Origin: a phage
Sequence record: PZ809289.1
Reading direction: 5' to 3' (one strand)
Length of the DNA: 64,000 nucleotides
Shown here: positions 1 to 64,000 of the stretch, piece after piece
Position numbering within the stretch: the first letter of the stretch is position 1
Layout: every line of letters starts with the position of its first letter
The notes under the pieces: model-generated
Told to the model about the DNA's origin: nothing
The model's input: only the letters and a program-made list of their open reading frames with translations
The model's database searches: none
Made by a program: the position numbers and the translations under genes

Positions 1-123
1 GTCCCTAGTGATAAGCTTGCTAAATTGACTGGCTCTATCAATGAAAAAGGTGGCAAGGTCACGTTTTCTGCTGGCGGCATAGCCAATCTTAAAAAACTTT
101 TGAAAGCCGCTGGCGCTGAATAA
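1..123 (+). CDS. 3' end of an upstream gene (5'-truncated by window edge)
   Basis: Open frame from position 1 ending TAA at 121-123; directly precedes an internal-protein-like gene. Confidence 0.3.
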   Translation, partial: VPSDKLAKLTGSINEKGGKVTFSAGGIANLKKLLKAAGAE

Positions 124-124
124 A

Positions 125-397
125 ATGAAATCATACCAAGAATTTATCGCTGAATCTATTCTTAATGAGGAAGTAAAAATTAACAAATCTGTTAAGACTA
201 TGATTGATGATATAAATCATCTCTATAACATCGATTTGACTAATCACGTAACTTTAGGCAATAAGCGAAACTTTTTTGTTTTTGATACTTCAGAACTCGA
301 CCAGAATCAAATTAACAATATTGAACGTTTTGCTAATGAAAAAGGGTTGCGTCACGAAACAGCTGGTTATAAAAAGTATGCAATTTATCTAAAATAA
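125..397 (+). CDS. internal-protein-like protein with capsid targeting sequence
   Basis: N-terminus MKSYQEFIAES matches the T4 IP capsid-targeting sequence (MKTYQEFIAE); position upstream of tRNA cluster as for T4 ipI. Confidence 0.65.
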   Translation: MKSYQEFIAESILNEEVKINKSVKTMIDDINHLYNIDLTNHVTLGNKRNFFVFDTSELDQNQINNIERFANEKGLRHETAGYKKYAIYLK

Positions 398-464
398 TTG
401 TTTACAAGGTCTATAGGTGTGATACTATAGACCTATCAAAACAAATGAGTGATTGGAGAATAAA

Positions 465-650
465 ATGAAACGTTGTGAATTAATTAGAAATGTTACTGCA
501 CTGGTCGCCGTTACTGCTTTTGGCTTTAGTATGTTTGCAGGATTCATGCTCGATATGCTTTCAACTTCCGAGAATATAATCTCTTTAGTAGTGGCATTTT
601 TAATTGGTTCAATCTCTTTTGTTATGGATAAAATCTCTAAAGGTGAATAA
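465..650 (+). CDS. small hydrophobic membrane protein
   Basis: ATG 465 six nt after GGAG within promoter-cassette leader; track start 453 is TTG; hydrophobic 61 aa. Confidence 0.5.
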   Translation: MKRCELIRNVTALVAVTAFGFSMFAGFMLDMLSTSENIISLVVAFLIGSISFVMDKISKGE

Positions 651-1057
651 TGAACGTTGAATATTATGTATATGCGGATTATGAAAATAACCCGTCTAAA
701 GATGAAGATAACCGTTTAGGTGTAGATGCTTTTGAATCCCCTTCTGCAGCTTGGCAATGGGTTGAAAGTACTGATATCCCTTATCGTTATATTGAAGTGG
801 TAGACCAAGCAGGAAACAAGTATCCTAAGGAAGCATATGTTCCTTCTGGTAAAGTAAATTTCCTTCTGTTCGCAGGTGACAACTATTACCCACGTGGCGG
901 CTATACCGATTTAATCGCTAAAGCATTTTCTGAAGACGAACTACGTGATATTATTAACGAAAATGAGAAAAAGCCTCGTTACGGTTCTAATCGTTTTGAC
1001 TGTGACTGGTGGCAGATTGTTAATGCTAATACCCATACTATTGTAGACGAGGGTTAA
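650..1057 (+). CDS. hypothetical protein
   Basis: ATGA overlap with preceding gene; 135 aa ORF. Confidence 0.5.
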   Translation: MNVEYYVYADYENNPSKDEDNRLGVDAFESPSAAWQWVESTDIPYRYIEVVDQAGNKYPKEAYVPSGKVNFLLFAGDNYYPRGGYTDLIAKAFSEDELRDIINENEKKPRYGSNRFDCDWWQIVNANTHTIVDEG

Positions 1058-1348
1058 ATGCTATACGTTAAGGTTACTAATCCAGAGAATGGCTATAATT
1101 CAGACCAGGTTGCAGCAGAGCTACTGATTCGCAACTTTGGCAAAGGTGCTGTGCTTGATGTTCAACAGGTTAACATAGGTCGTAGTTCAAGCGATGTTAA
1201 ACTCAAAGTTAACAGCCATCGTTATAATTCTGTTAACTTTACTTTTTATACCGCAACTGAAAACGGATTGGTCGAATATGACATCTTTAAAAATCCTTTG
1301 AAGATTGCTTCTATTAAACTTGATTACATTAATATGTGGCCACAATGA
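1058..1348 (+). CDS. hypothetical protein
   Basis: ATG immediately after preceding stop with GAGGG upstream; 96 aa. Confidence 0.5.
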   Translation: MLYVKVTNPENGYNSDQVAAELLIRNFGKGAVLDVQQVNIGRSSSDVKLKVNSHRYNSVNFTFYTATENGLVEYDIFKNPLKIASIKLDYINMWPQ

Positions 1349-1527
1349 ATCAAATTTGACCAGACTATTCCTAAAAATAGTAATATGCTTTAAGAGTAAT
1401 GTGTTATTATTACTCTAACATTATTAAGTAACCCTCTATTACCAAAGGTTCTTCCCTCAAAGAACCTTTCATAATAGACAAGGTCTATTAATCAAACTTA
1501 CTTTACTTAATTTTATTTGAGGTGTTT

Positions 1528-1794
1528 ATGTTAGTATTAAAATTAGCTTTTTACGACCCAGAAACCAAGACAACAACTACCAAACGTTGTTCTATTTCAT
1601 ATGAATGTCAATTTGGCGAAGTTGAGACTGATGGCGAGCCCTTTATGGCAATTGCCGATAGCACATTCGCTAAACCAAAAATAATTCCACTAGTTAACGC
1701 TGCGGCTTATCTGGTTGCTCCTGAAGAAATGACTTATCATACAATTCAGCACATGGCTAAAGATGATAATGCTCCTGCTGGATTTGTAGTTTGA
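1528..1794 (+). CDS. hypothetical protein
   Basis: ATG 1528 after GAGGTG; ends 5 nt before tRNA; no recognisable motif. Confidence 0.35.
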   Translation: MLVLKLAFYDPETKTTTTKRCSISYECQFGEVETDGEPFMAIADSTFAKPKIIPLVNAAAYLVAPEEMTYHTIQHMAKDDNAPAGFVV

Positions 1795-1799
1795 TTTAA

Positions 1800-1870
1800 G
1801 GCCCTGTAGCTGGACGGTCGAGCGAGCGACTCATAATCGCTGGATGGTGGTTCGATTCCACCCAGGGCCA
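1800..1870 (+). tRNA. tRNA with CAT anticodon (Ile-lysidine type or Met)
   Basis: Cloverleaf by hand folding: acceptor GGCCCTG/CAGGGCC, anticodon stem AGCGA/TCGCT with loop CTCATAA, T-arm GGTGG-TTCGATT-CCACC; CCA not encoded. Confidence 0.75.
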
Positions 1871-1911
1871 TATTTTGAGAACATAAATACTCTTAGAAAT
1901 AGGAGATATTT

Positions 1912-2577
1912 ATGTTCCATTACACTTATAAAATAACAAACAAAATTAATAATAAAATCTATATAGGTGTCCATTCAACCGAAAATTTGAATGATGCATA
2001 TTTTGGTTCCGGTAAACTCTTGAAAAGGGCCCAGGCCAAATACGGTATAGAAAATTTCTCTAAAGAAATATTAGAGTTCTTTGACGATAAAATCTCTATG
2101 TTTGAGTCAGAAAAGAATATTGTGACTGAAGAGTTTTTAAAGCGCCCCGATGTTTATAATTTGAAATTAGGCGGTGAAGGTGGTTGGGACCATTTAAACA
2201 CCGAAGAATATTTAGATAAAAAGAAAGAAGCTTCCTTAAAAGGAGTTGCTGCTTTTAAAACCAGATTTGAGAACGACCCAGACCTTAAAGAAAAATATCG
2301 TAAAATGGGTTCAGAAAGGTTTAAACAACTTTGGGATAATCCTAAGTATAGAGAGAAATTTTCAAATACTAAATCTTTCTTGGGTAAGACCCATTCAGAT
2401 GAAACCAAAAATAAAATTAAAGAATCTCACGCCAGAAATAAACACCAACAAGGTGAAAATAATTCCGGATATGGAAAAATGTGGATTCATTCTTTAGAAG
2501 AAAAAGTTTCTAAACGTATTAACAAAACGGATATTATTCCTGAAGGTTGGAATAAAGGCCGTAAAATAAAATTTTGA
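1912..2577 (+). CDS. segB: GIY-YIG family homing endonuclease (segB-like, within tRNA cluster)
   Basis: N-terminal YTYKITNKINNKIYIGVHST (GIY..YIG), basic C-terminal DNA-binding repeats; sits between two tRNA genes as T4 segB does; SD AGGAG. Confidence 0.75.
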   Translation: MFHYTYKITNKINNKIYIGVHSTENLNDAYFGSGKLLKRAQAKYGIENFSKEILEFFDDKISMFESEKNIVTEEFLKRPDVYNLKLGGEGGWDHLNTEEYLDKKKEASLKGVAAFKTRFENDPDLKEKYRKMGSERFKQLWDNPKYREKFSNTKSFLGKTHSDETKNKIKESHARNKHQQGENNSGYGKMWIHSLEEKVSKRINKTDIIPEGWNKGRKIKF

Positions 2578-2582
2578 ATTAC

Positions 2583-2657
2583 GTCCCGCTGGTGTAATGG
2601 ATAGCATACGATCCTTCTAAGTTTGCGGTCCTGGTTCGATCCCAGGGCGGGATACCA
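2583..2657 (+). tRNA. tRNA-Arg (anticodon TCT)
   Basis: Acceptor GTCCCGC/GCGGGAT with encoded CCA, anticodon loop CTTCTAA, T-arm CCTGG-TTCGATC-CCAGG. Confidence 0.8.
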
Positions 2658-2659
2658 AA

Positions 2660-3036
2660 TGAAGACTATTATATAGTCAAGCCGTCGTATGAAGACTGAT
2701 TACCAGCATTCACCGGCGCAACAAACAAGAAACCGGGTCGCTACCGGTAAGTCGTCGGACTGATGTTCCCTGAGTAAGGACTGGCATTAACAAATCTTTA
2801 CGATCTGTTAACGTCCCCTTACATCACAGCAGAAACGGCGCACCGAATTATCGATTCGAGGAAATATCTTTGCCGTAAGCCGAGTAGCGTTTTTGACGGA
2901 ACGTTCGGATATGGTCGAGATATGGCCTTTTAAAAATATTGAGTGGCGTCAACTACTTAATAACCGGGTTCGAATCCCGGCGTTTCGTACAAACACTTGC
3001 CTAGCAGGTGGAACCCCGACAAGGTTACCCTAGGTT
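2660..3036 (+). ncRNA. ORF-free structured region downstream of tRNA-Arg; candidate stable small RNAs (T4 species 1/2 RNA position)
   Basis: About 380 nt with no ORF in any frame, GC-rich paired segments, a T-arm-like CCGGG-TTCGAAT-CCCGG element, ends at a terminator. Confidence 0.3.
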
Positions 3037-3038
3037 AA

Positions 3039-3068
3039 AGGCCCTTCCGAAAGGTTGGGCCTTTTTTG
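3039..3068 (+). terminator. intrinsic terminator (hairpin plus T-run)
   Basis: GGCCCTTCC-GAAA-GGTTGGGCC followed by TTTTTT. Confidence 0.6.
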
Positions 3069-3076
3069 TATAAATA
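3069..3076 (+). promoter_or_regulatory. T4-type late promoter TATAAATA
   Basis: Exact TATAAATA about 28 nt upstream of ATG 3104. Confidence 0.45.
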
Positions 3077-3103
3077 TGTAGTTAAACTAACCTAGGAAAT
3101 AAT

Positions 3104-3658
3104 ATGAAACTTTTAAAATATTTGAGTTGGGTACTGTTGGTTCCTCTAGATTTTATCTCTATGGTTCTGGCTGTTATCCTTGCACCATTTGTGGTTCCTT
3201 TCCACAATAAAAAGACCGGTAAATTGCCTTATGGCTTTGATTGGATGATGACATACGATAATCCAATTGACGGTGACAAAGGTCATATTAAACGTTGGGC
3301 TAAAATCAGGAAAATGCCAGGTGGTGTTTATCTCCAGAGAGTAGCCTGGTTATGGCGAAATAAAGCTTATAACTTTGCTTATCATAAACTTGGACGCGAT
3401 TGTAGTTCGGAATTCCATTATCGTGGTAATCCTGACGTAGAATCAGGTTCTCCTGATAAAGCTCATCATGGGTGGCTATGGATGTGGAATGACGACGCCT
3501 GGGGTGTATTTGCTTCAGTTCCTTATCTTAAGGTTGGTGGAATCACATTTTACCTTCGAGTGTACTGTGGCTGGAAGCTTAAAAGTCTTTTGTCTCGTAA
3601 AATCCCTAAGGCTATGTTAGCCTTCCACATAAACCCATTCCGGTTCTACAAGAACTGA
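3104..3658 (+). CDS. membrane protein, unknown function
   Basis: SD AGGAAA; N-terminal hydrophobic segment; flanked on both sides by the same terminator sequence. Confidence 0.6.
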   Translation: MKLLKYLSWVLLVPLDFISMVLAVILAPFVVPFHNKKTGKLPYGFDWMMTYDNPIDGDKGHIKRWAKIRKMPGGVYLQRVAWLWRNKAYNFAYHKLGRDCSSEFHYRGNPDVESGSPDKAHHGWLWMWNDDAWGVFASVPYLKVGGITFYLRVYCGWKLKSLLSRKIPKAMLAFHINPFRFYKN

Positions 3659-3663
3659 TTCTA

Positions 3664-3693
3664 GGCCCTTCCGAAAGGTTGGGCCTTTTTTTG
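3664..3693 (+). terminator. intrinsic terminator (repeat of the 3039 terminator)
   Basis: Same GGCCCTTCCGAAAGGTTGGGCC hairpin followed by T7. Confidence 0.6.
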
Positions 3694-3716
3694 TTTCTAA
3701 AAGGTTTAAAAAAGAT

Positions 3717-3745
3717 GTTTACTCTTTCGTAGAACATGATACTAT
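3717..3745 (+). promoter_or_regulatory. early promoter cassette (GTTTAC-N17-TACTAT)
   Basis: GTTTAC 3717-3722, TACTAT 3740-3745, conserved AGACCTATCAA downstream. Confidence 0.6.
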
Positions 3746-3780
3746 AGACCTATCAAAACAACAGAGTGAAGGAGAGTAAA

Positions 3781-4044
3781 ATGGATAATTATGGTGAAGT
3801 GTTTAATTTCTTTATGAAATGCGTTCCTGAAGAATTTGGTGCTACTGTTAACGATATTAAAGTTATCGGCCCTGAACACCCGGTGTATGAAACCTATGCA
3901 GTAATGGGTAATGAAGATGGACAGTGGTATACAATTAAAGTTGTGATTAATATGTTCTCAGCTGAAGGTTACGCCAAATCGTCTACCAAAGTTTACCATG
4001 GTAATGATTTTGATGCAGAAAATTATTTCAATAATATGAAATAA
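3781..4044 (+). CDS. hypothetical protein
   Basis: ATG 3781 after GGAGAG; track start 3766 is GTG. Confidence 0.5.
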   Translation: MDNYGEVFNFFMKCVPEEFGATVNDIKVIGPEHPVYETYAVMGNEDGQWYTIKVVINMFSAEGYAKSSTKVYHGNDFDAENYFNNMK

Positions 4045-4047
4045 AAC

Positions 4048-4077
4048 GTTTACATGGGCTCATGATTAAGATATTAT
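4048..4077 (+). promoter_or_regulatory. early promoter with inverted repeat flanking -10
   Basis: GTTTAC 4048-4053, TATTAT 4072-4077, palindrome ATGGGCTCAT...ATGAGCCCAT. Confidence 0.5.
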
Positions 4078-4102
4078 GAGCCCATAATTTGAGGAGAACA
4101 TA

Positions 4103-4501
4103 ATGAATATCGAAGATAAAGAAATGCAAGAGTTGTATAATTCATTAACACCTGAACAACAAAAATATGCCAAAGAACTAGAGAAAGCTCTTACTTTCAA
4201 CTTGGCAAAAACTGATTGGGCCGCTATGTATGAAGAAAAAACTAGATTAGAACTTGAAGCCGTCGAAAGAAATGAATGGATTGTCGAAACCAAGATTTCT
4301 GATGGTGGTTGCTCTGTTGAGGTGTCAGCTGTAGTTAAAGGTACTCATGGTGAAAAATCATGGGGCTGGCATAATGAAGCAAACAAACATATTGTTCTCT
4401 CAACGTCAAAAACTTATGGCCAAAGGGCTCCTGTATCCAAAGCTATTATTAAGCAAGCTCAATGGGAAGCCAATGAAATTTGCCTCGCAAAAATGAAATA
4501 A
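4103..4501 (+). CDS. hypothetical protein
   Basis: SD GAGGAG 7 nt upstream; 132 aa. Confidence 0.55.
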   Translation: MNIEDKEMQELYNSLTPEQQKYAKELEKALTFNLAKTDWAAMYEEKTRLELEAVERNEWIVETKISDGGCSVEVSAVVKGTHGEKSWGWHNEANKHIVLSTSKTYGQRAPVSKAIIKQAQWEANEICLAKMK

Positions 4502-4504
4502 AAT

Positions 4505-4534
4505 GTTTACAAACCTCAGAGGACAGGGTATAAT
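4505..4534 (+). promoter_or_regulatory. early promoter (GTTTAC / TATAAT)
   Basis: GTTTAC 4505-4510, TATAAT 4529-4534 inside palindrome GAGGACA...TGTCCTC. Confidence 0.5.
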
Positions 4535-4577
4535 GTCCTCATGGATTACAAAACGTTAACCAACTGAAGGAAATACT

Positions 4578-5171
4578 ATGAACACTTTAAAGAAAATCGT
4601 TGAATTCATCCGTTCTAAACTGGGTACTGCAATGGCTCAGAACCTGTCAATCGAAGACCAGTATACTAAAGCTGCTTCTACCCTGATTGATAAAATCACT
4701 GAACTCCAGACTGCTCATGTTAAGTCTGTGAATGAAGAAAAACGTATTCGTGCGTTGGCTAATGAAAAAGACCAACTGGCTGCTTCTAAAGAACGTGAAA
4801 TTCGTAAACTGATTGCCGAAGGCGCTGATGTCCAGGTACATGCTAAACTTGGCCTCCTTTATCGTCGTACAGCTACTCAGCTTCGTAAGAAAGCTGATGA
4901 TTATATCGAAATGCGTAATGAAATTAAACTGAAGGTTAAGGAACTTGATGACTCTCGTCAGGAACTGGCTGTTAAGCTCGAGTACATCCGTGAAACTCGT
5001 AATATGGCTGCCCTTGGTATTGCTACTGCCGATGATGTTGTTGAAATCGCTGCACTGACTAAGATTGATATTGAAGACACCCTACTGCGTGTAGAAACGT
5101 TTAAAGGCCCGCAAGTTGGAATGGATACGACTTCTGCCGATATCGACGACTACATTAATTCACTTAAGTAA
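4578..5171 (+). CDS. coiled-coil protein (PspA/IM30-like architecture, speculative)
   Basis: 197 aa, heptad-rich Lys/Glu/Arg sequence throughout; SD GGAAA. Confidence 0.55.
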
Positions 5172-5178
5172 TGTTATT

Positions 5179-5201
5179 GGGAGACTTCGGTCTCCCTATT
5201 T
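5179..5201 (+). terminator. possible terminator or RNA stability hairpin
   Basis: GGGAGAC-TTCG-GTCTCCC followed by TATTT (weak T-run). Confidence 0.3.
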
Positions 5202-5219
5202 GGAGGAGAGGAGAATATT

Positions 5220-5756
5220 ATGAGTTTATATGATAACCTTATATCAAATATTGATTGGTTTAAAAATAGTGGTCTTTCCCATGAAACCAATGCAGTTCTT
5301 TATAGAATTCGCCAAGACCTAGGCTATTCAAACGATTTCTTAAGCAGAACATCTAGCCGTGGCGATACTACCAAATTACCTTTTATTTTTGCTTTAGCTG
5401 AAGACCTTTCTTTTGAAGATGCTTTGGAAATTATTGACGTAAATCTGGCTATTCAACGAGTGGAATTCGCTGGACTACGTTATTCAGTATATTCTTTAAA
5501 CGAGAGCGCTGATTGTGTGCTTCTTAATATGGCAGACGATGATTACCATTTAGTATGCTATGTAGCTTTAGAAAATGGTGATGTATTTGGAATGGTTGAC
5601 CGTCGCCCATCTTACTCTGATATTAAAAATTACGATAAAGATGAGCTTATTATTTTGGCTAATGAGTACACATTAGAAAGTCGTAAACAACAACGTAAGC
5701 TTAATCGTTTTATTGCTGAATGTCGCGAATACGCTAAAGAGGTTCAAAATGCATAA
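5220..5756 (+). CDS. hypothetical protein
   Basis: Strong SD GGAGGAGAGGAG; 178 aa; C-terminal region contains NRFIAECR motif shared with two other genes. Confidence 0.6.
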   Translation: MSLYDNLISNIDWFKNSGLSHETNAVLYRIRQDLGYSNDFLSRTSSRGDTTKLPFIFALAEDLSFEDALEIIDVNLAIQRVEFAGLRYSVYSLNESADCVLLNMADDDYHLVCYVALENGDVFGMVDRRPSYSDIKNYDKDELIILANEYTLESRKQQRKLNRFIAECREYAKEVQNA

Positions 5757-6102
5757 GCCTAGTAAAACCGACCCTGGTTACGCATTAGCAGATTACGATA
5801 TCTCTATTTCATTATTCCTCGGCATTGCTACTAGTATGACTGCAGGGATAATTGGATTTCTTGTCGGTGGGATTATTAATGGTATGCCTCGCCATCCGTT
5901 TGAAGATATGAGCCTCGCGTGGATTTGGGTTCCGGCTTTAATAGGATTTTTTATCCCATGGGTCTTTGATATTGCCCAAACTAATAAAATAAACAAGCCA
6001 CGTAAAAAGAGATATGCTTTAGCTATGGCTAATTATAATGAGTATGTAAAACAAACTAAACGTAATGACCTTGAAACCTTTATTAAGGAATGTAAATCAT
6101 GA
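5749..6102 (+). CDS. membrane protein
   Basis: ATG 5749 overlapping upstream stop, SD AAAGAGG; two hydrophobic helices; C-terminal ETFIKECKS. Confidence 0.5.
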   Translation: MHKPSKTDPGYALADYDISISLFLGIATSMTAGIIGFLVGGIINGMPRHPFEDMSLAWIWVPALIGFFIPWVFDIAQTNKINKPRKKRYALAMANYNEYVKQTKRNDLETFIKECKS

Positions 6103-6389
6103 ATAAAATTGAAATTGAAATCCCGGAACACAATGACGAGAAATCTGCAGAAAAGGCTATCTATGCTCTTCTGAATAAAGTGAATACCATCGAACATGAA
6201 TGTGAAGCTATTGCCGATAAGTATGGTATCCAATTCGGTACTGGTGATTATGGTTCAGGCCGTACATATTATCCTGTCGGTTATGAATGCTCCCAGTGGT
6301 TTAAAGATGAAATTGAAAACAACGGTGGTGAAGTTGAAAATGGCGTCGTTACAGTTGGTGCTTGGATCTCCTCTTCGGCAATGTGCTAA
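6099..6389 (+). CDS. small acidic protein, member 1 of a tandem paralog array ending in C-terminal Cys
   Basis: ATGA overlap; ends GAWISSSAMC; shares ADKYG core with next gene. Confidence 0.6.
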   Translation: MNKIEIEIPEHNDEKSAEKAIYALLNKVNTIEHECEAIADKYGIQFGTGDYGSGRTYYPVGYECSQWFKDEIENNGGEVENGVVTVGAWISSSAMC

Positions 6390-6398
6390 GGAAATTTT

Positions 6399-6680
6399 AT
6401 GATGAATGATTACCATAAAAATAAAGAGCTGGCTGACGCAGTAAATGATATCCACAAAGCTATTCGTCGTGCTGAGGAAATTGCTGACAAATATGAGACT
6501 CATTTTAATATATACCCTGCTCGCGGTATGGGCGGTGACTATTATTCTCCTGGCGCCTTGAAAGCCGACCTTGCCCACTGGGAAGAATACGGTGAAGCTC
6601 AGTACGCTATTGTAAACCAACATGATTACACTACCAGCCTAGAAAATGGTGGTTGGGTGTCCTCTTCTTCTGAATGTTAA
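6399..6680 (+). CDS. small acidic protein, paralog 2
   Basis: SD AAGGAAA; ends GGWVSSSSEC. Confidence 0.6.
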   Translation: MMNDYHKNKELADAVNDIHKAIRRAEEIADKYETHFNIYPARGMGGDYYSPGALKADLAHWEEYGEAQYAIVNQHDYTTSLENGGWVSSSSEC

Positions 6681-6689
6681 GGAAATAAA

Positions 6690-6902
6690 ATGACTATTGA
6701 TGAAATTGAAAACCAAATCCGTGAATTAGTACGTAAAGGCCAGTCTGTGGCTGACGAAACGGGTGAAGAGTTCCGTGTTTCTGGTCGTGGAGAATACATT
6801 TCTCCAAAGAACCCGGAATATGATGATTACGAATGGGTCCGTGATGACTACGGTATTCCGGAAGGTGAAGGTTTCTGGTTTACATCCTCTATGTCTTGCT
6901 AA
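6690..6902 (+). CDS. small acidic protein, paralog 3
   Basis: SD AAGGAAA; ends GFWFTSSMSC. Confidence 0.6.
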   Translation: MTIDEIENQIRELVRKGQSVADETGEEFRVSGRGEYISPKNPEYDDYEWVRDDYGIPEGEGFWFTSSMSC

Positions 6903-6913
6903 GGTGATAAAAA

Positions 6914-7138
6914 ATGTCTGATATTAATGAATTAGAAAAAGCTGCACTTGAACTGGCTGCACTGTATAAGAAAGTAAAAGATATGGCTTCTGCTCAAAGT
7001 TTTGGTGTTGAGCTCGACGATTATGACGGTGAAGTTCGTCTCGAAGATTGGCTGAATAGCTCGTGTTATGGCGAAGAAGCTGGTCGCACCTTCGTTGCTC
7101 GGGCCGATGGTAAAATCTGGTATCCGAGCTCATGCTAA
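6914..7138 (+). CDS. small acidic protein, paralog 4
   Basis: SD AAGGTGA; ends KIWYPSSC. Confidence 0.6.
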   Translation: MSDINELEKAALELAALYKKVKDMASAQSFGVELDDYDGEVRLEDWLNSSCYGEEAGRTFVARADGKIWYPSSC

Positions 7139-7359
7139 AATTAAAGAAAAGATACATTCGTAAAATAAATGGTCTTCGCGATTATGCCAAAGGTTGGCCG
7201 TTAAGTATTATTATGGCTGATAGACACCCGCGTTATAATACTGAGATGACTTATTACAAAAAGTACGATTCATATTGTCGGTCTAAAGCAGGTCGTTTAG
7301 ATGGTTCTTATGAAGACTATTTCGGTAAAAAACCTACTCGTATTTCGTTAGGAAAATAA
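7132..7359 (+). CDS. hypothetical basic protein
   Basis: ORF overlapping preceding stop; 75 aa. Confidence 0.4.
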   Translation: MLKLKKRYIRKINGLRDYAKGWPLSIIMADRHPRYNTEMTYYKKYDSYCRSKAGRLDGSYEDYFGKKPTRISLGK

Positions 7360-7389
7360 TTTAACCACATGGATGTGGTAGGAGGACTT

Positions 7390-7719
7390 ATGCATAAAGA
7401 TTCAGTATTCAAATATCTTTTGAAAACAAATAAAGAATTCTATATGAATGGACAGGCCTTCTTGTTCGTTCGTGGTAAACGTGAGATGTTTTACAAATGC
7501 GACCTCTCAATGCACCATCATATGTATCACACCCGCGGTGAGCCTATACTGGGGTTCTCTGGTGACGAGACTAGACACATAGCTATGTACTACGACCATT
7601 TTAAGCTCAATGATTGTGGTGACAACGCTTTGGTCTGGAACCCGTCTTGGCGTCGTTGGGATACAGTAGACAATGATAAATTATTTTTAGAATATTGCAG
7701 AAGTGATGTACAACTCTAG
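7390..7719 (+). CDS. hypothetical protein
   Basis: ATG 7390 four nt after GGAGG; His/Cys-rich. Confidence 0.5.
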   Translation: MHKDSVFKYLLKTNKEFYMNGQAFLFVRGKREMFYKCDLSMHHHMYHTRGEPILGFSGDETRHIAMYYDHFKLNDCGDNALVWNPSWRRWDTVDNDKLFLEYCRSDVQL

Positions 7720-7762
7720 AAAATCATGTTACTATTACCCTACACAAACATGAGGAGAACAT

Positions 7763-8002
7763 ATGTGGTATTACGCTCCGATGTCCGATAAGTCTAATGA
7801 ACCGGTACGCATTACTCGCGCCAAGTTTAAAAAGATTTATGGCTTCTCTTATAAGAAGTCTGATTACGGTGTTCGTTTTGAAGATGCCCACTGTATCAAT
7901 GACCCTTATGCTGAAGAAATCTCTAATGAGATAATTCCTATCATTAAGAATAATTCTGATGATATGTGGGAATTGCATAACGATTACGTCGCTGAAATTT
8001 AA
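7763..8002 (+). CDS. hypothetical protein
   Basis: SD GAGGAG; 79 aa. Confidence 0.5.
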   Translation: MWYYAPMSDKSNEPVRITRAKFKKIYGFSYKKSDYGVRFEDAHCINDPYAEEISNEIIPIIKNNSDDMWELHNDYVAEI

Positions 8003-8021
8003 GTTTACTGAGGAAAATATT

Positions 8022-8981
8022 ATGATGTTAGTTATTGGTTCTCGTGCACTGCACCACGCTGGTCTGATTGAAAGTAAGCATATCGAAAATTCTGATTGGG
8101 ATTTCATTGCCGACCAAGGCTCATGGAATCACTTTAAAGCACGTATGTTCGGCGCCCATGTACACGTTGACAATCCTGATGTCCAGGCTTTCAAATGTAT
8201 GCATAATGGTAAAGAAACCTATTTTGAAGCTTATATCGTTCGTGCTCTGACTAACGTACGAGAAATTACCGGTGAGCTTCAAGACGAAGATTTCACTTCA
8301 AGCTATCGTCTCCTGAAATATGCTGAAAATCATATTAAAAAGGACCGTCTTACTGGTTTCTATTGGGCCACCCCTGATATCTGTCTGGCTATCAAAACCT
8401 CTCATCGTTTCCTTAAGAATAATCCGTTCTTCTTGAAAACCATGTCCCACATCAAATACCTTCGTAATAAAGGTATCACCCTTAACGAAGAACTCCAGGA
8501 AATTATGTTGCAACGTCAAAAAGAAACGTTGAGCTATTCCCACCCTAAATTGGATGTAAACAAATCATCGTTCTTTAATGATACCATTTATACGCTGGAC
8601 CATGACTCTATTCATGAAGCAGTGGCATTGGCAGGGCGCCCTGCATATACCTTTTATATGAAGGAAGGTTCTGAAGTCATGACCTCTCGTGAGAAGTTCG
8701 AGGCTTTGCCTGAAGCTATTAAACTGGCTGGTGTATATGAAGAAACTTGTGTCCTGGCACTAGAACGTTCACAGGTTCCTAATGACTTCAATATTTCACC
8801 ATCATTAAGTTTTTATATGGCTCTTGAGAAAGTGTGTACCTCAATCACTTCAGGTTGGTTCCGCGAGTACGCCTGGGAAAACTACCAAGCTGTAGTGAAT
8901 ATGTATAAGACTTTAGGTGAAAACGACTACATTGAACGGTTTAAGCGTAACCAACATTTAATTCGTCCTTTCGAAAAATAA
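8022..8981 (+). CDS. putative nucleotidyltransferase-fold protein
   Basis: ATG 8022 after GAGGAAA; N-terminal IGSRALHHAGLIESKHIENSDWDFI resembles minimal NTase G-S...D-x-D motif, later HVHVD; about 320 aa. Confidence 0.45.
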   Translation: MMLVIGSRALHHAGLIESKHIENSDWDFIADQGSWNHFKARMFGAHVHVDNPDVQAFKCMHNGKETYFEAYIVRALTNVREITGELQDEDFTSSYRLLKYAENHIKKDRLTGFYWATPDICLAIKTSHRFLKNNPFFLKTMSHIKYLRNKGITLNEELQEIMLQRQKETLSYSHPKLDVNKSSFFNDTIYTLDHDSIHEAVALAGRPAYTFYMKEGSEVMTSREKFEALPEAIKLAGVYEETCVLALERSQVPNDFNISPSLSFYMALEKVCTSITSGWFREYAWENYQAVVNMYKTLGENDYIERFKRNQHLIRPFEK

Positions 8982-8993
8982 TTGCACAAAACA

Positions 8994-9022
8994 GTGTACA
9001 AGGTCTATAGGTGTGATACTAT
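8994..9022 (+). promoter_or_regulatory. early promoter cassette (near-identical copy of the 400-428 cassette)
   Basis: GTGTAC 8994-8999, TACTAT 9017-9022, palindrome AGGTCTATAG/CTATAGACCT. Confidence 0.55.
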
Positions 9023-9059
9023 AGACCTATCAAAACAACAGAGTGAAATGGAGAATAAA

Positions 9060-9272
9060 ATGAAACTTTCTAACCAAGCAATCAACATGTTAAACGAAGT
9101 TCGTGCAGCTGGTGCTAAATGCCTGATGGTTAACACTCGTGACGGTGACCTTCGTCAAGCATTTGGTGAATTGAAATCTGCTGACCTGGTTAAATGTTCA
9201 GTTGGTATTGGTAACGCACTTCGTGTATCCTTATCTCCTAAAGGTAAAATGTACTTTTTCAACAAAAAGTAA
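9060..9272 (+). CDS. hypothetical protein
   Basis: ATG 9060 six nt after GGAG; leader identical to the leader of gene 465-650. Confidence 0.5.
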   Translation: MKLSNQAINMLNEVRAAGAKCLMVNTRDGDLRQAFGELKSADLVKCSVGIGNALRVSLSPKGKMYFFNKK

Positions 9273-9286
9273 GTGAGGAAAATATT

Positions 9287-9973
9287 ATGAACGGTCCGAA
9301 AACTTTTAATTCTAAAGCTCGTGCAGTAGGTGGTTTTGCAGGTCATATTTCTAATGATGATATTAAAAACGAGCCTATGTTCTTTAACTGTGATTTGAAT
9401 TTTGCTGCACAAAATGGTGGTCCTATTACTCGTAGCTTTATTACTAATCTCCCTGATGAGTGGAAAGCCGTTGAATGCGTATTTGATTCCCGTGTACACA
9501 TGTTAATGCCCGGCTGGTACCCTGCAATTCCAGGCTTCCACCATGATGATGTACCCCGTCCGGATATTCCGGTTGGTCAACACTTTATTACCGCAGGGCA
9601 ACCTGATTATGATAATCCTCGATACCATTCTGAACATATTCTTGGTCTTGTTAACGCTGATGTGTGTCCTACTCATTTTGCAACCGGAACTGCCCAGTTC
9701 AGTCAGATTCCTGAAGGCGAACTTATCTATCGCCAGTGGCATAAAGAAGTTCTGGAAAAAATTGAGTCTAATGAATTAACTAAGTGGGATGCTCCTGACC
9801 GCACGTTGCTCCAGTTTGATTGGCAGACATGGCATACAGGTTCTCGTGCAGTAAGTAACGGTTGGCGCTGGTTTGGTCGTGTGTCTCGTAATACAGACCG
9901 TGTTAAAAAGATTACAAATGAAATCCGCGTTAATGCTCAAGTATATCTGGAATTTCCTATGGAGGGCTGGTAA
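9287..9973 (+). CDS. putative 2OG-Fe(II) oxygenase-like protein
   Basis: FHHDD (HxD), distal His in WHTGS and RWFGRVS (RxS) in the order expected for the 2-oxoglutarate dioxygenase fold; SD GAGGAAA. Confidence 0.45.
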   Translation: MNGPKTFNSKARAVGGFAGHISNDDIKNEPMFFNCDLNFAAQNGGPITRSFITNLPDEWKAVECVFDSRVHMLMPGWYPAIPGFHHDDVPRPDIPVGQHFITAGQPDYDNPRYHSEHILGLVNADVCPTHFATGTAQFSQIPEGELIYRQWHKEVLEKIESNELTKWDAPDRTLLQFDWQTWHTGSRAVSNGWRWFGRVSRNTDRVKKITNEIRVNAQVYLEFPMEGW

Positions 9974-10566
9974 TGGCCCTTTATGAACCTGGATGTATGG
10001 GTATTGATACAAACTTCATCCGTCGGTCGGAAAATGCCGGAATTATTATCCCAAGTGGTGAACATATGATTATTAAAAAGTCCTGGCGAAATATCGATGA
10101 CGGTGATGAAGGAATTTCAGCCAGTACAATAGATTGGTCAGGTTGTACTGCCGAAATGAAACAGCTTTTAATTGAGGAGTTCAGAATGGGTTATATCGTA
10201 AATGGTTGGCAACCGGTAAAGAAAATCACCCGCACTGACGATAAGTATATTTGTCTCCAAGATGGAAAGGCTAAGCTCATTGATACTGAATGGCTTACGT
10301 TCGGACGATATGTTGTAGCGTATTTTATTACTTTACTTCCAATGATAGTGTTGAGTTCATTTTTAATCGACGCCAATTGGAATGATGCGCTAGAACGAAC
10401 TATTATTGGTGCGGGATTAATGAACCTTTTCACCGCTGGAGCTGCTTTAAGTATTTGGTGCTTGGCTATTGAAATGCCATGGCGTTTACGTCGTCAACAA
10501 CGTCTTTACGACGAAGGTAAAAACAAACATAATTTAAATGAGTTTATTAAGGAATGCCGTAAATGA
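9973..10566 (+). CDS. membrane protein
   Basis: TAATG overlap; hydrophobic helices; C-terminal NLNEFIKECRK. Confidence 0.55.
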   Translation: MALYEPGCMGIDTNFIRRSENAGIIIPSGEHMIIKKSWRNIDDGDEGISASTIDWSGCTAEMKQLLIEEFRMGYIVNGWQPVKKITRTDDKYICLQDGKAKLIDTEWLTFGRYVVAYFITLLPMIVLSSFLIDANWNDALERTIIGAGLMNLFTAGAALSIWCLAIEMPWRLRRQQRLYDEGKNKHNLNEFIKECRK

Positions 10567-10799
10567 GTATTGCAATTTATATTAAATCTGAGTCATGTGA
10601 TTCTTATCTGTATTCCTATGATACCGGAACGTCAGAAGAGAAAATCAAAGAAGATTTAGAAAGCGACTTGGGTATGTTCTGTCCTATTGGTGACTATATG
10701 CTTCAAGTGTCTGATAGTGAAAGTCCATCATCAGAAAATAGACTTCAAATTATTATGCAAGATATTTTTAAACAATCATGGGAACGAGACGATGAGTAA
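10563..10799 (+). CDS. small acidic protein
   Basis: ATGA overlap; 78 aa. Confidence 0.4.
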   Translation: MSIAIYIKSESCDSYLYSYDTGTSEEKIKEDLESDLGMFCPIGDYMLQVSDSESPSSENRLQIIMQDIFKQSWERDDE

Positions 10800-11241
10800 G
10801 AAAGCTAAGGAATTATCGGCAGGTATTTTGTTCATGACCGTTGATAAAGAACTGGTCATGGGTCGTGTAACAGGCTCTCGTAATCCAGAGAACATGCGTC
10901 ATAAATGGGACATTCCTAAAGGCCATGTCGAACCAGGCGAAGAGCCTATTCAAGCGGCAATGCGCGAAACCGAAGAAGAGATTGGATTCACAGCATACGA
11001 TCCTGCATTCCTGAAAGACCTAGGTGAGTTCAAATATTCAAGCAATAAGAATCTACATCTGTTCTTATATACGGTGCCTGTGGAACACGAGCAGTTCAAG
11101 GATTGCAAATGTACGGCTTACCATACGTTCCCTGATGGTCGTACTATTCCTGAATTCGATGCTTTTGCCTTGATTAAACGTCCGCAATGGGAATATGTCA
11201 TGGGCCCGTCGATGTTTAAGGTTTTAGATTCGCTCTTTTGA
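10792..11241 (+). CDS. nudE: Nudix hydrolase NudE
   Basis: Nudix box GHVEPGEEPIQAAMRETEEEIG; immediately upstream of lysozyme e as T4 e.1; ATG 10792 chosen over track start. Confidence 0.8.
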   Translation: MSKKAKELSAGILFMTVDKELVMGRVTGSRNPENMRHKWDIPKGHVEPGEEPIQAAMRETEEEIGFTAYDPAFLKDLGEFKYSSNKNLHLFLYTVPVEHEQFKDCKCTAYHTFPDGRTIPEFDAFALIKRPQWEYVMGPSMFKVLDSLF

Positions 11242-11249
11242 TATAAATA
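11242..11249 (+). promoter_or_regulatory. late promoter TATAAATA upstream of lysozyme gene
   Basis: TATAAATA followed by hairpin ACCTCCT...AGGAGGT that contains the SD of e. Confidence 0.6.
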
Positions 11250-11271
11250 CCTCCTATACTCAGGAGGTATT

Positions 11272-11766
11272 ATGGATATTTTTGATATGTTACGCCTTGA
11301 TGAAGGCTGTAAATTAGACTTATATAAGGATACTGAGGGATACTATACTATTGGTATTGGCCAATTGATTACTAAGAATCCTTCTAAAGATGTTGCTCGG
11401 GCTGAACTTGATAAGCTTATGGGCCGGGTTTGTAACGGACGTATTACTATGGCTGAAGCCGAACAACTTTTTAACAGGTCGGTTGAAAATGCTCGTAGAG
11501 CTATTCTGCGTAATCCTAAATTGAAACCTGTTTATGATGTACTGGACGAAGTTCGTCGTTGTGCTTTAATTAACATGGTATTCCAAATGGGTGAAGCAGG
11601 TGTAGCTGGGTTCACTAACTCTTTACGTATGCTCCAACAGAAACGTTGGAATGATGCGGCAGTTAACCTGGCTCAATCCCGTTGGTATAAACAAACCCCT
11701 AATCGTGCTAAGCGCGTGATTTCTACATTTAAAACAGGTACTTGGAAAGCATATGAAAACTTATAA
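11272..11766 (+). CDS. e: T4-type lysozyme (endolysin) e
   Basis: 164 aa, near-colinear with T4 lysozyme ([22 protein letters not shown]..., catalytic E11/D20/T26 region conserved). Confidence 0.95.
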
Positions 11767-12151
11767 TGAATTTATCGCAGAGAATGTAATTCCTGCATCT
11801 AAAGAACTTTTGGCAATGTTCGAATCTGAAGAGTTCACTGAAGAACTGAATGAGAATCTGACCCAGGCCACTCCTCAGGTTATTCGCGTTCGTAATGCCC
11901 TTCAGACAGGCATGCAGGCTCGCGTCTCTAAGACTATGAAGCTGGCCTTCACCACTTCTAAAAATGAAGACTACGGTGATGGTATTGCAATGAACACTGG
12001 ACAGTATTATGTTGAGTGGAATGGCGAAACCGGTACTGCTAAGATTCGCCAAACCAGAGCAGCGGGTGGTAAAATGTTGGACATTAAACTGAACGTTAAA
12101 GAGAAAGACGTCGCGGCTTTGTTCAAGAATTGGATGAAGACCTATAAATAA
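11753..12151 (+). CDS. internal-protein-like protein with capsid targeting sequence
   Basis: Starts [11 protein letters not shown]; position of T4 ipIII; start overlaps stop of e. Confidence 0.7.
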
Positions 12152-12180
12152 GTTTACATCTCCTAGAATTGTGATAGTAT
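12143..12180 (+). promoter_or_regulatory. tandem late (TATAAATA) and early (GTTTAC...TAGTAT) promoters
   Basis: TATAAATA 12143-12150 immediately followed by GTTTAC 12152-12157 and a -10-like TAGTAT. Confidence 0.5.
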
Positions 12181-12233
12181 ATCTACAGTTACTTGAACAG
12201 ACCAATTAAAATATTTTCCTTTAAGGAACCCGT

Positions 12234-12830
12234 ATGAAAACGTATAAAGAATTTATCGCCGAAGCTTCTGTAGGAAAGGTCCAAGGCATTAATAAAGATG
12301 AGTGGACTTACAAAGGAAACGGCGTTGACAACCCAGGAAACGGTTTTGACGCTAAAACAGCTCCTATTGAACGGTACTTGGCTACAAAAGCTTCCGACTT
12401 TAAAGCTTTCGCCTGGGAAGGACTTCGCTGGCGTAACGACCTAAATATTGAAGCTGATGGACTTAAATTTGCCCATATCCAAGATGTTGTTGCTAGTAAC
12501 TTGGACGCAGCTTTTGTTAAAGCTGACGGTGACCTTCGTCGCTGGAATTTAAAACTGTTCTCTAAACAGAAAGGTCCTGTATTTGTACCTAAAGCAGGTA
12601 AATGGACTATTGATAATAAATTGGCTAAAGCAGTTAACTTCGCTGGTCTTGAATTTGCCAAGCATAAATCCGCATGGAAAGGTCTTGATGCAATGACTTT
12701 CCGTAAAGAATTTGCCGATGTTATGGCTAAAGGCGGCTTTAAGGCAGAAATAGATACCTCTAAAGGTACGTTTAAAGACGCTAATATTCAGTACGCTTAC
12801 GCCGTTGCTAATGCAGCCCGTGGTAATTAA
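12234..12830 (+). CDS. internal-protein-like protein with capsid targeting sequence
   Basis: Starts MKTYKEFIAEAS; 198 aa, Lys/Ala-rich; between e and denV like T4 ipII/ipIII. Confidence 0.7.
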   Translation: MKTYKEFIAEASVGKVQGINKDEWTYKGNGVDNPGNGFDAKTAPIERYLATKASDFKAFAWEGLRWRNDLNIEADGLKFAHIQDVVASNLDAAFVKADGDLRRWNLKLFSKQKGPVFVPKAGKWTIDNKLAKAVNFAGLEFAKHKSAWKGLDAMTFRKEFADVMAKGGFKAEIDTSKGTFKDANIQYAYAVANAARGN

Positions 12831-12854
12831 TAAAGCCGATACTTGATAAAAGTT

Positions 12855-12883
12855 GTTTACATCTCCTGTAGTCATGATACTAT
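12855..12883 (+). promoter_or_regulatory. early promoter cassette with flanking inverted repeat
   Basis: GTTTAC 12855-12860, TACTAT 12878-12883; ATCTCCTGTAG 12861-12871 pairs with CTACAGGAGAT 12895-12905 (contains SD). Confidence 0.6.
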
Positions 12884-12910
12884 AGACCTATCAACTACAG
12901 GAGATTAAAA

Positions 12911-13318
12911 ATGACTCGTATCAACCTTACCTTAGTATCTGAATTGGCTGACCAACACTTAATGGCTGAATATCGTGAATTACCACGTGTTTTCGGTGCA
13001 GTTCGTGAACGTATTGCCAAAGGGCAAGGCTTCTCTGATATCCCTAAAGACTTCCGCCTTGGTTCAGGGCACGTCAAGTTCTTTTATGACAAAATTGGTT
13101 TTTTGTTCTTGCGACAAAATGCAATAATTGAGGAACTTCTGAAGCGTGGTTACCAGATTCAAAATACCCATGTAGACGTAGCGGATATTCCATTACGGCT
13201 TATGAACGATTTCACTCCAACCGAAGCTGATATAGCTTTAAGCCAAGCTCGTCTGGATGAAAAAATTGCACAGCGTCCTACCTGGTACAAACATTATGGC
13301 AAGGCTATTTACGCTTAA
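12911..13318 (+). CDS. denV: endonuclease V (pyrimidine dimer DNA glycosylase) DenV
   Basis: Starts [32 protein letters not shown], essentially the T4 DenV N-terminus; C-terminal [15 protein letters not shown]. Confidence 0.95.
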
Positions 13319-13361
13319 TTAAATCCGTGATAGAATACTTCTATCAACTTAAGGAATAACA

Positions 13362-13661
13362 ATGAAAACTTATCAAGAATTTATCACAGAAGCCAAAGCT
13401 CCTAAAGCATTTCAAATTGGAGTTCAAGGCAATTTAGACCAAGAATATGTTGATGCTATTGTAGCAAGCCTCGGTAAACAGGGCGTACAAGTCGATTTTG
13501 TTGATTTTACCAAAGGTAATACTTTTAATATTGTTACATCTAAAGGTTCTTTAGCTAAAGTTAAAAAGGCCTTTGGCGTAGCACAAGCATATGAAATCGA
13601 CCACTCCGAATTAGAAAATAAAGGTCGCCAGAACACAATTAGAGGTTCTGGTTCTTTCTAA
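13362..13661 (+). CDS. internal-protein-like protein with capsid targeting sequence
   Basis: Starts MKTYQEFITEA; 99 aa. Confidence 0.65.
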   Translation: MKTYQEFITEAKAPKAFQIGVQGNLDQEYVDAIVASLGKQGVQVDFVDFTKGNTFNIVTSKGSLAKVKKAFGVAQAYEIDHSELENKGRQNTIRGSGSF

Positions 13662-13765
13662 TAAAGGCAAGCCGGCCCTCTCCTCATGAACGTCTAGTCC
13701 TCTGGGTGATGAACCCAAGGATGAATTATGTGCCAAGGATTAGTCCATAACTTAAAGAGTCAAAA

Positions 13766-14125
13766 ATGAAAACATATCAGCAATTTATTACTGAATCTAC
13801 CCAACGTATTAACGAAGCTATGTCGCCTGAACAGTTGGCTAAAGCTAAAGAAGGCCTGAACCCATCTGAAGTTTTTAAAGTTACAGGTAAAGACTTTGCT
13901 TCTATGGCCACTAACCAAAGCCTGGCTAAAGAACTTAAATCTAAATCTAACTTCATTCATGCTACATGGAATGGTGATTCTCTTACTTCAATAAGTGTGT
14001 ACAATAAAAAAGGTCTCCTTAAGAGTTCTTATGGCGCGGATGCCATCCGTGTTTCTAAATCAGATTGGCATAAAAACACTACTAAAGCAGAAAAACCTCA
14101 TAACCCGGCACTAGACCATCTTTAA
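13766..14125 (+). CDS. internal-protein-like protein with capsid targeting sequence
   Basis: Starts MKTYQQFITEST; 119 aa. Confidence 0.65.
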   Translation: MKTYQQFITESTQRINEAMSPEQLAKAKEGLNPSEVFKVTGKDFASMATNQSLAKELKSKSNFIHATWNGDSLTSISVYNKKGLLKSSYGADAIRVSKSDWHKNTTKAEKPHNPALDHL

Positions 14126-14133
14126 GGCTTAAT

Positions 14134-14391
14134 ATGAAAACTTACCAAGAATTTATTACAGAATCCACTTTAGTTTCTAAACGTTGGAATATGATTGTAA
14201 ACGTTAAACCTTCCGGCACTGAAGTTTCTATGGCCGACCCTAATGATGACGAACTTGAGCACGCTTTTAGCTCTAAAGAAACTGACGAGAAAGTGGTTAA
14301 GCAACTGGTTGCTGATGCAGATCAACTTCGTAAAGTAGCAGATGTTGTTAAGCTGTTTACTAAGAAAGGTTTTAAACACGAAGAACGTTAA
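14134..14391 (+). CDS. internal-protein-like protein with capsid targeting sequence
   Basis: Starts MKTYQEFITEST; 85 aa. Confidence 0.65.
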   Translation: MKTYQEFITESTLVSKRWNMIVNVKPSGTEVSMADPNDDELEHAFSSKETDEKVVKQLVADADQLRKVADVVKLFTKKGFKHEER

Positions 14392-14540
14392 TTAGCATTT
14401 TAAATGGGAGCAACCTGGACCTCACAATTCTGTGAGGGACTCCCGCCAACCTGTAATAAGGTCGAGCCCAAGTGCGGTAATGGGTAAATGCAGAAAGGGA
14501 CGAATTAATGTGCCAAGGAACGGCCCTCAAAGGAAATACT

Positions 14541-15068
14541 ATGAAATTTTTAACCCCTATTTATCTAACCTTAATGCACGCCTTCGCTGAACGCGCCATT
14601 GAACGTTTAGACTCAGACCAATATACCTGGTATGAACCTACTTCACGAATGCAAGAGTTTGGTACTCTTCGTCTTGATGGCGGTCGACAAACGGGTAAAA
14701 CAAGTGCCATTGCGCAGTTTGCTGCGGATTGGGTTTCCAAAGGTAATGATGTGATTGTTATGTCGAGTTCTTCGCATCGCTCGCGAGAAATTTGTAATAT
14801 AATAAAACAGGTTTCTAAGGCACACCCACATCTCCAAGTCGAAGGTCCCGGTTTTGTTGTCTATGATACCGTGCGCAGTTTCCTTGATGAAGACAATTTC
14901 CATAAGTATCGTGGACTATCTGTTACTCGATTATTGATTATTATCGAAGAGCCAATGCGCCTTCCAACGATGGATAAGTTCTATGAAGCTTACCAGGTAA
15001 TGATTAATAAATTTATGTGCCAAGGCGACAAGCCTTTGCCTCTGTTCTTTGTGATAGGAATGCAATGA
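14541..15068 (+). CDS. small P-loop NTPase
   Basis: Walker A GGRQTGKTS and Walker B-like RLLIIIEEP; start uncertain (ATG 14508 or 14541). Confidence 0.45.
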   Translation: MKFLTPIYLTLMHAFAERAIERLDSDQYTWYEPTSRMQEFGTLRLDGGRQTGKTSAIAQFAADWVSKGNDVIVMSSSSHRSREICNIIKQVSKAHPHLQVEGPGFVVYDTVRSFLDEDNFHKYRGLSVTRLLIIIEEPMRLPTMDKFYEAYQVMINKFMCQGDKPLPLFFVIGMQ

Positions 15069-15361
15069 TGACCGATGAAGAACTTTTTGAGTTCTGTTAT
15101 TTCTCACGTAAGGTCCGAAGAGAGGACCTTACTGCAAATTTCGAATATGCTTATTTCTACCCACTAGAATACGTGTTCATGACAGGGCCCTTTAAGGGCT
15201 CTCGTTTTAGATGTCATGCTCCTAGTATCCGATTAATGAAACAGGTTCCTTACTTCACTCTCGAGTTCATCTCAGGGCCTTGTAAGGGTATTATTACTCG
15301 TAGTCTCTTGACTTATGACCAAGAGATTCATATGATTTCTGACTGGAAAAAATATGTCTAA
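15065..15361 (+). CDS. hypothetical protein
   Basis: ATGA overlap with preceding gene; 98 aa. Confidence 0.4.
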   Translation: MMTDEELFEFCYFSRKVRREDLTANFEYAYFYPLEYVFMTGPFKGSRFRCHAPSIRLMKQVPYFTLEFISGPCKGIITRSLLTYDQEIHMISDWKKYV

Positions 15362-15572
15362 ATTGACAATTGAAGGCTCTGATGAAGCTCTGAAGATGTT
15401 TGTTGACTGGTTCCATGAACAAGGCGAGCATGGCTTTATGGAATGTTGGGATGGCGGACAATGGAATGGTAAAGAAACCGTTTATCCTAGCACATATATC
15501 TCTGTTCGTGGTGGATATGATGGGATTCATTTAGTTGAATATGATATTGCATCTGATGAGGAAGTGAAATGA
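15354..15572 (+). CDS. small acidic protein
   Basis: 72 aa ORF overlapping neighbours. Confidence 0.45.
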   Translation: MSKLTIEGSDEALKMFVDWFHEQGEHGFMECWDGGQWNGKETVYPSTYISVRGGYDGIHLVEYDIASDEEVK

Positions 15573-15847
15573 TTGAAGATATCAAGGGTTATAAACCGCA
15601 TACCGACGATAAAATCGGTAAAGTGAATGCTATCAAAGATGCTGAAGTTCGTCTTGGGTTAATGTTTAAAGCTCTAGAAGAAGAACATGTTACCTATTAT
15701 ATGAACTTAGATACCGAAGAGGTTTCTGAACAAGAACTAGACCAGGCTCATGAACGCATTACCCAGATTCGTAATGCAATTGACCGTCTTAAAGAAGCTA
15801 GTATGTGGGCTTGTCGCTCTGTGTTCCAACCAGAAGAAAAGTACTAA
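15569..15847 (+). CDS. small acidic protein
   Basis: ATGA overlap; 92 aa. Confidence 0.45.
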   Translation: MIEDIKGYKPHTDDKIGKVNAIKDAEVRLGLMFKALEEEHVTYYMNLDTEEVSEQELDQAHERITQIRNAIDRLKEASMWACRSVFQPEEKY

Positions 15848-15851
15848 AGCA

Positions 15852-15880
15852 GTTTACATCTCCTGTAGGTATGATACTAT
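15852..15880 (+). promoter_or_regulatory. early promoter cassette with flanking inverted repeat
   Basis: GTTTAC 15852-15857, TACTAT 15875-15880, arms ATCTCCTGTAG / CTACAGGAGAT. Confidence 0.6.
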
Positions 15881-15908
15881 AAACCTATCAACTACAGGAG
15901 ATTACAAA

Positions 15909-16367
15909 ATGTCAGAAATTAATTCAGAAGTATTCATCCGCCGCAACAAATTACGTCGTCAGTTCGAAACCGAATTCCGTGAACTGAATGCGTCCATCAA
16001 AAAAGCCGCCATTAAGAGCGGAGTCCCAGCCTTCTTTATTAAGTACTCTAATCACTTGTTGGACCGTGCTATCCAACGTGAAATCGACGAAAAATACGTT
16101 TTTGCTTTATTCAAGCAACTCCATAACCATGTTAAAGAAATTCATGAATTTTTAATCCAGGAACCTCTACCTGATGTAGAATCCGAAATTGTCCCTGGTA
16201 AAGTGTATCGTCCATTGCGTCTCGAAATTACCGATAAAACCTTATGGCTAGGTATGACAGTAGACCGTAAACATCCTGATAAAGGATACTCATTAAAATG
16301 TCGTATGGCATTTGTTAACTCTAAACGTTTAGAAGGTAAAACCAGCACGAAAGTAATCTATCTTTAA
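15909..16367 (+). CDS. regB: RegB endoribonuclease
   Basis: 152 aa; EVFIRRNKLRRQFETEFR...HLLDRAIQREIDE...RPLRLEITD matches my recollection of T4 RegB; ATG 15909 after GGAG, far downstream of track start. Confidence 0.8.
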   Translation: MSEINSEVFIRRNKLRRQFETEFRELNASIKKAAIKSGVPAFFIKYSNHLLDRAIQREIDEKYVFALFKQLHNHVKEIHEFLIQEPLPDVESEIVPGKVYRPLRLEITDKTLWLGMTVDRKHPDKGYSLKCRMAFVNSKRLEGKTSTKVIYL

Positions 16368-16379
16368 TAATGAGGTCTC

Positions 16380-16919
16380 ATGAAAAAAGTATTAGCCACT
16401 TTACTATTGACAGTTAGTATGTCTGCCTATAGCGTAGAGCCTACTTTCAACAGTGAGCAACTCGACAATTTGCATTATGCATATGCTTTCGGTGAACAAT
16501 ACCAAAAGTCGGGAAAGTTCAAAGAAACCCCTAATCAAAAAGGATTAGGATATATTATGGCCGGATTACTATGGCAGGAATCATCCGCCGGAATTAATCA
16601 AGGTTTAAATAAAGATAAGCACCATGCTTATGGCATGTTCCAAAATTACTTGCCTACGTTAAGAAGTCGTGTTCAACAGGTAGGTTGGAAGATGTCTGAC
16701 AAAGAAATAATTCGTATGGTCCAAAAACGACAGAACAGTGCCTCTTGGGCCTACATTGAGCTGTCTTATTGGATTGATGTTCACAAAGGTGACCTGAGAA
16801 AAGCGATTGCTTCTTATAATGCGGGCTGGAACGTCAAAGCAGGCAGTAAATATGCTTCTGAAGTTCTAGAAAAGGCCAATTATCTAAAATCTAAAAAGAT
16901 GTTTGAGGCGGTGTATTAA
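16380..16919 (+). CDS. secreted lytic transglycosylase-like protein (T4 vs.1 position)
   Basis: Signal peptide; SLT-type motifs E-S (LWQESSAG), GMFQ, YNAGW. Confidence 0.6.
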   Translation: MKKVLATLLLTVSMSAYSVEPTFNSEQLDNLHYAYAFGEQYQKSGKFKETPNQKGLGYIMAGLLWQESSAGINQGLNKDKHHAYGMFQNYLPTLRSRVQQVGWKMSDKEIIRMVQKRQNSASWAYIELSYWIDVHKGDLRKAIASYNAGWNVKAGSKYASEVLEKANYLKSKKMFEAVY

Positions 16920-17276
16920 ATGATTAAGCAGATGACTATAGCGCTTATGTTGATTGCTCCGGGAGTATTAGCGTCACAAGTTGGTGATAGTAATAATTCA
17001 ATTGTCGAGTATGCTACCCGTACAGCAAAAGATTATTGTCATCCGAGCAATACTGAATGCATTATCGAATTCAGTTCAAAAATCACAGCTGCTTTTAAAG
17101 ATGGCCAGAACGACGTAGAGCATCGCCGAATGAAAGAGAAAACTCTTTCTAAAAGATACGAGCAACGTCTAAACGTTACTGAATGTATTCCATCTGATAA
17201 AAAGTACAAAGAAATGTGCGCGTCTATGGTAGACAGACTCGTTGACTCATACAACCGAGGATTAAACTCTAAATGA
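16920..17276 (+). CDS. secreted/periplasmic protein (T4 vs position)
   Basis: N-terminal signal peptide, Cys-containing mature part. Confidence 0.45.
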   Translation: MIKQMTIALMLIAPGVLASQVGDSNNSIVEYATRTAKDYCHPSNTECIIEFSSKITAAFKDGQNDVEHRRMKEKTLSKRYEQRLNVTECIPSDKKYKEMCASMVDRLVDSYNRGLNSK

Positions 17277-17740
17277 TTATTGATTATATTAAGGGCGATA
17301 TCGTCGCCCTGTTTCTTCAAGGTAATAATGTTGCACACGGGTGCAACTGTTTCCACACAATGGGTTCAGGTGTAGCTGGGCAATTGGCTAAGGCTTATCC
17401 GCCTATTCTCGCTATCGATAAAACTACTTATTTAGGCAATTTGGCAAAACTTGGCACGTTTACTCAAGCTACAGGTAATAATGGCCAAATTTGCTATAAT
17501 TTATATACCCAATACGAACCAGGCCCTAATCTTGATTATGGTGCTTTAGTAAACTGTATGATAGAATTAAATCAACAAGCAAAAGGTCTTTTGTTTAAAC
17601 CAAGAATTTATATCCCTCGCATTGGTTGTGGTATTGCTGGTGGTGATTGGGACAAGGTTTATCAATTGATTAATTTGTTTACTCCTGATATTAATTTAGT
17701 GGTGGTAGATTATGAAAGCCCATTACCCGCATCCGTTTGA
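17273..17740 (+). CDS. macro-domain protein (putative ADP-ribose binding/hydrolase)
   Basis: VAHGCNC...GSGVAGQLA and GCGIAGG resemble macro-domain NAAN...GGGVAGAI and G-x-G motifs; ATGA overlap. Confidence 0.55.
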   Translation: MIIDYIKGDIVALFLQGNNVAHGCNCFHTMGSGVAGQLAKAYPPILAIDKTTYLGNLAKLGTFTQATGNNGQICYNLYTQYEPGPNLDYGALVNCMIELNQQAKGLLFKPRIYIPRIGCGIAGGDWDKVYQLINLFTPDINLVVVDYESPLPASV

Positions 17741-17924
17741 CCCTAAAAACAAAGCGGAAATTATTCGACGCTGGACCGAAACACGAGTAACTAAATGCCC
17801 TATAAAAAGTCAACACAACACCGATAAATGGTATATTGGTGAATATGTTGAATATACTTTTATAGATAAAAATAAACGTAAACAGCATGTAGAAGAATAT
17901 TGCTTAAAGGTGCAATGGTTATGA
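17712..17924 (+). CDS. hypothetical protein
   Basis: SD GGTGG; 70 aa. Confidence 0.4.
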   Translation: MKAHYPHPFDPKNKAEIIRRWTETRVTKCPIKSQHNTDKWYIGEYVEYTFIDKNKRKQHVEEYCLKVQWL

Positions 17925-18106
17925 GTCTGAGTAAAGAACAGAAAGATAAATTGTTTGAGCTTATCCATGAACTTCTAGATGAGCATGCAGAAGCAAATTC
18001 TTTTTATGATGAATATGGCCCGCTATCTCCCGAACATCAGGAAGAATTTGTCAATCGATTTGATGAGAAAGAAAACGAATTAATAGCTTATGTGAATACG
18101 CTTTAA
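17921..18106 (+). CDS. small acidic protein
   Basis: ATGA overlap at 17921; 61 aa. Confidence 0.4.
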   Translation: MSLSKEQKDKLFELIHELLDEHAEANSFYDEYGPLSPEHQEEFVNRFDEKENELIAYVNTL

Positions 18107-18115
18107 GAAGGTAAT

Positions 18116-18853
18116 ATGGCAAAGGAATTCCATTATAATTACTTGACTGTAATAAAAACCCATAAGGCAAATTATTACTATGTAGGTAAACACTCCACTG
18201 ATAATCTTTCAGACGGGTATTATGGAAGTGGTACGGTAGTTAAAAATATTTGTAAAAAGCATCCTTATAAAACTCGTATATTAGAATTCTTCGAATCTGA
18301 AGAAGAGGCGTATGCCGCCGAAATTCCTTTAGTTGAAAAGGCTAAATTAAAATATGGTAAGCATTCTTTAAATTTTGCTGATGGCGGAAGAGGTAAAAAG
18401 AAAGGAACCAAATTATCTAATTTAACTAAACAGAAAATGTCTAGGTCTAGAAAAGGAGTTAAATGGAGCAAAGCCAGAATAGAAGCTTCTAAATTCACCA
18501 CTTCTAATAAAGGTTTAAACCATTATTCCAATAGAATAGGATTTAGTGATGAGCATAAAGCTAAAATAGGATTAGCCTCTAAAAAATTAAAAGGATTTAA
18601 ACATAGCGCTGAAACCATAGAAAATATGAGTAACGCCAAAAAGGGCAAAAAGAATCCCATGTACGGTAAAAAGGGCGCTATGGCAGGAAAACCTTCTCCT
18701 ATAAGAAACGAATCTTGGAAATTTTACGATGAATTAAAACTCTTATGGGAAGAATCCAATAAGCCTTCAGCATATATGTTTAAAAAGATAGCTATAAGCA
18801 AAGGTTATCCTAATTGCTCTTATAGAGGAGTTGTATTTAAATGGCAAGCTTGA
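18116..18853 (+). CDS. GIY-YIG family homing endonuclease
   Basis: N-terminal YNYLTVIKTHKANYYYVGKHST, C-terminal repeated basic K/G-rich DNA-binding modules; overlaps start of tk. Confidence 0.7.
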   Translation: MAKEFHYNYLTVIKTHKANYYYVGKHSTDNLSDGYYGSGTVVKNICKKHPYKTRILEFFESEEEAYAAEIPLVEKAKLKYGKHSLNFADGGRGKKKGTKLSNLTKQKMSRSRKGVKWSKARIEASKFTTSNKGLNHYSNRIGFSDEHKAKIGLASKKLKGFKHSAETIENMSNAKKGKKNPMYGKKGAMAGKPSPIRNESWKFYDELKLLWEESNKPSAYMFKKIAISKGYPNCSYRGVVFKWQA

Positions 18854-19413
18854 TGTTTCACTATGCGGCGATGAATTCCGGGAAAACCGCTTCATTGCTA
18901 ACGGCAGCTCATAACTACAAAGAACGTGGTATGGGCGTACTCCTTTTAAAGCCTGCGATAGACAATAGAGAATCAAGCCATAGCATTTCGTCTCGTATAG
19001 GGATTAGTCAAGAGGCTAATGCCGTGACTCCGGATATGGACCTATACGAGTTCTATCGTTGGGCTGAATCTCAAAAAGATATCCACTGTGTATTTGTGGA
19101 TGAAGCACAGTTCTTAGAACCTGCACAGATAAAACAACTGGCAAAGATAGTAGACAATTATAATGTTCCGGTTATGTGCTATGGACTAAGAACTGATTTT
19201 CAGGGTAAACTGTTTCCTGGCTCTGCTGAATTACTCGCTACAGCAGATAAACTCGTTGAGTACAAAGGTGTGTGCCATTGCGGCCGTAAAGCTACTATGA
19301 CGGCTCGTATCCAGGATGGTATCGCAATTAAGGACGGCGCCCAAGTTTCTATAGGTGGCAACGATTCTTACGTGTCATTGTGCAGGAAGCACTGGATAGA
19401 AATAACGAGTTGA
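18841..19413 (+). CDS. tk: thymidine kinase
   Basis: MASLMFHYAAMNSGKTASLL P-loop, VFVDEAQFL, CHCGRKA zinc motif; colinear with T4 Tk. Confidence 0.95.
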   Translation: MASLMFHYAAMNSGKTASLLTAAHNYKERGMGVLLLKPAIDNRESSHSISSRIGISQEANAVTPDMDLYEFYRWAESQKDIHCVFVDEAQFLEPAQIKQLAKIVDNYNVPVMCYGLRTDFQGKLFPGSAELLATADKLVEYKGVCHCGRKATMTARIQDGIAIKDGAQVSIGGNDSYVSLCRKHWIEITS

Positions 19414-19420
19414 GGGTATT

Positions 19421-19699
19421 ATGGACCTAAATTCAAAGATTTTAATTCTAGCGTTCGCTGTGGCCATTTCTTATATTGTTCTTTCGCCTATCATGGATGA
19501 TGTGGCTTACAAAAGAGAGATAGAGGTTGTAGCAGCGACGTATAATGCTAATAATAAAGAGTGTCCTAATAAAAATGGGATGGATTTAATTAAAGCGCAT
19601 TATATGCTTTCCATTACCTCGCCTATACAGAGGAATTGGGTTGAATATAATTTTAACGACGTGTTCTATTCTTATTGTCGTAAGCTTAAAAAGCTATAA
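19421..19699 (+). CDS. small membrane protein (T4 rI.1 position)
   Basis: N-terminal transmembrane segment; SD GAGGG. Confidence 0.45.
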   Translation: MDLNSKILILAFAVAISYIVLSPIMDDVAYKREIEVVAATYNANNKECPNKNGMDLIKAHYMLSITSPIQRNWVEYNFNDVFYSYCRKLKKL

Positions 19700-19702
19700 A
19701 TA
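19695..19702 (+). promoter_or_regulatory. late promoter TATAAATA
   Basis: Exact TATAAATA in intergenic region upstream of rI-like gene. Confidence 0.4.
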
Positions 19703-19791
19703 ATAATACTAACCGTAGAGCTTTAGCTTTTGGTAATCGCTATCGGTTAAGGCCGAAAGGCAAATAGTATAAAACAACAAAGGACTTTTGT

Positions 19792-20085
19792 ATGGATATT
19801 TTCCGTACAGCGGCTTGTATCCTTATGGCGGGATGTTTAAGCCCTACAGTTTCACTAGCAAATAATACCAATGATAAATTGATGGATGCATTTGCTAGTA
19901 GTGCGATGCCTGTTTATGCGCAAATGAGTAGACCCAGCGTAAAGGCCTCCGAAGACTATTGGGCCTATGTTACGGCTTCCTGGAAGATTTCAAGTTGTCG
20001 GACTATAGAAGCGTGCTCAATTGAAGGTCGGGCCATCGGAGAGCGTTATGTAAAACTAATGAAGGTGGAAGATGAAGTTCAATGA
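19792..20085 (+). CDS. rI: RI-like lysis-inhibition antiholin
   Basis: 97 aa, N-terminal signal-anchor, Cys-containing periplasmic domain; adjacent to tk as in T4. Confidence 0.55.
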   Translation: MDIFRTAACILMAGCLSPTVSLANNTNDKLMDAFASSAMPVYAQMSRPSVKASEDYWAYVTASWKISSCRTIEACSIEGRAIGERYVKLMKVEDEVQ

Positions 20086-20455
20086 TTTCGTACCCGGTCG
20101 AGGGTCTGAAGTGGATTCTTATATTGGTTGGCTACTGGTTTCTTTAGCCTATTTTAAGTCAGCCCATTTAGAAACCAAAAGCTATGCAAGACACAAAGCG
20201 TATGACTTCTATTATGTAGAAGTTCAAGGACCGCTGGACCAATTTAGTGAGCAATATCTTGGGTTCAGTGGCAAAGAATATAAAGCATCATTACCGTCTG
20301 CTTCAGACTTGCCTAAGGACCCGGTAGATTTTCTTGACGAGCTTCTTAAAGCATCTGATAAAATCTATGACACCCTTCCTAAGGCCATCCAGTCGACTTT
20401 GGACGATATCACTGGCGTCTTTTACCAGACTAAGTATTTGCTGACGTTAGAATAA
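20072..20455 (+). CDS. hypothetical protein (T4 rI.-1 position)
   Basis: 127 aa ORF overlapping rI stop. Confidence 0.45.
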   Translation: MKFNDFVPGRGSEVDSYIGWLLVSLAYFKSAHLETKSYARHKAYDFYYVEVQGPLDQFSEQYLGFSGKEYKASLPSASDLPKDPVDFLDELLKASDKIYDTLPKAIQSTLDDITGVFYQTKYLLTLE

Positions 20456-20460
20456 TCAAA

Positions 20461-20487
20461 GGTCTCACTTCGGTGGGACCTTTTTTC
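20461..20487 (+). terminator. intrinsic terminator
   Basis: GGTCTCAC-TTCG-GTGGGACC followed by TTTTTT. Confidence 0.65.
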
Positions 20488-20495
20488 GTTTAGGT

Positions 20496-20524
20496 GTTTA
20501 CATCCTCTAGGAACATGATACTAT
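20496..20524 (+). promoter_or_regulatory. early promoter cassette
   Basis: GTTTAC 20496-20501, TACTAT 20519-20524, AGACCTATCAA. Confidence 0.6.
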
Positions 20525-20552
20525 AGACCTATCAACTAATGAGGAGAACAGT

Positions 20553-20789
20553 ATGAAACTTACAAGTACTACGGTTTCATTAGAATATGAAATCAACGGT
20601 CGTATCCTTGAGATTAAGATATTCGACGACCGAAGTATCTTCGCTGATTATCGAGGATACAGAATTCGTCTAGAAAAGGACGAGCTCAAGGAACCGTGGC
20701 TCCTTAAAGACACATTAAAGGGTTGTGGATGTAAACTGAATACTACTCAAGCCCAAGAATTAATTTCTACTATCAACAAATACTGGTGA
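20553..20789 (+). CDS. hypothetical protein
   Basis: SD GAGGAG; 78 aa. Confidence 0.5.
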   Translation: MKLTSTTVSLEYEINGRILEIKIFDDRSIFADYRGYRIRLEKDELKEPWLLKDTLKGCGCKLNTTQAQELISTINKYW

Positions 20790-20793
20790 TATT

Positions 20794-20976
20794 ATGTTAA
20801 CTACTGAACAGATTGAACAAATCCTTAAACTAGCTACTGCTATTGAACGTGATTCTTATGATAGTGCAGTAGAACATTGCGAAGGCTATTCATATTCCGC
20901 AATAGAGCAGTGTAAACGAGATTTGGATAACTCTAAAGCGGCATTGGTTGAGTATCTTAATGAGTTGAAAGCATAA
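20794..20976 (+). CDS. hypothetical protein
   Basis: 60 aa ORF 4 nt after preceding stop. Confidence 0.4.
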   Translation: MLTTEQIEQILKLATAIERDSYDSAVEHCEGYSYSAIEQCKRDLDNSKAALVEYLNELKA

Positions 20977-20995
20977 TGGCTGATGGCACAGGAAC

Positions 20996-21097
20996 ATGAA
21001 GATGATTTATTACTTAGAACCCTGGGCTTGGTCAACAATGATTATAGGCCCTATTTTAATCGGTTTATTCTTTTCATGGTTAGTGAGGAAATTGTAA
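20996..21097 (+). CDS. small hydrophobic peptide (33 aa)
   Basis: Not in ORF track (under 60 aa); fills gap, single transmembrane helix, stop abuts next start. Confidence 0.3.
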   Translation: MKMIYYLEPWAWSTMIIGPILIGLFFSWLVRKL

Positions 21098-21295
21098 ATG
21101 TTATACGATCCAAATGGTTGTTCTGAAGATGGTGTGATTGCCCTTTTAGCAGATGTTGAAGAATCTGACGATGACGTCTTTGTTAAAGATTGGGAAGAAA
21201 AAGGTGGAATCACGCTCCAACAAGAAAATGATATGATTTGTCTGAATGCAGACCAAGTCGAAGAGCTTTATAGTATTTTAAAACATAACCGTTGA
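21098..21295 (+). CDS. small acidic protein
   Basis: SD GAGGAAA; 65 aa. Confidence 0.45.
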   Translation: MLYDPNGCSEDGVIALLADVEESDDDVFVKDWEEKGGITLQQENDMICLNADQVEELYSILKHNR

Positions 21296-21305
21296 GGAAT
21301 AGAAA

Positions 21306-21866
21306 ATGATTATTGAAACAACTGAATTGTTTGGCGAACTGTCCGCTGAAGTAGTTAATAACGCAATTGAGCTTTCACAAGAAGACGATAAAATCGTACT
21401 GACTATCGCTGATATTAAACCGCTTTATGATTTAATGGTTTTAGATAGACACGATTATCTTAACGGTCGGGCTAGTGCTCCTATCGATATCAATGATGAT
21501 ATGTTTGCCTATATCTATAAAAATGAAACCGGGTTTAATCTGGAAAATGGTATTGAATGTCTGAGCATCAGCGATTCTGATAAATTCTTTGATTGTATTT
21601 TCAAACTGTTCCAGGAAGAATGCAAGCCGGAAGTTGAATGGAAAGTCCCTGGCCAAGATGCCGTGATTCGTTCTAGTGAAACCTTTGAAGGTGATGAAGA
21701 AGAACTGAATTATGATACTGAATTAACCGTGTATCAACATCAGGGCCGTGATTTGTTATCCTTGACCCAAAGACACGATGGTGAAAGTGAAGTGGTATTT
21801 ACTAAAGACGAACTAAAAGTTTTAGTCTCTTATCTGAACTCTGTTATCCCAACTATGAACTCTTAA
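21306..21866 (+). CDS. acidic hypothetical protein
   Basis: 186 aa ORF with upstream GAGGAA. Confidence 0.5.
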   Translation: MIIETTELFGELSAEVVNNAIELSQEDDKIVLTIADIKPLYDLMVLDRHDYLNGRASAPIDINDDMFAYIYKNETGFNLENGIECLSISDSDKFFDCIFKLFQEECKPEVEWKVPGQDAVIRSSETFEGDEEELNYDTELTVYQHQGRDLLSLTQRHDGESEVVFTKDELKVLVSYLNSVIPTMNS

Positions 21867-21876
21867 GGAAAATATT

Positions 21877-22329
21877 ATGATTATCAATGCAAACTCTTGG
21901 CACGCTAAACTTCATGACCGTTTTTATGACAGTCATTCTCGACCGCACTCTTTATGTGCTTACTTCTGGAAAATGGTTTGGGCTTGTTTTGCTTGTGCTG
22001 TTGTTGCAGGTAGTACGCTTTTTGGATTAACTGTTGCAGGTGTTGGTGTATTAGAGCATTTCTTTGTATTAAGTACCCCTGTTCTGTTGAGTCTAGGGTT
22101 TGTTTTAGGATTGGTTGCAATAGCTCTTATTATTGCGCTATCCATTGGTTTGGCATTAGGTGTGATGAATTTACACGCATGGTATGATGCACGTAGAGAA
22201 GAAAAGGAATGGCAACGTATTCAAGCTGAGCGTGAAGGCCGAGAAACTAAAGAAAATATCGTTATTCAATACATTAAAGCTCGTAAATCTAAGGTCTGTC
22301 CGGTAATCCACTTCGAGGACAAAGAATGA
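21877..22329 (+). CDS. membrane protein
   Basis: Several hydrophobic helices; SD AAGGAAA. Confidence 0.5.
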   Translation: MIINANSWHAKLHDRFYDSHSRPHSLCAYFWKMVWACFACAVVAGSTLFGLTVAGVGVLEHFFVLSTPVLLSLGFVLGLVAIALIIALSIGLALGVMNLHAWYDARREEKEWQRIQAEREGRETKENIVIQYIKARKSKVCPVIHFEDKE

Positions 22330-23336
22330 GAACAGTTATGAAAGGCTACTTCGGTAGCCACCTTTATGGAACAAGTACTCCGGAATCTGACGTCGATTTT
22401 AAAGAAATCTTTGTTCCACATCCGCGTGATATTCTGTTAGGTACGGCTATGAACCATACCAACCTGAATACGAATAACACTGCTTCCAAAAACACTAAAG
22501 ATGATGTTGACCATGAGCTTTACAGCCTGAAATATTTCTTTAAACTAGCGGCTGAAGGCGAAACCGTTGCTCTGGACATGATTCATACTCCACCTGAACT
22601 GGTGGTTAAATCTGATTTACCTGATGTATGGAAATTTATCCAAGACAATCGTTCTCGGTTCTATACGACTAACATGAAAGCCTATTTAGGGTACGTCCGT
22701 AAGCAAGCTTCTAAATATGGTGTTAAGGGTTCTCGACTAGCTGCACTGCGTGGTGTACTGGCTATTGTTAACCAGATTCCTGAACAGTGGGTCGATTATC
22801 AAGAAGATGGTTCGACTAAACAACGTCGTACTAAGGTAGAAGATATTAAACATCGACTCCCTGAAAATGAGTTCTGTGAATGGGTATTCCATAACCATGA
22901 GAAAACAGGCCCTCAAACGTTCTATACTGTTCTAGGACGTAAGTACCAAACTACTTTGTCTTTAATCGAGCTCAAGCAATCTCTGAATAAGCTTGATGCT
23001 GAATATGGCGAACGTGCTCGTAAGGCTGAAGCTAATGAAGGTATTGACTGGAAAGCTCTGAGCCATGCTTATCGGGCTGGATATCAATTGTTGGAAATCT
23101 ACCAAACAGGCGACCTGGTATTCCCATTGCGCGAAGCCTCTATCATTAAGCTGATTAAGGCCGGTGAACTTCCATTTAAAGAGGTCCAAGAACTTCTTGA
23201 AGACACTGTTGATTTAGTCGAAGTACTGGCTATCCAGGCTCATAAGAACGGTATGCCTGCTAAGGTAGATATGAAGTTCTGGGACAAGTTTGTTGAAGAG
23301 GTATACCTTGACAACCACAACTCTTATTATCGATAA
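22326..23336 (+). CDS. Pol-beta-superfamily nucleotidyltransferase (cGAS/OAS/PAP-like motif)
   Basis: N-terminal GSHLYGTSTPESDVDF = G-S-x3-G-T-x4-S-D-h-D-h, later DDVDHE; 336 aa; ATGA overlap. Confidence 0.6.
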   Translation: MRTVMKGYFGSHLYGTSTPESDVDFKEIFVPHPRDILLGTAMNHTNLNTNNTASKNTKDDVDHELYSLKYFFKLAAEGETVALDMIHTPPELVVKSDLPDVWKFIQDNRSRFYTTNMKAYLGYVRKQASKYGVKGSRLAALRGVLAIVNQIPEQWVDYQEDGSTKQRRTKVEDIKHRLPENEFCEWVFHNHEKTGPQTFYTVLGRKYQTTLSLIELKQSLNKLDAEYGERARKAEANEGIDWKALSHAYRAGYQLLEIYQTGDLVFPLREASIIKLIKAGELPFKEVQELLEDTVDLVEVLAIQAHKNGMPAKVDMKFWDKFVEEVYLDNHNSYYR

Positions 23337-23343
23337 CGAAGAA

Positions 23344-23532
23344 ATGAAGGTCTTTTTATCATATGGAAGACCCCATAAAACCCGACGTTGGTATCTTGAA
23401 GCTGTCTGTAAAGAAACCGGACGTCGAGTCAATATCAAGTACGTGTGCAAACCTACGCCTAAACAGACAAGACAATTTGTTAACTGGGCTATAAATGATA
23501 TACGCTTCCATAATTTTTGGAGCGCAATTTAG
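23344..23532 (+). CDS. small basic protein
   Basis: ATG 23344 after GAAGAAATG; 62 aa; followed by terminator. Confidence 0.4.
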   Translation: MKVFLSYGRPHKTRRWYLEAVCKETGRRVNIKYVCKPTPKQTRQFVNWAINDIRFHNFWSAI

Positions 23533-23554
23533 GAACCTTCGGGTTCCTTTTTTG
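23531..23554 (+). terminator. intrinsic terminator
   Basis: AGGAACC-TTCG-GGTTCCT followed by T-run; identical hairpin recurs at 58538. Confidence 0.65.
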
Positions 23555-23573
23555 GGTTTAGTGCAAAAAAAGA

Positions 23574-23602
23574 GTTTACACCTTCGTAGAGCATGTTATT
23601 AT
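23574..23602 (+). promoter_or_regulatory. early promoter cassette
   Basis: GTTTAC 23574-23579, TATTAT 23597-23602. Confidence 0.55.
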
Positions 23603-23639
23603 GGACCTATCAAATCTACTGAGTGAAATGGAGAATATA

Positions 23640-24620
23640 ATGTTAACTATCAAAATCAACAAAGGTATCTATCGCGGTAATGTAATCTCCGGTACGTTCA
23701 TGAGTTCAGGTAAAACCTGGTTCCCTAATAAAATTCATGAATCCGAAGCTCACCTCGGTGATGGTAAGGTATTTGTACAGATTGATGGTGTTGAACGTGG
23801 TGTATGGGTGTTCAAATGTGACGTTGAAATGGAAGGTGCTGAAGCTCCTGCAGTTGTTACTGAATCCGCTGAAGAAATGAAACATCGCATTAACAAACGT
23901 TTTAAAGTAATGAACATGATGACTAGTGGAATCATCGATGGTAAAATTCGTTCCCTTATCATCTCTGGTGCCGCAGGTATTGGTAAAACATATTCTTTGG
24001 ATAAAGCATTACAGAATGCCCACGAAAATGAAACTATCGAATATAAATCAATCAACGGAAAGATTAGTGGAATCGGTCTTTACGAGCAGCTTTGGAATAA
24101 CCGCGGCCCTAATAGTGTTCTTCTTATTGATGATGTTGATGTATTCTCTGATATGGATATCCTGAACCTGTTAAAAGCAGCATTGGATACTGGTGAAAAA
24201 CGTAAGGTGTGCTGGAGCACTTCAAGTTCTTATCTTGATGATAAAAATATCGATAAAGAATTTGAGTATGAAGGCACCATCGTGTTCATCACCAACGTTG
24301 ATATTGACCGTGAATTAGAGCGTGGAACTAAACTTGCTCCACACCTCCAGGCTTTAGTATCTCGTTCAGTTTACTTAGACCTCGGAGTTCACTCTAACGA
24401 AGAGATTATGGTTCGTGTTGAAGACGTTATCCTGTCCACTGATATGATGCAAAACCGTGGTCTGACTGATGCCGAGACTTACCAAGCTTTAGCATGGATG
24501 AAGGCTAATGTATCTCGTCTTCGTAACGTATCATTACGTACAGCTCTTTATCTGGCGGACTTCATTGCCACCGATAAAAATGACTGGAGCGAAATCGCTG
24601 AAGTTACACTTCTGAAATAA
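23640..24620 (+). CDS. AAA+-type ATPase
   Basis: Walker A SGAAGIGKTY, Walker B VLLIDDVDVF, sensor-1-like FITNVD; ATG 23640 after GGAGAA. Confidence 0.65.
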   Translation: MLTIKINKGIYRGNVISGTFMSSGKTWFPNKIHESEAHLGDGKVFVQIDGVERGVWVFKCDVEMEGAEAPAVVTESAEEMKHRINKRFKVMNMMTSGIIDGKIRSLIISGAAGIGKTYSLDKALQNAHENETIEYKSINGKISGIGLYEQLWNNRGPNSVLLIDDVDVFSDMDILNLLKAALDTGEKRKVCWSTSSSYLDDKNIDKEFEYEGTIVFITNVDIDRELERGTKLAPHLQALVSRSVYLDLGVHSNEEIMVRVEDVILSTDMMQNRGLTDAETYQALAWMKANVSRLRNVSLRTALYLADFIATDKNDWSEIAEVTLLK

Positions 24621-24629
24621 GGGTGAATT

Positions 24630-24971
24630 ATGTTTGAACAATTTAGTTATGACCTTATAAAAGCAGAGTTGAAGTACTCTAATGCCGTGAAACAGTCCGT
24701 CGAGGACTATGATAAAGAACTTATCGATGGATATACTAATAGAGTTTATAAAACTGATTGTGAAGAAGGAGACTACAAGAGACTGCTCTTGGCCGCGAAG
24801 ACCCAGGCCTTAATAAATCTAGACCGCAAGCAGGTAAAGTTGGCAGGCGACTTCCGAGATGAACTCTGCGCCATCAGGAATGAATATCGCATTCGTATTG
24901 AACACCAACGGAAAGAGAACACCCAATCCGCCTGGTTTAGTGGTCAAGCCGGTGAAAAAAGTTTCTATTAG
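24630..24971 (+). CDS. hypothetical protein
   Basis: SD AAGGGTGA; 113 aa. Confidence 0.5.
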   Translation: MFEQFSYDLIKAELKYSNAVKQSVEDYDKELIDGYTNRVYKTDCEEGDYKRLLLAAKTQALINLDRKQVKLAGDFRDELCAIRNEYRIRIEHQRKENTQSAWFSGQAGEKSFY

Positions 24972-24973
24972 TT

Positions 24974-25002
24974 GTTTACATCTCCAGTAGAAATGATACT
25001 AT
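24974..25002 (+). promoter_or_regulatory. early promoter cassette with flanking inverted repeat
   Basis: GTTTAC 24974-24979, TACTAT 24997-25002, arms ATCTCCAGTAG / CTACTGGAGG. Confidence 0.6.
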
Positions 25003-25028
25003 AGACCTATCAACTACTGGAGGTTAAC

Positions 25029-25553
25029 ATGAACGCTAAAGATATTTTTTCACTCATCAATTATAACAATGGTAATTTCAAATCCGAAAAACAAAGCAAG
25101 TTCTTTAACGACGTTGCTTGTGGTAATGAGATTACTGTATCTGGAGGAGAGATTTACAAAAGCCGTTGGAACTGGATTGTTGTCATCGATTCAGTTGGTA
25201 TTGTAGAGCTCTATAAAAACACTAACAAAAAACGTACTCTTCACTGGAGTCGTGAAACCAATCAAGCTTATCAAGCTGAACGTAACAAACGTTTAATGCC
25301 TACCGAATCTGACCTGGCAAACGTTAAATCTGATATCGCTTATTTCGATAATCTGATTGCTGAACAACAAGCAGTTATTGATAAGTTTGACGAAATCAAA
25401 GCTTGTAAAGAGATTCCTGAATTTATGCGGGAATCAGTAAACGAACAGTACGCCCTCACTTCAGGTCGTATCGAGCAGTACAAATCACAACGAGCTGAAC
25501 GCCAAGCTCTGCTTCATAAATTTGAAGAGCGTTTAAAGACGGTTCTCGCATAA
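25029..25553 (+). CDS. hypothetical protein with C-terminal coiled coil
   Basis: 174 aa ORF; SD GGAGG. Confidence 0.5.
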   Translation: MNAKDIFSLINYNNGNFKSEKQSKFFNDVACGNEITVSGGEIYKSRWNWIVVIDSVGIVELYKNTNKKRTLHWSRETNQAYQAERNKRLMPTESDLANVKSDIAYFDNLIAEQQAVIDKFDEIKACKEIPEFMRESVNEQYALTSGRIEQYKSQRAERQALLHKFEERLKTVLA

Positions 25554-25616
25554 ACGCTTTATACCAAGGATGGTATAATGGTTCTAGGTTCTTAATTACT
25601 TACTGAGGAAATTATT

Positions 25617-26459
25617 ATGTCACAGGCAATTAATCAAATTCGTTCTGAAGTTAAAAAAGTTATTAAATTTGGTCGTATTCCACTGAATAAAGAAGTGGTT
25701 GAAAAGGTTTTGGCCATGATGTGGGAAAAGTTTGAAGTTTGTATTTCTGTAGATGAATTCACTAAAATATTTGACAAGACTAAAGGTTTGTTTACGTTAG
25801 AAGACCGAGTCATGAAATCTCTTCACAGGGCCGGTATGTTGACTCGTGCTAACGCCAGAATTATTCTTAGAAATTATAACAAAGGCTATGACCTCTATGG
25901 TCGTTTAATTCCAGCGATGTCATTTGATGAAGTTGTTAAAGACCTTCGTACTAACCAACGTCGTTTACTAGCACTGGGTGCTCGCCTTGCAAAAGGTCAA
26001 GATAAGCAAATGCCATTTAAGACTAATGGTTCAGGCGATTGGATTATCTTTAATATTGTCAACCAACCAGGTAACGAAAACGAGTATCTTACTTCAACTT
26101 TTAGTGGTTGTCAATATGACAACTGGAAATTCCATCTTCGATTGGCTTTGTCCGAACTCGAACGTAGTGGTATTCTTACCTTCGATAATGTTAATACCAG
26201 TACAGGCTGGCGTATTAAACTTGTTAAGCCAGGTAATGATGTTAAGAGTCATTCAGAAGCTCCTAAACCGGAACCTGTACCAGTGCGCAGCAATGAGAAG
26301 CACCAAGCTCAAATCGAGTATTTTAGCAATTTGCTTACTTGTCTTAATGTTACAATTCAACAACAAGATGATGAGATTTTCCGACTCTCTGGTCTGAATG
26401 CTAAAGCCAAGGCTGAACGTCAAAAATATATCGATATCCTAAATCTTCTTAAGGATTAA
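25617..26459 (+). CDS. hypothetical protein with C-terminal coiled coil
   Basis: SD GAGGAAA; N-terminus MSQAIN shared with gene 32737. Confidence 0.55.
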   Translation: MSQAINQIRSEVKKVIKFGRIPLNKEVVEKVLAMMWEKFEVCISVDEFTKIFDKTKGLFTLEDRVMKSLHRAGMLTRANARIILRNYNKGYDLYGRLIPAMSFDEVVKDLRTNQRRLLALGARLAKGQDKQMPFKTNGSGDWIIFNIVNQPGNENEYLTSTFSGCQYDNWKFHLRLALSELERSGILTFDNVNTSTGWRIKLVKPGNDVKSHSEAPKPEPVPVRSNEKHQAQIEYFSNLLTCLNVTIQQQDDEIFRLSGLNAKAKAERQKYIDILNLLKD

Positions 26460-26461
26460 TT

Positions 26462-26677
26462 ATGGAAATTATTGGTTTTATTCTTGCTTATCTTGTGATA
26501 GGATTTATTACTGCTTTGATTGCGCATAAAACAGGCGCGTGGAACCCGGTTAAAATTGAATCAAGCTATGATGCGGTATTCATTACATTTGTATGGCCAG
26601 TATTTTGCTTTGCCTGGTTATGTATGCTAATTCTGTGGCCTATCGCTAAACTCTATGAAAAATTATTTGGACTCTGA
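26462..26677 (+). CDS. small membrane protein
   Basis: Two hydrophobic helices; 71 aa. Confidence 0.5.
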   Translation: MEIIGFILAYLVIGFITALIAHKTGAWNPVKIESSYDAVFITFVWPVFCFAWLCMLILWPIAKLYEKLFGL

Positions 26678-26678
26678 T

Positions 26679-27548
26679 ATGAACATTAAAACACGTAAAG
26701 AATATTCCATCTATGACCATGACACGACTCGTCGTATCGCTATCGATCGGCTGGCAGACTTTGGCCATATTTGTAATGGTAATTATACTTATGGTGTAGG
26801 TCGTAAAGGGACTTATATTAGTTCTTTGAACGATTATTGCCGTTGCCCTGCTCATTTATTTGGTGCAACACTGCGAGCTAATATCAAAGACCTCTTGGCT
26901 ACCGCAGGACGTATTTCTACGGTTCCTGTCAATATCAAGAATATTAATTTTACGGCTCGTAACCTAGTCATTAATATTCTGCCTGACGGTATTCAAGTTC
27001 GTTTCCGTCCTACCTCAAAAGGTAATAAGGCCCTTCGTGAAGCATTCGAAACCTTATTCAGAGAGGCAATGACCCGTATTAAGGCAGTAGAATCATATAA
27101 AGTTACAACCGATGAATATGCTGATTGTTTTGAGCGGGCTGATGCAGTGTATTTTAATGTTAAACTAACTCGTGAATATCTTTTGTCTTATGCCCCTTAT
27201 CAATCCCAACAAAAGGACCCACAAATGGAACGTCGTATCTCTACCGCATCATATGGGCCCGTAGGCCAGTATGCAGCCTATGACAAATTCAAAACCACTG
27301 CTGTACCAAGCCCATTCAATTCCGAACCGTATCATTGGAAAATTAAACCCGAGAATTCTTTGGTGGTTACTAACCCTACGATGAAACCTATCGAGAAGTA
27401 TCATGAGGACCACCTCCAGGAATCAATCCACCGTTTAAACGGTCAGATCGAAGATGAGAAAAAGAGTATCCAAGACGTATTGATTCGCATCAAGAACATG
27501 GAACTCCAGCGTGACAAGCTCCGCGCGGCAGTATTAGCTCTAAAATAA
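26679..27548 (+). CDS. hypothetical protein with C-terminal coiled coil
   Basis: Start uncertain (26655 or 26679); about 290 aa. Confidence 0.5.
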   Translation: MNIKTRKEYSIYDHDTTRRIAIDRLADFGHICNGNYTYGVGRKGTYISSLNDYCRCPAHLFGATLRANIKDLLATAGRISTVPVNIKNINFTARNLVINILPDGIQVRFRPTSKGNKALREAFETLFREAMTRIKAVESYKVTTDEYADCFERADAVYFNVKLTREYLLSYAPYQSQQKDPQMERRISTASYGPVGQYAAYDKFKTTAVPSPFNSEPYHWKIKPENSLVVTNPTMKPIEKYHEDHLQESIHRLNGQIEDEKKSIQDVLIRIKNMELQRDKLRAAVLALK

Positions 27549-27605
27549 TGTTTACATCCAAGGATGGATGGAGTATAATCTTTTAAATCTACTGAGGAGA
27601 ATATC

Positions 27606-28616
27606 ATGACTCGTACTGAATACATCAATGCCTTTACTACGTATATCACTACCAACACCCCTCCGTTAACCCCATACGAGGTAATAGTTTCTAATATCAA
27701 TAAATGGGTCGACCAAATTGATGATGCATTATCGCGCTGTTTCAAAGCTGAAATCGAAAAGATTGCAGGCCGTTTGTGCATTCATGATATCATTAAAACA
27801 TTTAAAGGTTCTCGACTGCTTTCGCGCCTGGTCAATAAGGACATCCTTTCTGAGTTCGGTAAAGAGAAATATCCAGGTTCCAACCGTGTTGTTAACTACA
27901 AATGGTTTGGTGATACCATAAAAGGTTATATCAAAATTAAAGGTATGGACCCTAATAGTTTATTTCCGCAACGTTGGGTTAGCGAATTCAAGGCTAACTC
28001 TGCATTAATTCTCAAAGCGGCCTCTAAAACTATAGTTTCCGGTGATTGTCGTACTATTCACCCGATGGCTAATTGCATGATTAAAACAAATAGTTATAAA
28101 GGAAAAGCTATTATTTCTGTTATTTGGTCACCTAATAGGAAACCTAAAGATGATGTGGAAGTTGTAAAGTATCAAGATATTGCTTACGATACCTTGAATA
28201 CTATCGAACAAGCTTTAGCTCTGATGGATACCGTAGAGAAATATGAGACCCAAGAAGTTAAACACCACTTAGGCTGGAAAGGATATGAAGTCTTAGTAAC
28301 AGTCCGTGAAATCAAATGTACCGTTCCAAAAACTGATGCTGAAATTTACAAAGAAAAATGTGAGGAAATTGTGAACACTGATAAAGAGCCTGCTACATTA
28401 GAAGATTTGATTAACGACTTGAACAGCCCTATCATGGCCCCTACACCAATTACTAAATCCAAGTTACCGGAAGTCGTTGCCTTGGAAAAAGCGTATAAAG
28501 ACGCCCTTGCTATCAACAAAAAACTGGCCGGGCAATATACTGCTGCCAAGAAACTTTGGGAAGAGTCTACCAATCGTTTAGACCGTCTTGAACAAGCTCT
28601 GGAGCTGTTGAAATGA
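27606..28616 (+). CDS. hypothetical protein with C-terminal coiled coil
   Basis: SD GAGGAGAA; 336 aa. Confidence 0.55.
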   Translation: MTRTEYINAFTTYITTNTPPLTPYEVIVSNINKWVDQIDDALSRCFKAEIEKIAGRLCIHDIIKTFKGSRLLSRLVNKDILSEFGKEKYPGSNRVVNYKWFGDTIKGYIKIKGMDPNSLFPQRWVSEFKANSALILKAASKTIVSGDCRTIHPMANCMIKTNSYKGKAIISVIWSPNRKPKDDVEVVKYQDIAYDTLNTIEQALALMDTVEKYETQEVKHHLGWKGYEVLVTVREIKCTVPKTDAEIYKEKCEEIVNTDKEPATLEDLINDLNSPIMAPTPITKSKLPEVVALEKAYKDALAINKKLAGQYTAAKKLWEESTNRLDRLEQALELLK

Positions 28617-28834
28617 AATACCAATTAGCTGAAGATATTGACCAAACTATTCCTGATTGGAATGCCATTATTAAAATTGTCGAACGTCGTGAAAAAGCTT
28701 CTAAGAACGTTCCGAACTGTCCGGAATGTGGAACTGAACAGGTTCAATTGGTCCATTGGCAGACTAGTAATCTTCGTTACAAATGCCGCCATTGTAAACA
28801 TAAATTTGAGCGAGAAGAAAATGGCAAAGCGTAA
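28613..28834 (+). CDS. zinc-ribbon protein
   Basis: CPEC...CRHC four-Cys motif; ATGA overlap. Confidence 0.5.
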
Positions 28835-29057
28835 AGAATATGTAGAGGCTGCCGATAAGGCAGTCCGCGAACTTACTCTAGCTTATTATAAAGAGCACGG
28901 TAAATTTCCGGACAGTTATTCAGTATTGAAATCTGCTTTAACTCGCTCGTATAATAATATACTATCTGATGTGTATAATTTAAAATATGAGCACATGGAA
29001 AAATATGGAACAGAACTTGACCGTTCTGAAGCATTCAAACAAATATTAGGAATTTAA
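28821..29057 (+). CDS. hypothetical protein
   Basis: ATG 28821 after GAGAAGAAA; 78 aa. Confidence 0.45.
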
Positions 29058-29058
29058 A

Positions 29059-29322
29059 ATGTTTAAAGTTTATGGTTATGATTCAAATATTCACCGTTGT
29101 GTTTTCTGTGATAATGCCAAACGACTGCTTGATGTTAAGAAACAACCTTACGAATTCATTAACGTGATGCCGGAAAAAGGTGTATTTGATGATGAGAAGA
29201 TTGCTCAACTCCTGGCTGCGCTTGGTCGCGAATCTCAAATCGGTTTGACCATGCCGCAAGTATTTGCTCCGGACGGAACTTCTATTGGTGGCTTTGACCA
29301 ACTGCGAGCGTATTTCAAATGA
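29059..29322 (+). CDS. nrdC: glutaredoxin/thioredoxin NrdC
   Basis: MFKVYGYDSNIHRCVFCDNAKRLL...GLTMPQVFAPDG, near-identical in pattern to T4 NrdC. Confidence 0.9.
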   Translation: MFKVYGYDSNIHRCVFCDNAKRLLDVKKQPYEFINVMPEKGVFDDEKIAQLLAALGRESQIGLTMPQVFAPDGTSIGGFDQLRAYFK

Positions 29323-29480
29323 TTGAATTAATGTTGGTTGTTTTGTATCTTATCATCGGTATTGGTTATGCTAAGACCCTAGCTAAATTAGATGATTCAG
29401 GTGACTTTTGTTGGTGGTTGACGTCTATGATTTGTTGGCCTTTATTTCTGGTTGGTGCTTCATTCTGGAACTTCAAATGA
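29319..29480 (+). CDS. small membrane peptide (53 aa)
   Basis: ATGA overlap with nrdC stop; hydrophobic; shares ATGATTGAATTAA start with next gene. Confidence 0.35.
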   Translation: MIELMLVVLYLIIGIGYAKTLAKLDDSGDFCWWLTSMICWPLFLVGASFWNFK

Positions 29481-29785
29481 TTGAATTAAACGAACAAACC
29501 ATTTTTCTAGGTGATGGTACCGAAGATGACCTGGAATATAAACTATACGAATATATGGTTTGGTTGGCTAAAGCAGAAGGTATAGACTTTGCTGTAGCCC
29601 ATCCATATGGCGAGAACACTGTTGTAATCGGCGGCACCGCTTACGAAGTCCAATGGCAATACGTTGGCCTTGAATCTGAAGAATTTGAAGAAGATGAACA
29701 CGGTGATTGGCATCCAGTCGGTCCTTGGTACTGGGAACACGGTGAACCTGATTTTGAAGTAAGTAGTTGGTGGTGTGACCGTTAA
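29477..29785 (+). CDS. acidic Trp-rich hypothetical protein
   Basis: ATGA overlap; 102 aa. Confidence 0.45.
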   Translation: MIELNEQTIFLGDGTEDDLEYKLYEYMVWLAKAEGIDFAVAHPYGENTVVIGGTAYEVQWQYVGLESEEFEEDEHGDWHPVGPWYWEHGEPDFEVSSWWCDR

Positions 29786-29916
29786 GCCATGGTATGTCGC
29801 TCGGTGGGATACGATAGAACCTACCGAGCCAGAGGAACCCGTTTACAACGATTCCGAAATAGAGTATAATGAACCTTCAAACAATGATTTAATTGATATG
29901 GAATATGGGTTTTACT

Positions 29917-30102
29917 ATGAAAACTGAACTGATTTATACTGAAAAGTTAAATGGCGGTAAAGTCTGGAAACTTCTTATTAAAGGAAGTCCTACTGATCAG
30001 TTTATGGCCACTTGTGTAGGGTTATACACCCGTCCTACTAAAAAGATGATTCGTCAATTTAAACGGTTGCATCGCTCGTTTTATAGTACATTTGAAAAAT
30101 AA
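29917..30102 (+). CDS. hypothetical basic protein
   Basis: Start ambiguous (29905 or 29917). Confidence 0.35.
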   Translation: MKTELIYTEKLNGGKVWKLLIKGSPTDQFMATCVGLYTRPTKKMIRQFKRLHRSFYSTFEK

Positions 30103-30137
30103 TAAATACCCTTATCTAATAATGGTAAGGGTTTATT

Positions 30138-30611
30138 ATGTTGTTGACCGGCAAATTATACAAAGAAGAAAAACAAAAACTTTATGATGCACAATGTGGT
30201 AAGTGTTTGATTTGTAAACGTGAATTAAACCCTGATGTTCAAAGTAACCACCTTGACCACGACCATGAATTGAACGGGCCAAAAGCCGGTAAGGTTCGTG
30301 GTTTACTATGTAACCTGTGCAATGCTGCAGAAGGACAAATGAAGCATAAGTTCAACCGTTCTGGTCTTAAAGGTCAAAACGTTGACTACCTCGAATGGTT
30401 AGAGAATTTGCTGGTCTATCTGAAAGCTGATTATACTGAAAACAATATTCATCCTAATTTCGTTCCTGATAAAACCAAAGAGTTCAGCAGGTTGGGTAAG
30501 GAAGAAATGATTGCTGAAATGCTTTCACACGGAATGACTTATAATGAATCTGCCACTAAGAAACAAATGGTGGATTCATTCAAAAAACAACTGAGGAAAT
30601 CGCTTAAATGA
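30138..30611 (+). CDS. 49: endonuclease VII (Holliday junction resolvase), gene 49
   Basis: MLLTGKLYKEEKQK...HLDHDHELNGPKAGKVRGLLCNLCNAAEG, matches T4 endo VII zinc/H-N-H core. Confidence 0.95.
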   Translation: MLLTGKLYKEEKQKLYDAQCGKCLICKRELNPDVQSNHLDHDHELNGPKAGKVRGLLCNLCNAAEGQMKHKFNRSGLKGQNVDYLEWLENLLVYLKADYTENNIHPNFVPDKTKEFSRLGKEEMIAEMLSHGMTYNESATKKQMVDSFKKQLRKSLK

Positions 30612-30733
30612 TTAATTTTTATGGCTACACATTTTATGCTTTAGCCGAATCTCTGAATGATGCGGTGCGTATTATGGGTGTTGAGTATCCTGCTCAATGG
30701 TTATTTGTTGTAACTAACATGTGGGTTCTTTAA
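30608..30733 (+). CDS. small peptide (41 aa)
   Basis: ATGA overlap with gene 49 stop; stop overlaps next start. Confidence 0.3.
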   Translation: MINFYGYTFYALAESLNDAVRIMGVEYPAQWLFVVTNMWVL

Positions 30734-30948
30734 TGAATAAATTTCGTAATGCTGTTTCTGATATCCTGGCTAATATAACATTGGTTCTGTTTATCGTATG
30801 CCTTTTAATCCTGGCTATTCCGTTTGGATTGCTGTTCATGATTATTGGTGCTCTGAGTACTGAAAAAGGTCTTGAAGGGTCCGAGTTCGACAAACGAATC
30901 CAGGCTGTTCATAGTGTTATTGCAAAAATGATGAAGGTGAAAGAATGA
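30733..30948 (+). CDS. small membrane protein
   Basis: TAATG overlap; hydrophobic helix. Confidence 0.45.
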   Translation: MNKFRNAVSDILANITLVLFIVCLLILAIPFGLLFMIIGALSTEKGLEGSEFDKRIQAVHSVIAKMMKVKE

Positions 30949-31241
30949 AACGTTTTGAAGAATATGTAGCTTTGAATTGGACCGCTTGGGACAAGTTTGG
31001 TGATGATTGGTACTTCCATGACTGTGACCTGAACCCTGAATTCTTTAAAGGTAAGGAAGACGACCTCAAGGACATCTATGCTCTGTCAGAGATTCATGGT
31101 ATTAAACCTACTGTCTATTTCTCTTTTGATGATACCGGGTTCCTTATCCAGATTTACGTCCCATACGGAACTAATGAAGACGAAGTTCTAAAAACTTGGG
31201 ACTACCAAGGAGTTATTTCCTGTGGACCAAAAGTTAACTAA
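30945..31241 (+). CDS. hypothetical protein
   Basis: ATGA overlap; 98 aa. Confidence 0.5.
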   Translation: MKRFEEYVALNWTAWDKFGDDWYFHDCDLNPEFFKGKEDDLKDIYALSEIHGIKPTVYFSFDDTGFLIQIYVPYGTNEDEVLKTWDYQGVISCGPKVN

Positions 31242-31539
31242 AATTGAGATTTACGGTATCCCTGAGACAGTCATGCGCTGTCCAGGGTGCATTGCTGTTC
31301 TATCGCTCCTAAATTCCCTTTCTATCCCACATACTTTCTATCCTGTGATTAATCAGACGCCGTCAGGCGCAGTATATGACAAGCCTCTTATAGTATCATT
31401 GGCCAAACGTGCAGGCTTCAAGAGCTTAGCGATACGCTATCCTGTCATATTTGTCGATAATAAGAAAATAGAAAATATTCCTGCCTTCAAATCGCTTTTG
31501 ATTGAACTTGGTTATGACCAAGATTTAATTGAAGATTAG
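31222..31539 (+). CDS. thioredoxin-fold CxxC protein (NrdH/glutaredoxin-like)
   Basis: CPGC motif near N-terminus; only GTG start (31222) available. Confidence 0.5.
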   Translation: MDQKLTKIEIYGIPETVMRCPGCIAVLSLLNSLSIPHTFYPVINQTPSGAVYDKPLIVSLAKRAGFKSLAIRYPVIFVDNKKIENIPAFKSLLIELGYDQDLIED

Positions 31540-31598
31540 TATTTACTTCCTCTCCTCACGTGTTATAGTCTATCCTATCAACACATGAGGAGAACATT

Positions 31599-31781
31599 AT
31601 GACTATCCAAGATAAAGAAATTAAAGCCGACCAGTATTATTCAGTAAATGGCTACCCTGTTCAAGTAACAAAGGTAACAAATCTCGATGTATGGTATCAA
31701 CCTTTGACTCACCCTGATGCTCCATTGATGGTGTGTGACCGTTCTTTATTTTGTTCAGTAGCTAAGGAAATTAAATCATGA
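31599..31781 (+). CDS. hypothetical protein
   Basis: SD GAGGAGAA; 60 aa. Confidence 0.45.
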   Translation: MTIQDKEIKADQYYSVNGYPVQVTKVTNLDVWYQPLTHPDAPLMVCDRSLFCSVAKEIKS

Positions 31782-32032
31782 GTCTGAAATTACATTCAAT
31801 GAAAAATATCATTACCCTTAATCTGGATGATGAGCGCCTGATTTTTCTCACCGTCACTGATAAGAATATTGAAATTGCAAATGGTCCTAAGACTTATTGT
31901 TGCCCGGTGAAGAATTGGAAACATGTAACCTTTTTGACCCTGTGCGACCGTCTGAAAGATATTAAGTTAGATTTGGATGTCAAAGATGTCCAATACATTA
32001 AAAATCTTATTGGATACAAACTGCTGAGGTAA
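31778..32032 (+). CDS. hypothetical protein
   Basis: ATGA overlap; 84 aa. Confidence 0.45.
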   Translation: MSLKLHSMKNIITLNLDDERLIFLTVTDKNIEIANGPKTYCCPVKNWKHVTFLTLCDRLKDIKLDLDVKDVQYIKNLIGYKLLR

Positions 32033-32034
32033 CT

Positions 32035-32328
32035 ATGGGTAAAACTATTCGTCGTAAAGAATTGTCTGTAAAAGATTTTTATTATTCCGGACGTCGTAAA
32101 GCACCGGACGGCGTAAGTCAGGAACTGGTTGAAGAAAATATCTTCCGTTCCGACAAGTGGAAACGTATGCGCGGTGTTGATTCTGAAGTTAAGAACGAAA
32201 TGAACCGCCAGCTTCGTAAAGAAGTGAGAAAGCTGAAAAAAGATGTTTACAATGACGATGAACCTGATTACAATACTTCTCATCGAGTTGCAAAACGTAA
32301 ATCAAACGAATGTTATCGTTATAGCTGA
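32035..32328 (+). CDS. basic hypothetical protein
   Basis: Highly basic 97 aa. Confidence 0.45.
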   Translation: MGKTIRRKELSVKDFYYSGRRKAPDGVSQELVEENIFRSDKWKRMRGVDSEVKNEMNRQLRKEVRKLKKDVYNDDEPDYNTSHRVAKRKSNECYRYS

Positions 32329-32336
32329 GGAAAATA

Positions 32337-32467
32337 TGAATATCAAACGAATGCTTTTTAAGCAAGGACTATACACTTTAAATGTTAGTCCAAAGGGCGA
32401 TACAACCACGTGGTCAGTAAATGACTGGATTAAATTCATTGATAAACACGGAAACTGGAAAATTTAA
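32337..32467 (+). CDS. small protein (43 aa)
   Basis: ATG 32337 after GAGGAAAAT; track start far upstream. Confidence 0.35.
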
Positions 32468-32668
32468 ATGAATCCTGAATCTAAATTATCACAGCGAATT
32501 GCTGAAGCTCGTCGTCAGTTCTTTGAAAATATGATAGCCCAAGGTATTGATGACGAAGTTTTTCTGAACTGGTTTTGGAACCACAAATATTCAAGTTGTT
32601 CAGGCGCTTTATTAATTTCAGCTGCATCTATGTACGAAGGCTGGAAAGGTGCAATGAGTCAAAAATAG
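32468..32668 (+). CDS. hypothetical protein
   Basis: 66 aa ORF overlapping preceding stop. Confidence 0.4.
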   Translation: MNPESKLSQRIAEARRQFFENMIAQGIDDEVFLNWFWNHKYSSCSGALLISAASMYEGWKGAMSQK

Positions 32669-32736
32669 TTTACAAACTCTTGGGACCAGAGTATAATGGT
32701 CCTACGGATTATAACTTTAAAACTGAGGAAATTATT

Positions 32737-33066
32737 ATGTCACAAGCTATTAAAAACGTACTGAACTCTTTCGCTTTCGATAAAGTAAACGAACTGATGA
32801 AAACAGGTTTTGTAACTCCTCAGGTTCTTGACCAATGGGTTGCTGAACTGTTACCTATCATGCACTCTAAAGACCAGAAAATTGGTAAGAACGGTATTCG
32901 TGAAATCCTGGTTCAATATATCCTCGATGAATTCGATGTCGCTGCCTTTGGTGTAGAATCTAAAGCTTGGTGCCCTGGTGAAATCACGGATAAAACTATC
33001 CGTCGTATGAAAAACCAACGTAAGAAAAAATTCGTCGACCTGAAAATTGTTAAGGCAGCTAAATGA
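32737..33066 (+). CDS. hypothetical protein
   Basis: ATG 32737 after GAGGAAA behind GTTTAC/TATAAT promoter; N-terminus MSQAIK paralogous to gene 25617. Confidence 0.5.
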   Translation: MSQAIKNVLNSFAFDKVNELMKTGFVTPQVLDQWVAELLPIMHSKDQKIGKNGIREILVQYILDEFDVAAFGVESKAWCPGEITDKTIRRMKNQRKKKFVDLKIVKAAK

Positions 33067-33311
33067 ATAATTTGCCTGAGGGTGTATCGGTTATAATAGT
33101 CCTTAAAGCTTTAGCCGGGTTCCAACGTACACCCATGATGAATAATATTGAAACTATTATAAAAGCGGCTAAGATGCTAAGTGGAAGTCATCGTGATTTC
33201 AGGATATTTCCTATAAGCTCTAAAACCACTTATATGAAAATGCCTGACCCAAAAATAGCTTGGGATGAAGGCATGACATTAAATGAATTTGAGGATTATT
33301 TGAATGATTAA
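33063..33311 (+). CDS. hypothetical protein
   Basis: ATGA overlap. Confidence 0.45.
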   Translation: MNNLPEGVSVIIVLKALAGFQRTPMMNNIETIIKAAKMLSGSHRDFRIFPISSKTTYMKMPDPKIAWDEGMTLNEFEDYLND

Positions 33312-33570
33312 AATAAAACTCTCTAATTACGATAAAAACTTGGAAATGATTGCTATGAAAGAAGAACTCTTGAATGATGTCCGCTTTACCGGTTATGCAG
33401 TTCAATTTAATGGTGATGGGACTCTCCAGATTGAGGGTGACCACTTTATCATCGAATACGAATTTAAACAGTACTGGCTTTATGCGAAGGATGAAGTTGG
33501 CGGTGTTGATTACGTCGACGAGTTCGATAACCTAGATGACGCATTGGAAGGAGCTCGATTCCTACAATGA
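33304..33570 (+). CDS. hypothetical acidic protein
   Basis: 88 aa ORF overlapping neighbours. Confidence 0.45.
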   Translation: MIKIKLSNYDKNLEMIAMKEELLNDVRFTGYAVQFNGDGTLQIEGDHFIIEYEFKQYWLYAKDEVGGVDYVDEFDNLDDALEGARFLQ

Positions 33571-33830
33571 AACCCATATCCACCACCCTCGCCTACGAAG
33601 GTCTCGGATTTTTCTTAATAGATAACTGTATGGATGTTGAGTTTGTTTGTGGTGAGACTTCTTTAGTATGGAAGTCTCATATTTCCAAATACAACCATCG
33701 CGAATATCCAGGTCTTTTTAAAGAATTTTGTGGATATATGTCTGAACATGGATGTACTGATACAATTTCTTATTCCGAGTTCACACAAATCCTTGAAACC
33801 GTATTTCAGGCTTATTGCTTACTCCGTTGA
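33567..33830 (+). CDS. hypothetical protein
   Basis: ATGA overlap. Confidence 0.45.
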   Translation: MKPISTTLAYEGLGFFLIDNCMDVEFVCGETSLVWKSHISKYNHREYPGLFKEFCGYMSEHGCTDTISYSEFTQILETVFQAYCLLR

Positions 33831-33896
33831 TGCTTTAAAAGGGTCTTCAAATACTATGATATAATAGACCTATGATTTGAGTTATCTGAGGTAACA

Positions 33897-34454
33897 ATGA
33901 CCGAAATTAAACTGACTAAAAATAACTATGTAAATAATAAGGAGCTTCTGAAAGCTATCACCCAATGGAAAACAGAACTCAGAGAAAATACCGATCCTAA
34001 TAAAATAGTTCGCCAGAACGACGTTATCGGCTTGGCTATTATGCTCATTGCTGAAGGACTAAGTAAACGTTTCAACTTCTCAGGATATACCCAATCTTGG
34101 AAGCAAGAAATGATTGCTGATGGAATCGAAGCTTCGATTAAAGGTCTTCACAACTTCGACGAAACAAAATACGACAACCCACATGCATATATCACTATGG
34201 CTTGTTTTAATGCCTTCGTTCAGCGTATCAAAAAAGAACGTAAAGAAATGGCAAAGAAATATAGCTACTTCGTCCATAATGTCTATGACAGTAATGATGA
34301 CGACATGGTAGGTATTGCAGATGAAACCTTTATCCAAGATATCTACGACAAAATGACTCAGTATGAAACCTCTTTAACTAAAGCACCAGGGTCTGATAAG
34401 AGTGCCGAACCTAAAGTTGGTGAACTGGATTTTTTATATGGAACATCAGATTAA
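33897..34454 (+). CDS. 55: late-transcription sigma factor gp55
   Basis: 185 aa; [13 protein letters not shown]...[49 protein letters not shown] matches T4 gp55. Confidence 0.9.
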
Positions 34455-34668
34455 TATCACTCCACTTTTAGATGGAATGGAAGACTTCGAAGCACTCCCT
34501 TATTTTATTAAATTGATATTACGGGATGTTAAAGGTCTTCCTATTGATATTGACCCACTTAACGTCAGGAATATTGAATTCACTTCTCCTGACAATAACG
34601 TAGATTACCGTTATCATGTTGAGAACGCTAATTTCTACTTCACTATTGAATTGACTCCAAAGGATTAA
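34441..34668 (+). CDS. hypothetical protein
   Basis: ATG 34441 overlapping gp55 stop. Confidence 0.4.
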
Positions 34669-34669
34669 T

Positions 34670-34981
34670 ATGCAAAGCCATGACATTTCTCAATTGACTG
34701 ATGAGCAAATTGAAGAAGCCCAGCAACGTTTAGAAGAGCACAATATTAAAGAAGCTAATTCTCAAGCGGCTAAGATTCTTAAGAAGAATGCTCGTGAAAT
34801 CCGTCGTTTAAATCTCCATGCCCAAGGCGCTGTACTTGAAAACAACTTTGAAGCATATAAGTACGCTTTAATTAAATTACGTGGTATTTACCGTCAACCT
34901 GTTACTGATGAACTTGTTCAATTGATGTGGGAATCTACCCGCAAACAAATTTGGGAAATCGTCAATGGCCCTAGTAAATAA
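34670..34981 (+). CDS. hypothetical protein
   Basis: 103 aa ORF immediately after preceding stop. Confidence 0.5.
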   Translation: MQSHDISQLTDEQIEEAQQRLEEHNIKEANSQAAKILKKNAREIRRLNLHAQGAVLENNFEAYKYALIKLRGIYRQPVTDELVQLMWESTRKQIWEIVNGPSK

Positions 34982-35223
34982 ACCCTTTAAACGGCTTCTT
35001 ATTGGAGCCGCCTTTAGACTTCGCTCATACGGTAATATCTGTATTAAGCAGTCCGAAACCGAATATAAAATGGTCGGCCAGTATTCCGATGGAATTTTTC
35101 GGATTGAGCCCGTAGCCAAGGTTTGGGTAGATTCTCATCAACTTAAGAAATGGTGGCAACGATGATAACGTGGACAGGCGGCTAATGAAAGACGAATACG
35201 AAAAAGTTTAAGAGGTTGTATGA

Positions 35224-35397
35224 ATGACGAATTCGATGGATTTTGATAAGATTAAATCTGACAAAAATGAGATGATACTTCAATTTGAAGCCGCTCGTAT
35301 TAAAGCAGAAAATGAAGGTACTATTACCTATAAGCCTATCAAGTTCAGGTCTAATCACGAACCTCTGTACGGTGTATTAGTTGGTAAAGGAGCTTAG
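35224..35397 (+). CDS. small protein (57 aa)
   Basis: Not in track; SD AAGAGG 8 nt upstream; ends in terminator stem. Confidence 0.3.
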   Translation: MTNSMDFDKIKSDKNEMILQFEAARIKAENEGTITYKPIKFRSNHEPLYGVLVGKGA

Positions 35398-35409
35398 GCT
35401 CCTTTTTTG
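35388..35409 (+). terminator. intrinsic terminator
   Basis: AAGGAGC-TTA-GGCTCCTT followed by TTTTTT. Confidence 0.6.
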
Positions 35410-35437
35410 CTTTATATTCGGATGATAAAATAAATCT

Positions 35438-36055
35438 ATGAAATACATCACATACCTGACAATATATTCCGGGACTAAGCTTCCACCGTTTTATATAGGG
35501 TCTACCACTTTAGAGAAGCATTCAAAAGGATATCACGGGAGTGTCCTTTCTAAAGCATATAAAGAAATCTATAAAAATGAGCTTTTAGAGCATCCAGAAT
35601 TATTTGACTCATGTATTGTAAGTGAACACCCTACAAGAGAAGAGGCTTTAGAAGCTGAAAGAATGTACCAGTTAAGAACGGATGCGGCCCAAAATCCTCT
35701 ATTCTTTAATAGGGCTGTCGCAGCTCCTAAAGGATTCTTTGGGCTTTCGCTACCTAAAGAGCAACACCCTCTTTACGGCTCTCATAATGCTAAAGGGTAT
35801 ATTCATTCCTATAATCCTATTACATTAGAACAAACCTTTGCACCTACAGTCCCCGAAGGATATGTAGAAGGTCGTTCACCTAATTATAAAGCATCTAGTC
35901 ATAATAAGGGCAGGAAGTGGTATAATAACGGAATAGAACATAAACTGATTAACCCATCTAATATTCCTGATGGGTGGGTCAAAGGTAAACTTCCTGGCTC
36001 TGCTTCTAAAGCAGCCTCCAAAATGTGGGAACGGATACGTAATGAAAATTCTTAA
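35438..36055 (+). CDS. GIY-YIG family homing endonuclease
   Basis: N-terminal YITYLTIYSGTKLPPFYIGST; freestanding, 3' end overlaps start of gene 47. Confidence 0.65.
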   Translation: MKYITYLTIYSGTKLPPFYIGSTTLEKHSKGYHGSVLSKAYKEIYKNELLEHPELFDSCIVSEHPTREEALEAERMYQLRTDAAQNPLFFNRAVAAPKGFFGLSLPKEQHPLYGSHNAKGYIHSYNPITLEQTFAPTVPEGYVEGRSPNYKASSHNKGRKWYNNGIEHKLINPSNIPDGWVKGKLPGSASKAASKMWERIRNENS

Positions 36056-37064
36056 TACGGGTGACTGGCACCTTGGAGTGAAGAACGACGACCCTTGGGT
36101 GCAAAATATTCAATTGGCAGGCATTAAAGACGCCATCAATTATTCTAAAGCAAATGGTATCACTGTCTGGATTCAGTATGGTGATATTTTTGATGTTCGT
36201 AAAGCAATTACTCATAAGTGCATGGAATTTGCCAGACATATTTCAGATTTGCTTAAAGAAAATGGCATTACCATGTATACTGTTGTTGGTAACCATGATG
36301 CACACTACAAAAATACCTTGACACCGAACGCTGCTTCTGAAGTTCTGGGTAAATACGACCATATCAAGGTTATTGAGAAACCTACTACGGTTAATTTTGA
36401 TGGTACAGAAATTGATTTGATTCCATGGATGTGTGAAGAAAACACGACCGATATCATGGACCATATCAAAAATACTACTGCCGATTTCTGTATTGGCCAC
36501 TGGGAATTAAATGGTTTCTATTTCTATAAAGGAATGAAATCACATGGTTTAGAACCTGATTTCCTTAAGAAGTATAAGCAAGTATGGTCTGGTCACTTCC
36601 ACACCATTTCTGATGCAGCAAACGTCAAGTATATTGGTACGCCATGGACCCTGACTGCAGGTGATGAGAACGACCCTCGTGGCTTCTGGATTTTCGATAC
36701 AGAAACCCATAAAATGGATTTCATCATCAATGAAACTTGTTGGCATCGTAAGATTCATTATCCGAATGCGACTATCGATTACAAAGATTTTACAAATATT
36801 GCGGTTCGTGTTATAGTCGATAAAATTGATGACGGGCTTACCAAGTTCGAATCTGAACTTGAAAAGGTTGTTCACTCTTTACGTATTGTGTCTAAGGTAG
36901 ATAACAGTGTTGATATCGATGATTCTGAAGAGGAAGATGAAGTTAAGTCCCTCTTGGATATGATGTATGATTATATCGATGCCCTTCCTGATGGCCACAC
37001 TGAAGACGATGTTAAAGCCCTTAAGACTATGGCCGCACAACTTTATAATGAGGTTACACGATGA
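36042..37064 (+). CDS. 47: recombination nuclease subunit gp47 (Mre11-like)
   Basis: MKILNTGDWHLGV..., GNHD, GHWE, GHFH phosphoesterase motifs; ATG 36042 rather than track start. Confidence 0.9.
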   Translation: MKILNTGDWHLGVKNDDPWVQNIQLAGIKDAINYSKANGITVWIQYGDIFDVRKAITHKCMEFARHISDLLKENGITMYTVVGNHDAHYKNTLTPNAASEVLGKYDHIKVIEKPTTVNFDGTEIDLIPWMCEENTTDIMDHIKNTTADFCIGHWELNGFYFYKGMKSHGLEPDFLKKYKQVWSGHFHTISDAANVKYIGTPWTLTAGDENDPRGFWIFDTETHKMDFIINETCWHRKIHYPNATIDYKDFTNIAVRVIVDKIDDGLTKFESELEKVVHSLRIVSKVDNSVDIDDSEEEDEVKSLLDMMYDYIDALPDGHTEDDVKALKTMAAQLYNEVTR

Positions 37065-37324
37065 CTTTAGATGAATTCAAAAAATCAGGCCTTGAACTAG
37101 AACACGACTGCATCGTTATTGATGACGATAACCAAACGAATATCATTAAGTTCTGGTTTGAAGCCGTGAGCACTCGCGATACCAACGAGCTTATTAAAGT
37201 TTATGTTGCTACTGATTGGGCTGTGGAATTTAGCTTTAATGTAATGGTAGATGATACTCCAGAAACATTAATTCATATGGCTGAATCATGCATCAAGGAT
37301 GCTTATAATGATGAAAATGTATAA
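37061..37324 (+). CDS. hypothetical acidic protein
   Basis: ATGA overlap with gene 47. Confidence 0.5.
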   Translation: MTLDEFKKSGLELEHDCIVIDDDNQTNIIKFWFEAVSTRDTNELIKVYVATDWAVEFSFNVMVDDTPETLIHMAESCIKDAYNDENV

Positions 37325-37523
37325 ACATGATTTTCATATTGGCGATGGCTGGTTCGGTAATGTAGAATGGGACGTGGATGGTTCTTGGTATACCGGAACT
37401 ATGTATGTCACTTCTGAATATTCTGAAGGTGTTTCATGGGCCATGGAACTTGACGACGTGTTTGCTTCTTCCGAAGAAATGCTAGAATATGCTGAACAAA
37501 CAATTCGTGAGAACAATACATGA
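37317..37523 (+). CDS. hypothetical acidic protein
   Basis: Start ambiguous among ATGs 37299-37317. Confidence 0.4.
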   Translation: MYKHDFHIGDGWFGNVEWDVDGSWYTGTMYVTSEYSEGVSWAMELDDVFASSEEMLEYAEQTIRENNT

Positions 37524-39202
37524 AAACGTTTAAGTTAAAGAAAGTAACGTATAAAAATATTATGTCGGTAGGCCAGCAACCTATTACAATCCAACTTGAT
37601 AAGGTCCAAAAGACCTTAGTCACCGGTAAAAACGGCGCTGGTAAATCTACGTTCCTTGAAGCCGTTACATTTGCTCTGTTCGGTAAGCCTTTTCGTGATG
37701 TTAAGAAAGGGCAGTTGATTAACTCAAGTAATAAGAAAGACCTTTTGGTCGAACTGTGGATGGAATATGATGGCAAAGAATACTATATCAAGCGCGGGCA
37801 AAAACCCAATATTTTTGAAATCTCTTGTGGCGGTGAACGTCTTGATGAATCTGCCAGCAGTAAAGACTTCCAAGCAGAATTTGAACAGCTTATCGGAATG
37901 TCATATACCAGTTTCAAACAGATTGTCGTACTTGGTACAGCAGGGTATACCCCTTTCATGGGTTTGTCGACCCCTGCGCGCCGAAAGCTTGTGGAAGACC
38001 TCTTAGAGGTTTCTGTATTAGCGGATATGGACAAGTTGAACAAATCTTTGATTCGTGAGACTAATAGCCAAATCCAAGTAATCGACGTTAAACAGGATTC
38101 TATTATCCAGCAAATTAAAATTTATAATGACAACGAAGAACGTCAGCGTAAATTATCAGGTGAGAACGCAGCACGTCTACAAACAATGTACGATGAGCTC
38201 GTTAAAGAAGCCAGGACTGCGAAGGGCAATATAGAAAAACTGACTGATGAATTACTCAATGTCATCGTCGATGATGACCCTAGCAACTCTATGAGTGACC
38301 TGAGCAATAAAGGATTTGCAATCAAGAATGATATGGCAACCTTTACTAAGGTCGTGAAATTATACGAAACCGGTGGTAGTTGTCCTACATGTATGCAAGG
38401 ACTGGAAGAGCATGGAAATATCCTTACTAAAATTAAGGATAAGAACTTTGAGCTTCAAAAATCTTTGGATAAGATTAACGAACAGTACCAAGAACTCAAG
38501 CTCATTAAGGACCAAGTAACCGAACAACGTAATAAAGCTCTGGCTATTAAATCTCAGATAGCTACTCATAAGCAACAAGCCATTACTGCCGTAGAGAAAG
38601 CTAAAAAAGTTAAAGTATTAATCGACCAAGCAGCTGCTGAGTTCGTAAGTAATGCCGAAGAGATTGCCGCGCTTCAAGCAGAGCTTGATAAAATCGTCTC
38701 TACCAAATCGTCCTTGGTAATGGAAAAATACCATCGTGGAATTCTGACAGAAATGTTGAAGGATACTGGTATTAAAGGTTCCATTATTAAGAAATACATT
38801 CCTATCTTTAATAAGCAGATAAATTCTTATTTGAAGATTATGGAAGCGGACTACGTCTTTACACTAGACGAAGAGTTCAATGAGACGATTAAATCACGTG
38901 GACGTGAAGACTTTAGTTATGCTTCATTTTCACAGGGTGAGAAAGCACGTATTGATATCGCACTACTTTTTACATGGCGCGATATTGCTTCTAAGGTATC
39001 AGGTGTTAATATCAGCACGTTAATTCTTGATGAGGTATTTGACAGTGCTACTGACGCTGAAGGCGTTAAGACCATTGCAACCATCTTGAATAGCCTTGAG
39101 GATACGAACGTGTTCATTATCTCTCACCGAGACCATGACCCACAAGCTTATGGCCAACATCTTCAAATGAAGAAAGTTGGACGATTCACGGTGATGGAAT
39201 GA
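37520..39202 (+). CDS. 46: recombination ATPase gp46 (Rad50/SbcC-like)
   Basis: Walker A GKNGAGKST, long coiled coil, signature/Walker B LILDEVFDSA, H-loop IISHRD. Confidence 0.9.
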   Translation: MKTFKLKKVTYKNIMSVGQQPITIQLDKVQKTLVTGKNGAGKSTFLEAVTFALFGKPFRDVKKGQLINSSNKKDLLVELWMEYDGKEYYIKRGQKPNIFEISCGGERLDESASSKDFQAEFEQLIGMSYTSFKQIVVLGTAGYTPFMGLSTPARRKLVEDLLEVSVLADMDKLNKSLIRETNSQIQVIDVKQDSIIQQIKIYNDNEERQRKLSGENAARLQTMYDELVKEARTAKGNIEKLTDELLNVIVDDDPSNSMSDLSNKGFAIKNDMATFTKVVKLYETGGSCPTCMQGLEEHGNILTKIKDKNFELQKSLDKINEQYQELKLIKDQVTEQRNKALAIKSQIATHKQQAITAVEKAKKVKVLIDQAAAEFVSNAEEIAALQAELDKIVSTKSSLVMEKYHRGILTEMLKDTGIKGSIIKKYIPIFNKQINSYLKIMEADYVFTLDEEFNETIKSRGREDFSYASFSQGEKARIDIALLFTWRDIASKVSGVNISTLILDEVFDSATDAEGVKTIATILNSLEDTNVFIISHRDHDPQAYGQHLQMKKVGRFTVME

Positions 39203-39390
39203 GTGATTTTATAACAGGCCAGCATTTGTTGGCCGTTCCTGAACTAAAGCGGTATGTTTTAGTTAATAACTTCTCTGGAGACGAACATCTTGTTACTGAA
39301 GATTATCTCCGAAATGCTTTTAAGTCAGAGTATGATAGAATCATGTCGAACAGGAATCCTGCCTGGTTCGTTTATGAATACTTTGATTAA
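39199..39390 (+). CDS. hypothetical protein (T4 45.2 position)
   Basis: ATGA overlap; 63 aa. Confidence 0.45.
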   Translation: MSDFITGQHLLAVPELKRYVLVNNFSGDEHLVTEDYLRNAFKSEYDRIMSNRNPAWFVYEYFD

Positions 39391-39450
39391 ATTAAGTGCT
39401 TTAAAATATTGATTTATAATACATCTACCAACCAAATGAGAGAAAATATT

Positions 39451-39864
39451 ATGTTTGCTAACGCTATTACTGTTAAAGATATCCAAGTTAAAACCATTCG
39501 TACTGATTCCAACCCACATAATCAAAACCGTATCCGTAAATCATGGGTACTGAATATTGATACCGACTCTGCACGTCGTCTGCAGTCTCTTCCACAAGAA
39601 ACTAAGTTCATGCTCTACGGTATCATTGATAACGACGTATCCGATAAGTGGGTAGAAATTATGCGTCGCCACTATAATGATTCACTGGCCGCAGGTGCTA
39701 AACTGGTTATCGACCGTGATGGTTCTGAACGTCTCGAAGATGATTATTGCGTAGATTTTGACGAACAACTGCTTGAAGCCGGTGCTATTGTTGCTTCCCA
39801 GATTCCAGAGTATATTGAATCTCTGCCTGAATCCATTCGTAAACAAATGATCGTTATTGCTTAA
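39451..39864 (+). CDS. hypothetical protein at rpbA position
   Basis: ATG 39451 after GAGAAAAT; assigned only by position upstream of gene 45. Confidence 0.4.
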   Translation: MFANAITVKDIQVKTIRTDSNPHNQNRIRKSWVLNIDTDSARRLQSLPQETKFMLYGIIDNDVSDKWVEIMRRHYNDSLAAGAKLVIDRDGSERLEDDYCVDFDEQLLEAGAIVASQIPEYIESLPESIRKQMIVIA

Positions 39865-39888
39865 TTTTTGACTTGATAAGGAAACATT

Positions 39889-40587
39889 ATGAAATTCTCT
39901 AAAGAAACTCTGAACATTCTGAAAAACTTCTCCAGTATTAACCCAGGTATCATGCTTAAGCCTGGTAACACTATTCTAACTCGTTCAGTAACGGGTGCAA
40001 GTTATGGTGAAGCTACTGTAAGCGATACCTTTGATATCGAAGCCGCAATCTATGATTTGAACGGCTTCTTAAGTATTCTGTCATTGGTATCTGATAGTGC
40101 TGAAGTTTCGGTAAGTGAAGACCAAACCACCTTAATTATTAAAGACCAACGTTCAACTATTAAATGGCCTATTGCCGACCCAAGTACAATTGCATTCCCA
40201 AGCAAAGCTATTCCATTCCCGGTGGCTGAAGTTATTTTTGACCTTAAAGCCGAAGATTACCAACAGTTGATGCGTGTGTCCTCTGGATTGAGTATTGATA
40301 CATTTGCTATCACTGTAGACAACGGTAAAATTGTAATCAATGGCTACAAACAAGTTGATGATAAGGACCTGGCACGTCCATTGTATTCCTTAGTGGTTGC
40401 AGACCATGATGGTCCTGAATTCAAATTCATTATCAACAAAACTAATATGAAAATGATGCCTGCCGATTACCATGTATTGTTATGGGCTCGTGGTGAAGGT
40501 CAGGACGCTCGTTTCGCAGCCAAGTTTGAAGGTTCACAAGCTTCTTATGTATTGGCTATGGAAGCAGGCTCAAGCCACTCGTTCTAA
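39889..40587 (+). CDS. 45: sliding clamp gp45
   Basis: MKFSKETLNILKNFSSINPGIMLKPGN...; colinear with T4 gp45 including PIADPSTIAFPSK and FEG...YVLAMEA. Confidence 0.95.
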   Translation: MKFSKETLNILKNFSSINPGIMLKPGNTILTRSVTGASYGEATVSDTFDIEAAIYDLNGFLSILSLVSDSAEVSVSEDQTTLIIKDQRSTIKWPIADPSTIAFPSKAIPFPVAEVIFDLKAEDYQQLMRVSSGLSIDTFAITVDNGKIVINGYKQVDDKDLARPLYSLVVADHDGPEFKFIINKTNMKMMPADYHVLLWARGEGQDARFAAKFEGSQASYVLAMEAGSSHSF

Positions 40588-41165
40588 TGTATATATGTTA
40601 TCATAATACGATAACCAACACTAAAACCAAGTGTGTCTATCATTATTTTGGTAGACACCGTGTTACTGCTGAAGAATACTACGGTACAGGTAAGTTTGTT
40701 AAGAAATGCAAACGAGAAAATGCTATTACTCCAGGTCTTTGGGAGTTTTGTGTTGAAGTTATCCATACAGTGGATACGTTTAAAGAAGCCAAGATTATTG
40801 AAGAAGAGCTTGTTAAAGAAGGCATATCAAAATATGGTATCCTTTGTGTTAATAAGAATCCTGGTGGTGATGGCGGTGTGGATTACCACACCGAAGAATC
40901 TAAACGTAAAATGTCAGAAACTAGAACAGGAAAATCAAGAATATTTTCCGAAAGTCATAAAGAAAATTTAAGTAAACGAGCCAGAAAATACTCTGATGTT
41001 TGGTCCGAACCTGTATATTCAAATCTTAAAACCATTTGGCTGGAAACAGGTATGTTAAAACGCGGACGGTTTAGTACGCTTTTACAAAAATATGGGTATA
41101 ATTATTCTGCGAATGAATTGAATAAAATTGTTAAACATTTTAATGAGGAAAATAATAATGAGTAA
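40587..41165 (+). CDS. GIY-YIG-like homing endonuclease inserted between genes 45 and 44
   Basis: N-terminal YICYHNTITNTKTKCVYHYFGRH, YYGTGKF and GGDGG motifs shared with the segB-like protein; T4 has no gene here. Confidence 0.6.
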   Translation: MYICYHNTITNTKTKCVYHYFGRHRVTAEEYYGTGKFVKKCKRENAITPGLWEFCVEVIHTVDTFKEAKIIEEELVKEGISKYGILCVNKNPGGDGGVDYHTEESKRKMSETRTGKSRIFSESHKENLSKRARKYSDVWSEPVYSNLKTIWLETGMLKRGRFSTLLQKYGYNYSANELNKIVKHFNEENNNE

Positions 41166-42135
41166 AGTAGTAAATGGTTTAACTATTAATGAAAACGACT
41201 TCATGTGGGAACAGAAATATCGTCCAGGTACTTTATCTGAGTGTATTCTGCCTGCTCATGATAAAGAAACCCTCCAAGCCATTGTTAATAAGGGCCTAAT
41301 CCCTAACATTATCCTAGTCTCTGCTTCACCAGGCACAGGTAAAACTACCGTAGCTAAAGCATTGTGTGCTGATACAAATTCAGATATGCTTTTTGTTAAC
41401 GGTTCCGACTGCCGTATTGATTTCGTTCGTAATGAACTTACTCGTTTTGCATCTTCCAAATCTATCGAAGGTAAACGTAAGGTAATTGTTATCGACGAAT
41501 TCGACCGTGCTGGTGTTGCTGAAGCTCAACGTCACCTTCGTTCGTTCTTAGAAGCCTATTCCTCAAACTGTTCTGTAATTATTACAGCAAACAATATTGA
41601 TGGTATTATCGGCCCACTTCAATCCCGTTGTCGCGTTATTAAATTTGGTGAAGCCACTCCAGCTGACCAAACATCCATGATGAAAGAAATGATTCATCGT
41701 GCTGTAGCGATCTGTAAAAACGAAAATATCGAAGTCGAAGACCTTAAAGTTATTGCTGCTTTAGTTAAACAAAACTTTCCTGATTTCCGTAAAACAGTTA
41801 ACCAACTGGACCGTTACTCATCCAGTGGTAAAATCGATACAGGCATTTTGAGTATTGTAATGAATACCAATTCGCCTATCGATGAAGTAGTGGCTGCACT
41901 TAAAGATAAAAACTTTAAAGAACTCCGTGCATTAGCTCCACGCCATGTCAATGACTATTCCAACTTTATTATGACGCTGGCTAACGAACTCTATGGTAAA
42001 TTGCCTGGGCCAAGCATTGTTAGAATGTATGAAATTGTCGGTGAAAATAACCAATACCACGGTATTGCGGCTAACCCAGAAATTCACATGACTTATCTGT
42101 TCATCCAACTTGCTCTGGAGCTCCAATGGCTATAA
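41158..42135 (+). CDS. 44: clamp loader large subunit gp44
   Basis: WEQKYRPGTL, Walker A SPGTGKTT, DEFDR, SRC motif; ATG 41158. Confidence 0.95.
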   Translation: MSKVVNGLTINENDFMWEQKYRPGTLSECILPAHDKETLQAIVNKGLIPNIILVSASPGTGKTTVAKALCADTNSDMLFVNGSDCRIDFVRNELTRFASSKSIEGKRKVIVIDEFDRAGVAEAQRHLRSFLEAYSSNCSVIITANNIDGIIGPLQSRCRVIKFGEATPADQTSMMKEMIHRAVAICKNENIEVEDLKVIAALVKQNFPDFRKTVNQLDRYSSSGKIDTGILSIVMNTNSPIDEVVAALKDKNFKELRALAPRHVNDYSNFIMTLANELYGKLPGPSIVRMYEIVGENNQYHGIAANPEIHMTYLFIQLALELQWL

Positions 42136-42698
42136 GTCTTTTTGATGATGACGTTGAACTGAACGAACATGAAGTTGCTTGGAAATCACGTAACGACGCT
42201 GCAATTCAAGCCTTGGCCGATTCATTTAAAGAAAAGGCTGAAAACGAACTGTTCGCCATTATGAACGATATCACATATGGTAAGAACCAACGTAACTTGG
42301 CTCAGTCGGAAAACTACAATCAATTTTGGCTCGATAATAGTTTGAGCCAACATGTGGATTGTATTATGCAGGCTGCAATGGTTAACTGTCTGAAACTTGA
42401 TGACCAAAGTCATTTCAACTATCTTTTACACGCTGTTCCTAAGGGTAAGAGGTTTGGTAAATGGGCTAAGGCCCATGATGATGAAGTTAGTGTAGTTTTT
42501 ATTACTCGTTTATTGATGAAATACCATTCAATTAATAATGATGACGCTTATCGTTATCTCGAGACTTATAAAATTAAAGGCCATCTTCCTGCAGTGCTTA
42601 AGAAGATGAAAGGGTTGGTTACGGACGAATTCCTGAAATCCGTAACTAAAAATGTTAAAGAACAAAAAGACTTGAAAAAGAAAGCATTGGAATGGTAA
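42126..42698 (+). CDS. 62: clamp loader small subunit gp62
   Basis: 187-190 aa, colinear with T4 gp62 (KEQKDLKKKALEW C-terminus). Confidence 0.85.
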   Translation: MAISLFDDDVELNEHEVAWKSRNDAAIQALADSFKEKAENELFAIMNDITYGKNQRNLAQSENYNQFWLDNSLSQHVDCIMQAAMVNCLKLDDQSHFNYLLHAVPKGKRFGKWAKAHDDEVSVVFITRLLMKYHSINNDDAYRYLETYKIKGHLPAVLKKMKGLVTDEFLKSVTKNVKEQKDLKKKALEW

Positions 42699-42704
42699 AT
42701 TAAA

Positions 42705-43067
42705 ATGATTGAAATTACTCTGAAACAACCTGAAGACTTCTTGAAAGTTAAAGAGACCCTAACTCGTATGGGTATCGCTAATAATAAAGAAAAGAAACTA
42801 TATCAATCCTGCCACATTCTGCAAAAGCAAGGGCTGTATTATATCGTCCACTTTAAAGAGATGTTACGTATGGATGGCCGCCAAGTTGATATCGATGGTG
42901 AAGACTACCAACGTCGTGATTCAATTGCCCAGCTTCTTAAGGAGTGGGGACTGATTGATATAGTAGACGACTCTGAGCTGTTCGAAATCACTAATAATTT
43001 CCGTGTCATTTCCTTTAAGCAGAAAAATGACTGGGAACTACTGTCTAAGTATACCATTGGTAATTAA
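42705..43067 (+). CDS. regA: translational repressor RegA
   Basis: MIEITLKQPEDFLKVKETLTRMGIANNK...NNFRVISFKQK, near-identical pattern to T4 RegA. Confidence 0.95.
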   Translation: MIEITLKQPEDFLKVKETLTRMGIANNKEKKLYQSCHILQKQGLYYIVHFKEMLRMDGRQVDIDGEDYQRRDSIAQLLKEWGLIDIVDDSELFEITNNFRVISFKQKNDWELLSKYTIGN

Positions 43068-43068
43068 T

Positions 43069-43284
43069 ATGATTCTTGAAATTGAAACGTGTGAACGTCT
43101 TAAAGAGGTATACGGACTTTCTCCAACTCAAACGATTTTTGACCTTTCCGAAGAGCTCCAAATAGAATTTCAAAAGGACCTCCAAAAGTTACTACATCCT
43201 GGCCAGCAAGTCTTCCAGGCTATGATTAAAACTAAAGACGAAGATGGTAATTCAACTATTAAACGTCAGACAATAGAAATTTAA
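43069..43284 (+). CDS. hypothetical protein
   Basis: ATG 43069 right after regA stop; 71 aa. Confidence 0.45.
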   Translation: MILEIETCERLKEVYGLSPTQTIFDLSEELQIEFQKDLQKLLHPGQQVFQAMIKTKDEDGNSTIKRQTIEI

Positions 43285-43287
43285 GCA

Positions 43288-43309
43288 AAGGGACTTCGGT
43301 CCCTTTTGG
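43288..43309 (+). terminator. terminator/attenuator hairpin
   Basis: AAGGGAC-TTCG-GTCCCTT followed by TTTT. Confidence 0.5.
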
Positions 43310-43365
43310 AGTATAATGATTCATCAACAAACAAAAGACAATCACTCGTCTATAAAGGAAATGAA

Positions 43366-46077
43366 ATGCAAGAATTCTATTTGACAGTCGAACAAATCGG
43401 TGATAATATTCTCGAACGTTACATCGATAAAAATGGTAACGAACGTAGTCGTGAAGTTCCTTACAAGCCTACAATGTTTATGCATGCTAATCCAGAGCAA
43501 GCCGTAAAATACATTGATATCTATGGTAAGGGTTGTGTTAAGAAAGAATTCGATTCTATGCGTGATGCATCCCAATGGATGAAACGTATGGATGATATGG
43601 GTCTCGAAGCCCTGGGTATGGACGACTATAAATTAGCCTATTTGTCTGATACCTATCGTAAAGAAATCAGATATGATTCTTCTAAGATTCGTATTGCTAA
43701 CTTCGACATCGAGGTAACATCTCCTGATGGATTCCCTGAACCAGCTCAGGCTAAACATCCTATCGATGCCATTACCCACTACGACTCGATTGACGATAAA
43801 TTCTATGTATTCGACCTTTTAGTTTCGCCTTATGGTACTGTCGAAGAGTGGTCGATTAAAATCGCTGAGAAACTCCAAGACGAAGGCGGTGACGAAGTTC
43901 CACAAGAAATCATTGACAAAATCGTTTATCTTCCGTTTAATTCTGAAGAAGAAATGATGCTTGAGTACTTGAATTTCTGGCAACAGAAAACTCCTGTGAT
44001 TTTGACTGGATGGAACGTTGAGTCGTTTGACGTACCATACGTTTATAACCGTCTGAAAAATCTGTTCGGTGAGAACACTGCTAAGCGATTAAGCCCACAT
44101 CGTAAAACTCGTGTTAAAGTTATCGAGAACATGTACGGTGCTCGTGAAATCATTACATTGTTCGGTATCTCTGTTCTGGATTATATCGACCTGTATAAAA
44201 AATTCAGCTTTACCAACCAGCCTTCTTATTCTCTGGATTATGTTTCTGAATATGAATTGAAAGTAGGTAAGTTGAAATATGATGGCCCAATCTCCAAGTT
44301 ACGTGAGACGAACCACCAACGATATATTTCCTATAACATTATCGACGTATATCGTGTAGTGCAGATTGATATGAAGCGTCAGTTCATTCTTCTGAGTTTG
44401 GACATGGGTTATTATGCCAAGATGCAGATTCAGTCGGTGTTCAGCCCAATTAAGACTTGGGACGCTATTATCTTTAATAGCCTTAAAGAACAAGGCAAGG
44501 TAATTCCACAAGCTCGTTCGCACGTGGTCCAACCTTATCCTGGTGCTTTCGTTAAGGAACCGATTCCTAACGCTTACAAATATGTAATGAGTTTCGACCT
44601 TACATCTCTGTACCCGAGTATCATTAGACAAGTGAATATAAGCCCAGAGACCATCGCAGGGACATTCGCTAACGCACCGATACATGAATATATTGCCGGA
44701 ACAGCTCCGCGTCCTAGCGACACCTACAGTTGCTCTCCTAACGGCATGATGTATTATAAAGACCGTGAAGGTGTGATTCCGACAGAAATCACAAAGGTAT
44801 TCTTGCAGCGTAAAGAACATAAAGGTTACATGCTTGCAGCTCAACGTAATGGCGAGTTAATTAAAGAAGCATTGGAAAATCCTAATCTCTCAGTTGATAG
44901 TCCACTGGATATCGATTATCGTTTTGACTTCTCTGACGAAATCAAAGCCCAGATTAAAGCACTGTCAGCGCCTTCTTTAAGAGAAATGTTGAAGAAAGCC
45001 GAGCTCACTGAAGTTGCAGGTAACACTGCTCAGATTAACCGTAAGTTGCTTATCAACTCCCTTTATGGTGCACTTGGTAACGTATGGTTCCGTTACTATG
45101 ACCTCAGGAACGCAACTGCAATCACATTGTTTGGTCAAATGGCCCTCCAATGGATTGAACGTAAGGTTAACGAATATCTGAATAGCGTGTGTAAGACTGA
45201 AAACCAGAAGTTCGTGCTCTACGGTGATACTGACTCCATTTATGTTAAGGCAGATGCAATCATCAATAAAGTAGGCGAAGATAAATTCCGTGATACTAAC
45301 CACTGGGTCGACTTCTTAGATAAATTTGCACGTGAACGTATGGAACCAGCTATTGATGCAGGCTTCCGTGAGATGTGTGAGTACATGAACAACAAACAGC
45401 ACTTGATGTTCATGGACCGAGAAGCTATCGCAGGTCCTCCACTTGGTTCTAAAGGCCTTGGTGGATTCTGGACAGGCAAGAAACGTTATGCACTTAACGT
45501 TTGGGACATGGAAGGTACTCGTTATGCTGAACCACACTTGAAAATCATGGGTCTCGAAACTCAGAAATCAAGTACACCTAAAGCAGTTCAGAAAGCTCTG
45601 AAGGAATGTATCCGTCGTATGCTTCAGGAAGGCGAGGCATCTTTGCAAGAATATTTCAAACAGTTTAATAAGGAATTTAACGAACTCGATTATGTAAGCA
45701 TTGCAGCAGTATCCAGTGCTAACAACATCGAGAAATATAATGAAGGTGGATTCCCGGGTTCTAAATGTCCATACCACATCAAAGGTTGCTTAGCTTACAT
45801 GCGTGCTTCTGCAGGTGATTTGACTATGCCTCGCATCGTTGATGGTGAAAAGGTATATGTACTGCCACTTAAAGAAGGCAACCCGTTTGGTGAAGCTTGT
45901 ATGGCATGGCCGTCAGGTATTGAACTTCCGGTTCAGATTCGTGACCAAGTCCTCCGTTGGATGGACTACAACGTACTGTTCCAAAAGACCTTTATCAAAC
46001 CTCTGACCGGTTTTACTGAGTCTGCTAAAATCGACTACGAGAAAAAAGCAACATTATTTGATATGTTCGACTTTTAA
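43366..46077 (+). CDS. 43: DNA polymerase gp43 (family B, T4/RB69-type)
   Basis: Exo motifs FDIEV..., YGDTDS polymerase motif, KKRY; N-terminus MQEFYLTVEQIGD; ATG 43366 after AAGGAA. Confidence 0.97.
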   Translation: MQEFYLTVEQIGDNILERYIDKNGNERSREVPYKPTMFMHANPEQAVKYIDIYGKGCVKKEFDSMRDASQWMKRMDDMGLEALGMDDYKLAYLSDTYRKEIRYDSSKIRIANFDIEVTSPDGFPEPAQAKHPIDAITHYDSIDDKFYVFDLLVSPYGTVEEWSIKIAEKLQDEGGDEVPQEIIDKIVYLPFNSEEEMMLEYLNFWQQKTPVILTGWNVESFDVPYVYNRLKNLFGENTAKRLSPHRKTRVKVIENMYGAREIITLFGISVLDYIDLYKKFSFTNQPSYSLDYVSEYELKVGKLKYDGPISKLRETNHQRYISYNIIDVYRVVQIDMKRQFILLSLDMGYYAKMQIQSVFSPIKTWDAIIFNSLKEQGKVIPQARSHVVQPYPGAFVKEPIPNAYKYVMSFDLTSLYPSIIRQVNISPETIAGTFANAPIHEYIAGTAPRPSDTYSCSPNGMMYYKDREGVIPTEITKVFLQRKEHKGYMLAAQRNGELIKEALENPNLSVDSPLDIDYRFDFSDEIKAQIKALSAPSLREMLKKAELTEVAGNTAQINRKLLINSLYGALGNVWFRYYDLRNATAITLFGQMALQWIERKVNEYLNSVCKTENQKFVLYGDTDSIYVKADAIINKVGEDKFRDTNHWVDFLDKFARERMEPAIDAGFREMCEYMNNKQHLMFMDREAIAGPPLGSKGLGGFWTGKKRYALNVWDMEGTRYAEPHLKIMGLETQKSSTPKAVQKALKECIRRMLQEGEASLQEYFKQFNKEFNELDYVSIAAVSSANNIEKYNEGGFPGSKCPYHIKGCLAYMRASAGDLTMPRIVDGEKVYVLPLKEGNPFGEACMAWPSGIELPVQIRDQVLRWMDYNVLFQKTFIKPLTGFTESAKIDYEKKATLFDMFDF

Positions 46078-46139
46078 GTGTTTACATACCACAAGGAACG
46101 TGGTAGTATCCTTCCTATCAACTACATGAGGAAATTACA

Positions 46140-46376
46140 ATGGAAGCTTTAATCGTTAGTGCTGGTGTTTTAGGATTCGGTTCTCTGGTTATTATGTTCA
46201 TCGGTTACTTTTTACCATGGATTCTGGCTCTTCTGCGAGGCACTCGTAGTAATGTAGGAATTTTCTTCCTTAATCTCCTGTTAGGCTGGACGATGATTGG
46301 TTGGGTAGTGGCTTTAATCTGGGCTATCGTCGCTGAACGTAAATCAAACGCACAAATCATTATTGTTAAACAATGA
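46140..46376 (+). CDS. imm: superinfection immunity protein Imm-like
   Basis: 78 aa, two transmembrane helices, GWTMIGWVVALIWA motif; directly downstream of gene 43. Confidence 0.7.
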   Translation: MEALIVSAGVLGFGSLVIMFIGYFLPWILALLRGTRSNVGIFFLNLLLGWTMIGWVVALIWAIVAERKSNAQIIIVKQ

Positions 46377-46399
46377 AAATAATTGTTTTATTTCTTATA

Positions 46400-46510
46400 A
46401 TGGCTGCCTTTACCGTTTATTGGGCAGTGGCAATTCCGCCAATGATTCCGACACTCATCATTGGATGGATTATTCTTATAGCACAAATTAAGTATAACTG
46501 TTTTAATTGA
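46400..46510 (+). CDS. small hydrophobic peptide (36 aa)
   Basis: Not in track; single transmembrane helix; weak SD. Confidence 0.25.
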   Translation: MAAFTVYWAVAIPPMIPTLIIGWIILIAQIKYNCFN

Positions 46511-46517
46511 GGATATT

Positions 46518-47018
46518 ATGAAAAAGTTAATTATCGCAATGAGTATGCTCCTATCAGGTTGCGCGGTCCAATATGGTGATACAGTTTCGGCCGATGAAGT
46601 TGGTAAAGCTCGTATCGCAGCTGAACAGAAACAATTCGATGGCGAAATGAAATTCCGTGCAGGTTCTGGACTTGTGTACACCCGAGCTAATAATCAATGC
46701 GGTAATAACTGTGCAAAATATGCTCAACAAGAAATCGAATTCCAACGTGAACAAGAGTCCAAGCGTGAAGCGGTACTAGCCAAACACCAGGCAGAAATGA
46801 AGCGTCAAGATGATTTGTACAAAAAGCAGAAACTGTATGCGATGTGCGTAAACCATATCAATCTACAGATTTCCATCCACGAGGCTCGTTATTACGAAAT
46901 GCTCGAAACCGAGAGCTTCGGTAAAGCTCGTGATTATAAGAAACAAATCGATAAGCTCAAGACCAAAGTACCGGCGGCAATAGAACAGTGTATTGAAATC
47001 GGTAAAGATAAGATTTAA
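46518..47018 (+). CDS. lipoprotein
   Basis: Signal peptide with lipobox LLSGC; charged coiled-coil mature region. Confidence 0.6.
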   Translation: MKKLIIAMSMLLSGCAVQYGDTVSADEVGKARIAAEQKQFDGEMKFRAGSGLVYTRANNQCGNNCAKYAQQEIEFQREQESKREAVLAKHQAEMKRQDDLYKKQKLYAMCVNHINLQISIHEARYYEMLETESFGKARDYKKQIDKLKTKVPAAIEQCIEIGKDKI

Positions 47019-47078
47019 GCAATACCAATTTATTAAAAATAGTGTATAATGTACCTACATTCACTTGAGGAACAGATA

Positions 47079-48752
47079 ATGAAAAAGGTTGTTATTTTAG
47101 GCGCGGGTCTTGGCTCACGGTTGTATCCAATTACCAACGAAATCCCGAAGGTACTGGTTAACTACAAACAACATACTGTATTAAAACATTTGTATGATTT
47201 GTATAGTAATCAATCAGATGAAATTATTCTGGTTATTCACAGCAAATTTAACGACCTCGTTAAAGGCTATATTAAATCCATTAACATGATTAATAGTGAT
47301 AAGCCTAAATTCACTATTCGTAACGTTGATGTTGCCAATGGTTCGGCTCATGCTATCGATTGCATTGCTGAAGATATCATTGGGCACAATGTCTTGTTTA
47401 ACTGGTGTGATATTATTCCTGAAGGTCATAAAGTTGAGTGGGATACCGACTACTGTTATACCTATGGGACCGACTGTCGTTTTACATTTGAAGAACCGTA
47501 CTTGCGTGAAATTGGTACCGGTGGTGGCGTAGTTGGCTTGTATCAGGTGGCTAATTGGACAGGTTTCGACCGTTCTAATTATGGTGAAGACCTTGCTGAC
47601 AACCTGGATTCAATGGTCCATTTGACTGAACGTAAGTTAGACTTTGTAGTTGATGTTGGTGACAAACTGAAACTGGCTAAGGCCCATGAAGATTCTGAAA
47701 TTAACCGTGAATTTAATAAATTAGAGTTCACTGAGAATCTAGCTATTAAAGTACCTACAAACGAATTAGGTAAAGAAATCCAATCTAAAGAAATCAATTG
47801 GTACAATTCTATTGATTCTGAATTCGTTCCTAGCATTGTAGACTTTGCTCCAGGTGAATTCATTAAAATGGAACGTATCTTTGGTCGAACCATGGCAGAT
47901 GCCTACCGGTTTATGTCTAAAGAAACTAAAGTCCTAATGGTTTATAAGGTTATTAGTGCATTACGTTCGTTCGGTGGAACTATCGATAATCCGTCCGATG
48001 AGCAATGGTATTCTGATGTTAAGAAAGAAGTATTGGACAAGGTCCTTATTCGTAATGCTTCTATTGCCGGATTGATTGAAGGCTTTGCTCCACAGGGTAT
48101 TACCCATGTTAACGACTTCAAGGTAGGCGACCCAGAAAAACTTCTTCGTCACGCCTTAGAAATTCTGTCTGAACATAAAGAACCGTACCAACTTATTCAT
48201 GGCGACCCGCACTACAGTAATATTATGTTGTCGGACGAAGGTAATATTAAAATCATCGACCCACGTGGTTATTTTGGTAATAGTTCTAAAGGCCCTGCGA
48301 TTTATGATGAAGCTAAGGTGCTTTATTCTATCGATGGTTATGACAAATTTAACTCTGACCCTCTATGGGGTGGCTTAACTCGTAACGGAACTCGTGTATT
48401 CGTTGATATTGAAAAGGTTATGCCTTTAGATGATATTCCGATGTGTACATTTAAGCACAAGCTCTGGATTGCTGTTATCTGGATGGCATTGGCAGGTTAC
48501 TTTAAAAATAACCCTCTGAAAGCTCTGGGCGCTTATTACAATGGGCTATATCAACTGAGTGTGCTGCTGAAGCGGCATCCTCGTAAGCGTAAGCTTATCA
48601 CAGGTGAATTCGTTGATGAAGTTCGCGACCCTATCACGGCTCAAATTATCACTCGTTGTCCTGATAAGTGGGTTTTGCTTGACCAGGAAACTGGTGTAAA
48701 ATATAAACCTACAGGTTCTACCGAACTCCACAAACAATGGAAGAAAATTTAA
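47079..48752 (+). CDS. bifunctional sugar-1-phosphate nucleotidyltransferase / APH-fold kinase
   Basis: N-terminal ILGAGLGSRLYPITNEIPKVLV (RmlA/GlmU-type); C-terminal LIHGDPHYSNIML and IKIIDPRG (Brenner motif); ATG 47079 after GAGGAACAG. Confidence 0.7.
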   Translation: MKKVVILGAGLGSRLYPITNEIPKVLVNYKQHTVLKHLYDLYSNQSDEIILVIHSKFNDLVKGYIKSINMINSDKPKFTIRNVDVANGSAHAIDCIAEDIIGHNVLFNWCDIIPEGHKVEWDTDYCYTYGTDCRFTFEEPYLREIGTGGGVVGLYQVANWTGFDRSNYGEDLADNLDSMVHLTERKLDFVVDVGDKLKLAKAHEDSEINREFNKLEFTENLAIKVPTNELGKEIQSKEINWYNSIDSEFVPSIVDFAPGEFIKMERIFGRTMADAYRFMSKETKVLMVYKVISALRSFGGTIDNPSDEQWYSDVKKEVLDKVLIRNASIAGLIEGFAPQGITHVNDFKVGDPEKLLRHALEILSEHKEPYQLIHGDPHYSNIMLSDEGNIKIIDPRGYFGNSSKGPAIYDEAKVLYSIDGYDKFNSDPLWGGLTRNGTRVFVDIEKVMPLDDIPMCTFKHKLWIAVIWMALAGYFKNNPLKALGAYYNGLYQLSVLLKRHPRKRKLITGEFVDEVRDPITAQIITRCPDKWVLLDQETGVKYKPTGSTELHKQWKKI

Positions 48753-49111
48753 TGCATCTGTGTTTTGATATCGATAATACCATTACTCACTGGCAAGATG
48801 ACCGTGATTACGAAAACTTTAAACCGGACACCGAAATGGTGTCCATGATTAATAAGCTTTATGATGAAGGGTACGAGATTACCTTGTTCACTGCCCGTGG
48901 TATGACTTCATGCGGCCCGGGTCGAATCTTGGTTGAAGTAGTTCCTGCATTAGTTAAGAACCTTGAAAAGATTGGATTGAAATATCACAATCTGCTTACA
49001 CATAAGCCGAGTTATACTTTTATCATCGATGACCGAGCAATCCGTCCTGACCACTTTAAAGAAATGGTTCGTGAAGGAACTCTTGAAACCTATAAGGCAT
49101 ATCATCCGTGA
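48752..49111 (+). CDS. HAD-superfamily phosphatase
   Basis: Motif I FDIDNTIT (DxDxT) at N-terminus, downstream TARG and IIDD; TAATG overlap. Confidence 0.65.
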   Translation: MHLCFDIDNTITHWQDDRDYENFKPDTEMVSMINKLYDEGYEITLFTARGMTSCGPGRILVEVVPALVKNLEKIGLKYHNLLTHKPSYTFIIDDRAIRPDHFKEMVREGTLETYKAYHP

Positions 49112-49644
49112 AACCAAAAATCATTGTTATCGACGGCCCGGATAATTCCGGGAAGTCTACTTTAATTGAATCACTTTTATCTGATAAGAAATATCGTCTT
49201 ATTGATTTCCCTAAAAAGATTAATGGCAAATGCATTTCATTAGGGACTGATAATGACAAGGCTTTAGTCGAGACGTTGTATAAGTTTTTAGACCCTAATT
49301 TTGTCTACATCTTAGACCGTGGGTATCCTAGTAATATTGTTTACTCTGGATTCCTTCGTGGTGAAATGGACCCTTATGTAGAACTGGAAGATTGGAAAGG
49401 GTTTAAATCTGAATTCAATATTATTGAGGTTATTTTAACCCGTAATCCACTGGATAAAGACTTTGAAGATGACCTTATTAAATTAACCAAAGACGAGTTC
49501 AACCTAACTATCCGGCAATATGAAACATGTTTTGAAAACGTGTTTAAAATCTTAAATCACGACGGCCATAATAACTTGCTTAACGTCGATATGGTAGAAT
49601 TAAAACGTCTGAATGAATATATTGAAAATAAGGTGAATAAATGA
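49108..49644 (+). CDS. P-loop nucleotide kinase (dNMP/thymidylate-kinase-like)
   Basis: Walker A IVIDGPDNSGKST, DRG-Y motif; ATGA overlap. Confidence 0.6.
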   Translation: MKPKIIVIDGPDNSGKSTLIESLLSDKKYRLIDFPKKINGKCISLGTDNDKALVETLYKFLDPNFVYILDRGYPSNIVYSGFLRGEMDPYVELEDWKGFKSEFNIIEVILTRNPLDKDFEDDLIKLTKDEFNLTIRQYETCFENVFKILNHDGHNNLLNVDMVELKRLNEYIENKVNK

Positions 49645-50339
49645 AACACATTACCGCTGTTAGTTTTGAAAACGCGTTTAAGCAAATGAACGAAGAAATC
49701 CTGGAAGCCCCACAGTTTGCAGTTGATTCTCGTATCGGCCGTTGTTATGAAATTGGTTCTGCTTCGGTAGAAGTACTGGATGCAAGCACCTATAAATTCA
49801 CCGACCCTCGTATTAATCGTATCAACTATGATTATGCCGAATCTTTCTGGAAGTTTATGATTTCTGGTGGTACTGACGCCGCCGAAGCATTTAAGGAATA
49901 CCCTAATGTTGCTAAGTTCATTGATAAGCCGAAAAGTGACGTATTGCCTGCAAACTTCAACACTTTCTATGGACCTAGAATTGTGGCCCAACTCCCAGCC
50001 TTACTTAAAGAGCTTAAAGAGAAGCCTAACTCAAGACGAGTTGTGTTCCAAATTCTCCAAGAACAAGACCAAGCCCTCCTTGATTCTGACGAATCCTTAG
50101 AATATCCATGTACTGATTCAGTGACATATTATATTCGTGATGGACGTCTTTATGCACATACCCATATGCGTTCACAGAACTGTGCTATTGTTATGCAGCT
50201 GGATTTCTATCTGCAGGGTAAACTGATGGCCTTTATTGCTGAACAGTGTGGTGTTGGTCTGGGTACGTATTCCCATACTATGGTTAGTGCACACGTATTT
50301 GAACGTGATTTTGACTACGTTCGAGGATTCCTGAAATGA
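49641..50339 (+). CDS. 42: pyrimidine hydroxymethylase of thymidylate-synthase family (gp42-like)
   Basis: CTDSVTYYIRDGRLYAHTHMRSQNCAIVMQLDFY aligns with the T4 gp42 active-site region; ATGA overlap. Confidence 0.75.
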   Translation: MKHITAVSFENAFKQMNEEILEAPQFAVDSRIGRCYEIGSASVEVLDASTYKFTDPRINRINYDYAESFWKFMISGGTDAAEAFKEYPNVAKFIDKPKSDVLPANFNTFYGPRIVAQLPALLKELKEKPNSRRVVFQILQEQDQALLDSDESLEYPCTDSVTYYIRDGRLYAHTHMRSQNCAIVMQLDFYLQGKLMAFIAEQCGVGLGTYSHTMVSAHVFERDFDYVRGFLK

Positions 50340-51229
50340 GTTTGTTTATCGTTCCTATTTTCAGTATGCGTAGTTACGAAACAGGTGAATATGCCGTCCT
50401 TAAGGACGGCAATTTTCAACTCCATTTAAACCGTGCTTGCCCAGGTGATTATCTGGCTTATCCTAGAAATTCGAGCGATATCAAAGAATGCATTGAATTA
50501 TTTCCTGAACTGAATTTTGTACCTCTTTGGTATAAAGAAAATGCTTATGAAACTCGTAAACATTTTTGGTCTGAAAATGAGTTCGTTGTTGATTCGTTAA
50601 TCGAATACTATGACTGCTCAGGATTGGTAACCGATATCACAGGTTATGATGGTGCTCATACCGTACAATTCAACTTTAACATTACAATGGACCCTGAAGT
50701 TCCTCGTTATTACATCGATGAGTTTATTGATACCGACGTGGGTTCAGTTGAACGTTCGATTTATACTACAGTCTTGAATCAATGTCAGAAAGACGTCCTG
50801 GTGTCACGAGGTGCGTCCTCTGATAAGATTTTTGTAGACCAAAAGGTAATTAATCCGGCAGTAATTGAGCGTTACTCTGAAGGTCTAGCGCCTATTAAAA
50901 TTGATGGTATTTTCCATCCATTCCGTATCTCTGATAAATGTTATCAATTCGAAAGAGTTGTAGACCAAGCTGCGGCTGAAGGTTCTCGCCTTTATATCAC
51001 CGATCCGAATGATTCATTTAAGCGTGAAGACTATCGTCCTGATGTAGAGATTATTAAATTCAAACCGAGTAAGGTTGAATATTATCAGATTCTGAAATCA
51101 AGACCTCATATCATTTATCATGAGAATCCCGGTTTAGTATTCCATCCTGGTCTGGCTGAATTCATTTATTTCGGTGCCCACATCCATTCTGAGCACGAAA
51201 TGCCAAGTTATGAGGACGTGGTCCTTTAA
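50336..51229 (+). CDS. putative DNA glycosyltransferase (occupies beta-gt position, not beta-gt-like)
   Basis: 297 aa ORF between gp42-like gene and uvsX, ATGA coupled to gene 42; no motif recognised by eye. Confidence 0.4.
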   Translation: MSLFIVPIFSMRSYETGEYAVLKDGNFQLHLNRACPGDYLAYPRNSSDIKECIELFPELNFVPLWYKENAYETRKHFWSENEFVVDSLIEYYDCSGLVTDITGYDGAHTVQFNFNITMDPEVPRYYIDEFIDTDVGSVERSIYTTVLNQCQKDVLVSRGASSDKIFVDQKVINPAVIERYSEGLAPIKIDGIFHPFRISDKCYQFERVVDQAAAEGSRLYITDPNDSFKREDYRPDVEIIKFKPSKVEYYQILKSRPHIIYHENPGLVFHPGLAEFIYFGAHIHSEHEMPSYEDVVL

Positions 51230-51306
51230 CGCTGTAAATGTGAAGTGATATAATTACCCTATCTTAAAACGTGAGTAAAATATAATGATGCCTATGGAAA
51301 AATATA

Positions 51307-52479
51307 ATGTCTGATTTAAAATCCCGTTTGATTAAAGCTTCTACTTCTAAAATGACCGCCGACCTGACCAAATCTAAATTGTTTAATGGTCGTGACGAAG
51401 TTCCTACTCGTATCCCTATGCTGAATATTGCATTGGGCGGTGCGTTGAATGCAGGCTTACAATCAGGTTTGACAATCTTTGCTGCTCCATCTAAACACTT
51501 TAAAACGTTGTTTGGACTTACCATGGTTGCGGCATATATGAAGAAATATCCAGACGCAATTTGTTTGTTCTATGACTCTGAGTTTGGTGCTTCAGAATCT
51601 TATTTCCGTTCGATGGGTGTTGATTTGGAACGTGTGGTTCATACACCAATCCAGTCAGTCGAACAGCTTAAAGTTGATATGACCAACCAGTTAGAAGAAA
51701 TTACTCGTGGCGAAAAGGTTATTATCTTTATCGACTCCATTGGTAACACTGCTTCTAAGAAAGAAACCGAAGATGCTTTGAACGAGAAAGTTGTAGGTGA
51801 TATGACCCGTGCTAAGTCACTGAAATCTCTGTTCCGTATCGTAACACCTTATCTGACTATCAAAGATATCCCTTGTGTAGCAATCAACCACACGGCTATG
51901 GAAATTGGTGGAATGTACCCTAAAGAGATTATGGGTGGTGGTACTGGTATTCTGTACTCTGCTTCTACCGTGTTCTTTATCTCTAAACGTCAGGTTAAAG
52001 ATGGTACTGAGCTCACTGGTTATGACTTCACACTGAAGGCCGAGAAATCTCGTACGGTTAAAGAGAAATCAACGTTCCCGATTACAGTGAACTTCGAAGG
52101 TGGTATCGACCCATTCAGTGGATTGCTTGAAATGGCTACTGATATTGGCTTTGTCGTGAAACCTAAAGCTGGCTGGTATAATCGTGCATTCCTTGACGAA
52201 ACCACAGGCGAAATGGTTCAAGAAGAAAAAGCATGGCGTGCTAAAGCTACCGATTGTGTCGAGTTCTGGGGACCGCTGTTTAAACATGCCCCGTTCCGTG
52301 AAGCAATCGAGAATAAGTATAAGCTCGGTGCAATTAATTCTATTAAAGAAGTTGACGATGCAGTGAACGACCTTATTAACTCTCGTGTCTCTAAGAACGT
52401 TGCTGTTAAATTAGGTGGTAATGCCCAAAGCGCCGCTGATATCGAAAACGATTTGGAAGAGATGAATTTAGATGACTGA
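51307..52479 (+). CDS. uvsX: recombinase UvsX (RecA-like)
   Basis: MSDLKSRLIKASTSK..., Walker A region, FIDSIGN..., colinear with T4 UvsX. Confidence 0.95.
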   Translation: MSDLKSRLIKASTSKMTADLTKSKLFNGRDEVPTRIPMLNIALGGALNAGLQSGLTIFAAPSKHFKTLFGLTMVAAYMKKYPDAICLFYDSEFGASESYFRSMGVDLERVVHTPIQSVEQLKVDMTNQLEEITRGEKVIIFIDSIGNTASKKETEDALNEKVVGDMTRAKSLKSLFRIVTPYLTIKDIPCVAINHTAMEIGGMYPKEIMGGGTGILYSASTVFFISKRQVKDGTELTGYDFTLKAEKSRTVKEKSTFPITVNFEGGIDPFSGLLEMATDIGFVVKPKAGWYNRAFLDETTGEMVQEEKAWRAKATDCVEFWGPLFKHAPFREAIENKYKLGAINSIKEVDDAVNDLINSRVSKNVAVKLGGNAQSAADIENDLEEMNLDD

Positions 52480-52801
52480 TTTATCTGATTTAGATAATTT
52501 CGTTAAAGATACCGAAGAGGGTCCTAGTGACCCTCGTTATTATGAGAAATCATTAGATATAATCCGTAAGTCAATGGGTTCTGTTAAGCAGGAAATTATG
52601 CTTACTTTACCCGATGGCACTGCTCACATCGTTTATGTGATGAATATTGTTATTGAGAAAGATGGAAAAGTGTCGGTTGATTTCGGAACACCTTCCGAAG
52701 ACCGAAAAGAAGAGCTGGCGCTTCATGTAGAAAAATGTGTTACAATGCAAATACAAGAAGAACTGGATAAAATTAAATCTAAGAGGTGGTGGAAGTGGTA
52801 G
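52472..52801 (+). CDS. hypothetical protein at gene 40 position
   Basis: 109 aa ORF between uvsX and 41; assigned by synteny only. Confidence 0.45.
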   Translation: MTDLSDLDNFVKDTEEGPSDPRYYEKSLDIIRKSMGSVKQEIMLTLPDGTAHIVYVMNIVIEKDGKVSVDFGTPSEDRKEELALHVEKCVTMQIQEELDKIKSKRWWKW

Positions 52802-54225
52802 AAACTATTTTGGCTCAACTGCTAGGCAATAGTGATTATTTCACTAAGGTCTGGCCTTATATGAATGATTCTTATTTTGACCAGGGTCCTGCAAAGACCC
52901 TTTTCAAAGAAATTAAAAAACATGTCAATGAATATAATGCAGTGCCTTCTAAGAACGCATTGAGCATTGCATTAGATAACAGTACGCTTTCAGAAGTTGA
53001 ACACCAAGGCGCTAAAGAGCTTTTAAGTTCGCTGAATGCCGGACCTGAAGACCAAGAATGGTTGGTTAAAGAGACGGAGAAATACGTTCAGAAAGCAGCG
53101 ATGTATAATGCAACTTCAAAAATCATTGAAATCCAAACTAATGCCGACCTTCCGGTTGAGCAACAAAATAGAAAACTTCCAGGTATTGGTGCTATTCCAG
53201 ATATCATGCGTGATGCATTATCGATTTGTTTCGATTCTGAATTAGGTCATGACTGGATGGATGACTATGAAGAACGATTCAAAAGTTATTCTGATAAAGC
53301 ACGTAAGGTTCCATTCCGTCTTAATATTCTGAATAAGATTACCAAGGGTGGTGCTGAGTTTGGTACTGAAAACGTATTGTTGGCAGGAACAAACGTAGGT
53401 AAGTCTCTTGGTCTTTGTTCATTGGCTGCTGATTACCTTCAATCTGGTTACGATGTTCTTTATATCTCCATGGAGATGGCAGAGGAAGTATGTGCTAAGC
53501 GTATCGATGCCAACCTTCTGGACGTGTCGCTGGATGATATCGATGATGGTCACGTCTCGTGGCCTGAATATAAAGCTAAGATGGATAAATGGCGTTCAAC
53601 TGCTACTTTAGGTCGTTTAAAGATTAAACAGTATCCTACTGGCGGTGCTAATGCCGATACATTCCGTGCATTATTAAACGAATACAAGCTCAAACAAAAC
53701 TTTGTCCCTCAGGTTGTTATCGTTGACTACTTGGCTATCTGTGCATCGTCTCGTACGAAAGTTTTCTCTGAAAACAGTTACGGATTGATTAAGATGGTCG
53801 CCGAAGAACTACGTGGACTTGCAGTAGAGAAGAAATTATTGCTGTGGACAGCAGCCCAGACTACTCGTGGTGCGAACGTTGCAGCCGAAATCGATATGGC
53901 CGATATTGCTGAATCCTTTGGTATTGCACATACTGCAGACTTCATGTTAGGTGTGGTCGAGACAGAAGAATTTGCTCAAATGGGTATGCAGATGGTTAAG
54001 CAGCTTAAATCTCGTTATGGTGATAAGAGCTACTACAACAAATTTAAGATTGGTGTTAAGAAAGGAAATCAACGTTGGTATGAAGTTGAAGACGATTCCA
54101 ACCCAGGTCCAGTGAACACGGTACGTGAGGCTACAGGTGAGATGAATCGCCAAGCCGAGGTCAATCGACAGACGCGTGTTAATAGAAGTGATTTGGACGA
54201 TTTAGCAGCATCTATCAAATTTTAA
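52795..54225 (+). CDS. 41: replicative helicase gp41 (DnaB-like)
   Basis: GTNVGKSLGLCSLAADYLQSGYDVLYISMEMAEE, IVDYL, WTAAQ; GTG start 52795 (MVETIL) inferred from alignment to T4 MVEIIL, alternative GTG 52786. Confidence 0.9.
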   Translation: MVETILAQLLGNSDYFTKVWPYMNDSYFDQGPAKTLFKEIKKHVNEYNAVPSKNALSIALDNSTLSEVEHQGAKELLSSLNAGPEDQEWLVKETEKYVQKAAMYNATSKIIEIQTNADLPVEQQNRKLPGIGAIPDIMRDALSICFDSELGHDWMDDYEERFKSYSDKARKVPFRLNILNKITKGGAEFGTENVLLAGTNVGKSLGLCSLAADYLQSGYDVLYISMEMAEEVCAKRIDANLLDVSLDDIDDGHVSWPEYKAKMDKWRSTATLGRLKIKQYPTGGANADTFRALLNEYKLKQNFVPQVVIVDYLAICASSRTKVFSENSYGLIKMVAEELRGLAVEKKLLLWTAAQTTRGANVAAEIDMADIAESFGIAHTADFMLGVVETEEFAQMGMQMVKQLKSRYGDKSYYNKFKIGVKKGNQRWYEVEDDSNPGPVNTVREATGEMNRQAEVNRQTRVNRSDLDDLAASIKF

Positions 54226-54247
54226 GGAGCTTCGGCTCCTTTTTTGT
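54225..54247 (+). terminator. intrinsic terminator
   Basis: AGGAGC-TTCG-GCTCCT followed by TTTTTT. Confidence 0.65.
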
Positions 54248-54255
54248 TTTTAAGG

Positions 54256-54284
54256 GTTTACATCTCCTGTAGGTGTGATACTAT
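54256..54284 (+). promoter_or_regulatory. early promoter cassette
   Basis: GTTTAC 54256-54261, TACTAT 54279-54284, AGACCTATCAA. Confidence 0.6.
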
Positions 54285-54308
54285 AGACCTATCAACTTGG
54301 AGAACAAA

Positions 54309-54626
54309 ATGAAAACCATCGACTGTAAAGCAGAATATAAAGTGTATTATCACGGAAGTTGTAGTGTTGCTAATATCGGTAATATGCTTTGTCCTCCTGA
54401 GGAGACAGGAGTTCTGTCTGAAACTGGTCGTAAGAAAAACCTAAATCGTGTGTTCTTTACTGAAGATATTGGTTTGGCTAAGATTTATGCTGGACGTGCA
54501 GCTCGTTCAGTGGGAGGAGAACCCCGTCTTTATCGTGTAATTGCTCCGGTAGATGTGGTTTGTTTAAATGATACTAAAGGCGCTACGGTTTATCATGCTG
54601 AATGGGCCTTCTGTGAGGAAATCTAA
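54309..54626 (+). CDS. hypothetical protein
   Basis: ATG 54309 after GGAGAACAAA; 105 aa. Confidence 0.5.
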   Translation: MKTIDCKAEYKVYYHGSCSVANIGNMLCPPEETGVLSETGRKKNLNRVFFTEDIGLAKIYAGRAARSVGGEPRLYRVIAPVDVVCLNDTKGATVYHAEWAFCEEI

Positions 54627-54821
54627 ATGTCCAAATTGACTACGGTAAAATTTGTATGCTGTTTTAATAATGATGATACCACTACCAAAGAAGCTTCAGT
54701 ACCTGAAAATGATATTGTGTGGGTGGCTACTCAATTCGCTGAAGTCAATAACATTCTAGTCAAGGCCTATGTTGATGGCGTAGAAGTTTATGAACATGAT
54801 GCACGTATTAAGGAAATCTAA
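54627..54821 (+). CDS. Dmd-like protein (tandem paralog of dmd)
   Basis: 64 aa; V.F..CF.N......KE......DIVWVATQFAEVNNILVKAYVD pattern parallels adjacent dmd. Confidence 0.6.
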   Translation: MSKLTTVKFVCCFNNDDTTTKEASVPENDIVWVATQFAEVNNILVKAYVDGVEVYEHDARIKEI

Positions 54822-55025
54822 ATGCCTAAATTAGAGAAAGTAGTGTTTATTGGTTGGTTTGAAAATGGTAATATGTTTACCAAAGAAACCGTTCTAGATG
54901 TTAGTGACCAAAATATGATTGAATGGGTTACAGTGCAGTATGCAGAAGTGAATAATGCGCTGGTGAAAGCCTTTGTTGATGACAATAAAGTTTTTGAGTG
55001 TGATTATCGTTCTAACGAAAAATAA
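54822..55025 (+). CDS. dmd: Dmd antitoxin (inhibitor of RnlA/LsoA-type toxins)
   Basis: KVVFIGWFENGNMFTKETV...VQYAEVNNALVKAFVDDNKVFECDYR matches my recollection of T4 Dmd. Confidence 0.75.
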   Translation: MPKLEKVVFIGWFENGNMFTKETVLDVSDQNMIEWVTVQYAEVNNALVKAFVDDNKVFECDYRSNEK

Positions 55026-55085
55026 CAGTTTACATCAAAGGGGTAATGTAGTATATTACCCCTATCAACTACCGAGGAGAACATT

Positions 55086-55379
55086 ATGAAAAAGTTATTA
55101 ATCGCAGCAATCCTTACAGTAGCATCATGTGGCACAGCTCCAGTTACGGCTGGATTGGATAAAGACCTTTGTGAATGGTCTATGACTGCAGACCAAGAAT
55201 CGGTTGAACATCAGATTTATGCCGATATCATGAACATCACTAAACGCGACCGCCCTGATATGGCTAAAGAAGTGTCAGACCAATTAGCTTCAGGTGGTGT
55301 TATGCAATATAACCGGAATTTGTATTGTGATGCCAATTTCGATAACAAAAATATCGTTAAAGAGGTGACAGGTGAATAA
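55086..55379 (+). CDS. secreted lipoprotein-like protein (spackle position)
   Basis: 97 aa; signal peptide with ASCG lipobox-like motif; synteny with T4 sp, not confirmed by sequence. Confidence 0.5.
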   Translation: MKKLLIAAILTVASCGTAPVTAGLDKDLCEWSMTADQESVEHQIYADIMNITKRDRPDMAKEVSDQLASGGVMQYNRNLYCDANFDNKNIVKEVTGE

Positions 55380-55812
55380 GATTAACAGAAATTTAGTTAT
55401 CAAAAAACTTCGTTGTAAAAATCCAAATGCACAAGCATACAGGATGTTTTGGAGCGACGACCACCAATACCTGGGTTATTTTCTTGTTGATAGCGATGAT
55501 CGAATTACAATGGCTCATAAACTTCTTAACAGAGAATTAAACCATTGGCAAGAACTTATCGCGGTGAGGTCTAAATTATTTTCGTGCAATACAATGCACC
55601 AATTGGTTTATTTTTTCGCTGAAGGTATTCCTGACAAGGTTGAGTTTGATGGATTCGAATTTAAAGACATCCTCCCAGACAACGAATTGAACGACCGCGT
55701 TAATATGGACATCCCTAGCAAGTATATCAAAAACAGTCTGTTGAAAATTCTGGAAGCTCCGGTTTATTCAATAGATGACCAGATTTTTAATGCCTTTATG
55801 AATCGAGGTTAA
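55372..55812 (+). CDS. hypothetical protein
   Basis: GTG start 55372 overlapping preceding stop; 146 aa. Confidence 0.45.
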   Translation: MNKINRNLVIKKLRCKNPNAQAYRMFWSDDHQYLGYFLVDSDDRITMAHKLLNRELNHWQELIAVRSKLFSCNTMHQLVYFFAEGIPDKVEFDGFEFKDILPDNELNDRVNMDIPSKYIKNSLLKILEAPVYSIDDQIFNAFMNRG

Positions 55813-55813
55813 T

Positions 55814-56035
55814 ATGTTTGTCTTAACTCAATTCTCTAAAGCGGTGTATAGTTACTCTTGTCAGTGGGAAGTCTTTATCGATTCTCCTTCACCTAAGTAT
55901 GGTGTTTTTGGACGAGTAACTACTCAAGCTTATGTCGCACGGCCGACTAAGCGCCAGCTTCGTAAACTTAAAAAGGCCCATCGCCAACTGATTGAGAGAA
56001 GGGAACAATATGAGTGCAATGTGTACGGGCTCTAA
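55814..56035 (+). CDS. hypothetical basic protein
   Basis: SD GAGG; 73 aa. Confidence 0.45.
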   Translation: MFVLTQFSKAVYSYSCQWEVFIDSPSPKYGVFGRVTTQAYVARPTKRQLRKLKKAHRQLIERREQYECNVYGL

Positions 56036-56201
56036 GATTTCTGTATTCGAATTATTCGAAGAGTATGAAATCGTATCAAAGGACCAAGAAGCTATCCATA
56101 TTATTGCCGGTGATGGTGTGACTTGGATTATTCCACTTTACCACGAAGATACGTACGAAGTCACTGATGCAAATGGTGATAAAGCTATTTTCGTAATATA
56201 A
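56010..56201 (+). CDS. hypothetical protein
   Basis: ATG 56010 after GAAGGGAA; overlaps preceding ORF in another frame. Confidence 0.4.
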   Translation: MSAMCTGSKISVFELFEEYEIVSKDQEAIHIIAGDGVTWIIPLYHEDTYEVTDANGDKAIFVI

Positions 56202-56204
56202 ATA
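56197..56204 (+). promoter_or_regulatory. late promoter TATAAATA
   Basis: Exact TATAAATA 14 nt upstream of a 54-codon ORF. Confidence 0.5.
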
Positions 56205-56217
56205 AGGCCAGGAGCCT

Positions 56218-56382
56218 ATGAAATCTTTTAAAGAAGTTATGAACGAAGATATGGTCGCAGGCGATGCAGGTGGAAACCCATCTAATATTGCCTCCGGAAC
56301 TACCTCAGGCGCAGTCGTCAACAAAGGGCCTGAACAAATCCCATCTAAAAAGCGTAAAGAAAAATCCGAAAACGAATGATAT
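56218..56382 (+). CDS. small late protein (54 aa), Gly/Ser-rich
   Basis: Not in track; late promoter plus SD GGAGCC; MKSFKEVMNEDMVAGDAGGNP... Confidence 0.4.
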
Positions 56383-56417
56383 AATGGCTCTATTAATTTA
56401 GAGCCCAAGGAAAAATA

Positions 56418-57446
56418 ATGTCATATGTCGATAGAGAATTTGCTGTACGTGCCTTGAATTATCAACCTAAATTCAGACAAGTAACTGGTAGTGATTTTAA
56501 ATTAAACTGTCGTTGTCGTGTATGTGGCGACTCCCTAAAAGATGAGAACAAAGCTCGTTTTTGGGCCTATCCGGCCAATGACGGCTCCGTAATGCTGCAC
56601 TGTTTTAACTGTGACTATTCAGCAGGAATTAAGAAGTATCTATACGAATATGAGCCTGATTTATATCGAGAATATATTCTTGAGAAACATAAAGAGCAAT
56701 CGTTCGGGAGACAAGCTGCACCTAAGGTGGAGATATCAGAAAAGATTAAAGCCAAGATGCCTGTCATCGAAAAGCTTAATTTCTGTGAACGTCTGGATAG
56801 AATGCCAAAGGACCATCCTATTATCAAATATGTGACGTTACGCTGCATTCCTGAAAACAAATGGAACCGGCTGTGGTTTACTAAAGAATGGCCGGCATTG
56901 GTGAACTCTGTCAATCCAGGGACCTATTCTAAAGAAATGCCTGAGCCTCGTTTGGTTATTCCAATTTTCAATAAGAATAAACAAATTGAAAGTTTTCAGG
57001 GTCGAGCCTTACGTAAAGATGCTCCACAAAAATATATTACAATAAAAGCTCATGACCAAGCTACAAAAATATATGGAATGGATACAGTTGACGAACGTCA
57101 GTTGGTGTGGGTAATGGAAGGCCCTATTGACTCTTTGTTTGTTCCGAATGCAATAGCAATTACTGGCGGGTCGTTGGACTTGGCTATGGTTCCATGTAAA
57201 GAAACTCGTGCCTGGGTAATGGACAATGAACCCCGCCATCCTGACACAATTAAGCGTATGCAACGATTAGTTGATGCTGGCGAAAGGGTTCTATTCTGGG
57301 ACAAGGCTCCATGGCCTTCTAAAGATATAAATGATATGATTATGAAAGATAAAGCTGATATAAATGATGTACTGGCATATATGAAAGCTAATATAGCCCA
57401 AGGTTTAATGGCAAAAATGAGACTTTCAAAATATTCTAAAATTTAG
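56418..57446 (+). CDS. 61: DNA primase gp61
   Basis: Zinc ribbon CRCRVCGDS...HCFNC, TOPRIM-like EGPIDS, DNEPRHPD; colinear with T4 gp61. Confidence 0.95.
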   Translation: MSYVDREFAVRALNYQPKFRQVTGSDFKLNCRCRVCGDSLKDENKARFWAYPANDGSVMLHCFNCDYSAGIKKYLYEYEPDLYREYILEKHKEQSFGRQAAPKVEISEKIKAKMPVIEKLNFCERLDRMPKDHPIIKYVTLRCIPENKWNRLWFTKEWPALVNSVNPGTYSKEMPEPRLVIPIFNKNKQIESFQGRALRKDAPQKYITIKAHDQATKIYGMDTVDERQLVWVMEGPIDSLFVPNAIAITGGSLDLAMVPCKETRAWVMDNEPRHPDTIKRMQRLVDAGERVLFWDKAPWPSKDINDMIMKDKADINDVLAYMKANIAQGLMAKMRLSKYSKI

Positions 57447-57643
57447 GCAGGAACTCCGCTAAAGAATCCAATTATGCTTAATACGTGTTCCATTGTAACC
57501 GCTGGTAAAATTATCCCTTGGCTAGCGGCTACAGGGACTACTAGAAGATTCCAAAGGAATACGTCTAGCGCAAGAAAACCTAACATCATTTTCTTGTCTT
57601 TCTTTTCAGCCAATTTCCAGATTTGGTAAAAAATACTGCCCAT
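57443..57643 (-). CDS. small membrane protein on the opposite strand
   Basis: Minus-strand ATG preceded by AGGAGG at 5 nt spacing; 66 aa with hydrophobic helices; convergent with gene 61. Confidence 0.5.
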   Translation of the reverse strand: MGSIFYQIWKLAEKKDKKMMLGFLALDVFLWNLLVVPVAASQGIILPAVTMEHVLSIIGFFSGVPA

Positions 57644-57734
57644 GTTATCCTCCTGTTAAAATAATATTTATTCGCTTTAATCTAACAGTTTATAATTATC
57701 TAACTTACTAATGAATTGAAAAGGAAAAAATATA

Positions 57735-58256
57735 ATGGCACACTTTAACGAATGCTCACAACTTATTGCTGGTGTTGATAAAGCTGAGGAAGCTTATTTT
57801 AATGCTCTGATTCACGAAGATAAAGACCCTCTGCAGGTTATGCTTGATATGCAGAAATCATTACAAGTCCGTTTGGCTAAAGATAAACCTGAATATAACC
57901 GTCATCCTGATGACTTGGCTACTGCAGGTGAAGTTGTTGATTGGTTGCGCAATCAGAAAGATTATATTGATGATGAATTCCGCGAACTTCTGACTTCTCT
58001 TGGTGGCATGAGCAATGGCGAAAAAGATGCGAGCGCTGTATGGAAGCCTTGGAAAGCTCAACATGCTGAACGTCGTGAAACCCTGATTAACGATTTGTCT
58101 CCTGAAGACCAGCTCGAAATTAAATTCGAAATGATTGATATTCTGCACTTTGTTCTGAATATGTTCCAAGGTCTTGGACTGACTGCTGAAGAAATCTTTA
58201 AACTGTATTACCTGAAAAATGCCGAGAACTTTGCTCGCCAGGACCGAGGTTATTAA
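57735..58256 (+). CDS. 56: dCTPase gp56-like (all-alpha NTP pyrophosphatase)
   Basis: 173 aa; synteny between 61 and soc; acidic helical sequence as expected for the MazG-like fold. Confidence 0.6.
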   Translation: MAHFNECSQLIAGVDKAEEAYFNALIHEDKDPLQVMLDMQKSLQVRLAKDKPEYNRHPDDLATAGEVVDWLRNQKDYIDDEFRELLTSLGGMSNGEKDASAVWKPWKAQHAERRETLINDLSPEDQLEIKFEMIDILHFVLNMFQGLGLTAEEIFKLYYLKNAENFARQDRGY

Positions 58257-58258
58257 GT

Positions 58259-58266
58259 TATAAATA
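58259..58266 (+). promoter_or_regulatory. late promoter TATAAATA upstream of soc
   Basis: Exact TATAAATA about 30 nt upstream of soc ATG. Confidence 0.6.
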
Positions 58267-58297
58267 CACCTGTAATTAAACAACAAAGGAGTTAATT

Positions 58298-58531
58298 ATG
58301 GGTGGTTTCGTTAATATCAAAACCTTTACGCATCCGGCTGGTGAAGGTAAAGAAGTTAAAGGTGTTGAAGTATCTGTCCCGTTTGAAATCTATTCAAACG
58401 AGCATCGTATTGCGAATGCACACTATCAGACATTTCCTTCTGAAAAGGCGGCATACACTACTGTAGTAACTGATGCAGCCGATTGGCGAACTAAGAACGC
58501 GGCGATGTTTACGCCTACCCCAGTAGTTTAA
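58298..58531 (+). CDS. soc: small outer capsid protein Soc
   Basis: VNIKTF...HYQTFPSEKAAYTTV matches T4 Soc; late promoter upstream. Confidence 0.85.
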   Translation: MGGFVNIKTFTHPAGEGKEVKGVEVSVPFEIYSNEHRIANAHYQTFPSEKAAYTTVVTDAADWRTKNAAMFTPTPVV

Positions 58532-58537
58532 TTATAA

Positions 58538-58561
58538 GGAACCTTCGGGTTCCTTTTTTGG
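58538..58561 (+). terminator. intrinsic terminator (same hairpin as 23531)
   Basis: AGGAACC-TTCG-GGTTCCT followed by TTTTTT. Confidence 0.65.
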
Positions 58562-58625
58562 TTTTAAGGGTTTACTTTCTAAGAAGGTTATGTTAAGATG
58601 GTCTTATCTTATAGAGGAGAATGCT

Positions 58626-58835
58626 ATGTTAAATCGTTGGATTAAACCAAATAAAACTTTAGATGAAATTATCGCTAACCACGTATTGAAAAAGTACTTT
58701 TATACGCCTTGGTATACCGAAGTTATTGTCCATTCATTTATGATGCATGAAGACGGTTCTATCGAATTTAATGCCGAAATCCGTCACGAGACTGATGATA
58801 TTGATAAAGTTGAATTTAAACGAGGTTTCCTATGA
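58626..58835 (+). CDS. hypothetical protein
   Basis: ATG 58626 after GGAGAATGCT. Confidence 0.45.
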   Translation: MLNRWIKPNKTLDEIIANHVLKKYFYTPWYTEVIVHSFMMHEDGSIEFNAEIRHETDDIDKVEFKRGFL

Positions 58836-59155
58836 TTCGTTGGCTTAAGAATTTTTTCAAGACCAAACCTGGTGAAGGGGTGGTTCCTATCTCAGGTCTG
58901 AAGGAATATGTTTATGTGGGCGATGGTATGATGGAAGAAGTTATCCGTCAACCTGAAAAAGCCGGTAATGTAGGCCCGGGTGCCCTTCCTTTGAATTCTA
59001 AAAAGTTTAAAGAGCATCTAGAAGCTCGTCGCACAAGCCATATTGATACTACTCCTATTATGGTTGCGGCTGCTGTCAGTTCTTGGACTGGTGATTCTTC
59101 TTATTCGTCTTATGACTCAGGAAGCTGTGACTCATCGTCCGGCTCGTGTGATTAA
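58832..59155 (+). CDS. hypothetical protein with Ser/Cys-rich C-terminal tail
   Basis: ATGA overlap; tail SSWTGDSSYSSYDSGSCDSSSGSCD. Confidence 0.5.
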   Translation: MIRWLKNFFKTKPGEGVVPISGLKEYVYVGDGMMEEVIRQPEKAGNVGPGALPLNSKKFKEHLEARRTSHIDTTPIMVAAAVSSWTGDSSYSSYDSGSCDSSSGSCD

Positions 59156-59355
59156 TGAAACCTTTATCATGGCTTAAAGATTGGCTGGACCGTCCTGGTG
59201 ATTATCTTGATGACGGGTGGTTGGACCAAGCTAATGCAGAAATGAAACGCGAGTCCGAAGAATGGATTCTTAAAGGTATCCGTGAAGAACGCGAAAAGAA
59301 ATTAGAACGCGAAGCTCTTAGAATTATGCGTGACATCTATGGGGATAAATCATGA
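59155..59355 (+). CDS. hypothetical protein
   Basis: TAATG overlap; 66 aa. Confidence 0.45.
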
Positions 59356-59519
59356 CTACTGAAGAGGCCGAAAAACAAGCTAAAGAGGCACTGGATTTGC
59401 TTCTTAAAATTGGTAGTAAAATGATGGAAGAAAACGAGAAATACATCCAAGAAAATAAAATTCCGGATGGTCCTTTAGTAGGTAAACTAAAAAGAGGAAA
59501 ACATAATGAAAGTCTATGA
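59352..59519 (+). CDS. small protein (55 aa)
   Basis: Not in track; ATGA overlap with preceding stop. Confidence 0.3.
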
Positions 59520-59994
59520 ACTCGAATTCTTTGTTCGTGATTCTGCCGGACAAACGCGACCTTATGATGCTACAGTGGGTCTTATCTTTGTCGACAATGG
59601 TACGAATTCTATAACCCAGCTAGAAACACGATTAAAAGATATTAAGCCACCAGAAAATATTCTAATGAAGGCATATCATAATAAAAATGTTGATGTTGCT
59701 GAGGGTTGTCCTTTTAGCCTGGCTGAAGCATTACATATCAAGGGTTATCGCCATCCGGACCCGTATGGCGAAGGAACAATGGACATTTTCTATAAAGATA
59801 CCGATAGAATGTCCAACGAACGTCTTAAAGGTCGTACTTATCTGATTTCCGCTACCGAAGGCCTTATTGAAGTTGAACGTCAGATTTGGAAGCACTTTGA
59901 TATTGGATTGCGCTTTACCATGACTGAAGACGCTATTCGTGATGCTAAGGCGAGAGCTCGTATGTATGGCTATGGTCCTATCGGTGGTTACTAA
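59506..59994 (+). CDS. hypothetical protein
   Basis: SD AAGAGGAAA; 162 aa. Confidence 0.55.
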
Positions 59995-60182
59995 TGGACT
60001 TGTTTGATATGTTTGTCATTCCGGACCCTGAGCCTGAAACAACTCAGGAGCCGCCTGTTGACCTTGTCAACGAACTTGATATGATTATACAGAAGCACGG
60101 TTTTAAGTTGCCTAAAGAGGTCCTTAGTGACCTTGCTTCTTATTACTTAGACCCTCCACCTTGGGCTCCTTGGGTAAAATAA
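59994..60182 (+). CDS. small acidic protein
   Basis: TAATG overlap. Confidence 0.4.
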   Translation: MDLFDMFVIPDPEPETTQEPPVDLVNELDMIIQKHGFKLPKEVLSDLASYYLDPPPWAPWVK

Positions 60183-60415
60183 TGAATTGGCTAACTAATA
60201 TACCTACATCGGCGTTGGATATCGACCGTAAACAGGCTCGTAATGAAATCGAGCAAAAAAATATTCAGGCGAAAGCCCCTAAGATTGAAGCTGAGAAGCC
60301 AGAAACAAAAAGCTCGTATGAATCAAAAAGCTCCTATACTTCATATACCCAATCCTCATTAGGCATGGCTGCTGACATTGCAGTGTTTGGCGTCCCACTT
60401 GGTGTGTTTAAGTAG
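60181..60415 (+). CDS. hypothetical protein
   Basis: ATG 60181 overlapping preceding stop; C-terminal hydrophobic segment. Confidence 0.4.
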
Positions 60416-60467
60416 TTTACACCTCCTCCCTTCATGTTATAATGACCTCTAAATCGCTGGAGGTCAT

Positions 60468-61037
60468 ATGAACATCGAACAAAAATGTCTTTATCAAGAC
60501 CGAATCAATTCCAAATTTTCAAAATCTGAACAAGCCTTGTTAGAGAAATGTCTGGATGCCAAAAAAGACCCTAACTTCCATTACGACCTTGACAAACTGG
60601 TTCGTAAGCATGTTACTTCGGCCGTTCCTGTAGAGCTTTATCGCGGGATTACCGCCAGAGAACTTGAGCAATTAGAGCTCCTTTCAGTAGGATGTCAATG
60701 GTCTCCTGGTCGAGTTACTTCTTTTAGTACACAATACTCTCAGGCTCGTCAGTTTGCAGGGGCATGGGAATATGGAACCAAAACCATTTTAAGTCTCAGG
60801 AATGCACCGTTCATTTTCGACTACTACAATCATGCTATCGACCTTGTTCTTGCTGGGAATGTAGACGCCCTTGAAATTGATGAAACTCGTATTGATCTCT
60901 ATGATATGGTCGAAACTGAATGTGAGTTCATGGTCTCTAGCCAATCGCGATTTGAGATTGTTGCAATCGAAACCGTCAAAAGAGACCCATATGAAATCGA
61001 GTACAAAACAATTCATTTAAAAATGTTGGATTTTTAG
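60468..61037 (+). CDS. ADP-ribosyltransferase (ModA/ModB family)
   Basis: R-S-EXE triad: LYRG, SFSTQ, ECEF; 189 aa; SD GGAGG. Confidence 0.75.
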   Translation: MNIEQKCLYQDRINSKFSKSEQALLEKCLDAKKDPNFHYDLDKLVRKHVTSAVPVELYRGITARELEQLELLSVGCQWSPGRVTSFSTQYSQARQFAGAWEYGTKTILSLRNAPFIFDYYNHAIDLVLAGNVDALEIDETRIDLYDMVETECEFMVSSQSRFEIVAIETVKRDPYEIEYKTIHLKMLDF

Positions 61038-61091
61038 TTTACAGGCAAGGAAGCTTGTGGTACTATCTTTCTATCAACTGAGGAGAATAAT

Positions 61092-61706
61092 ATGTTATAT
61101 CCGAGCCATAAATTAGCAGAATTTATCAACAATGCCAAATGCGATGATTTCCGTGAGAATACTCAGATAGAAATTGATGAAGTGTATTCTGATTTAGAAC
61201 AGAGTACCCTCTGGCAGTGCATGGAAAATAAACCAGATTGTATCCAGGAAACTCTGAACAAAATCATCCGTAAGAACCTGACTTCTGTAGTGCCTGATAA
61301 GCTCTATCGCGGCATATCTAAAAAGACTATGAAGTATCTAGAGTCCACAATGTGTGTAGGTGCGGTAATTGAATTCGACCGCGTGATGAGCTTCTCTAAA
61401 GACTTCAACGTGGCAAGGAATTTCGCATCTTATAACTTCTACGGCACATTTAATATCTTTTGTATTAATGATGCACCATTTGTGTACAATTATCAGGAAG
61501 AAATCTTTAAAATGTTATGTGCTGCGCCCCCTGAAGAGTTCCCAGGAGCATTTCCTGAATCTACCCGTGTAGCAAACTTACAATTAATCAATGATGAAGA
61601 TGAGATGATGTTCCCTGCGGGAACTACGCTGCGCGTAGACTCTATTGAGAGAAATCCTAAATGGAATAATTACACCATTTGGAATCTTTCCGTTCTTTCT
61701 TACTGA
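61092..61706 (+). CDS. ADP-ribosyltransferase (ModA/ModB family), second copy
   Basis: LYRG, SFSKDF, EDEMMF; 204 aa; SD GAGGAG. Confidence 0.75.
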   Translation: MLYPSHKLAEFINNAKCDDFRENTQIEIDEVYSDLEQSTLWQCMENKPDCIQETLNKIIRKNLTSVVPDKLYRGISKKTMKYLESTMCVGAVIEFDRVMSFSKDFNVARNFASYNFYGTFNIFCINDAPFVYNYQEEIFKMLCAAPPEEFPGAFPESTRVANLQLINDEDEMMFPAGTTLRVDSIERNPKWNNYTIWNLSVLSY

Positions 61707-61774
61707 ACCACCCGGTTTAATTGAAAGGCAAAGTCCTTGATTCATTATACCGTCGAAAATTTAAAGCAAAAAGT

Positions 61775-61803
61775 GTTTACTTTACCGAGCAACATGATAC
61801 TAT
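61775..61803 (+). promoter_or_regulatory. early promoter cassette
   Basis: GTTTAC 61775-61780, TACTAT 61798-61803, AGACCTATCAG. Confidence 0.6.
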
Positions 61804-61843
61804 AGACCTATCAGCTAATCGTCCGTAAGATGAGAAAAATATT

Positions 61844-62593
61844 ATGCCTACTATTAAAACTAACGATGAATTTGAGTTAAAGGTTTACAAACGTCGCGAA
61901 CACACTAAAGCCTCTGCCAAAAAACGTGGTAAGGACTTTAACCTGTCTAGTAAGTACGTTCGTAGACTTCTTGAACAAAAAGTGTGTGCATATTCAGGCG
62001 AGCGCTTTGATGAGAATTCAGATAAAGATAAGATTTCGTTTGAACGCTTTAACAACGATATAGGTTATATCGAAGGTAATGTAATCCCGGTTAAAGTTAA
62101 GTACAACGGGTTGCGAGCTGATTTGTCTTTAGATGAATTGAAACGTGCACAGACTCGTTTAGCGTCCCGTATTTCAGGTGGTTCTAAAATGCCTAATAGT
62201 TTTAAAGTTACCCCAGATAATTATTATAAAATTCGTAAAATAGTTAAAAATATTAAAGATACCCAAAGAGGTCTTAAAAAGCGTGAAAAACGTCTTAAGG
62301 ACCTTATTAAATCAGGAGCCACTGATAATACCCCTTCTGTCATCGCGGTTAAGGCCCGTATCCATGGTTCTAACGCTTCAATAGGTACTATGGAAAAGGG
62401 TCTTAAATCTTTAATTGGTGGGCCTGATTGGCGTGTCAAGTTTAAATTGTCTGAAGCAGAAACGCGTTACGATATGTATGATAAAATTATTCAAGGTCTG
62501 GAGCGTTTAGAACACCTTTCTTTTATTGACAAAATGAAGTTGAAAAAAGGTCTTCCGCTGAATGCTTCAATTTTTTCACTGATTAGAGGTTAA
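61844..62593 (+). CDS. HNH-like (Mob-type) homing endonuclease-related protein
   Basis: CAYSG...ISFERFNNDIGYIEGNV resembles the HNH core with His positions substituted; basic C-terminus. Confidence 0.4.
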   Translation: MPTIKTNDEFELKVYKRREHTKASAKKRGKDFNLSSKYVRRLLEQKVCAYSGERFDENSDKDKISFERFNNDIGYIEGNVIPVKVKYNGLRADLSLDELKRAQTRLASRISGGSKMPNSFKVTPDNYYKIRKIVKNIKDTQRGLKKREKRLKDLIKSGATDNTPSVIAVKARIHGSNASIGTMEKGLKSLIGGPDWRVKFKLSEAETRYDMYDKIIQGLERLEHLSFIDKMKLKKGLPLNASIFSLIRG

Positions 62594-62597
62594 CGTG

Positions 62598-62894
62598 ATG
62601 TACTATGCATACGTATTAGTTCACAAGGACAAAGACGGGTACGAAATTCCATTAGAAGAGGCCGGTGAAGTGACTTTGTATTCGACAAAGATTGGAGCCG
62701 ATACCGCTCTATCCGTTTATGAAATGTCAACAAAAAGATATCTTCGGCTTGGACGCCTTGAAACGGTGTGCACACCTAGAAAATGGTGGTTTGATAAGTG
62801 GGAAACTAAAACAGTATATCCTACCGAAGAACGAGCCCGAGAACTTAAATTAGTTTTAGACACTTTATATGTTAAGCGAGTAAAATTGGCATGA
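62598..62894 (+). CDS. hypothetical protein (dda.1 position)
   Basis: ATG 62598; 98 aa. Confidence 0.45.
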   Translation: MYYAYVLVHKDKDGYEIPLEEAGEVTLYSTKIGADTALSVYEMSTKRYLRLGRLETVCTPRKWWFDKWETKTVYPTEERARELKLVLDTLYVKRVKLA

Positions 62895-64000
62895 TTACAT
62901 TTGAAGACTTGAACATCGGCCAGAGGACGGCCTTTAAAGAAATCATTGAAGCTATTAAACGACGTAAGGGCGAATGGATTACATTGAACGGCCCTGCTGG
63001 TACGGGTAAAACAACCCTTACCAAATTTATTCTTGACCATCTAGTCAAGAATGGTGAACTCGGAGTTATTTTGACTGCACCTACCCATGCGGCCAAAAAG
63101 GTGCTGTCGAAACTCGCAGGTCAAGAAGCATCAACAATTCATAGAATTCTAAAAATTAACCCTACTACGTACGAAGACCAGGACATCTTTGAACAACGCG
63201 AAGCTCCTGACTTGAGCAAATGCAATGTGTTAGTTGTTGATGAAGGCTCGATGATTGACGGTAAGCTGTTTAAGATTATTGAATCCTCCGTGCCACCATG
63301 GTGTACTGTATTAGGGATTGGCGACAGAGCTCAGCTACAGCCAGTGGAACCTGGAAGTGATGGTAGCCCTCAGTTGTCTCCATTCTTTACACATCCAAAA
63401 ATCAAACAATTACATTTGACTGAAGTGATGCGTAGTAATGCTCCTATCATTGAGGTGGCTACTGAAATCCGTAATGGTGGGTGGTTTAGAGATTGTGTAT
63501 TCGAAGGACATGGTGTCCATGGTTTTAAATCCCAAACAGCATTAAAAGATTTTATGATGAATTATTTTTCCATTGTAAAAGATGCTGATGCCCTGTTTGA
63601 GAATAGGATGTTTGCTTATACCAATAAATCGGTTGAAAAGCTGAATAGCATTATTCGTAAAAAGCTTTATGAAACCGATGCACCTTATATCAAGGGCGAA
63701 ATCCTGGTGATGCAAGAGCCTTTTATGAAGGAACTTGAATACGACGGTAAGAAATTCTCTGAAACTATTTTTAATAACGGACAAATGGTTCGTATTCTGG
63801 ATGTGAACCACACCTCATTGTTCTTGTCTGCCAAGGATGTAGGCACTCGACAAATGATTAATTACTGGGACCTGCAAGTAGAATCTATCGATGAAGACGA
63901 TGAGTATTACGTAGAGCATTTAAAGGTTATTGATGAGGCTTCAGTCGAGAAGTTCCATTATTTCTTGGCTAAGGTTGCTACCGAGTACAAAGCCATGCGT
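62891..64000 (+). CDS. dda: Dda helicase (SF1), 3'-truncated by window edge
   Basis: TLNGPAGTGKTTLTKFI, APTHAAKK, VVDEGSM, colinear with T4 Dda; ORF runs to position 64000. Confidence 0.9.
   Translation, partial: MITFEDLNIGQRTAFKEIIEAIKRRKGEWITLNGPAGTGKTTLTKFILDHLVKNGELGVILTAPTHAAKKVLSKLAGQEASTIHRILKINPTTYEDQDIFEQREAPDLSKCNVLVVDEGSMIDGKLFKIIESSVPPWCTVLGIGDRAQLQPVEPGSDGSPQLSPFFTHPKIKQLHLTEVMRSNAPIIEVATEIRNGGWFRDCVFEGHGVHGFKSQTALKDFMMNYFSIVKDADALFENRMFAYTNKSVEKLNSIIRKKLYETDAPYIKGEILVMQEPFMKELEYDGKKFSETIFNNGQMVRILDVNHTSLFLSAKDVGTRQMINYWDLQVESIDEDDEYYVEHLKVIDEASVEKFHYFLAKVATEYKAMR

Follow-up and report, generated by a model that had tools for sequence, protein, structure and literature searches.

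A conserved phage gene module of small Cys-tailed proteins and a polymerase-beta-type nucleotidyltransferase

Four Cys-tail genes and their surroundings

The stretch of phage DNA analysed here (the window; 64,000 nucleotides of sequence record PZ809289.1) contains four consecutive genes, at positions 6099–7138, for small proteins that end in cysteine. A gene for a nucleotidyltransferase (NTase) begins 884 nt past the fourth of these, on the same strand. The features of the locus are:

4506–4534, plus strand: candidate early sigma-70-type promoter (TTTACA-17-TATAAT, 11/12 matches), upstream of the e.6 homologue
6099–6389, plus strand: Cys-tail paralogue 1; 96 aa, tail GAWISSSAMC, phrog_899 match with E 2.8e-23
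6399–6680, plus strand: Cys-tail paralogue 2; 93 aa, tail GGWVSSSSEC, phrog_899 match with E 1.5e-20, local family HMM match with E 7e-33
6690–6902, plus strand: Cys-tail paralogue 3; 70 aa, tail GFWFTSSMSC, phrog_899 match with E 6.2e-14, local family HMM match with E 3.7e-26
6914–7138, plus strand: Cys-tail paralogue 4; 74 aa, tail KIWYPSSC, phrog_899 match with E 1.8e-9, family HMM match with E 1.3e-12
7132–7359, 7369/7390–7719 and 7763–8002, plus strand: three small intervening ORFs (PHROGs 7065, 9796 and 3723, all of unknown function)
8022–8981, plus strand: putative partner NTase; 319 aa, polymerase-beta superfamily, DUF7277 plus DUF7275, PHROG 2141

The first-pass annotation described these genes as a tandem array of four tightly spaced paralogues encoding small acidic proteins, each with Cys as its last residue. 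This description holds: all four ORFs match the phrog_899 profile (E 3e-23 to 2e-9) and the local family HMM (E 1e-12 to 1e-27 in one scan, with 7e-33 for paralogue 2 in another), their computed pI values lie between 4.17 and 4.88, they are separated by spacers of 9, 9 and 11 nt, and their translations all end in Cys. Columns that are invariant in the alignment include D40, F46, W67, W89, S92, S93 and C96. The shared AD[KE][YT]G core proposed at the same time stands in three of the four proteins (IADKYG, IADKYE and VADETG) and fails in paralogue 4 (VKDMAS). Paralogue 4 also carries a short-spacing form of the tail (W-x-x-S-S-C) and a second, internal copy of the motif (DWLNSSCYG), and its gene shares 7 nt (ATGCTAA) with the next ORF. 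Paralogue 2 displays the YGMGG-type loop of the family (ARGMGGDYYSPG).

Orthologues of paralogue 1 occur in Dhaka-, Mosig-, Karam-, Moon- and Marfavirus and in Aeromonas phages. The AF2 model of this protein (pLDDT 91.3) consists of (i) a long helix at residues 14–42, (ii) a small beta-sheet, and (iii) a C-terminal strand-turn. In the model the tail forms the strand and short turn, and is packed on the domain (pLDDT 78 in the last block) rather than hanging free as a floppy peptide.

The three ORFs between paralogue 4 and the NTase gene are lineage-specific inserts that lie outside the conserved module described below. They are missing from most loci outside the T4-like phages, where the last family gene lies 6–100 nt from the NTase gene. 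The 79-aa ORF immediately before the NTase was considered as a third conserved component and rejected; Aeromonas phage 25 has nothing that corresponds to it, and most distant loci lack it. No convincing terminator was seen between the candidate promoter and ~9 kb, and the promoter may drive the entire, tightly packed block.

Conservation of the terminal cysteine

The four genes belong to a large, uncharacterised family (PHROG 899) that, as found here, is restricted to phages. A profile search returned at least 435 clusters at 50% identity, and the family as a whole is small (median length 85 aa), acidic and alpha/beta. Pfam, NCBIfam and PADLOC gave no significant match for the small proteins, and 310 further matches provided neither domain fusions nor informative names; the JGI label "seryl-tRNA synthetase" carried by one match looks spurious. 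A pattern-limited scan of bacterial genomes detected no member of the small family, and matches to the NTase only on phage-like MAG contigs. In a full-text literature search, neither family (PHROG 899; PHROG 2141/DUF7275/DUF7277) was named in any paper.

The C-terminal tail is the best-conserved part of these proteins, and the Cys is their single most conserved residue. The full tail, W-x-[SAPTGN]-S-S-(x-x)-Cys-COOH, is present in 256 of 273 unique database members and fits all four window paralogues. Terminal Cys is found in 136 of 147 distant cluster representatives, and in 127 of the 129 unique family ORFs from the fetched loci; one family member from an Acinetobacter phage ends in Ser. Internal copies of the tail motif recur in many distant members. 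Conservation of the motif in orthologues, on which the first-pass annotation had staked its reading, thus extends far outside the T4-like phages, and the possibility raised there that the motif would not be conserved did not materialise.

The terminal Cys is a hallmark of the family rather than a product of chance. Cys makes up 1.36% of residues across window ORFs, and among 118 non-overlapping window ORFs of at least 60 aa (a length-ranked set) the sole Cys-ended one is one of the four paralogues. A chance origin is ruled out by the family-wide recurrence of the Cys end together with its varying codons. The codons of the fetched-locus ORFs also exclude a DNA-level cause, such as an overlapping Shine-Dalgarno sequence or a stop context: the terminal Cys is encoded by both TGC (91) and TGT (36), TCN and AGY codons are both found at every tail Ser position, and all three stop codons follow the tail. 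This variety of codons shows that selection acts on the protein. Conservation and codon usage together bear out the earlier view that the motif is under strong selection.

A metal or redox role for the Cys finds little encouragement within the proteins themselves. They share a single invariant Cys, contain neither a CxxC motif nor a His/Cys cluster, and do not combine a CxxC active site with a thioredoxin fold. The shared modification or thiol-dependent interaction suggested in the first-pass annotation would fit these findings, and the host-interaction role also suggested there is neither strengthened nor weakened by them.

A nucleotidyltransferase gene as the constant neighbour

The small family and one polymerase-beta-type NTase form a conserved gene module, in which the two are almost always adjacent. 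Loci were fetched from both directions. Firstly, in loci fetched solely through the small family (pattern YGMGGTY), the NTase gene lies 0–1.5 kb away on the same strand in 37 of 39; the other two loci stop at a contig edge, making the pairing 37/37 among informative loci. Secondly, 29 of 30 loci fetched solely through the NTase carry 1–4 family genes upstream. The pairing was also seen in all four informative MAG loci. Independent gene calls with precomputed Pfam annotation place the same pair in Myxococcus phage Mx1 and three metagenomic contigs, where the other neighbours are unrelated, and it is present again in Otagovirus M5.1, jumbo phage 7t3, Phapecoctavirus Ro121lw and Shewanella Thanatos-1. 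The order is reversed in Xanthomonas X1 and Stenotrophomonas Moby, with the family genes downstream of the NTase gene, and in Aeromonas phage 25 the pair is relocated beside nrdD. In T4, both genes are absent from the syntenic e.2–e.6 locus.

One NTase gene is accompanied by 1–6 Cys-tail paralogues, with a single small gene at 17 of 72 loci. The four paralogue types are each retained in several T4-like genera, which implies non-redundant roles. What the divergent paralogues have in common is limited to the tail, the YGMGG loop and the IAD helix.

The constancy of the pairing bears on the proposal that the terminal Cys works independently of the NTase, as a redox-active or metal-binding residue—for instance, in a client of glutaredoxin or in a contact with a host protein through its thiol—and that NTase adjacency is inherited synteny. 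The proposal draws on the exceptional conservation of the Cys, on a glutaredoxin-like gene that abuts a short family member (within 3 nt, or overlapping) in Otagovirus-like loci, and on the position of the Aeromonas phage 25 module among nrdD, nrdC.2 and nrdH. However, the NTase pairing persists through relocation, inversion of gene order and full turnover of the other neighbours, and the glutaredoxin adjacency occurs in one lineage only. With the single invariant Cys and the lack of a CxxC motif or His/Cys cluster, this argues against a metal or redox role, which we consider improbable. A general linkage to glutaredoxin, MazG or RNR genes was ruled out, being confined to the Otagovirus-like lineage.

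The constancy of the NTase neighbour also weighs on the idea that the small proteins are precursors of RiPP-like peptides, in which the Ser-Ser-Ser-x-x-Cys end is dehydrated and cyclised (lanthionine/AviCys-type) and a peptide is released. S-x-x-C-COOH does resemble lanthipeptide/AviCys acceptor sites, and RiPP loci typically encode several precursor paralogues. Yet the NTase is the sole conserved neighbour; no dehydratase, cyclase, flavin decarboxylase (LanD) or radical-SAM gene was found among the scanned window neighbours or in the precomputed Pfam annotation of distant loci. Moreover, the AF2 model predicts with confidence a compact fold for the whole protein, tail included (pLDDT 91 overall), and shows no unstructured core peptide after a leader. 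We regard a RiPP-like role as highly improbable.

The NTase itself was found in 734 of about 50,700 sequenced phage genomes. It has a MenT/ANT-like fold, bi-lobed as in MenT, and the catalytic residues of polymerase-beta motifs I and II (hG[GS] and DxD) are intact. A Pfam scan at E<=0.1 matched PF23940 and PF23942 alone, with no match to the DUF1814/AbiEii profile, and NCBIfam and PADLOC gave no match. The enzyme looks active, and of a suitable kind, because the polymerase-beta motifs are invariant and the nearest folds are nucleotidyltransferases that act on a tRNA 3'-OH or a sugar OH. Beyond the MenT-like core lies an extra, strongly conserved C-terminal helical region (KVCTSITSGWFRE), some residues of which are lost in partner-less NTases. 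Six residues (R165, Y172, H174, C272, S277 and R281) are retained in NTases with family neighbours and lost in three partner-less homologues that keep the catalytic core; this correlation is phylogenetically confounded, since the partner-less homologues number only three and are also the most divergent. C272 is itself replaced in two NTases that have Cys-tail neighbours (by Ser in one and by Ala in the other), so that the tail Cys and C272 are unlikely to form a fixed disulfide.

The closest parallel in gene arrangement is MenA1–MenT1, of the wider MenAT/AbiE (DUF1814) group, where a ~70-aa protein with a long helix is likewise encoded beside a bi-lobed polymerase-beta-type NTase. The G-S and DxD catalytic residues of MenT are conserved in the window NTase, and a conserved Lys and Asp are candidates for motifs III and IV of the C-terminal lobe. 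There are several differences. The window NTase matches DUF7277 and DUF7275 rather than DUF1814, and exceeds MenT1 in length by ~120 aa. Its small partner shows no relationship to a known MenA or AbiEi antitoxin, and differs from MenA1 in both sequence and fold; unlike MenA1, it is present in 1–6 copies and has a unique C-terminal Cys motif. Unlike MenAT, the module turned up exclusively in phages and phage-like contigs (in the pattern-limited bacterial scan), and one phage has the enzyme without the small genes.

Are the small proteins, then, antitoxin-like inhibitors? On this account, the NTase would be a toxin-like enzyme that modifies tRNA in the manner of MenT, and the small acidic proteins would neutralise or time it, with the tail plugging the active site as a pseudo-substrate. 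MenA1 (68 aa) neutralises MenT1, and the order of upstream small gene(s) and downstream MenT-like NTase resembles that of MenA1–MenT1 (PMC10435456; PMC7450476). In addition, the small proteins are acidic with a long N-terminal helix, and tRNA genes lie near the NTase in several phages. The real substrate could therefore be tRNA, in which case the small proteins would be modulators rather than substrates.

The main evidence against an antitoxin comes from CC31, a cultured phage whose NTase is identical to that of PG7 (305/305 residues, 100%). The complete CC31 genome contains no family members, whereas PG7 has two; possession of the identical NTase without any Cys-tail gene weakens a simple antitoxin role. 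Up to six paralogues, with four types kept across genera, are a poor fit to redundant antidotes. In MenT, the Ser/Thr phospho-acceptor precedes the first catalytic Asp by two residues (T39 in MenT1, S78 in MenT3; PMC10435456; PMC7450476), and no Ser/Thr is conserved at the equivalent NTase position in the window or in other lineages: the window enzyme has N23, and elsewhere the residue is K, C, P, N, R or I. Finally, the small proteins resemble neither MenA1 nor any PDB antitoxin in sequence or fold, and the pattern-limited scan found no homologue in bacterial chromosomes, the home of toxin–antitoxin systems. Overall, an antitoxin role seems unlikely.

Possible roles for the pairing and the tail

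The small proteins and the NTase probably work together. The explanation that we favour—tentatively, when taken as a whole—is that the NTase has the small proteins as its dedicated client partners, and that these engage it through their invariant tail. The conserved pairing recasts the tail as a putative handle or acceptor for the NTase, and the tail also looks the part, because it is the most conserved segment, nucleophile-rich, strictly terminal and selected at the protein level. That it is a docking or acceptor element is, in our judgement, plausible and only slightly short of probable. In MenT/ANT enzymes the acceptor site is occupied by a sugar hydroxyl or the 3'-OH of a tRNA; here, the Trp and the Ser hydroxyls beside the free terminal carboxylate would fill that site. 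In a second and more speculative step, which we hold to be doubtful, the NTase would move a nucleotide covalently onto a nucleophile of the tail (a Ser hydroxyl or, less likely, the Cys thiol). The paralogues would then be diversified "bodies" with one common enzymatic "handle".

Several observations count against these proposals. An acceptor Ser alone leaves the obligatory final Cys unexplained, and the Acinetobacter phage protein with a final Ser counts against the tail as acceptor. The packing of the tail on the domain in the AF2 model and the tRNA genes near the NTase in several phages also weigh on this side.

Several known systems share elements of this arrangement. In GlnD–PII, GlnE–glutamine synthetase and MntA–HepT, a polymerase-beta NTase is paired with a specific protein, a hydroxyl side chain of which accepts the nucleotide. 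These protein-nucleotidylylating enzymes modify an internal Tyr, while the candidate site here lies at the very C-terminus, in a segment rich in Ser with Cys as its last residue, and there is no sequence relationship. The small-molecule O-nucleotidyltransferases ANT(2'')-Ia and LnuA, which confer resistance by modifying antibiotics, have no dedicated protein partner and are ~160–180 aa long, as against the 319 aa of the window NTase. In the microcin C system, the gene for a ribosomal product with an invariant C-terminal residue (MccA, a peptide of 7 aa with Asn last) lies beside that for a nucleotide-transferring enzyme (MccB, an E1/ThiF-like adenylating enzyme); in contrast, the window enzyme is a polymerase-beta NTase, and its small neighbours are folded, Cys-ended proteins of 70–100 aa. 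Phage anti-defence proteins such as the DNA mimics Ocr, Arn and ArdA and the Acb2/Tad nucleotide sponges are likewise small, acidic accessory products of early regions, often multiplied in hyperplastic regions.

The paralogues could alternatively be specificity adaptors, each docking onto the NTase through the common tail and steering it to a target of its own (tRNA, RNA or a host protein) while itself staying unmodified. Such a division of labour would suit one NTase accompanied by several long-kept, divergent paralogues with so few features in common, and the extra C-terminal helical region of the NTase, with its losses in partner-less enzymes, is consistent with it. The loci with a lone small gene speak against adaptors, and we know of no adaptor subunits for MenT/ANT-type NTases. 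We rate this possibility as quite unlikely.

If the client-partner explanation is carried to its furthest point, the module would be a phage post-translational system: the MenT-like NTase would covalently nucleotidylylate, or extend with nucleotides, the Ser/Cys-rich C-termini of small effectors. The conjugates, perhaps by mimicking a nucleotide signal or the 3' end of a nucleic acid, would target the host or its defence systems, and the paralogue arrays would be a diversified effector repertoire with one enzymatic handle in common. In this specific form, the proposal is fairly unlikely to be correct.

The question is directly testable: the W-x-S-S-S-x-x-Cys terminus is a sharply defined, mutable handle, and PG7 and CC31 provide a natural comparison pair. 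The pairing points to a widespread two-part phage system, both components of which have been catalogued solely as "unknown function" (PHROG 899, PHROG 2141, DUF7275 and DUF7277). It spans T4-like coliphages, Phapecoctavirus, Otagovirus, jumbo phages and a Myxococcus phage, and such breadth of a conserved two-gene module in lytic phages suggests that it likely serves a general step of infection or counter-defence. Given that the folds nearest to that of the enzyme belong to bacterial toxins that target tRNA in abortive infection, the system could represent a phage-side use of that chemistry, or a counter to it.

Four small Cys-terminal paralogues and their surroundings

The window belongs to a Dhakavirus, a T4-like coliphage of the JS98/Bp7/WG01 type, and is 99.5% identical to vB_EcoM-E33 across bases 5700–7400. 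Within this region lie four consecutive small genes:

6099–6389 (+): paralogue 1, 96 aa, C-terminus GAWISSSAMC
6399–6680 (+): paralogue 2, 93 aa, C-terminus GGWVSSSSEC
6690–6902 (+): paralogue 3, 70 aa, C-terminus GFWFTSSMSC
6914–7138 (+): paralogue 4, 74 aa, C-terminus KIWYPSSC

The genes are separated by 9–11 nt, and paralogue 4 overlaps the following ORF. All four products are acidic (pI 4.2–4.9) and match a single PHROG, phrog_899 (unknown function; E 3e-23 to 2e-9), bearing out the first-pass annotation's description of a tandem array of small, acidic, Cys-ending paralogues; a Pfam search with the four gave no match. The AD[KE][YT]G core that had been assigned to all of them aligns in three and is absent from the remaining one. 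Paralogue 4 carries an internal copy of the tail motif (DWLNSSCYG, residues 46–54, window about 7049–7075), located where the second helix has its conserved Trp.

Bases 5700–7400 match 85 phage records, in which the products are all labelled 'hypothetical protein' save for some evident mislabels. GenBank labels given to some of the small genes or to the nucleotidyltransferase (NTase) gene described below—'tail completion protein', 'prohead assembly scaffold protein', 'major capsid protein', 'inhibitor of prohead protease'—look like annotations that were shifted or assigned automatically in error. In Bp7, the region is placed between the e.6 homologue and e.2/nudE/e; the syntenic e.2–e.6 locus of T4 contains neither the four small genes nor the NTase gene.

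Two minus-strand ORFs overlapping the paralogues (6255–6623, 122 aa; 6924–7157, 77 aa) are almost certainly spurious, though favoured by length-based gene picking. Downstream, an ORF with candidate starts at 7369 and 7390 probably begins at 7390, because its PHROG 9796 match begins at residue 8 and GGAGGA precedes the ATG at 7390; an inverted repeat, ACCACATCCATGTGGT (7364–7390), covers the ATG at 7369. Upstream, two neighbouring, otherwise dissimilar proteins (5220–5756 and 5713–6102) share a terminal F-[IV]-x-[ED]-[CS]-[RK] peptide (FIAECREYAKEVQNA and FIKECKS). The same peptide is found in T4 (fetched locus L002: e.3 FVIDCRKIK, e.4 FVKESRCKSQS, e.5 FVKECREYVK...), with a comparable ..NFIR[IM]CRKN.. 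stretch in PG7 and CC31; it may serve this hyperplastic region as a linker for recombination or as a sequence for translational coupling.

Conservation of the C-terminal tail

A profile of the paralogues and their close homologues (A2), scored against 1.84 billion cluster representatives, retrieved 435 clusters at E<=1e-3, and nearly every alignment reaches the last residue of the matched protein. Among the 150 matches listed, 136 of 147 newly retrieved representatives end in Cys, and most of the others end in Cys plus one extra residue. Cys is also the last residue of 127/129 unique family ORFs in loci fetched from other phages, and the terminal motif W-x-[SAPTGN]-S-S-(x-x)-C is present in 256 of 273 unique database members. 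The terminal Cys motif singled out in the first-pass annotation is thus kept in orthologues. The distance from Trp to Cys is seven residues in 99 cases, five in 23 and eight in five, reducing the invariant core to W-x-x-S-S, zero or two residues, and Cys. Codon choice in the tail varies: Cys is encoded by either of its codons, Ser by codons of both families, and the genes close with any of the three stops. The constraint therefore acts on the protein; the same variation rules out an overlapping DNA signal as the cause of the tail.

From N to C terminus, the family consensus begins with a helix carrying ..IAD.., followed by F-x-F and a loop, (A)YGMGG(T)YYP; a linker that is acidic and rich in Trp and Ser then leads into the tail. 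Many members contain extra internal W-x-S-S-x-C copies; up to three W-x-S-S-x-C(YG) copies recur in unrelated members (e.g., ...WNSSGCEWESSGCY...GWNSSSAHC). Four paralogue types (GAWVSSSxMC, GGWVSSSxEC, GFWFxSSMSC and IWxPSSC) are each kept in several T4-like genera, which implies non-redundant roles.

Three sets of variants were observed. These are (i) a rare natural Cys-to-Ser tail, ...GEWSASSENS, in the member upstream of the NTase gene in Acinetobacter phage Henu6 (L094 1872–2060), (ii) a divergent Otagovirus-like sub-branch (L027 4753–5184, L028 3673–4143, L030 4286–4693, L034 4939–5358) ending ...C-E-W-E-x-S-A-x-x-x-D-Y-G-W-[ND]-[ILV], exactly where other members go on with S-S-x-x-C, and found alongside canonical Cys-tailed paralogues, and (iii) longer proteins of 106–151 aa, sub-threshold in the family HMM (L028 3270–3710, L030 3807–4262, L034 4600–4920, and L076 2257–2712, the last being PHROG 23943). 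Since the longer proteins share the tail motif (..DWDSSSMYC, ..DWSYSSQDC), the tail also occurs on more distant or unrelated bodies.

A two-part phage module

In several phages the small genes are followed by a gene of about 300–320 aa, represented in the window by:

8022–8981 (+): NTase, 319 aa, DUF7277 + DUF7275, PHROG 2141

Linkage was checked in both directions, with loci fetched by the 319-aa protein alone and by the small family alone. One to four family genes lie upstream in 29 of 30 NTase-fetched loci, including those of distant viruses (43–59% identity). Conversely, the NTase lies 0–1.5 kb downstream in 37/39 loci fetched by the small family, jumbo contigs of 355–389 kb among them; the remaining two reach a contig edge. 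Independent gene calls with precomputed Pfam recover the pair in Myxococcus phage Mx1 and metagenomic contigs amid otherwise unrelated neighbours (Macro/HopBF1 kinase; desaturase/phosphatase; RecA/DnaB), and it is also present in Otagovirus M5.1, jumbo phage 7t3, Phapecoctavirus Ro121lw, Shewanella Thanatos-1 and Acinetobacter Henu6. In Aeromonas phage 25, the small gene is relocated beside nrdD and still trailed by a 47%-identical NTase; Xanthomonas X1 (L095 4429–5785) and Stenotrophomonas Moby (L096 4707–5460) have the reverse order, the NTase preceding three or four Cys-tailed genes. Two or three unrelated small ORFs intervene in most T4-like loci; the spacing is 6–100 nt in most other lineages. 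Across 72 loci, there is one paralogue in 17, two in 27, three in three, four in 24 and six in one.

A pattern-limited scan of 185,579 bacterial and archaeal species genomes found no small-family member; its NTase hits were confined to five phage-like MAG contigs, and Cys-tail genes precede the enzyme in 4/4 informative cases. The small family and a MenT/ANT-like NTase with intact catalytic residues thus form a two-part module, seen in phages only.

Thirty diverse NTase homologues share the invariant polymerase-beta nucleotidyltransferase signature (G6-S7, D25-x-D27, E69), together with K125, H128, K139, D193-H194-D195 and H198. A C-terminal stretch, GVYEExCVLALERS...ALEKVCTSITSGWFRE, is highly conserved, and the AF2 model is confident (pLDDT 91.5, pTM 0.85). 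Shorter homologues (253–263 aa) in Streptomyces, Gordonia and Vibrio nt-1 phages, to which tblastn covers mostly the DUF7275 region only, have no family neighbour. R165, Y172, H174, C272, S277 and R281 are retained in NTases with family neighbours and lost, with the catalytic core kept, in three neighbour-less homologues: a suggestive clue to interaction, confounded by divergence and drawn from three homologues only. C272 is not absolutely required (Ser in L063, Ala in L073).

Possible roles of the small proteins

We tentatively favour a model in which the small proteins are clients or substrates of the NTase. They would contact the enzyme directly via the tail, whose aromatic residue, consecutive hydroxyls and free terminal carboxylate make a plausible mimic of the nucleic-acid 3'-OH or sugar hydroxyl that MenT/ANT-like enzymes usually accept. 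One enzyme would thereby serve several diversified bodies through a single common handle, possibly with covalent nucleotidylylation of the small proteins.

The nearest known architecture is MenA1–MenT1, in which a small antitoxin is paired with a tRNA-modifying NTase toxin. That the small proteins are likewise MenA1-like inhibitors is unlikely: several paralogue types are maintained, the phospho-acceptor is missing, and Enterobacter phage CC31 keeps the NTase without the small genes. The CC31 enzyme (L090–L093) is 100% identical to that of PG7 (L035; 305/305), which has two Cys-tail genes; a scan of the complete CC31 genome found neither a family member nor any ORF with a W..SS..C tail, and one small ORF plus the tRNA cluster replace what would lie upstream of its NTase gene. 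CC31 thus amounts to a naturally occurring loss of every Cys-tail gene. It follows that propagation does not require the small genes, even when the enzyme is present, which argues against a strict antidote role, and the two phages provide a ready-made isogenic-like pair.

tRNA genes are often found near the NTase. The window contains two, 5–6 kb upstream of the module:

1800–1870: tRNA-Met(CAT)
2583–2657: tRNA-Arg(TCT)

The same two lie 10 nt past the NTase in Shewanella Thanatos-1 (L098 4459–4606), only one gene separates the NTase from the tRNA cluster in CC31 (L090 about 19066–20111), and the Gordonia homologue likewise adjoins tRNA genes. tRNA may, to judge by this proximity, be what the NTase acts on. 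That the small proteins are specificity adaptors of the enzyme is, in our estimate, quite unlikely. Glutaredoxin-like and MazG-like genes adjoin family members in the Otagovirus-like lineage only, where (L028, L030, L033, L036, L076) a glutaredoxin/NrdH-like gene lies within 3 nt of, or overlaps, a 61–65 aa member, paralogues flank a MazG-like pyrophosphatase gene, and RNR genes lie upstream. A thiol or metal role independent of the NTase is improbable, and a RiPP-like precursor function exceedingly so. The most puzzling feature is the necessity of Cys as the very last residue, which neither the client model nor any of these rivals yet accounts for.

Within the library that was searched, no paper names phrog_899, DUF7275 or DUF7277, and none describes the tail motif. 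The module differs from MenA1–MenT1 in that its small protein has a new fold and a unique terminal motif and comes in multi-copy arrays, its NTase belongs to a distinct family, and it is restricted to phages. A categorically new system that nucleotidylylates protein tails is less likely than not, yet a serious possibility.

Follow-up and report, generated by a model that had tools for sequence, protein, structure and literature searches.

Gene content of the tk.4 locus

The window, the whole stretch of phage DNA analyzed here (sequence record PZ809289.1), is 64,000 nt long. The ORF under study, which starts with ATG, is located among homologs of T4 early genes. Features of this cluster, together with a distant pair of ADP-ribosyltransferase genes, are listed below.

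15903–16367: regB (Pfam REGB_T4)
16380–16919, plus strand: vs.1
16920–17276: vs
17273–17740 including the stop codon, plus strand: tk.4/adfM ortholog encoding a standalone macrodomain protein of 155 aa (ORF, Pfam, T4 Tk.4 identity, gene order, and AlphaFold2 fold)
17712–17924: tk.3 (DUF7202)
17900–18106: tk.2 (DUF7438)
18116–18853, plus strand: NUMOD3 endonuclease gene
18841–19413: tk (Pfam TK)
After tk in the gene order: rI.1, rI, and rI.-1
60468–61037, plus strand: ModB-like ADP-ribosyltransferase, 189 aa (PHROG 832, E 1.8e-37; 34% identity to T4 ModB)
61092–61706, plus strand: ModA-like ADP-ribosyltransferase, 204 aa (PHROG 832, E 1.3e-44; 39% identity to T4 ModA)

Comparison of the window ORFs and their Pfam matches with the T4 and WG01 annotations indicated that the order regB–vs.1–vs–tk.4–tk.3–tk.2–...–tk–rI.1–rI was the same as in T4, except that the NUMOD3 homing-endonuclease gene replaced tk.1 downstream of tk.4. 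The start of tk.4 overlaps the stop of vs (ATGA at 17273–17276), and its 3' end shares 29 nt with the next ORF. Such tight overlaps are typical packing in T4-type early gene clusters. An ORF on the opposite strand (17039–17356, 105 aa) is antisense to the conserved vs and tk.4 and absent from related phage annotations. It was treated as a mechanical ORF, not as a gene.

The ORF 17273–17740 product was compared with T4 Tk.4 (NP_049723.1). Both proteins have 155 aa, and they were 53% identical with 155/155 residues aligned (E 8e-63). HGCNC, YTQ, and PRIG motifs are common to both, and both genes follow vs and precede tk.3, with tk farther downstream. Because of the full-length identity and the identical gene order, the ORF is, as judged from sequence, the Dhakavirus ortholog of T4 tk.4 (adfM). 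The window is DNA of a Dhakavirus, a T4-like phage: the 3.2 kb around the gene was 94–98% identical to Dhakavirus (Tevenvirinae, Straboviridae) phages such as IME540, ABTNLS3, WG01, Bp7, IME08, and JS10, and the protein has an identical counterpart in phage QL01. In GenBank records of relatives, the gene is named tk.4, "phosphatase", or "macro domain protein", and the T4 annotation of tk.4 already mentions an "A1pp phosphatase motif". Homologs were found in 2,734 of 50,697 phage records, and 41% of myoviruses had macro domains in a published survey (PMC9503650), so the presence of a macrodomain gene is ordinary. The gene is also already known: it is annotated as T4-family tk.4/adfM, and its function has been assigned for T4 since 2025.

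Two neighboring genes were inspected. The vs.1 product has an N-terminus that looks like a signal peptide by eye, and it matched the SLT lytic transglycosylase domain below threshold (E 0.0089; 16 bits, cut-off 21.3). Possibly, Vs.1 is a muramidase-like protein of the periplasm. The 18116–18853 product (245 aa) contains a NUMOD3 motif (Pfam E 3.9e-13) and, by eye, a GIY-YIG-like N-terminus. In T4, the site of its gene, between tk.2 and tk, is occupied by tk.1, and in most Dhakaviruses it is empty. The stop codon of the endonuclease gene overlaps the first ATG of the tk ORF. Of the 535 phage records that matched the 3.2-kb stretch, only 4 covered at least 80% of it. The gene looks like a mobile homing-endonuclease insertion.

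A stem-loop of 7–8 bp, AGGGCGA-TATCG-TCGCCCT followed by GTTTCTTC, was observed at 17292–17310 on the plus strand, within tk.4 codons 7–13 (fold z-score −2.69). The stem is made of minor codons (AAG, GGC, GTC, and GCC account for 0.31, 0.19, 0.13, and 0.20 of their families, respectively). In T4, the element is identical but for one loop base. Loci L014 and L015 carry compensatory changes (AAGGCGAC...GTCGCCTT), and locus L030 has GAGGGAGAT-TTA-ATCTCCCTT, which encodes a different peptide. The stem-loop is conserved in these clades and absent in many other lineages. An Rfam search of 16900–17800 gave only sub-threshold eukaryotic snoRNA/lncRNA noise and no match for the stem-loop, which could be an attenuator, a terminator, or an mRNA-stability element between vs and tk.4. 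Neither a tk.4-specific promoter nor a tk.4-specific terminator was supported: there were fewer sigma-70-like sites than in shuffled sequence (11 versus 14.6), and the count of terminator-like sites was not significant (5 versus 2.9 ± 1.6).

The preliminary description, made from the DNA letters, had placed ADP-ribosyltransferases at 60468–61706. The PHROG 832 matches and the identities to T4 ModB and ModA confirmed this. PHROG 832 is labeled "RNA polymerase ADP-ribosylase", and the tandem pair is annotated modB/modA in WG01. Pfam did not recognize either ORF.

Macrodomain fold and glutamine-type active site

The preliminary description had also called the ORF 17273–17740 product a macro-domain protein, quoting the motifs VAHGCNC, GSGVAGQLA, and GCGIAGG. 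All three are present, at residues 20–26, 31–39, and 118–124, respectively. Pfam Macro (PF01661) matched with 33.4 bits (gathering cut-off 22; E 4.9e-8) over profile positions 2–117 of 118, and PHROG 335 ("phosphatase") matched with E 6.4e-67. DarG was the sole NCBIfam match and the sole PADLOC match. The PADLOC DarG model gave E 2.4e-6, and the NCBIfam DarG equivalog NF048014 gave 20.6 bits against a cut-off of 250, covering only profile positions 3–138 of 338, the macrodomain part. NF048014 represents a two-domain protein of about 340 aa, a macrodomain plus a C-terminal DarT-binding domain. No DarG-like C-terminal domain was found in the 155-aa window protein.

The best sequence matches among solved structures were BT1257, SCO6735, Poa1p, M. 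tuberculosis DarG, and TARG1, for which a profile of 65 homologs gave E values of 3e-19, 4e-16, 1.4e-14, 4.4e-11, and 1.1e-17, respectively. The 65-homolog alignment was used to build an AlphaFold2 (AF2) model (pLDDT 94.9, pTM 0.89). The predicted fold is an alpha/beta macro fold with a central mixed β-sheet and two Gly-rich ligand loops. The top Foldseek matches to the model were TARG1 (E 2.9e-10), Poa1p (E 5.2e-10), BT1257, and DarG. With Pfam Macro above its cut-off, a macro fold obtained in structure prediction, and macrodomains as Foldseek matches, the ORF 17273–17740 product is a macrodomain, as had been described. Its nearest structural and sequence neighbors were TARG1, DarG, SCO6735, BT1257, Poa1p, and ALC1, not MacroD, PARG, or viral Mac1. 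Judging from the profile, solved-structure, AF2, and Foldseek matches, the window protein belongs to the TARG1/ALC1-like macrodomain class.

The ligand-binding elements located by alignment are as follows.

17330–17389, plus strand: first ligand-binding region, residues 20–39 (VAHGCNCFHTMGSGVAGQLA), holding H22, G23, N25 (codon 17345–17347), and the GxG loop (121-sequence alignment)
17510–17512, plus strand: Gln80 codon CAA, at the position of TARG1 K84, DarG K80, and SCO6735 Gln85
17624–17644, plus strand: second glycine-rich (diphosphate-binding) loop GCGIAGG, residues 118–124

H22, G23, and N25 were present in 119 of the 121 aligned sequences, the other two having gaps, and G33 in all 121. 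Gln80 was found in 120/121 family members (a gap in the other), in 79/79 viral loci, and in 79/80 bacterial loci. The other active-site residues, N25 among them, were similarly invariant over these 159 loci. In loop 2, position 122 was Ala in 109 sequences and Gly in 9, and position 123 was Gly in 112 and Lys in 3. The only family member studied experimentally, T4 Tk.4, carries a loop-2 sequence found in a minority, GAGIGKGNW; the window protein has the consensus GCGIAGGDW (17624–17650).

The nucleophile of TARG1 is Lys84, aided by Asp125, and the equivalent DarG Lys80 is essential (PMC9411070). A difference is that the two residues of this TARG1 dyad align with Gln80 and Ala122 of the window protein (profile-to-TARG1 alignment). 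In the multiple alignment, N25 aligns with SCO6735 Asn27 and PhiKZ AdfM N23, and the catalytic position reads LYTQ in the window protein, T4 Tk.4, and other phage homologs, MIGQ in BT1257 and SCO6735, LITK in TARG1, and FPTK in both DarG proteins and PhiKZ AdfM. SCO6735 and TARG1 residue numbers in the alignments were checked against published numbers. Because an invariant Q80 occupies the catalytic-Lys position of DarG, TARG1, and PhiKZ AdfM, the window protein falls, at the level of aligned residues, in the SCO6735/BT1257 Gln type. Since the catalytic residue is Gln, not Lys, the comparison with DarG advised in the preliminary description is less suitable than one with SCO6735/BT1257.

Predicted role against DarTG2 and alternative explanations

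Genetic evidence exists for the T4 ortholog. In a transposon-sequencing preprint (HIDEN-SEQ; bioRxiv 10.1101/2025.11.20.689424), depletion on a DarTG2-expressing host was significant for one T4 gene only, tk.4, and a clean tk.4 knockout made T4 DarTG2-sensitive. The authors renamed the gene adfM (anti-DarT factor Macrodomain) and inferred from the genetics that ADP-ribose is removed enzymatically from DNA. The DarTG2 function has thus been shown for T4 only, and genetically only. T4 without adfA and adfN was still DarTG2-resistant, pointing to a further factor (PMC11825919). T4 Tk.4 was not among the enzymes tested in the ADP-ribosyl-hydrolase papers PMC11833690, PMC12879935, and PMC13036486. 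A second protein named AdfM, the chimallivirus macrodomain PhiKZ gp104, strips DNA of DarT2-made ADP-ribose in vitro, its N23A mutant being less active, and also rescues DarT2 toxicity (PMC13309987).

Biochemical data are available for SCO6735. It cleaves thymidine-linked ADP-ribose from DNA more efficiently than DarG or TARG1 and protects both E. coli and S. coelicolor against DarT (PMC9411070). Its Q85A mutant was inactive, the N27S mutant lost nearly all thymidine-ADPr hydrolysis, and a water-activating, backbone-mediated mechanism was proposed by the authors (PMC9411070).

From sequence, model, and analogy, we consider it likely that the window protein is a small standalone macrodomain ADP-ribosyl-glycohydrolase that removes DarT2-made thymidine ADP-ribose from phage DNA. 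The preliminary description had suggested reversal of ADP-ribosylation imposed by host toxins, with DarTG hosts as a test. This suggestion agrees with the T4 genetics. In the proposed course, tk.4 would be expressed with the vs–tk cluster early in infection, as the overlap-coupled ORFs and T4 homology suggest. The product is predicted in silico to adopt a macro fold whose ADP-ribose pocket is intact. It would hydrolyze the bond by which DarT2 links ADP-ribose to N3 of thymidine in single-stranded phage DNA; T4 genetics, the biochemistry of SCO6735, and the Gln/Asn/His pattern common to SCO6735 and the window protein point to this step. Replication, and hence plating on DarTG2 hosts, would then be restored, as shown for T4 only. 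Catalysis may follow SCO6735: Asn25 would hold Gln80, Gln80 would position the distal ribose, and a water molecule would be activated, with no Lys nucleophile of the DarG/TARG1 kind. Against this explanation stand the identity of only 53% to T4 Tk.4 and the differing loop 2 (GCGIAGG versus GAGIGKG).

The window protein may also have substrates besides DNA. Promiscuity is frequent in this macrodomain class, whose targets include protein Glu-ADPr, RNA U-ADPr, Appr1p, and OAADPr (PMC9503650, PMC13036486), and this speaks against DNA as the sole target. SCO6735 itself also strips U-ADPr from RNA (PMC13036486).

The database label "phosphatase" implies another activity, that of a general ADP-ribose-metabolite enzyme, i.e., a Poa1p-like ADP-ribose-1''-phosphate phosphatase or an O-acetyl-ADP-ribose deacetylase, for which DarTG2 protection would be secondary. 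We regard this as unlikely. The source of the label is Poa1p, from which it was transferred by homology, and the key position, Gln in the Tk.4 family, is Ser in Poa1p. In addition, the neighboring genes examined contained no tRNA-splicing or KptA-type source of Appr1p, and no phenotype other than DarTG2 sensitivity is reported for the T4 ortholog. A somewhat less probable explanation is that the protein mainly binds and inhibits DarT2 stoichiometrically as an antitoxin mimic instead of hydrolyzing its product. Catalytically dead SCO6735 Q85A, DarG K80A, and TARG1 K84A were tested as DarT inhibitors in vitro, SCO6735 being the strongest (PMC9411070), and the phage anti-DarT factors AdfA and AdfB bind the toxin (PMC11825919). 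However, phage and bacterial homologs alike retain H22, N25, Q80, and both Gly loops without variation, which argues for selection on catalysis, and the 155-aa protein has no DarG C-terminal DarT-binding domain.

Degradation of ADP-ribose-derived immune signals (Thoeris or other TIR products) follows a general prediction for phage macrodomains by Iyer et al. 2022, and the preliminary description had named degradation of such signals as a second option. No experimental support for it was found for the Tk.4 family, the nearest characterized relatives act on macromolecule-linked ADPr, and HIDEN-SEQ links tk.4 to DarTG2 only, Thoeris not being among the systems mentioned in the available preprint text. 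This option is very improbable. The least probable explanation, to which we give little credence, is that the protein removes or modulates the ADP-ribosylation (or RNAylation) that the phage itself places on host proteins through Alt/ModA/ModB. The ModA-like and ModB-like transferases are encoded in the same genome, but their genes are about 43 kb from tk.4 and not co-located with it, no functional link was found, and the association is circumstantial. Arginine is the residue that Alt and Mod enzymes modify, and ADP-ribose in this linkage is taken off by ARH/DraG-type enzymes and, among macrodomains, only by specialized ones (MavL), not by the TARG1/SCO6735 class. Homologs are also common in bacteria and many other phage groups with varied neighborhoods, indicating a family that is not restricted to phages of the T4 type.

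Removal of DarT2-made ADP-ribose thus remains the preferred explanation, and "anti-DarT2 macrodomain AdfM (Tk.4)" is an apter label than "phosphatase". Presence of the gene would predict resistance of Dhakaviruses to DarTG2-carrying E. coli, Shigella, and Salmonella, which is relevant to the choice of therapeutic phages.

Comparison with SCO6735, DarG, and PhiKZ AdfM

Streptomyces coelicolor SCO6735 (PDB 5E3B) and Bacteroides BT1257 (2AFC/2FG1), both Gln-type ALC1/TARG1-like macrodomains, were only 26–28% identical to the window protein. SCO6735 and the window protein have in common the Gln (Gln85/Q80), the Asn (Asn27/N25), the His, and the GCG[IL]AGG loop, which is also present in BT1257. A difference is that the extended mobile loop of SCO6735 (Lys89, Lys94) is missing in the window protein, which has six to seven fewer aligned residues in this loop. 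Lys34 and Val25 of SCO6735 are replaced by Ser32 and Gly23. Because the window protein lacks the mobile loop with Lys89, Lys34, and Val25 (Val or Ile in this type), features that SCO6735-type enzymes use for contacts with DNA, its DNA binding must differ from that of SCO6735.

Human TARG1/OARD1 (4J5S) shares the AHxxx...MGxG and PRIGCG motifs with the window protein. Yeast Poa1p (6LFR), an Appr1p phosphatase, shares the HxCNC motif, and its His23 aligns with His22. The Poa1p active-site residues are His23, Ser30, and Phe152 (from PDB mutant entries), and its C-terminal half aligned poorly (second stretch E 2.2e+02).

DarG proteins (M. tuberculosis 5M3I; T. aquaticus 5M31/5M3E) and PhiKZ gp104 AdfM have Lys at the catalytic position, whereas the Tk.4 family has Gln. 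DarG and PhiKZ AdfM also have a PPLGxGNGGL loop and no His22; the window protein has PRIGCGIAGG and His22. In addition, DarG is accompanied by its DarT-binding domain and an adjoining darT gene; the window gene has neither, and its neighbors are vs and tk.3. The window gene is probably not a DarG copy, i.e., not a stolen antitoxin. PhiKZ AdfM matched M. tuberculosis DarG at E 9e-25 and was only 20% identical to the window protein. Because of this closeness to DarG and low identity to the window protein, the two proteins named AdfM represent different branches of the class.

Bacterial Gln-type Tk.4-like homologs (80 loci, L085–L164), 35–43% identical, were found in marine Rhodobacteraceae, Hyphomicrobiaceae, Desulfobacterota, Verrucomicrobiota, Planctomycetota, and others. 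They were mostly standalone genes on large chromosomal contigs beside housekeeping genes. Most encode about 150 aa, so fusion to a DarG-like C-terminal domain was rejected. A toxin–antitoxin module with DarT was not supported either: with P. aeruginosa 505 DarT2 (PMC13309987) as the tblastn query, the best E value across the 79 viral and 80 bacterial homolog loci was 2.7, although the sensitivity of a single query is limited. Nor was a conserved bacterial partner gene apparent. Flanking ORF clusters at the 80 loci were lineage-specific housekeeping genes (an IleRS-like 1071-aa protein, several hydrolases), each present at no more than 10 loci. With crude ORF calling and one DarT query, this neighbor analysis is suggestive only. 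By analogy, the standalone bacterial homologs may resemble the orphan "guardian" situation of SCO6735, which likewise lies among housekeeping genes, as these observations suggest.

The balance tips slightly toward the name AdfM covering two independent macrodomain recruitments against DarT2. PhiKZ would have recruited a Lys-type DarG copy, and T4 and the Dhakaviruses, with Tk.4, a Lys-less Gln lineage shared with standalone bacterial "genome-guardian" macrodomains, with an SCO6735-like water-activating, backbone-mediated mechanism. The Gln-versus-Lys split and SCO6735-like chemistry were not found stated in the available portions of bioRxiv 10.1101/2025.11.20.689424 or PMC13309987. If two recruitments took place, Tk.4-type enzymes may have wider, SCO6735-like substrates (protein Glu-ADPr, RNA U-ADPr) and may neutralize more than DarT2. 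Inhibitors of, or escape routes from, the DarG lysine mechanism would not necessarily be valid for T4-type AdfM. Phages appear to reach the same counter-defence from two macrodomain branches, the T4-type AdfM with Gln, similar to SCO6735, and the PhiKZ-type AdfM with Lys, similar to DarG.

What the first reader, a model, noticed from the sequence alone, without database searches (positions are those of the whole stretch)
22326..24620. cGAS/OAS/PAP-like nucleotidyltransferase followed by an AAA+ ATPase in an accessory region
ORF 22326-23336 starts with GSHLYGTSTPESDVDF, an almost textbook G-S-x3-G-[ST]-x4-S-D-h-D-h motif of Pol-beta-superfamily nucleotidyltransferases of the cGAS/DncV/OAS/poly(A)-polymerase type, with a further acidic cluster (DDVDHE) about 40 residues later and a roughly 250-residue helical C-terminal region. 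One gene cassette downstream (23640-24620) is an AAA+-type ATPase (SGAAGIGKTY, LLIDDVDVF, FITNVD). A phage enzyme of this class could add nucleotides to RNA, or synthesise or mimic nucleotide second messengers used by host immunity. Function cannot be decided from sequence.
Basis: partly seen in the sequence, partly recalled or inferred. Interest (0 to 1): 0.7.

Follow-up and report, generated by a model that had tools for sequence, protein, structure and literature searches.

The report
T4 NrdC.11-type RNA-repair nucleotidyltransferase (RlaP)

Summary
ORF 22326-23336 (336 aa) carries GSHLYGTSTPESDVDF and DDVDHE, and ORF 23640-24620 (326 aa) carries Walker A and B motifs.

The window is a T4-like Dhakavirus. 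The two genes are orthologs of T4 nrdC.11 (82.7% identity; 98% to Bp7) and nrdC.10.

[quoted passage not shown] A pLDDT 94.6 model shows a minimal Pol-beta NTase core, a beta-rich insert and a HEPN-like helical bundle. Its nearest solved folds are HalB, 3c18 and kanamycin NTase. No cGAS, OAS, CD-NTase or poly(A) polymerase appears.

Full-length bacterial homologs sit in operons with RtcB, Pnkp/Hen1 and Ro, often in tandem with a canonical short RlaP. Alignment to those fixes the catalytic triad as D22/D24/D62. A 2025 preprint shows RlaP adds 1-2 NMP to RNA 3'-OH ends and already lists T4 NrdC.11 as a member.

NrdC.10 follows the NTase in only 38 of 78 phage loci and 0 of 80 bacterial loci. Here a 62-aa gene, a terminator and a promoter separate the two.

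Verdict: already known, and the phage function is still untested.

The parts
21877..22329 (+). 150-aa predicted membrane protein (phrog_944). Its stop overlaps the NTase start by 4 nt (ATGA), so the two are probably co-transcribed and translationally coupled. It occupies the position that the mobD homing endonuclease has in T4.
   Evidence: a homolog is present in 30/78 phage loci
22326..23336 (+). nrdC.11 ortholog: 336-aa long-clade RlaP (PF10127) nucleotidyltransferase
22353..22400 (+). Pol-beta NTase signature GSHLYGTSTPESDVDF (G10, S11; metal-binding D22 and D24)
22500..22517 (+). DDVDHE. D62 aligns with the third invariant aspartate of canonical RlaPs and is the probable third catalytic carboxylate.
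22773..22949 (+). Beta-rich insert (residues ~150-208), poorly conserved and specific to the long NrdC.11-type clade. It interrupts the match to the Pfam RlaP profile.
22962..23330 (+). C-terminal helical bundle (residues 213-335), HEPN/KNTase_C-like, with invariant H247, R250 and P267 and the DWKAxSHAxR motif
23344..23532 (+). 62-aa ORF (phrog_8921, function unknown). Present in IME281 but unannotated there; absent in Bp7.
23531..23548 (+). Intrinsic-terminator-like hairpin (AGGAACC-TTCG-GGTTCCT followed by a T-run), conserved in Bp7 and IME281
23575..23602 (+). Sigma-70 / T4-early-type promoter-like site (TTTACA, 16-nt spacer, TG, TATTAT; 10 of 12 matches) upstream of nrdC.10, conserved in Bp7 and IME281
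23640..24620 (+). nrdC.10 ortholog: 326-aa P-loop (AAA+-like) ATPase, phrog_1250. Small N-terminal domain, ATPase core, helical C-terminus.
23967..23990 (+). Walker A GAAGIGKT (G110-T117)
24120..24140 (+). Walker B LLIDDVD (D164 and D165 invariant)

Best explanation
ORF1 is the ortholog of phage T4 NrdC.11. It belongs to a "long" clade of the RlaP family (PF10127) of Pol-beta nucleotidyltransferases.

Most likely it is a template-independent RNA 3'-end nucleotidyltransferase. D22, D24 and D62 would hold two divalent metals (probably Mn2+), and the enzyme would add one or two NMPs to the 3'-OH of a broken RNA, typically the 5' half of a tRNA cut in the anticodon loop. This would happen after phage Pnkp has removed the 3' phosphate and before Rnl1 or Rnl2 reseals the break. 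The point would be to restore nucleotides removed by host anticodon nucleases that excise as well as cut (RloC type), extending the classic T4 Pnkp/Rnl1 tRNA-repair counter-defence.

Shown here: orthology, family membership, fold, conserved catalytic residues, and operon linkage of full-length homologs to RNA-repair genes.

Taken from the literature: the biochemical activity, measured only on canonical short RlaPs.

Inferred: the activity of this long clade, and its role in the phage.

ORF2 (NrdC.10) is a separate P-loop/AAA+-like ATPase of unknown role. It is a syntenic neighbour in many T-even-like phages, has its own promoter, and is not required wherever the NTase occurs.
For: Orthology:
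- 97% nucleotide identity to Dhakavirus phages.
- 82.7% amino-acid identity to T4 NrdC.11 and 98% to Bp7 nrdC.11.
- Same synteny as T4: tk ... mobD.1 - nrdC.11 - nrdC.10 - nrdC.8 ... nrdC.

Family:
- PF10127 at 43.7 bits against a cut-off of 23.
- 139/140 diverse representatives hit PF10127.
- After removing the insert, the match extends to profile positions 25-199 of 249.
- phrog_388 nucleotidyltransferase, E 3.5e-132.

Fold:
- AF2 model with pLDDT 94.6 and pTM 0.83.
- The viral structure library returns phage, giant-virus and baculovirus HE65 NTases.

Catalytic residues: G10, S21, D22, D24 and D62 are invariant in an alignment with canonical RlaPs that score 175-226 bits.

Context of homologs:
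- 11 of 80 bacterial loci have RtcB, Pnkp, Hen1 or Ro/TROVE within 6 kb, several as tight operons: L084 Hen1-Pnkp-NTase with a 35-nt gap, L011 Ro-NTase with a 10-nt gap, L068 RtcB-NTase.
- The closest phage relative encodes RnlA, PseT (Pnkp) and RnlB.

Literature:
- RlaP adds 1-2 NMP to RNA 3'-OH, prefers damaged-tRNA mimics, prefers Mn2+, and restores aminoacylation of a tRNA lacking one nucleotide. T4 NrdC.11 is named as an RlaP in SSN cluster 5 (PMC12776372).
- RlaP is predicted to restore nucleotides lost to RloC-type nucleases before ligation (PMC7824862).
Against: - The biochemistry was done on short canonical RlaPs from a different SSN cluster. The long clade matches the Pfam profile only weakly (43-54 bits, N-terminal half) and carries an extra beta-rich insert.
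- In bacteria the long and short forms occur in tandem in 18 of 67 loci. That argues they are not redundant, so the long form may have a different substrate or step.
- In phages the gene is not adjacent to RNA-repair genes: only 1 of 78 loci has RnlA within 8 kb, and in IME281 the ligases and Pnkp are 57-87 kb away.
- No experimental phenotype exists. T4 tolerates deletion of nrdC.11-mobD.3 (PMC9825161).
- The PfRlaP crystal structure was not in the PDB copy, so no direct structural superposition was possible.
Confidence: 0.6

Rival explanations
1. One reading: a cGAS/DncV/OAS-like enzyme that synthesises or mimics nucleotide second messengers to subvert CBASS, Thoeris or similar immunity.
Against: - No Pfam hit to SMODS, Mab-21, OAS1_C or PAP_assoc even at E<=1.
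- No CBASS cyclase hit in PADLOC.
- No cGAS/OAS/CD-NTase structure in the top 50-60 fold matches.
- The HalB match is 141 residues at 12% identity, essentially the shared minimal NTase core.
- Bacterial homologs sit with RNA-repair genes, not with effectors or sensors.
Confidence: 0.04
2. The NTase and the downstream AAA+-like ATPase form one two-gene functional system, for example an ATPase that loads or remodels the RNA substrate for the NTase.
For: The genes are adjacent and co-oriented in T4 (114-nt gap). NrdC.10 is always downstream on the same strand in the 38 phage loci where it is present, including distant Acinetobacter phages.
Against: - NrdC.10 is absent within 8 kb in 40 of 78 phage loci, including three whose NTase is 92% identical to this one.
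- It is absent from all 80 bacterial loci.
- The two genes are unlinked in the KVP40-like phage ValKK3.
- The gap varies from ~110 to ~3300 nt.
- Here a 62-aa gene, a terminator and a promoter lie between them.
Confidence: 0.07
3. A KNTase/MNT-like enzyme that nucleotidylates a protein or small molecule rather than RNA. One example would be AMPylating and neutralising a host HEPN-type RNase toxin, as MntA antitoxins do.
For: Fold matches include kanamycin NTase, LinB, AadA and the MNT antitoxin. The C-terminal domain resembles HEPN bundles, including HEPN toxins from MNT-HEPN pairs. There is a weak MntA match (E 0.014, 15.2 bits against a cut-off of 60) over the GS-DxD motif only.
Against: The preprint found that proteins and DNA are not substrates for canonical RlaPs and that RNA is. 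The family-level Pfam assignment is RlaP. Gene neighbourhoods point to RNA ligases and Pnkp/Hen1/Ro, not toxins.
Confidence: 0.1
4. An RNA 3'-tailing enzyme with a different purpose. Examples: maintaining the 3' ends (CCA) of phage or host tRNAs, or tagging host transcripts for decay during takeover.
For: The chemistry would be the same as RlaP. The phage encodes its own tRNAs. The gene lies in the early region among RNA-directed functions such as RegB. It is not adjacent to repair genes in phages.
Against: RlaP prefers the break-site 3' end of a cleaved-tRNA mimic over the acceptor-side fragment. Bacterial homologs are embedded in dedicated repair operons. There is no similarity to CCA-adding enzymes in Pfam or in the fold searches.
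Confidence: 0.15

Closest known systems
Phage T4 NrdC.11 (AAD42629.1) and its Dhakavirus orthologs (e.g. Bp7 YP_007004080.1, IME281 YP_010094327.1)
   Same: 82.7% identity to T4 and 98% to Bp7 (P0002). Same length (336 aa), same position between mobD.1/mobD and nrdC.10, and annotated as nucleotidyltransferase in RefSeq.
   Different: The upstream neighbour is a membrane-protein gene rather than the mobD homing endonuclease. An extra 62-aa ORF lies between nrdC.11 and nrdC.10.
Canonical RlaP (PF10127): Pseudomonas fluorescens / P. aeruginosa RlaP of the rtcB-rlaP-rtcA operon (PMC12776372)
   Same: Same Pfam family. Same GS...DxD...D catalytic set (G10, S21, D22, D24, D62). N-terminal NTase domain plus C-terminal helical domain. 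Homologs of both types lie in RtcB and Pnkp/Hen1 operons.
   Different: - NrdC.11 is ~70-80 residues longer and has a beta-rich insert at ~150-208.
- It is only 14-18% identical to canonical RlaPs in alignment A5.
- It scores 43.7 bits, against 175-226 bits for canonical members.
- It belongs to a different SSN cluster (5, versus 1a).
- In bacteria it co-occurs in tandem with the short form, which implies a distinct role.
- Its activity has not been measured.
Hailong HalB (PDB 9dbh), a protein-primed oligodeoxyadenylate synthase
   Different: 12% identity. HalB is 217 aa and lacks the insert and the long helical domain. HalB is paired with the HalA channel, and no such gene is present here. 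No sequence-family link was found.
Kanamycin nucleotidyltransferase ANT(4') and MNT-HEPN proteins
   Different: About 10% identity. These enzymes act on small molecules or proteins. There is no Pfam match to those families above threshold.
cGAS / DncV (CD-NTase) / OAS / poly(A) polymerase
   Same: Only the superfamily-level Pol-beta active-site motif.
   Different: No profile hits, no close fold match, no PAP/OAS-type C-terminal lobe, and no effector or sensor genes nearby.
Phage T4 NrdC.10 (AAD42628.1), for ORF2
   Same: 77% identity, the same 326-aa length class, phrog_1250, and Walker A/B motifs. It was noted as a weak AAA ATPase match in 2006.
   Different: None of significance. Function is unknown in all members.

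Membership tests
[quoted passage not shown] | Scores above the curated gathering threshold of the PF10127 profile | tested here: met
   43.7 bits against a cut-off of 23, E 3.6e-11. 139 of 140 family representatives hit PF10127. All 120 close relatives carry a precomputed PF10127 hit.
[quoted passage not shown] | Pol-beta catalytic signature: G[SG] loop, DxD, and a third conserved aspartate shared with canonical RlaPs | tested here: met
   G10, S11, D22, D24 and D62 are conserved at 94% or more in 140 representatives. G10, S21, D22, D24 and D62 are invariant when aligned with three canonical RlaPs scoring 175-226 bits.
[quoted passage not shown] | Architecture: N-terminal NTase domain plus C-terminal helical domain, collinear with the RlaP profile | tested here: met
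   The AF2 model (pLDDT 94.6) shows an NTase core followed by a helical bundle. With the 151-208 insert removed, the Pfam match runs to profile position 199 of 249. Caveats: the extra beta-rich insert, and no superposition on PfRlaP because its coordinates are not in the PDB copy.
[quoted passage not shown] | Genomic association with RNA ligases and RNA-repair genes | tested here: inconclusive
   Met for full-length bacterial homologs: 11 of 80 loci have RtcB, Pnkp, Hen1 or Ro within 6 kb, several as operons. Not met locally in phages: 1 of 78 loci has RnlA within 8 kb. The closest relative does encode RnlA, PseT and RnlB elsewhere in its genome.
[quoted passage not shown] | Enzymatic activity: adds 1-2 NMP to the 3'-OH of RNA, not DNA or protein | not testable with these tools
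   Shown only for P. fluorescens and P. aeruginosa RlaP (PMC12776372). No data exist for the NrdC.11 clade.
CD-NTase / cGAS / OAS | Profile match to SMODS, Mab-21, OAS1_C or CBASS cyclase models | tested here: not met
   No such Pfam family at E<=1. PADLOC returns only PDC-S09 at E 0.004-0.04 over 17 residues.
CD-NTase / cGAS / OAS | Bilobed cGAS/OAS fold as the nearest structural relative | tested here: not met
CD-NTase / cGAS / OAS | Operon with a signal-activated effector or Cap genes | tested here: not met
   The neighbours are a small membrane protein, a 62-aa ORF, NrdC.10 and NrdC.8/6-type proteins of unknown function. Bacterial homologs have RNA-repair neighbours.
Poly(A) polymerase / TUTase | PAP_central or PAP_assoc domains, or a close fold match | tested here: not met
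   No Pfam hits. Cid1 appears only at Foldseek rank 45 with probability 0.09.
MenT / AbiEii-type tRNA nucleotidyltransferase toxins | Profile or fold match to the MenT/AbiEii (DUF1814) family | tested here: not met
   No hit in Pfam, NCBIfam or PADLOC. None appears in the fold-search lists.
AAA+ ATPase (for ORF2 / NrdC.10) | Conserved Walker A (GxxGxGKT) and Walker B (hhhhDD) motifs | tested here: met
   G110, G113, G115, K116, T117 and D164, D165 are invariant in 27 sequences down to 52% identity.
AAA+ ATPase (for ORF2 / NrdC.10) | Scores above threshold to an AAA+ profile, or an AAA+ fold with lid domain, sensor and arginine finger | tested here: inconclusive
   - Best Pfam hits are below their cut-offs: AAA_14 24.9 bits against 27, AAA_22 23.6 against 27. 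AAA_16 and AAA_22 hit 23-24 of 27 members weakly.
- A PDB profile search gives only Cdc6 at E 0.05.
- hhalign against the phage's own clamp-loader-position ORF (window 41128-42132) gives probability 12.9%.
- N219 and R242 are invariant and could be sensor-1 and the arginine finger (inference).
Two-gene NTase + ATPase system | Consistent co-occurrence and adjacency of the two genes across lineages | tested here: not met
   38 of 78 phage loci and 0 of 80 bacterial loci. The gap varies from ~110 to 3300 nt, and the genes are unlinked in ValKK3.

The most novel reading that the evidence does not exclude
The phage's long-clade RlaP is not an RNA-repair enzyme but a primer-independent or protein-primed oligo(deoxy)nucleotide synthase, like its best structural match HalB. 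Its product would act as a decoy or surrogate signal, for example oligo-dA that keeps a Hailong-type HalA channel closed. That would make it a phage-encoded signal-mimicking anti-defence enzyme.

A milder novel reading: the long clade performs a step distinct from canonical RlaP, as its tandem pairing with short RlaP in bacteria suggests, and is the missing third enzyme that lets T-even phages survive nucleotide-excising anticodon nucleases such as RloC.
Probability: 0.04. Interest if true: 0.8.

Novelty: already known. Interest (0 to 1): 0.28.

Why it matters
The T4 Pnkp/Rnl1 pathway was the first RNA-repair system described. Host anticodon nucleases of the RloC type are thought to defeat it by excising a nucleotide. 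If NrdC.11-type RlaPs put that nucleotide back, T-even phages carry a three-enzyme counter-defence, and a 25-year-old "conserved hypothetical" T4 gene gets a function.

This is directly testable with a deletion mutant and a simple in vitro assay. However, the family assignment and the hypothesis are already in the literature (Burroughs & Aravind 2016, as cited in PMC7824862, and PMC12776372), and near-identical proteins are already annotated as nucleotidyltransferases. The finding is therefore a correct re-discovery rather than something new.

Two modest additions come out of this work:
- The T4-type enzymes form a distinct long clade with an inserted subdomain.
- In bacteria that clade is frequently paired in tandem with a canonical short RlaP inside RtcB and Pnkp/Hen1 operons.

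Tried and rejected
- Sequence searches of ORF1 against PDB chains, as a single sequence and as a profile, found nothing meaningful. The best was a SAM-sensor protein at E 0.012-1.6 over the helical region. The PfRlaP structure is evidently not in the copy.
- The first AF2 run, with a shallow 27-sequence alignment, gave an unusable N-terminal domain (pLDDT <50 for residues 1-56). It was replaced by a 140-sequence alignment.
- The afdb50 fold library was not available, so BFVD was used instead.
- PADLOC and NCBIfam gave only sub-threshold motif-level hits.
- NrdC.10: the PDB profile search (Cdc6, E 0.05) and hhalign against the window's clamp-loader-position ORF (probability 12.9%) were too weak to place it in an AAA+ clade.
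- An apparent long+short RlaP fusion in L071 was an artefact of my simple ORF caller on high-GC DNA.
- The Burroughs & Aravind 2016 paper is not held, so it is cited only through papers that describe it.
- I tried to confirm the known anti-CBASS genes (57B/Acb1, vs.4/Acb2) in the window. PHROGs returned only "unknown function" families, so nothing beyond synteny was established.
Full report
**1. Observation**

Both ORFs are present on the + strand. ORF1 (22326-23336, 336 aa) begins MRTVMKGYFGSHLYGTSTPESDVDFKEIF. The quoted motif is residues 10-25, and DDVDHE is residues 59-64.

The mechanical ORF for the second gene starts at 23601. However, 120 relatives are nearly all 326 aa, and the closest RefSeq relative annotates the equivalent start. 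SGAAGIGKTY, LLIDDVDVF and FITNVD are all there.

The motifs are under selection, not chance:
- In 140 representatives of ORF1's family (mean column identity 26%), G10 is invariant and S11, S21, D22, D24, D60, D62 and D84 are conserved at 94% or more.
- In 27 NrdC.10 relatives down to 52% identity, the Walker A and B residues are invariant.

One correction: the C-terminal region is not all helical. Residues ~150-208 form a poorly conserved beta-rich insert.

**2. What genome and which genes**

The 2.9-kb stretch is 97% identical to Dhakavirus phages (IME281, QL01, Bp7), which are T4-like myoviruses of E. coli. Bp7 and IME281 annotate the two genes as nrdC.11 (nucleotidyltransferase) and nrdC.10.

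ORF1 is 82.7% identical to T4 NrdC.11 and has homologs in 1,547 phage records. ORF2 is about 77% identical to T4 NrdC.10 and has homologs in 1,312 records.

In T4 the order is mobD - nrdC.11 - (114 nt) - nrdC.10 - nrdC.9. In this window two things differ:
- A 150-aa membrane-protein gene (phrog_944) replaces mobD and overlaps the NTase start by 4 nt.
- The nrdC.11-nrdC.10 spacer holds a 62-codon ORF (phrog_8921, E 5.8e-34). It is followed by a UUCG-loop terminator (23531-23548) and a T4-early-type promoter (23575-23602). Both are conserved in Bp7, which lacks the small ORF.

The region lies in the plastic early tk-nrdC segment. T4 tolerates deletion of nrdC.11-mobD.3 (PMC9825161).

**3. Family of ORF1**

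Pfam places it in PF10127 (RlaP) at 43.7 bits against a gathering score of 23. Nothing else is significant even at E<=1: no SMODS, Mab-21, OAS1_C or PAP families. PHROGs gives phrog_388 "nucleotidyltransferase" at 3.5e-132. NCBIfam and PADLOC give only motif-length, sub-threshold hits.

An exhaustive profile search finds 3,963 cluster representatives at E<=1e-3 and 1,156 at E<=1e-30, mostly full-length at 310-350 aa. Of 140 representatives, 139 hit PF10127.

The Pfam match covers only residues 8-134. Deleting the 151-208 insert extends it through the helical domain, to profile positions 25-199 of 249 at 46.1 bits. The protein is therefore an RlaP core with an inserted subdomain.

**4. Structure**

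A shallow alignment gave a poor model. A 140-sequence alignment gave pLDDT 94.6 and pTM 0.83. The model has:
- a beta-alpha-beta minimal NTase core (residues 1-95);
- connecting helices;
- a beta-rich insert (154-208);
- a long helical bundle (213-335).

Against solved structures:
- Foldseek's best hits are kanamycin NTase, the 3c18 NTase-like protein and Hailong HalB, all at E >= 5e-3.
- No cGAS, OAS, CD-NTase or poly(A) polymerase is in either list.

The viral structure library returns full-length matches (TM up to 0.7-0.9) to phage, jumbo-phage, giant-virus and baculovirus HE65 nucleotidyltransferases.

The PfRlaP crystal structure described in the preprint is not in the PDB copy, so no direct superposition was possible.

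**5. Evidence from homologs elsewhere**

A scan of one genome per bacterial and archaeal species found 141 loci encoding full-length relatives at 31-51% identity, of which the best 80 were kept. I clustered their neighbours and checked them with Pfam.

Eleven of the 80 loci have an RNA-repair gene within 6 kb: RtcB in 7, Pnkp in 3, Hen1 in 3 and Ro/TROVE in 3. Several are tight operons:
- L084: Hen1 - Pnkp - (35 nt) - NTase
- L011: Ro - (10 nt) - NTase
- L068: RtcB - NTase
- L035: Ro - RtcB - x - NTase - Hen1

Unexpectedly, 18 of the 67 loci with enough downstream sequence have a second, shorter NTase (252-289 aa) directly after the long one. The three short paralogs scanned are canonical RlaPs, scoring 175-226 bits over the whole profile, whereas the long ones score 43-54 bits over the N-terminal half.

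Aligning long and short forms leaves G10, G15, S21, D22, D24 and D62 invariant. That identifies D22/D24/D62 as the catalytic triad.

No short RlaP is found in the window or in 78 phage loci.

**6. Relation to NrdC.10**

In 78 diverse phage loci, an NrdC.10 homolog lies downstream on the same strand in 38. The gaps range from ~110 to ~3,300 nt. It is missing within 8 kb in 40 loci, including three whose NTase is 92% identical to this one.

It is absent from all 80 bacterial loci and unlinked in the KVP40-like phage ValKK3. Together with the terminator and promoter between the genes here, this argues that the adjacency is inherited T-even synteny at an insertion hot spot, not a functional module.

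NrdC.10 itself is a P-loop ATPase with invariant Walker motifs. Its matches to AAA_14, AAA_16, AAA_22 and nSTAND profiles are weak and sub-threshold. A PDB profile search gives only Cdc6 at E 0.05, and the comparison with the phage's own clamp-loader-position ORF is uninformative. Its family is essentially phage-only, with 387 database clusters. A weak AAA match for nrdC.10 and a COG3541 NTase match for nrdC.11 were already noted in 2006 (PMC1524935).

**7. Mechanism**

A December 2025 preprint (PMC12776372) reports the following for two canonical Pseudomonas RlaPs:
- They label RNA but not DNA or protein.
- They add one or two NMPs (or dNMPs) to RNA 3'-OH ends.
- They prefer the break-site end of a cleaved-tRNA mimic.
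- They prefer Mn2+.
- They partially restore aminoacylation of a tRNA missing one anticodon-loop nucleotide.

The preprint names T4 NrdC.11 as an RlaP in a separate similarity cluster, "of unknown function". Earlier comparative work, as summarised in PMC7824862, predicted that RlaP restores nucleotides removed by RloC-type nucleases before ligation.

The closest relative of this phage encodes Pnkp (PseT), Rnl1 and Rnl2. These ligases need exactly the 3'-OH/5'-P ends that an RlaP product provides.

My best explanation is therefore as follows. After a host anticodon nuclease cuts and trims a tRNA, Pnkp heals the ends, NrdC.11 adds back one or two nucleotides, and Rnl1 or Rnl2 seals the break.

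- Shown: orthology, family, fold, catalytic residues, and repair-operon context of homologs.
- From the literature: the activity of canonical RlaP.
- Inferred: the activity of the long clade and its role in the phage.

Weak points:
- Divergence from the assayed enzymes.
- The tandem long/short pairing, which suggests non-redundant roles.
- Lack of local linkage to repair genes in phages (1 of 78 loci).
- No phenotype. No experimental paper on the phage enzyme was found.

**8. Comparison and verdict**

The cGAS/OAS/PAP label and the pairing idea fail the tests listed in the membership table.

The gene is a member of RlaP and an ortholog of a catalogued T4 gene. Proteins 97-99% identical are already in public databases, many annotated as nucleotidyltransferase. 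Many others are mislabelled "thioredoxin", apparently because of the nrdC.x gene names.

Novelty: already known. Interest is low to moderate. The enzyme's role in T-even phages is still untested and is easy to test. The long-clade/short-clade distinction and their tandem pairing in bacteria add a small new angle.

Noticed in passing
window 23344-23532 (+): A 62-codon ORF (MKVFLSYGRPHKTRRWYLEAVCKETGRR...) between nrdC.11 and nrdC.10 is a real phage gene family (phrog_8921, E 5.8e-34). It is present in IME281 at identical sequence but not annotated there, and it is absent from Bp7. The nrdC.11-nrdC.10 gap is an insertion hot spot, varying from ~110 to 3300 nt across phages.
   Followed up: partly
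L014, L018, L019, L025, L027, L035, L037, L049, L058, L061, L068, L071, L072, L074, L075, L078, L081, L084 (bacterial loci; NTase at ~6001-6990 in most): In 18 of 67 bacterial loci, the long NrdC.11-type RlaP is immediately followed by a canonical short RlaP (252-289 aa; the three scanned score 175-226 bits to PF10127), often with overlapping stop and start codons. This is a conserved long+short tandem that implies the two forms are not redundant. Phages carry only the long form.
   Followed up: partly
window 21877-22329 (+): A 150-aa membrane-protein gene (phrog_944, weak oleosin-like hydrophobic hairpin) overlaps the NTase start codon by 4 nt (ATGA). That is a tighter link than the one to nrdC.10. 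T4 has the mobD homing endonuclease at this position. A homolog is present in 30 of 78 phage loci.
   Followed up: partly
public records matched: Many GenBank and UniRef entries name NrdC.11 and NrdC.10 homologs "thioredoxin". This looks like an annotation error propagated from the gene names nrdC.10 and nrdC.11, which merely indicate position next to nrdC. One is even labelled "HNH homing endonuclease".
   Followed up: no
L010 1614-4799, L017 7676-10866, L030 7558-12378: Three loci share a conserved block downstream of the NTase: a ~510-aa protein with a UDG-superfamily domain followed by a ResIII/SNF2-type helicase. In L030 an RtcB follows as well. This may be a phage-like or defence-like module. 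Its function was not examined.
   Followed up: no
window 1800-1870 and 2583-2657 (+): Only two tRNA genes (Met-CAT, Arg-TCT) are found in the window's tRNA region, fewer than T4's eight. This is relevant background for a phage that may repair tRNAs.
   Followed up: no
window 15569-15847 (+) and 15750-16367 (+): A 92-aa ORF (phrog_717) sits directly upstream of the RegB endoribonuclease gene (phrog_1323), at the position of vs.4 in Bp7. From my own knowledge, T4 Vs.4 is the Acb2 cyclic-oligonucleotide sponge. If so, the phage's known anti-CBASS function would lie here rather than in nrdC.11. This was not verified beyond synteny.
   Followed up: partly
L006 (Flagellimonas marina) and L007 (Bacilli MAG), NTase at 6001-6999 / 6001-6960: The two best "bacterial" hits (51% identity) may be prophage or mis-binned phage contigs. 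L007 also encodes a T4-like thymidine kinase and a NadR/Nudix-like protein near the NTase.
   Followed up: no
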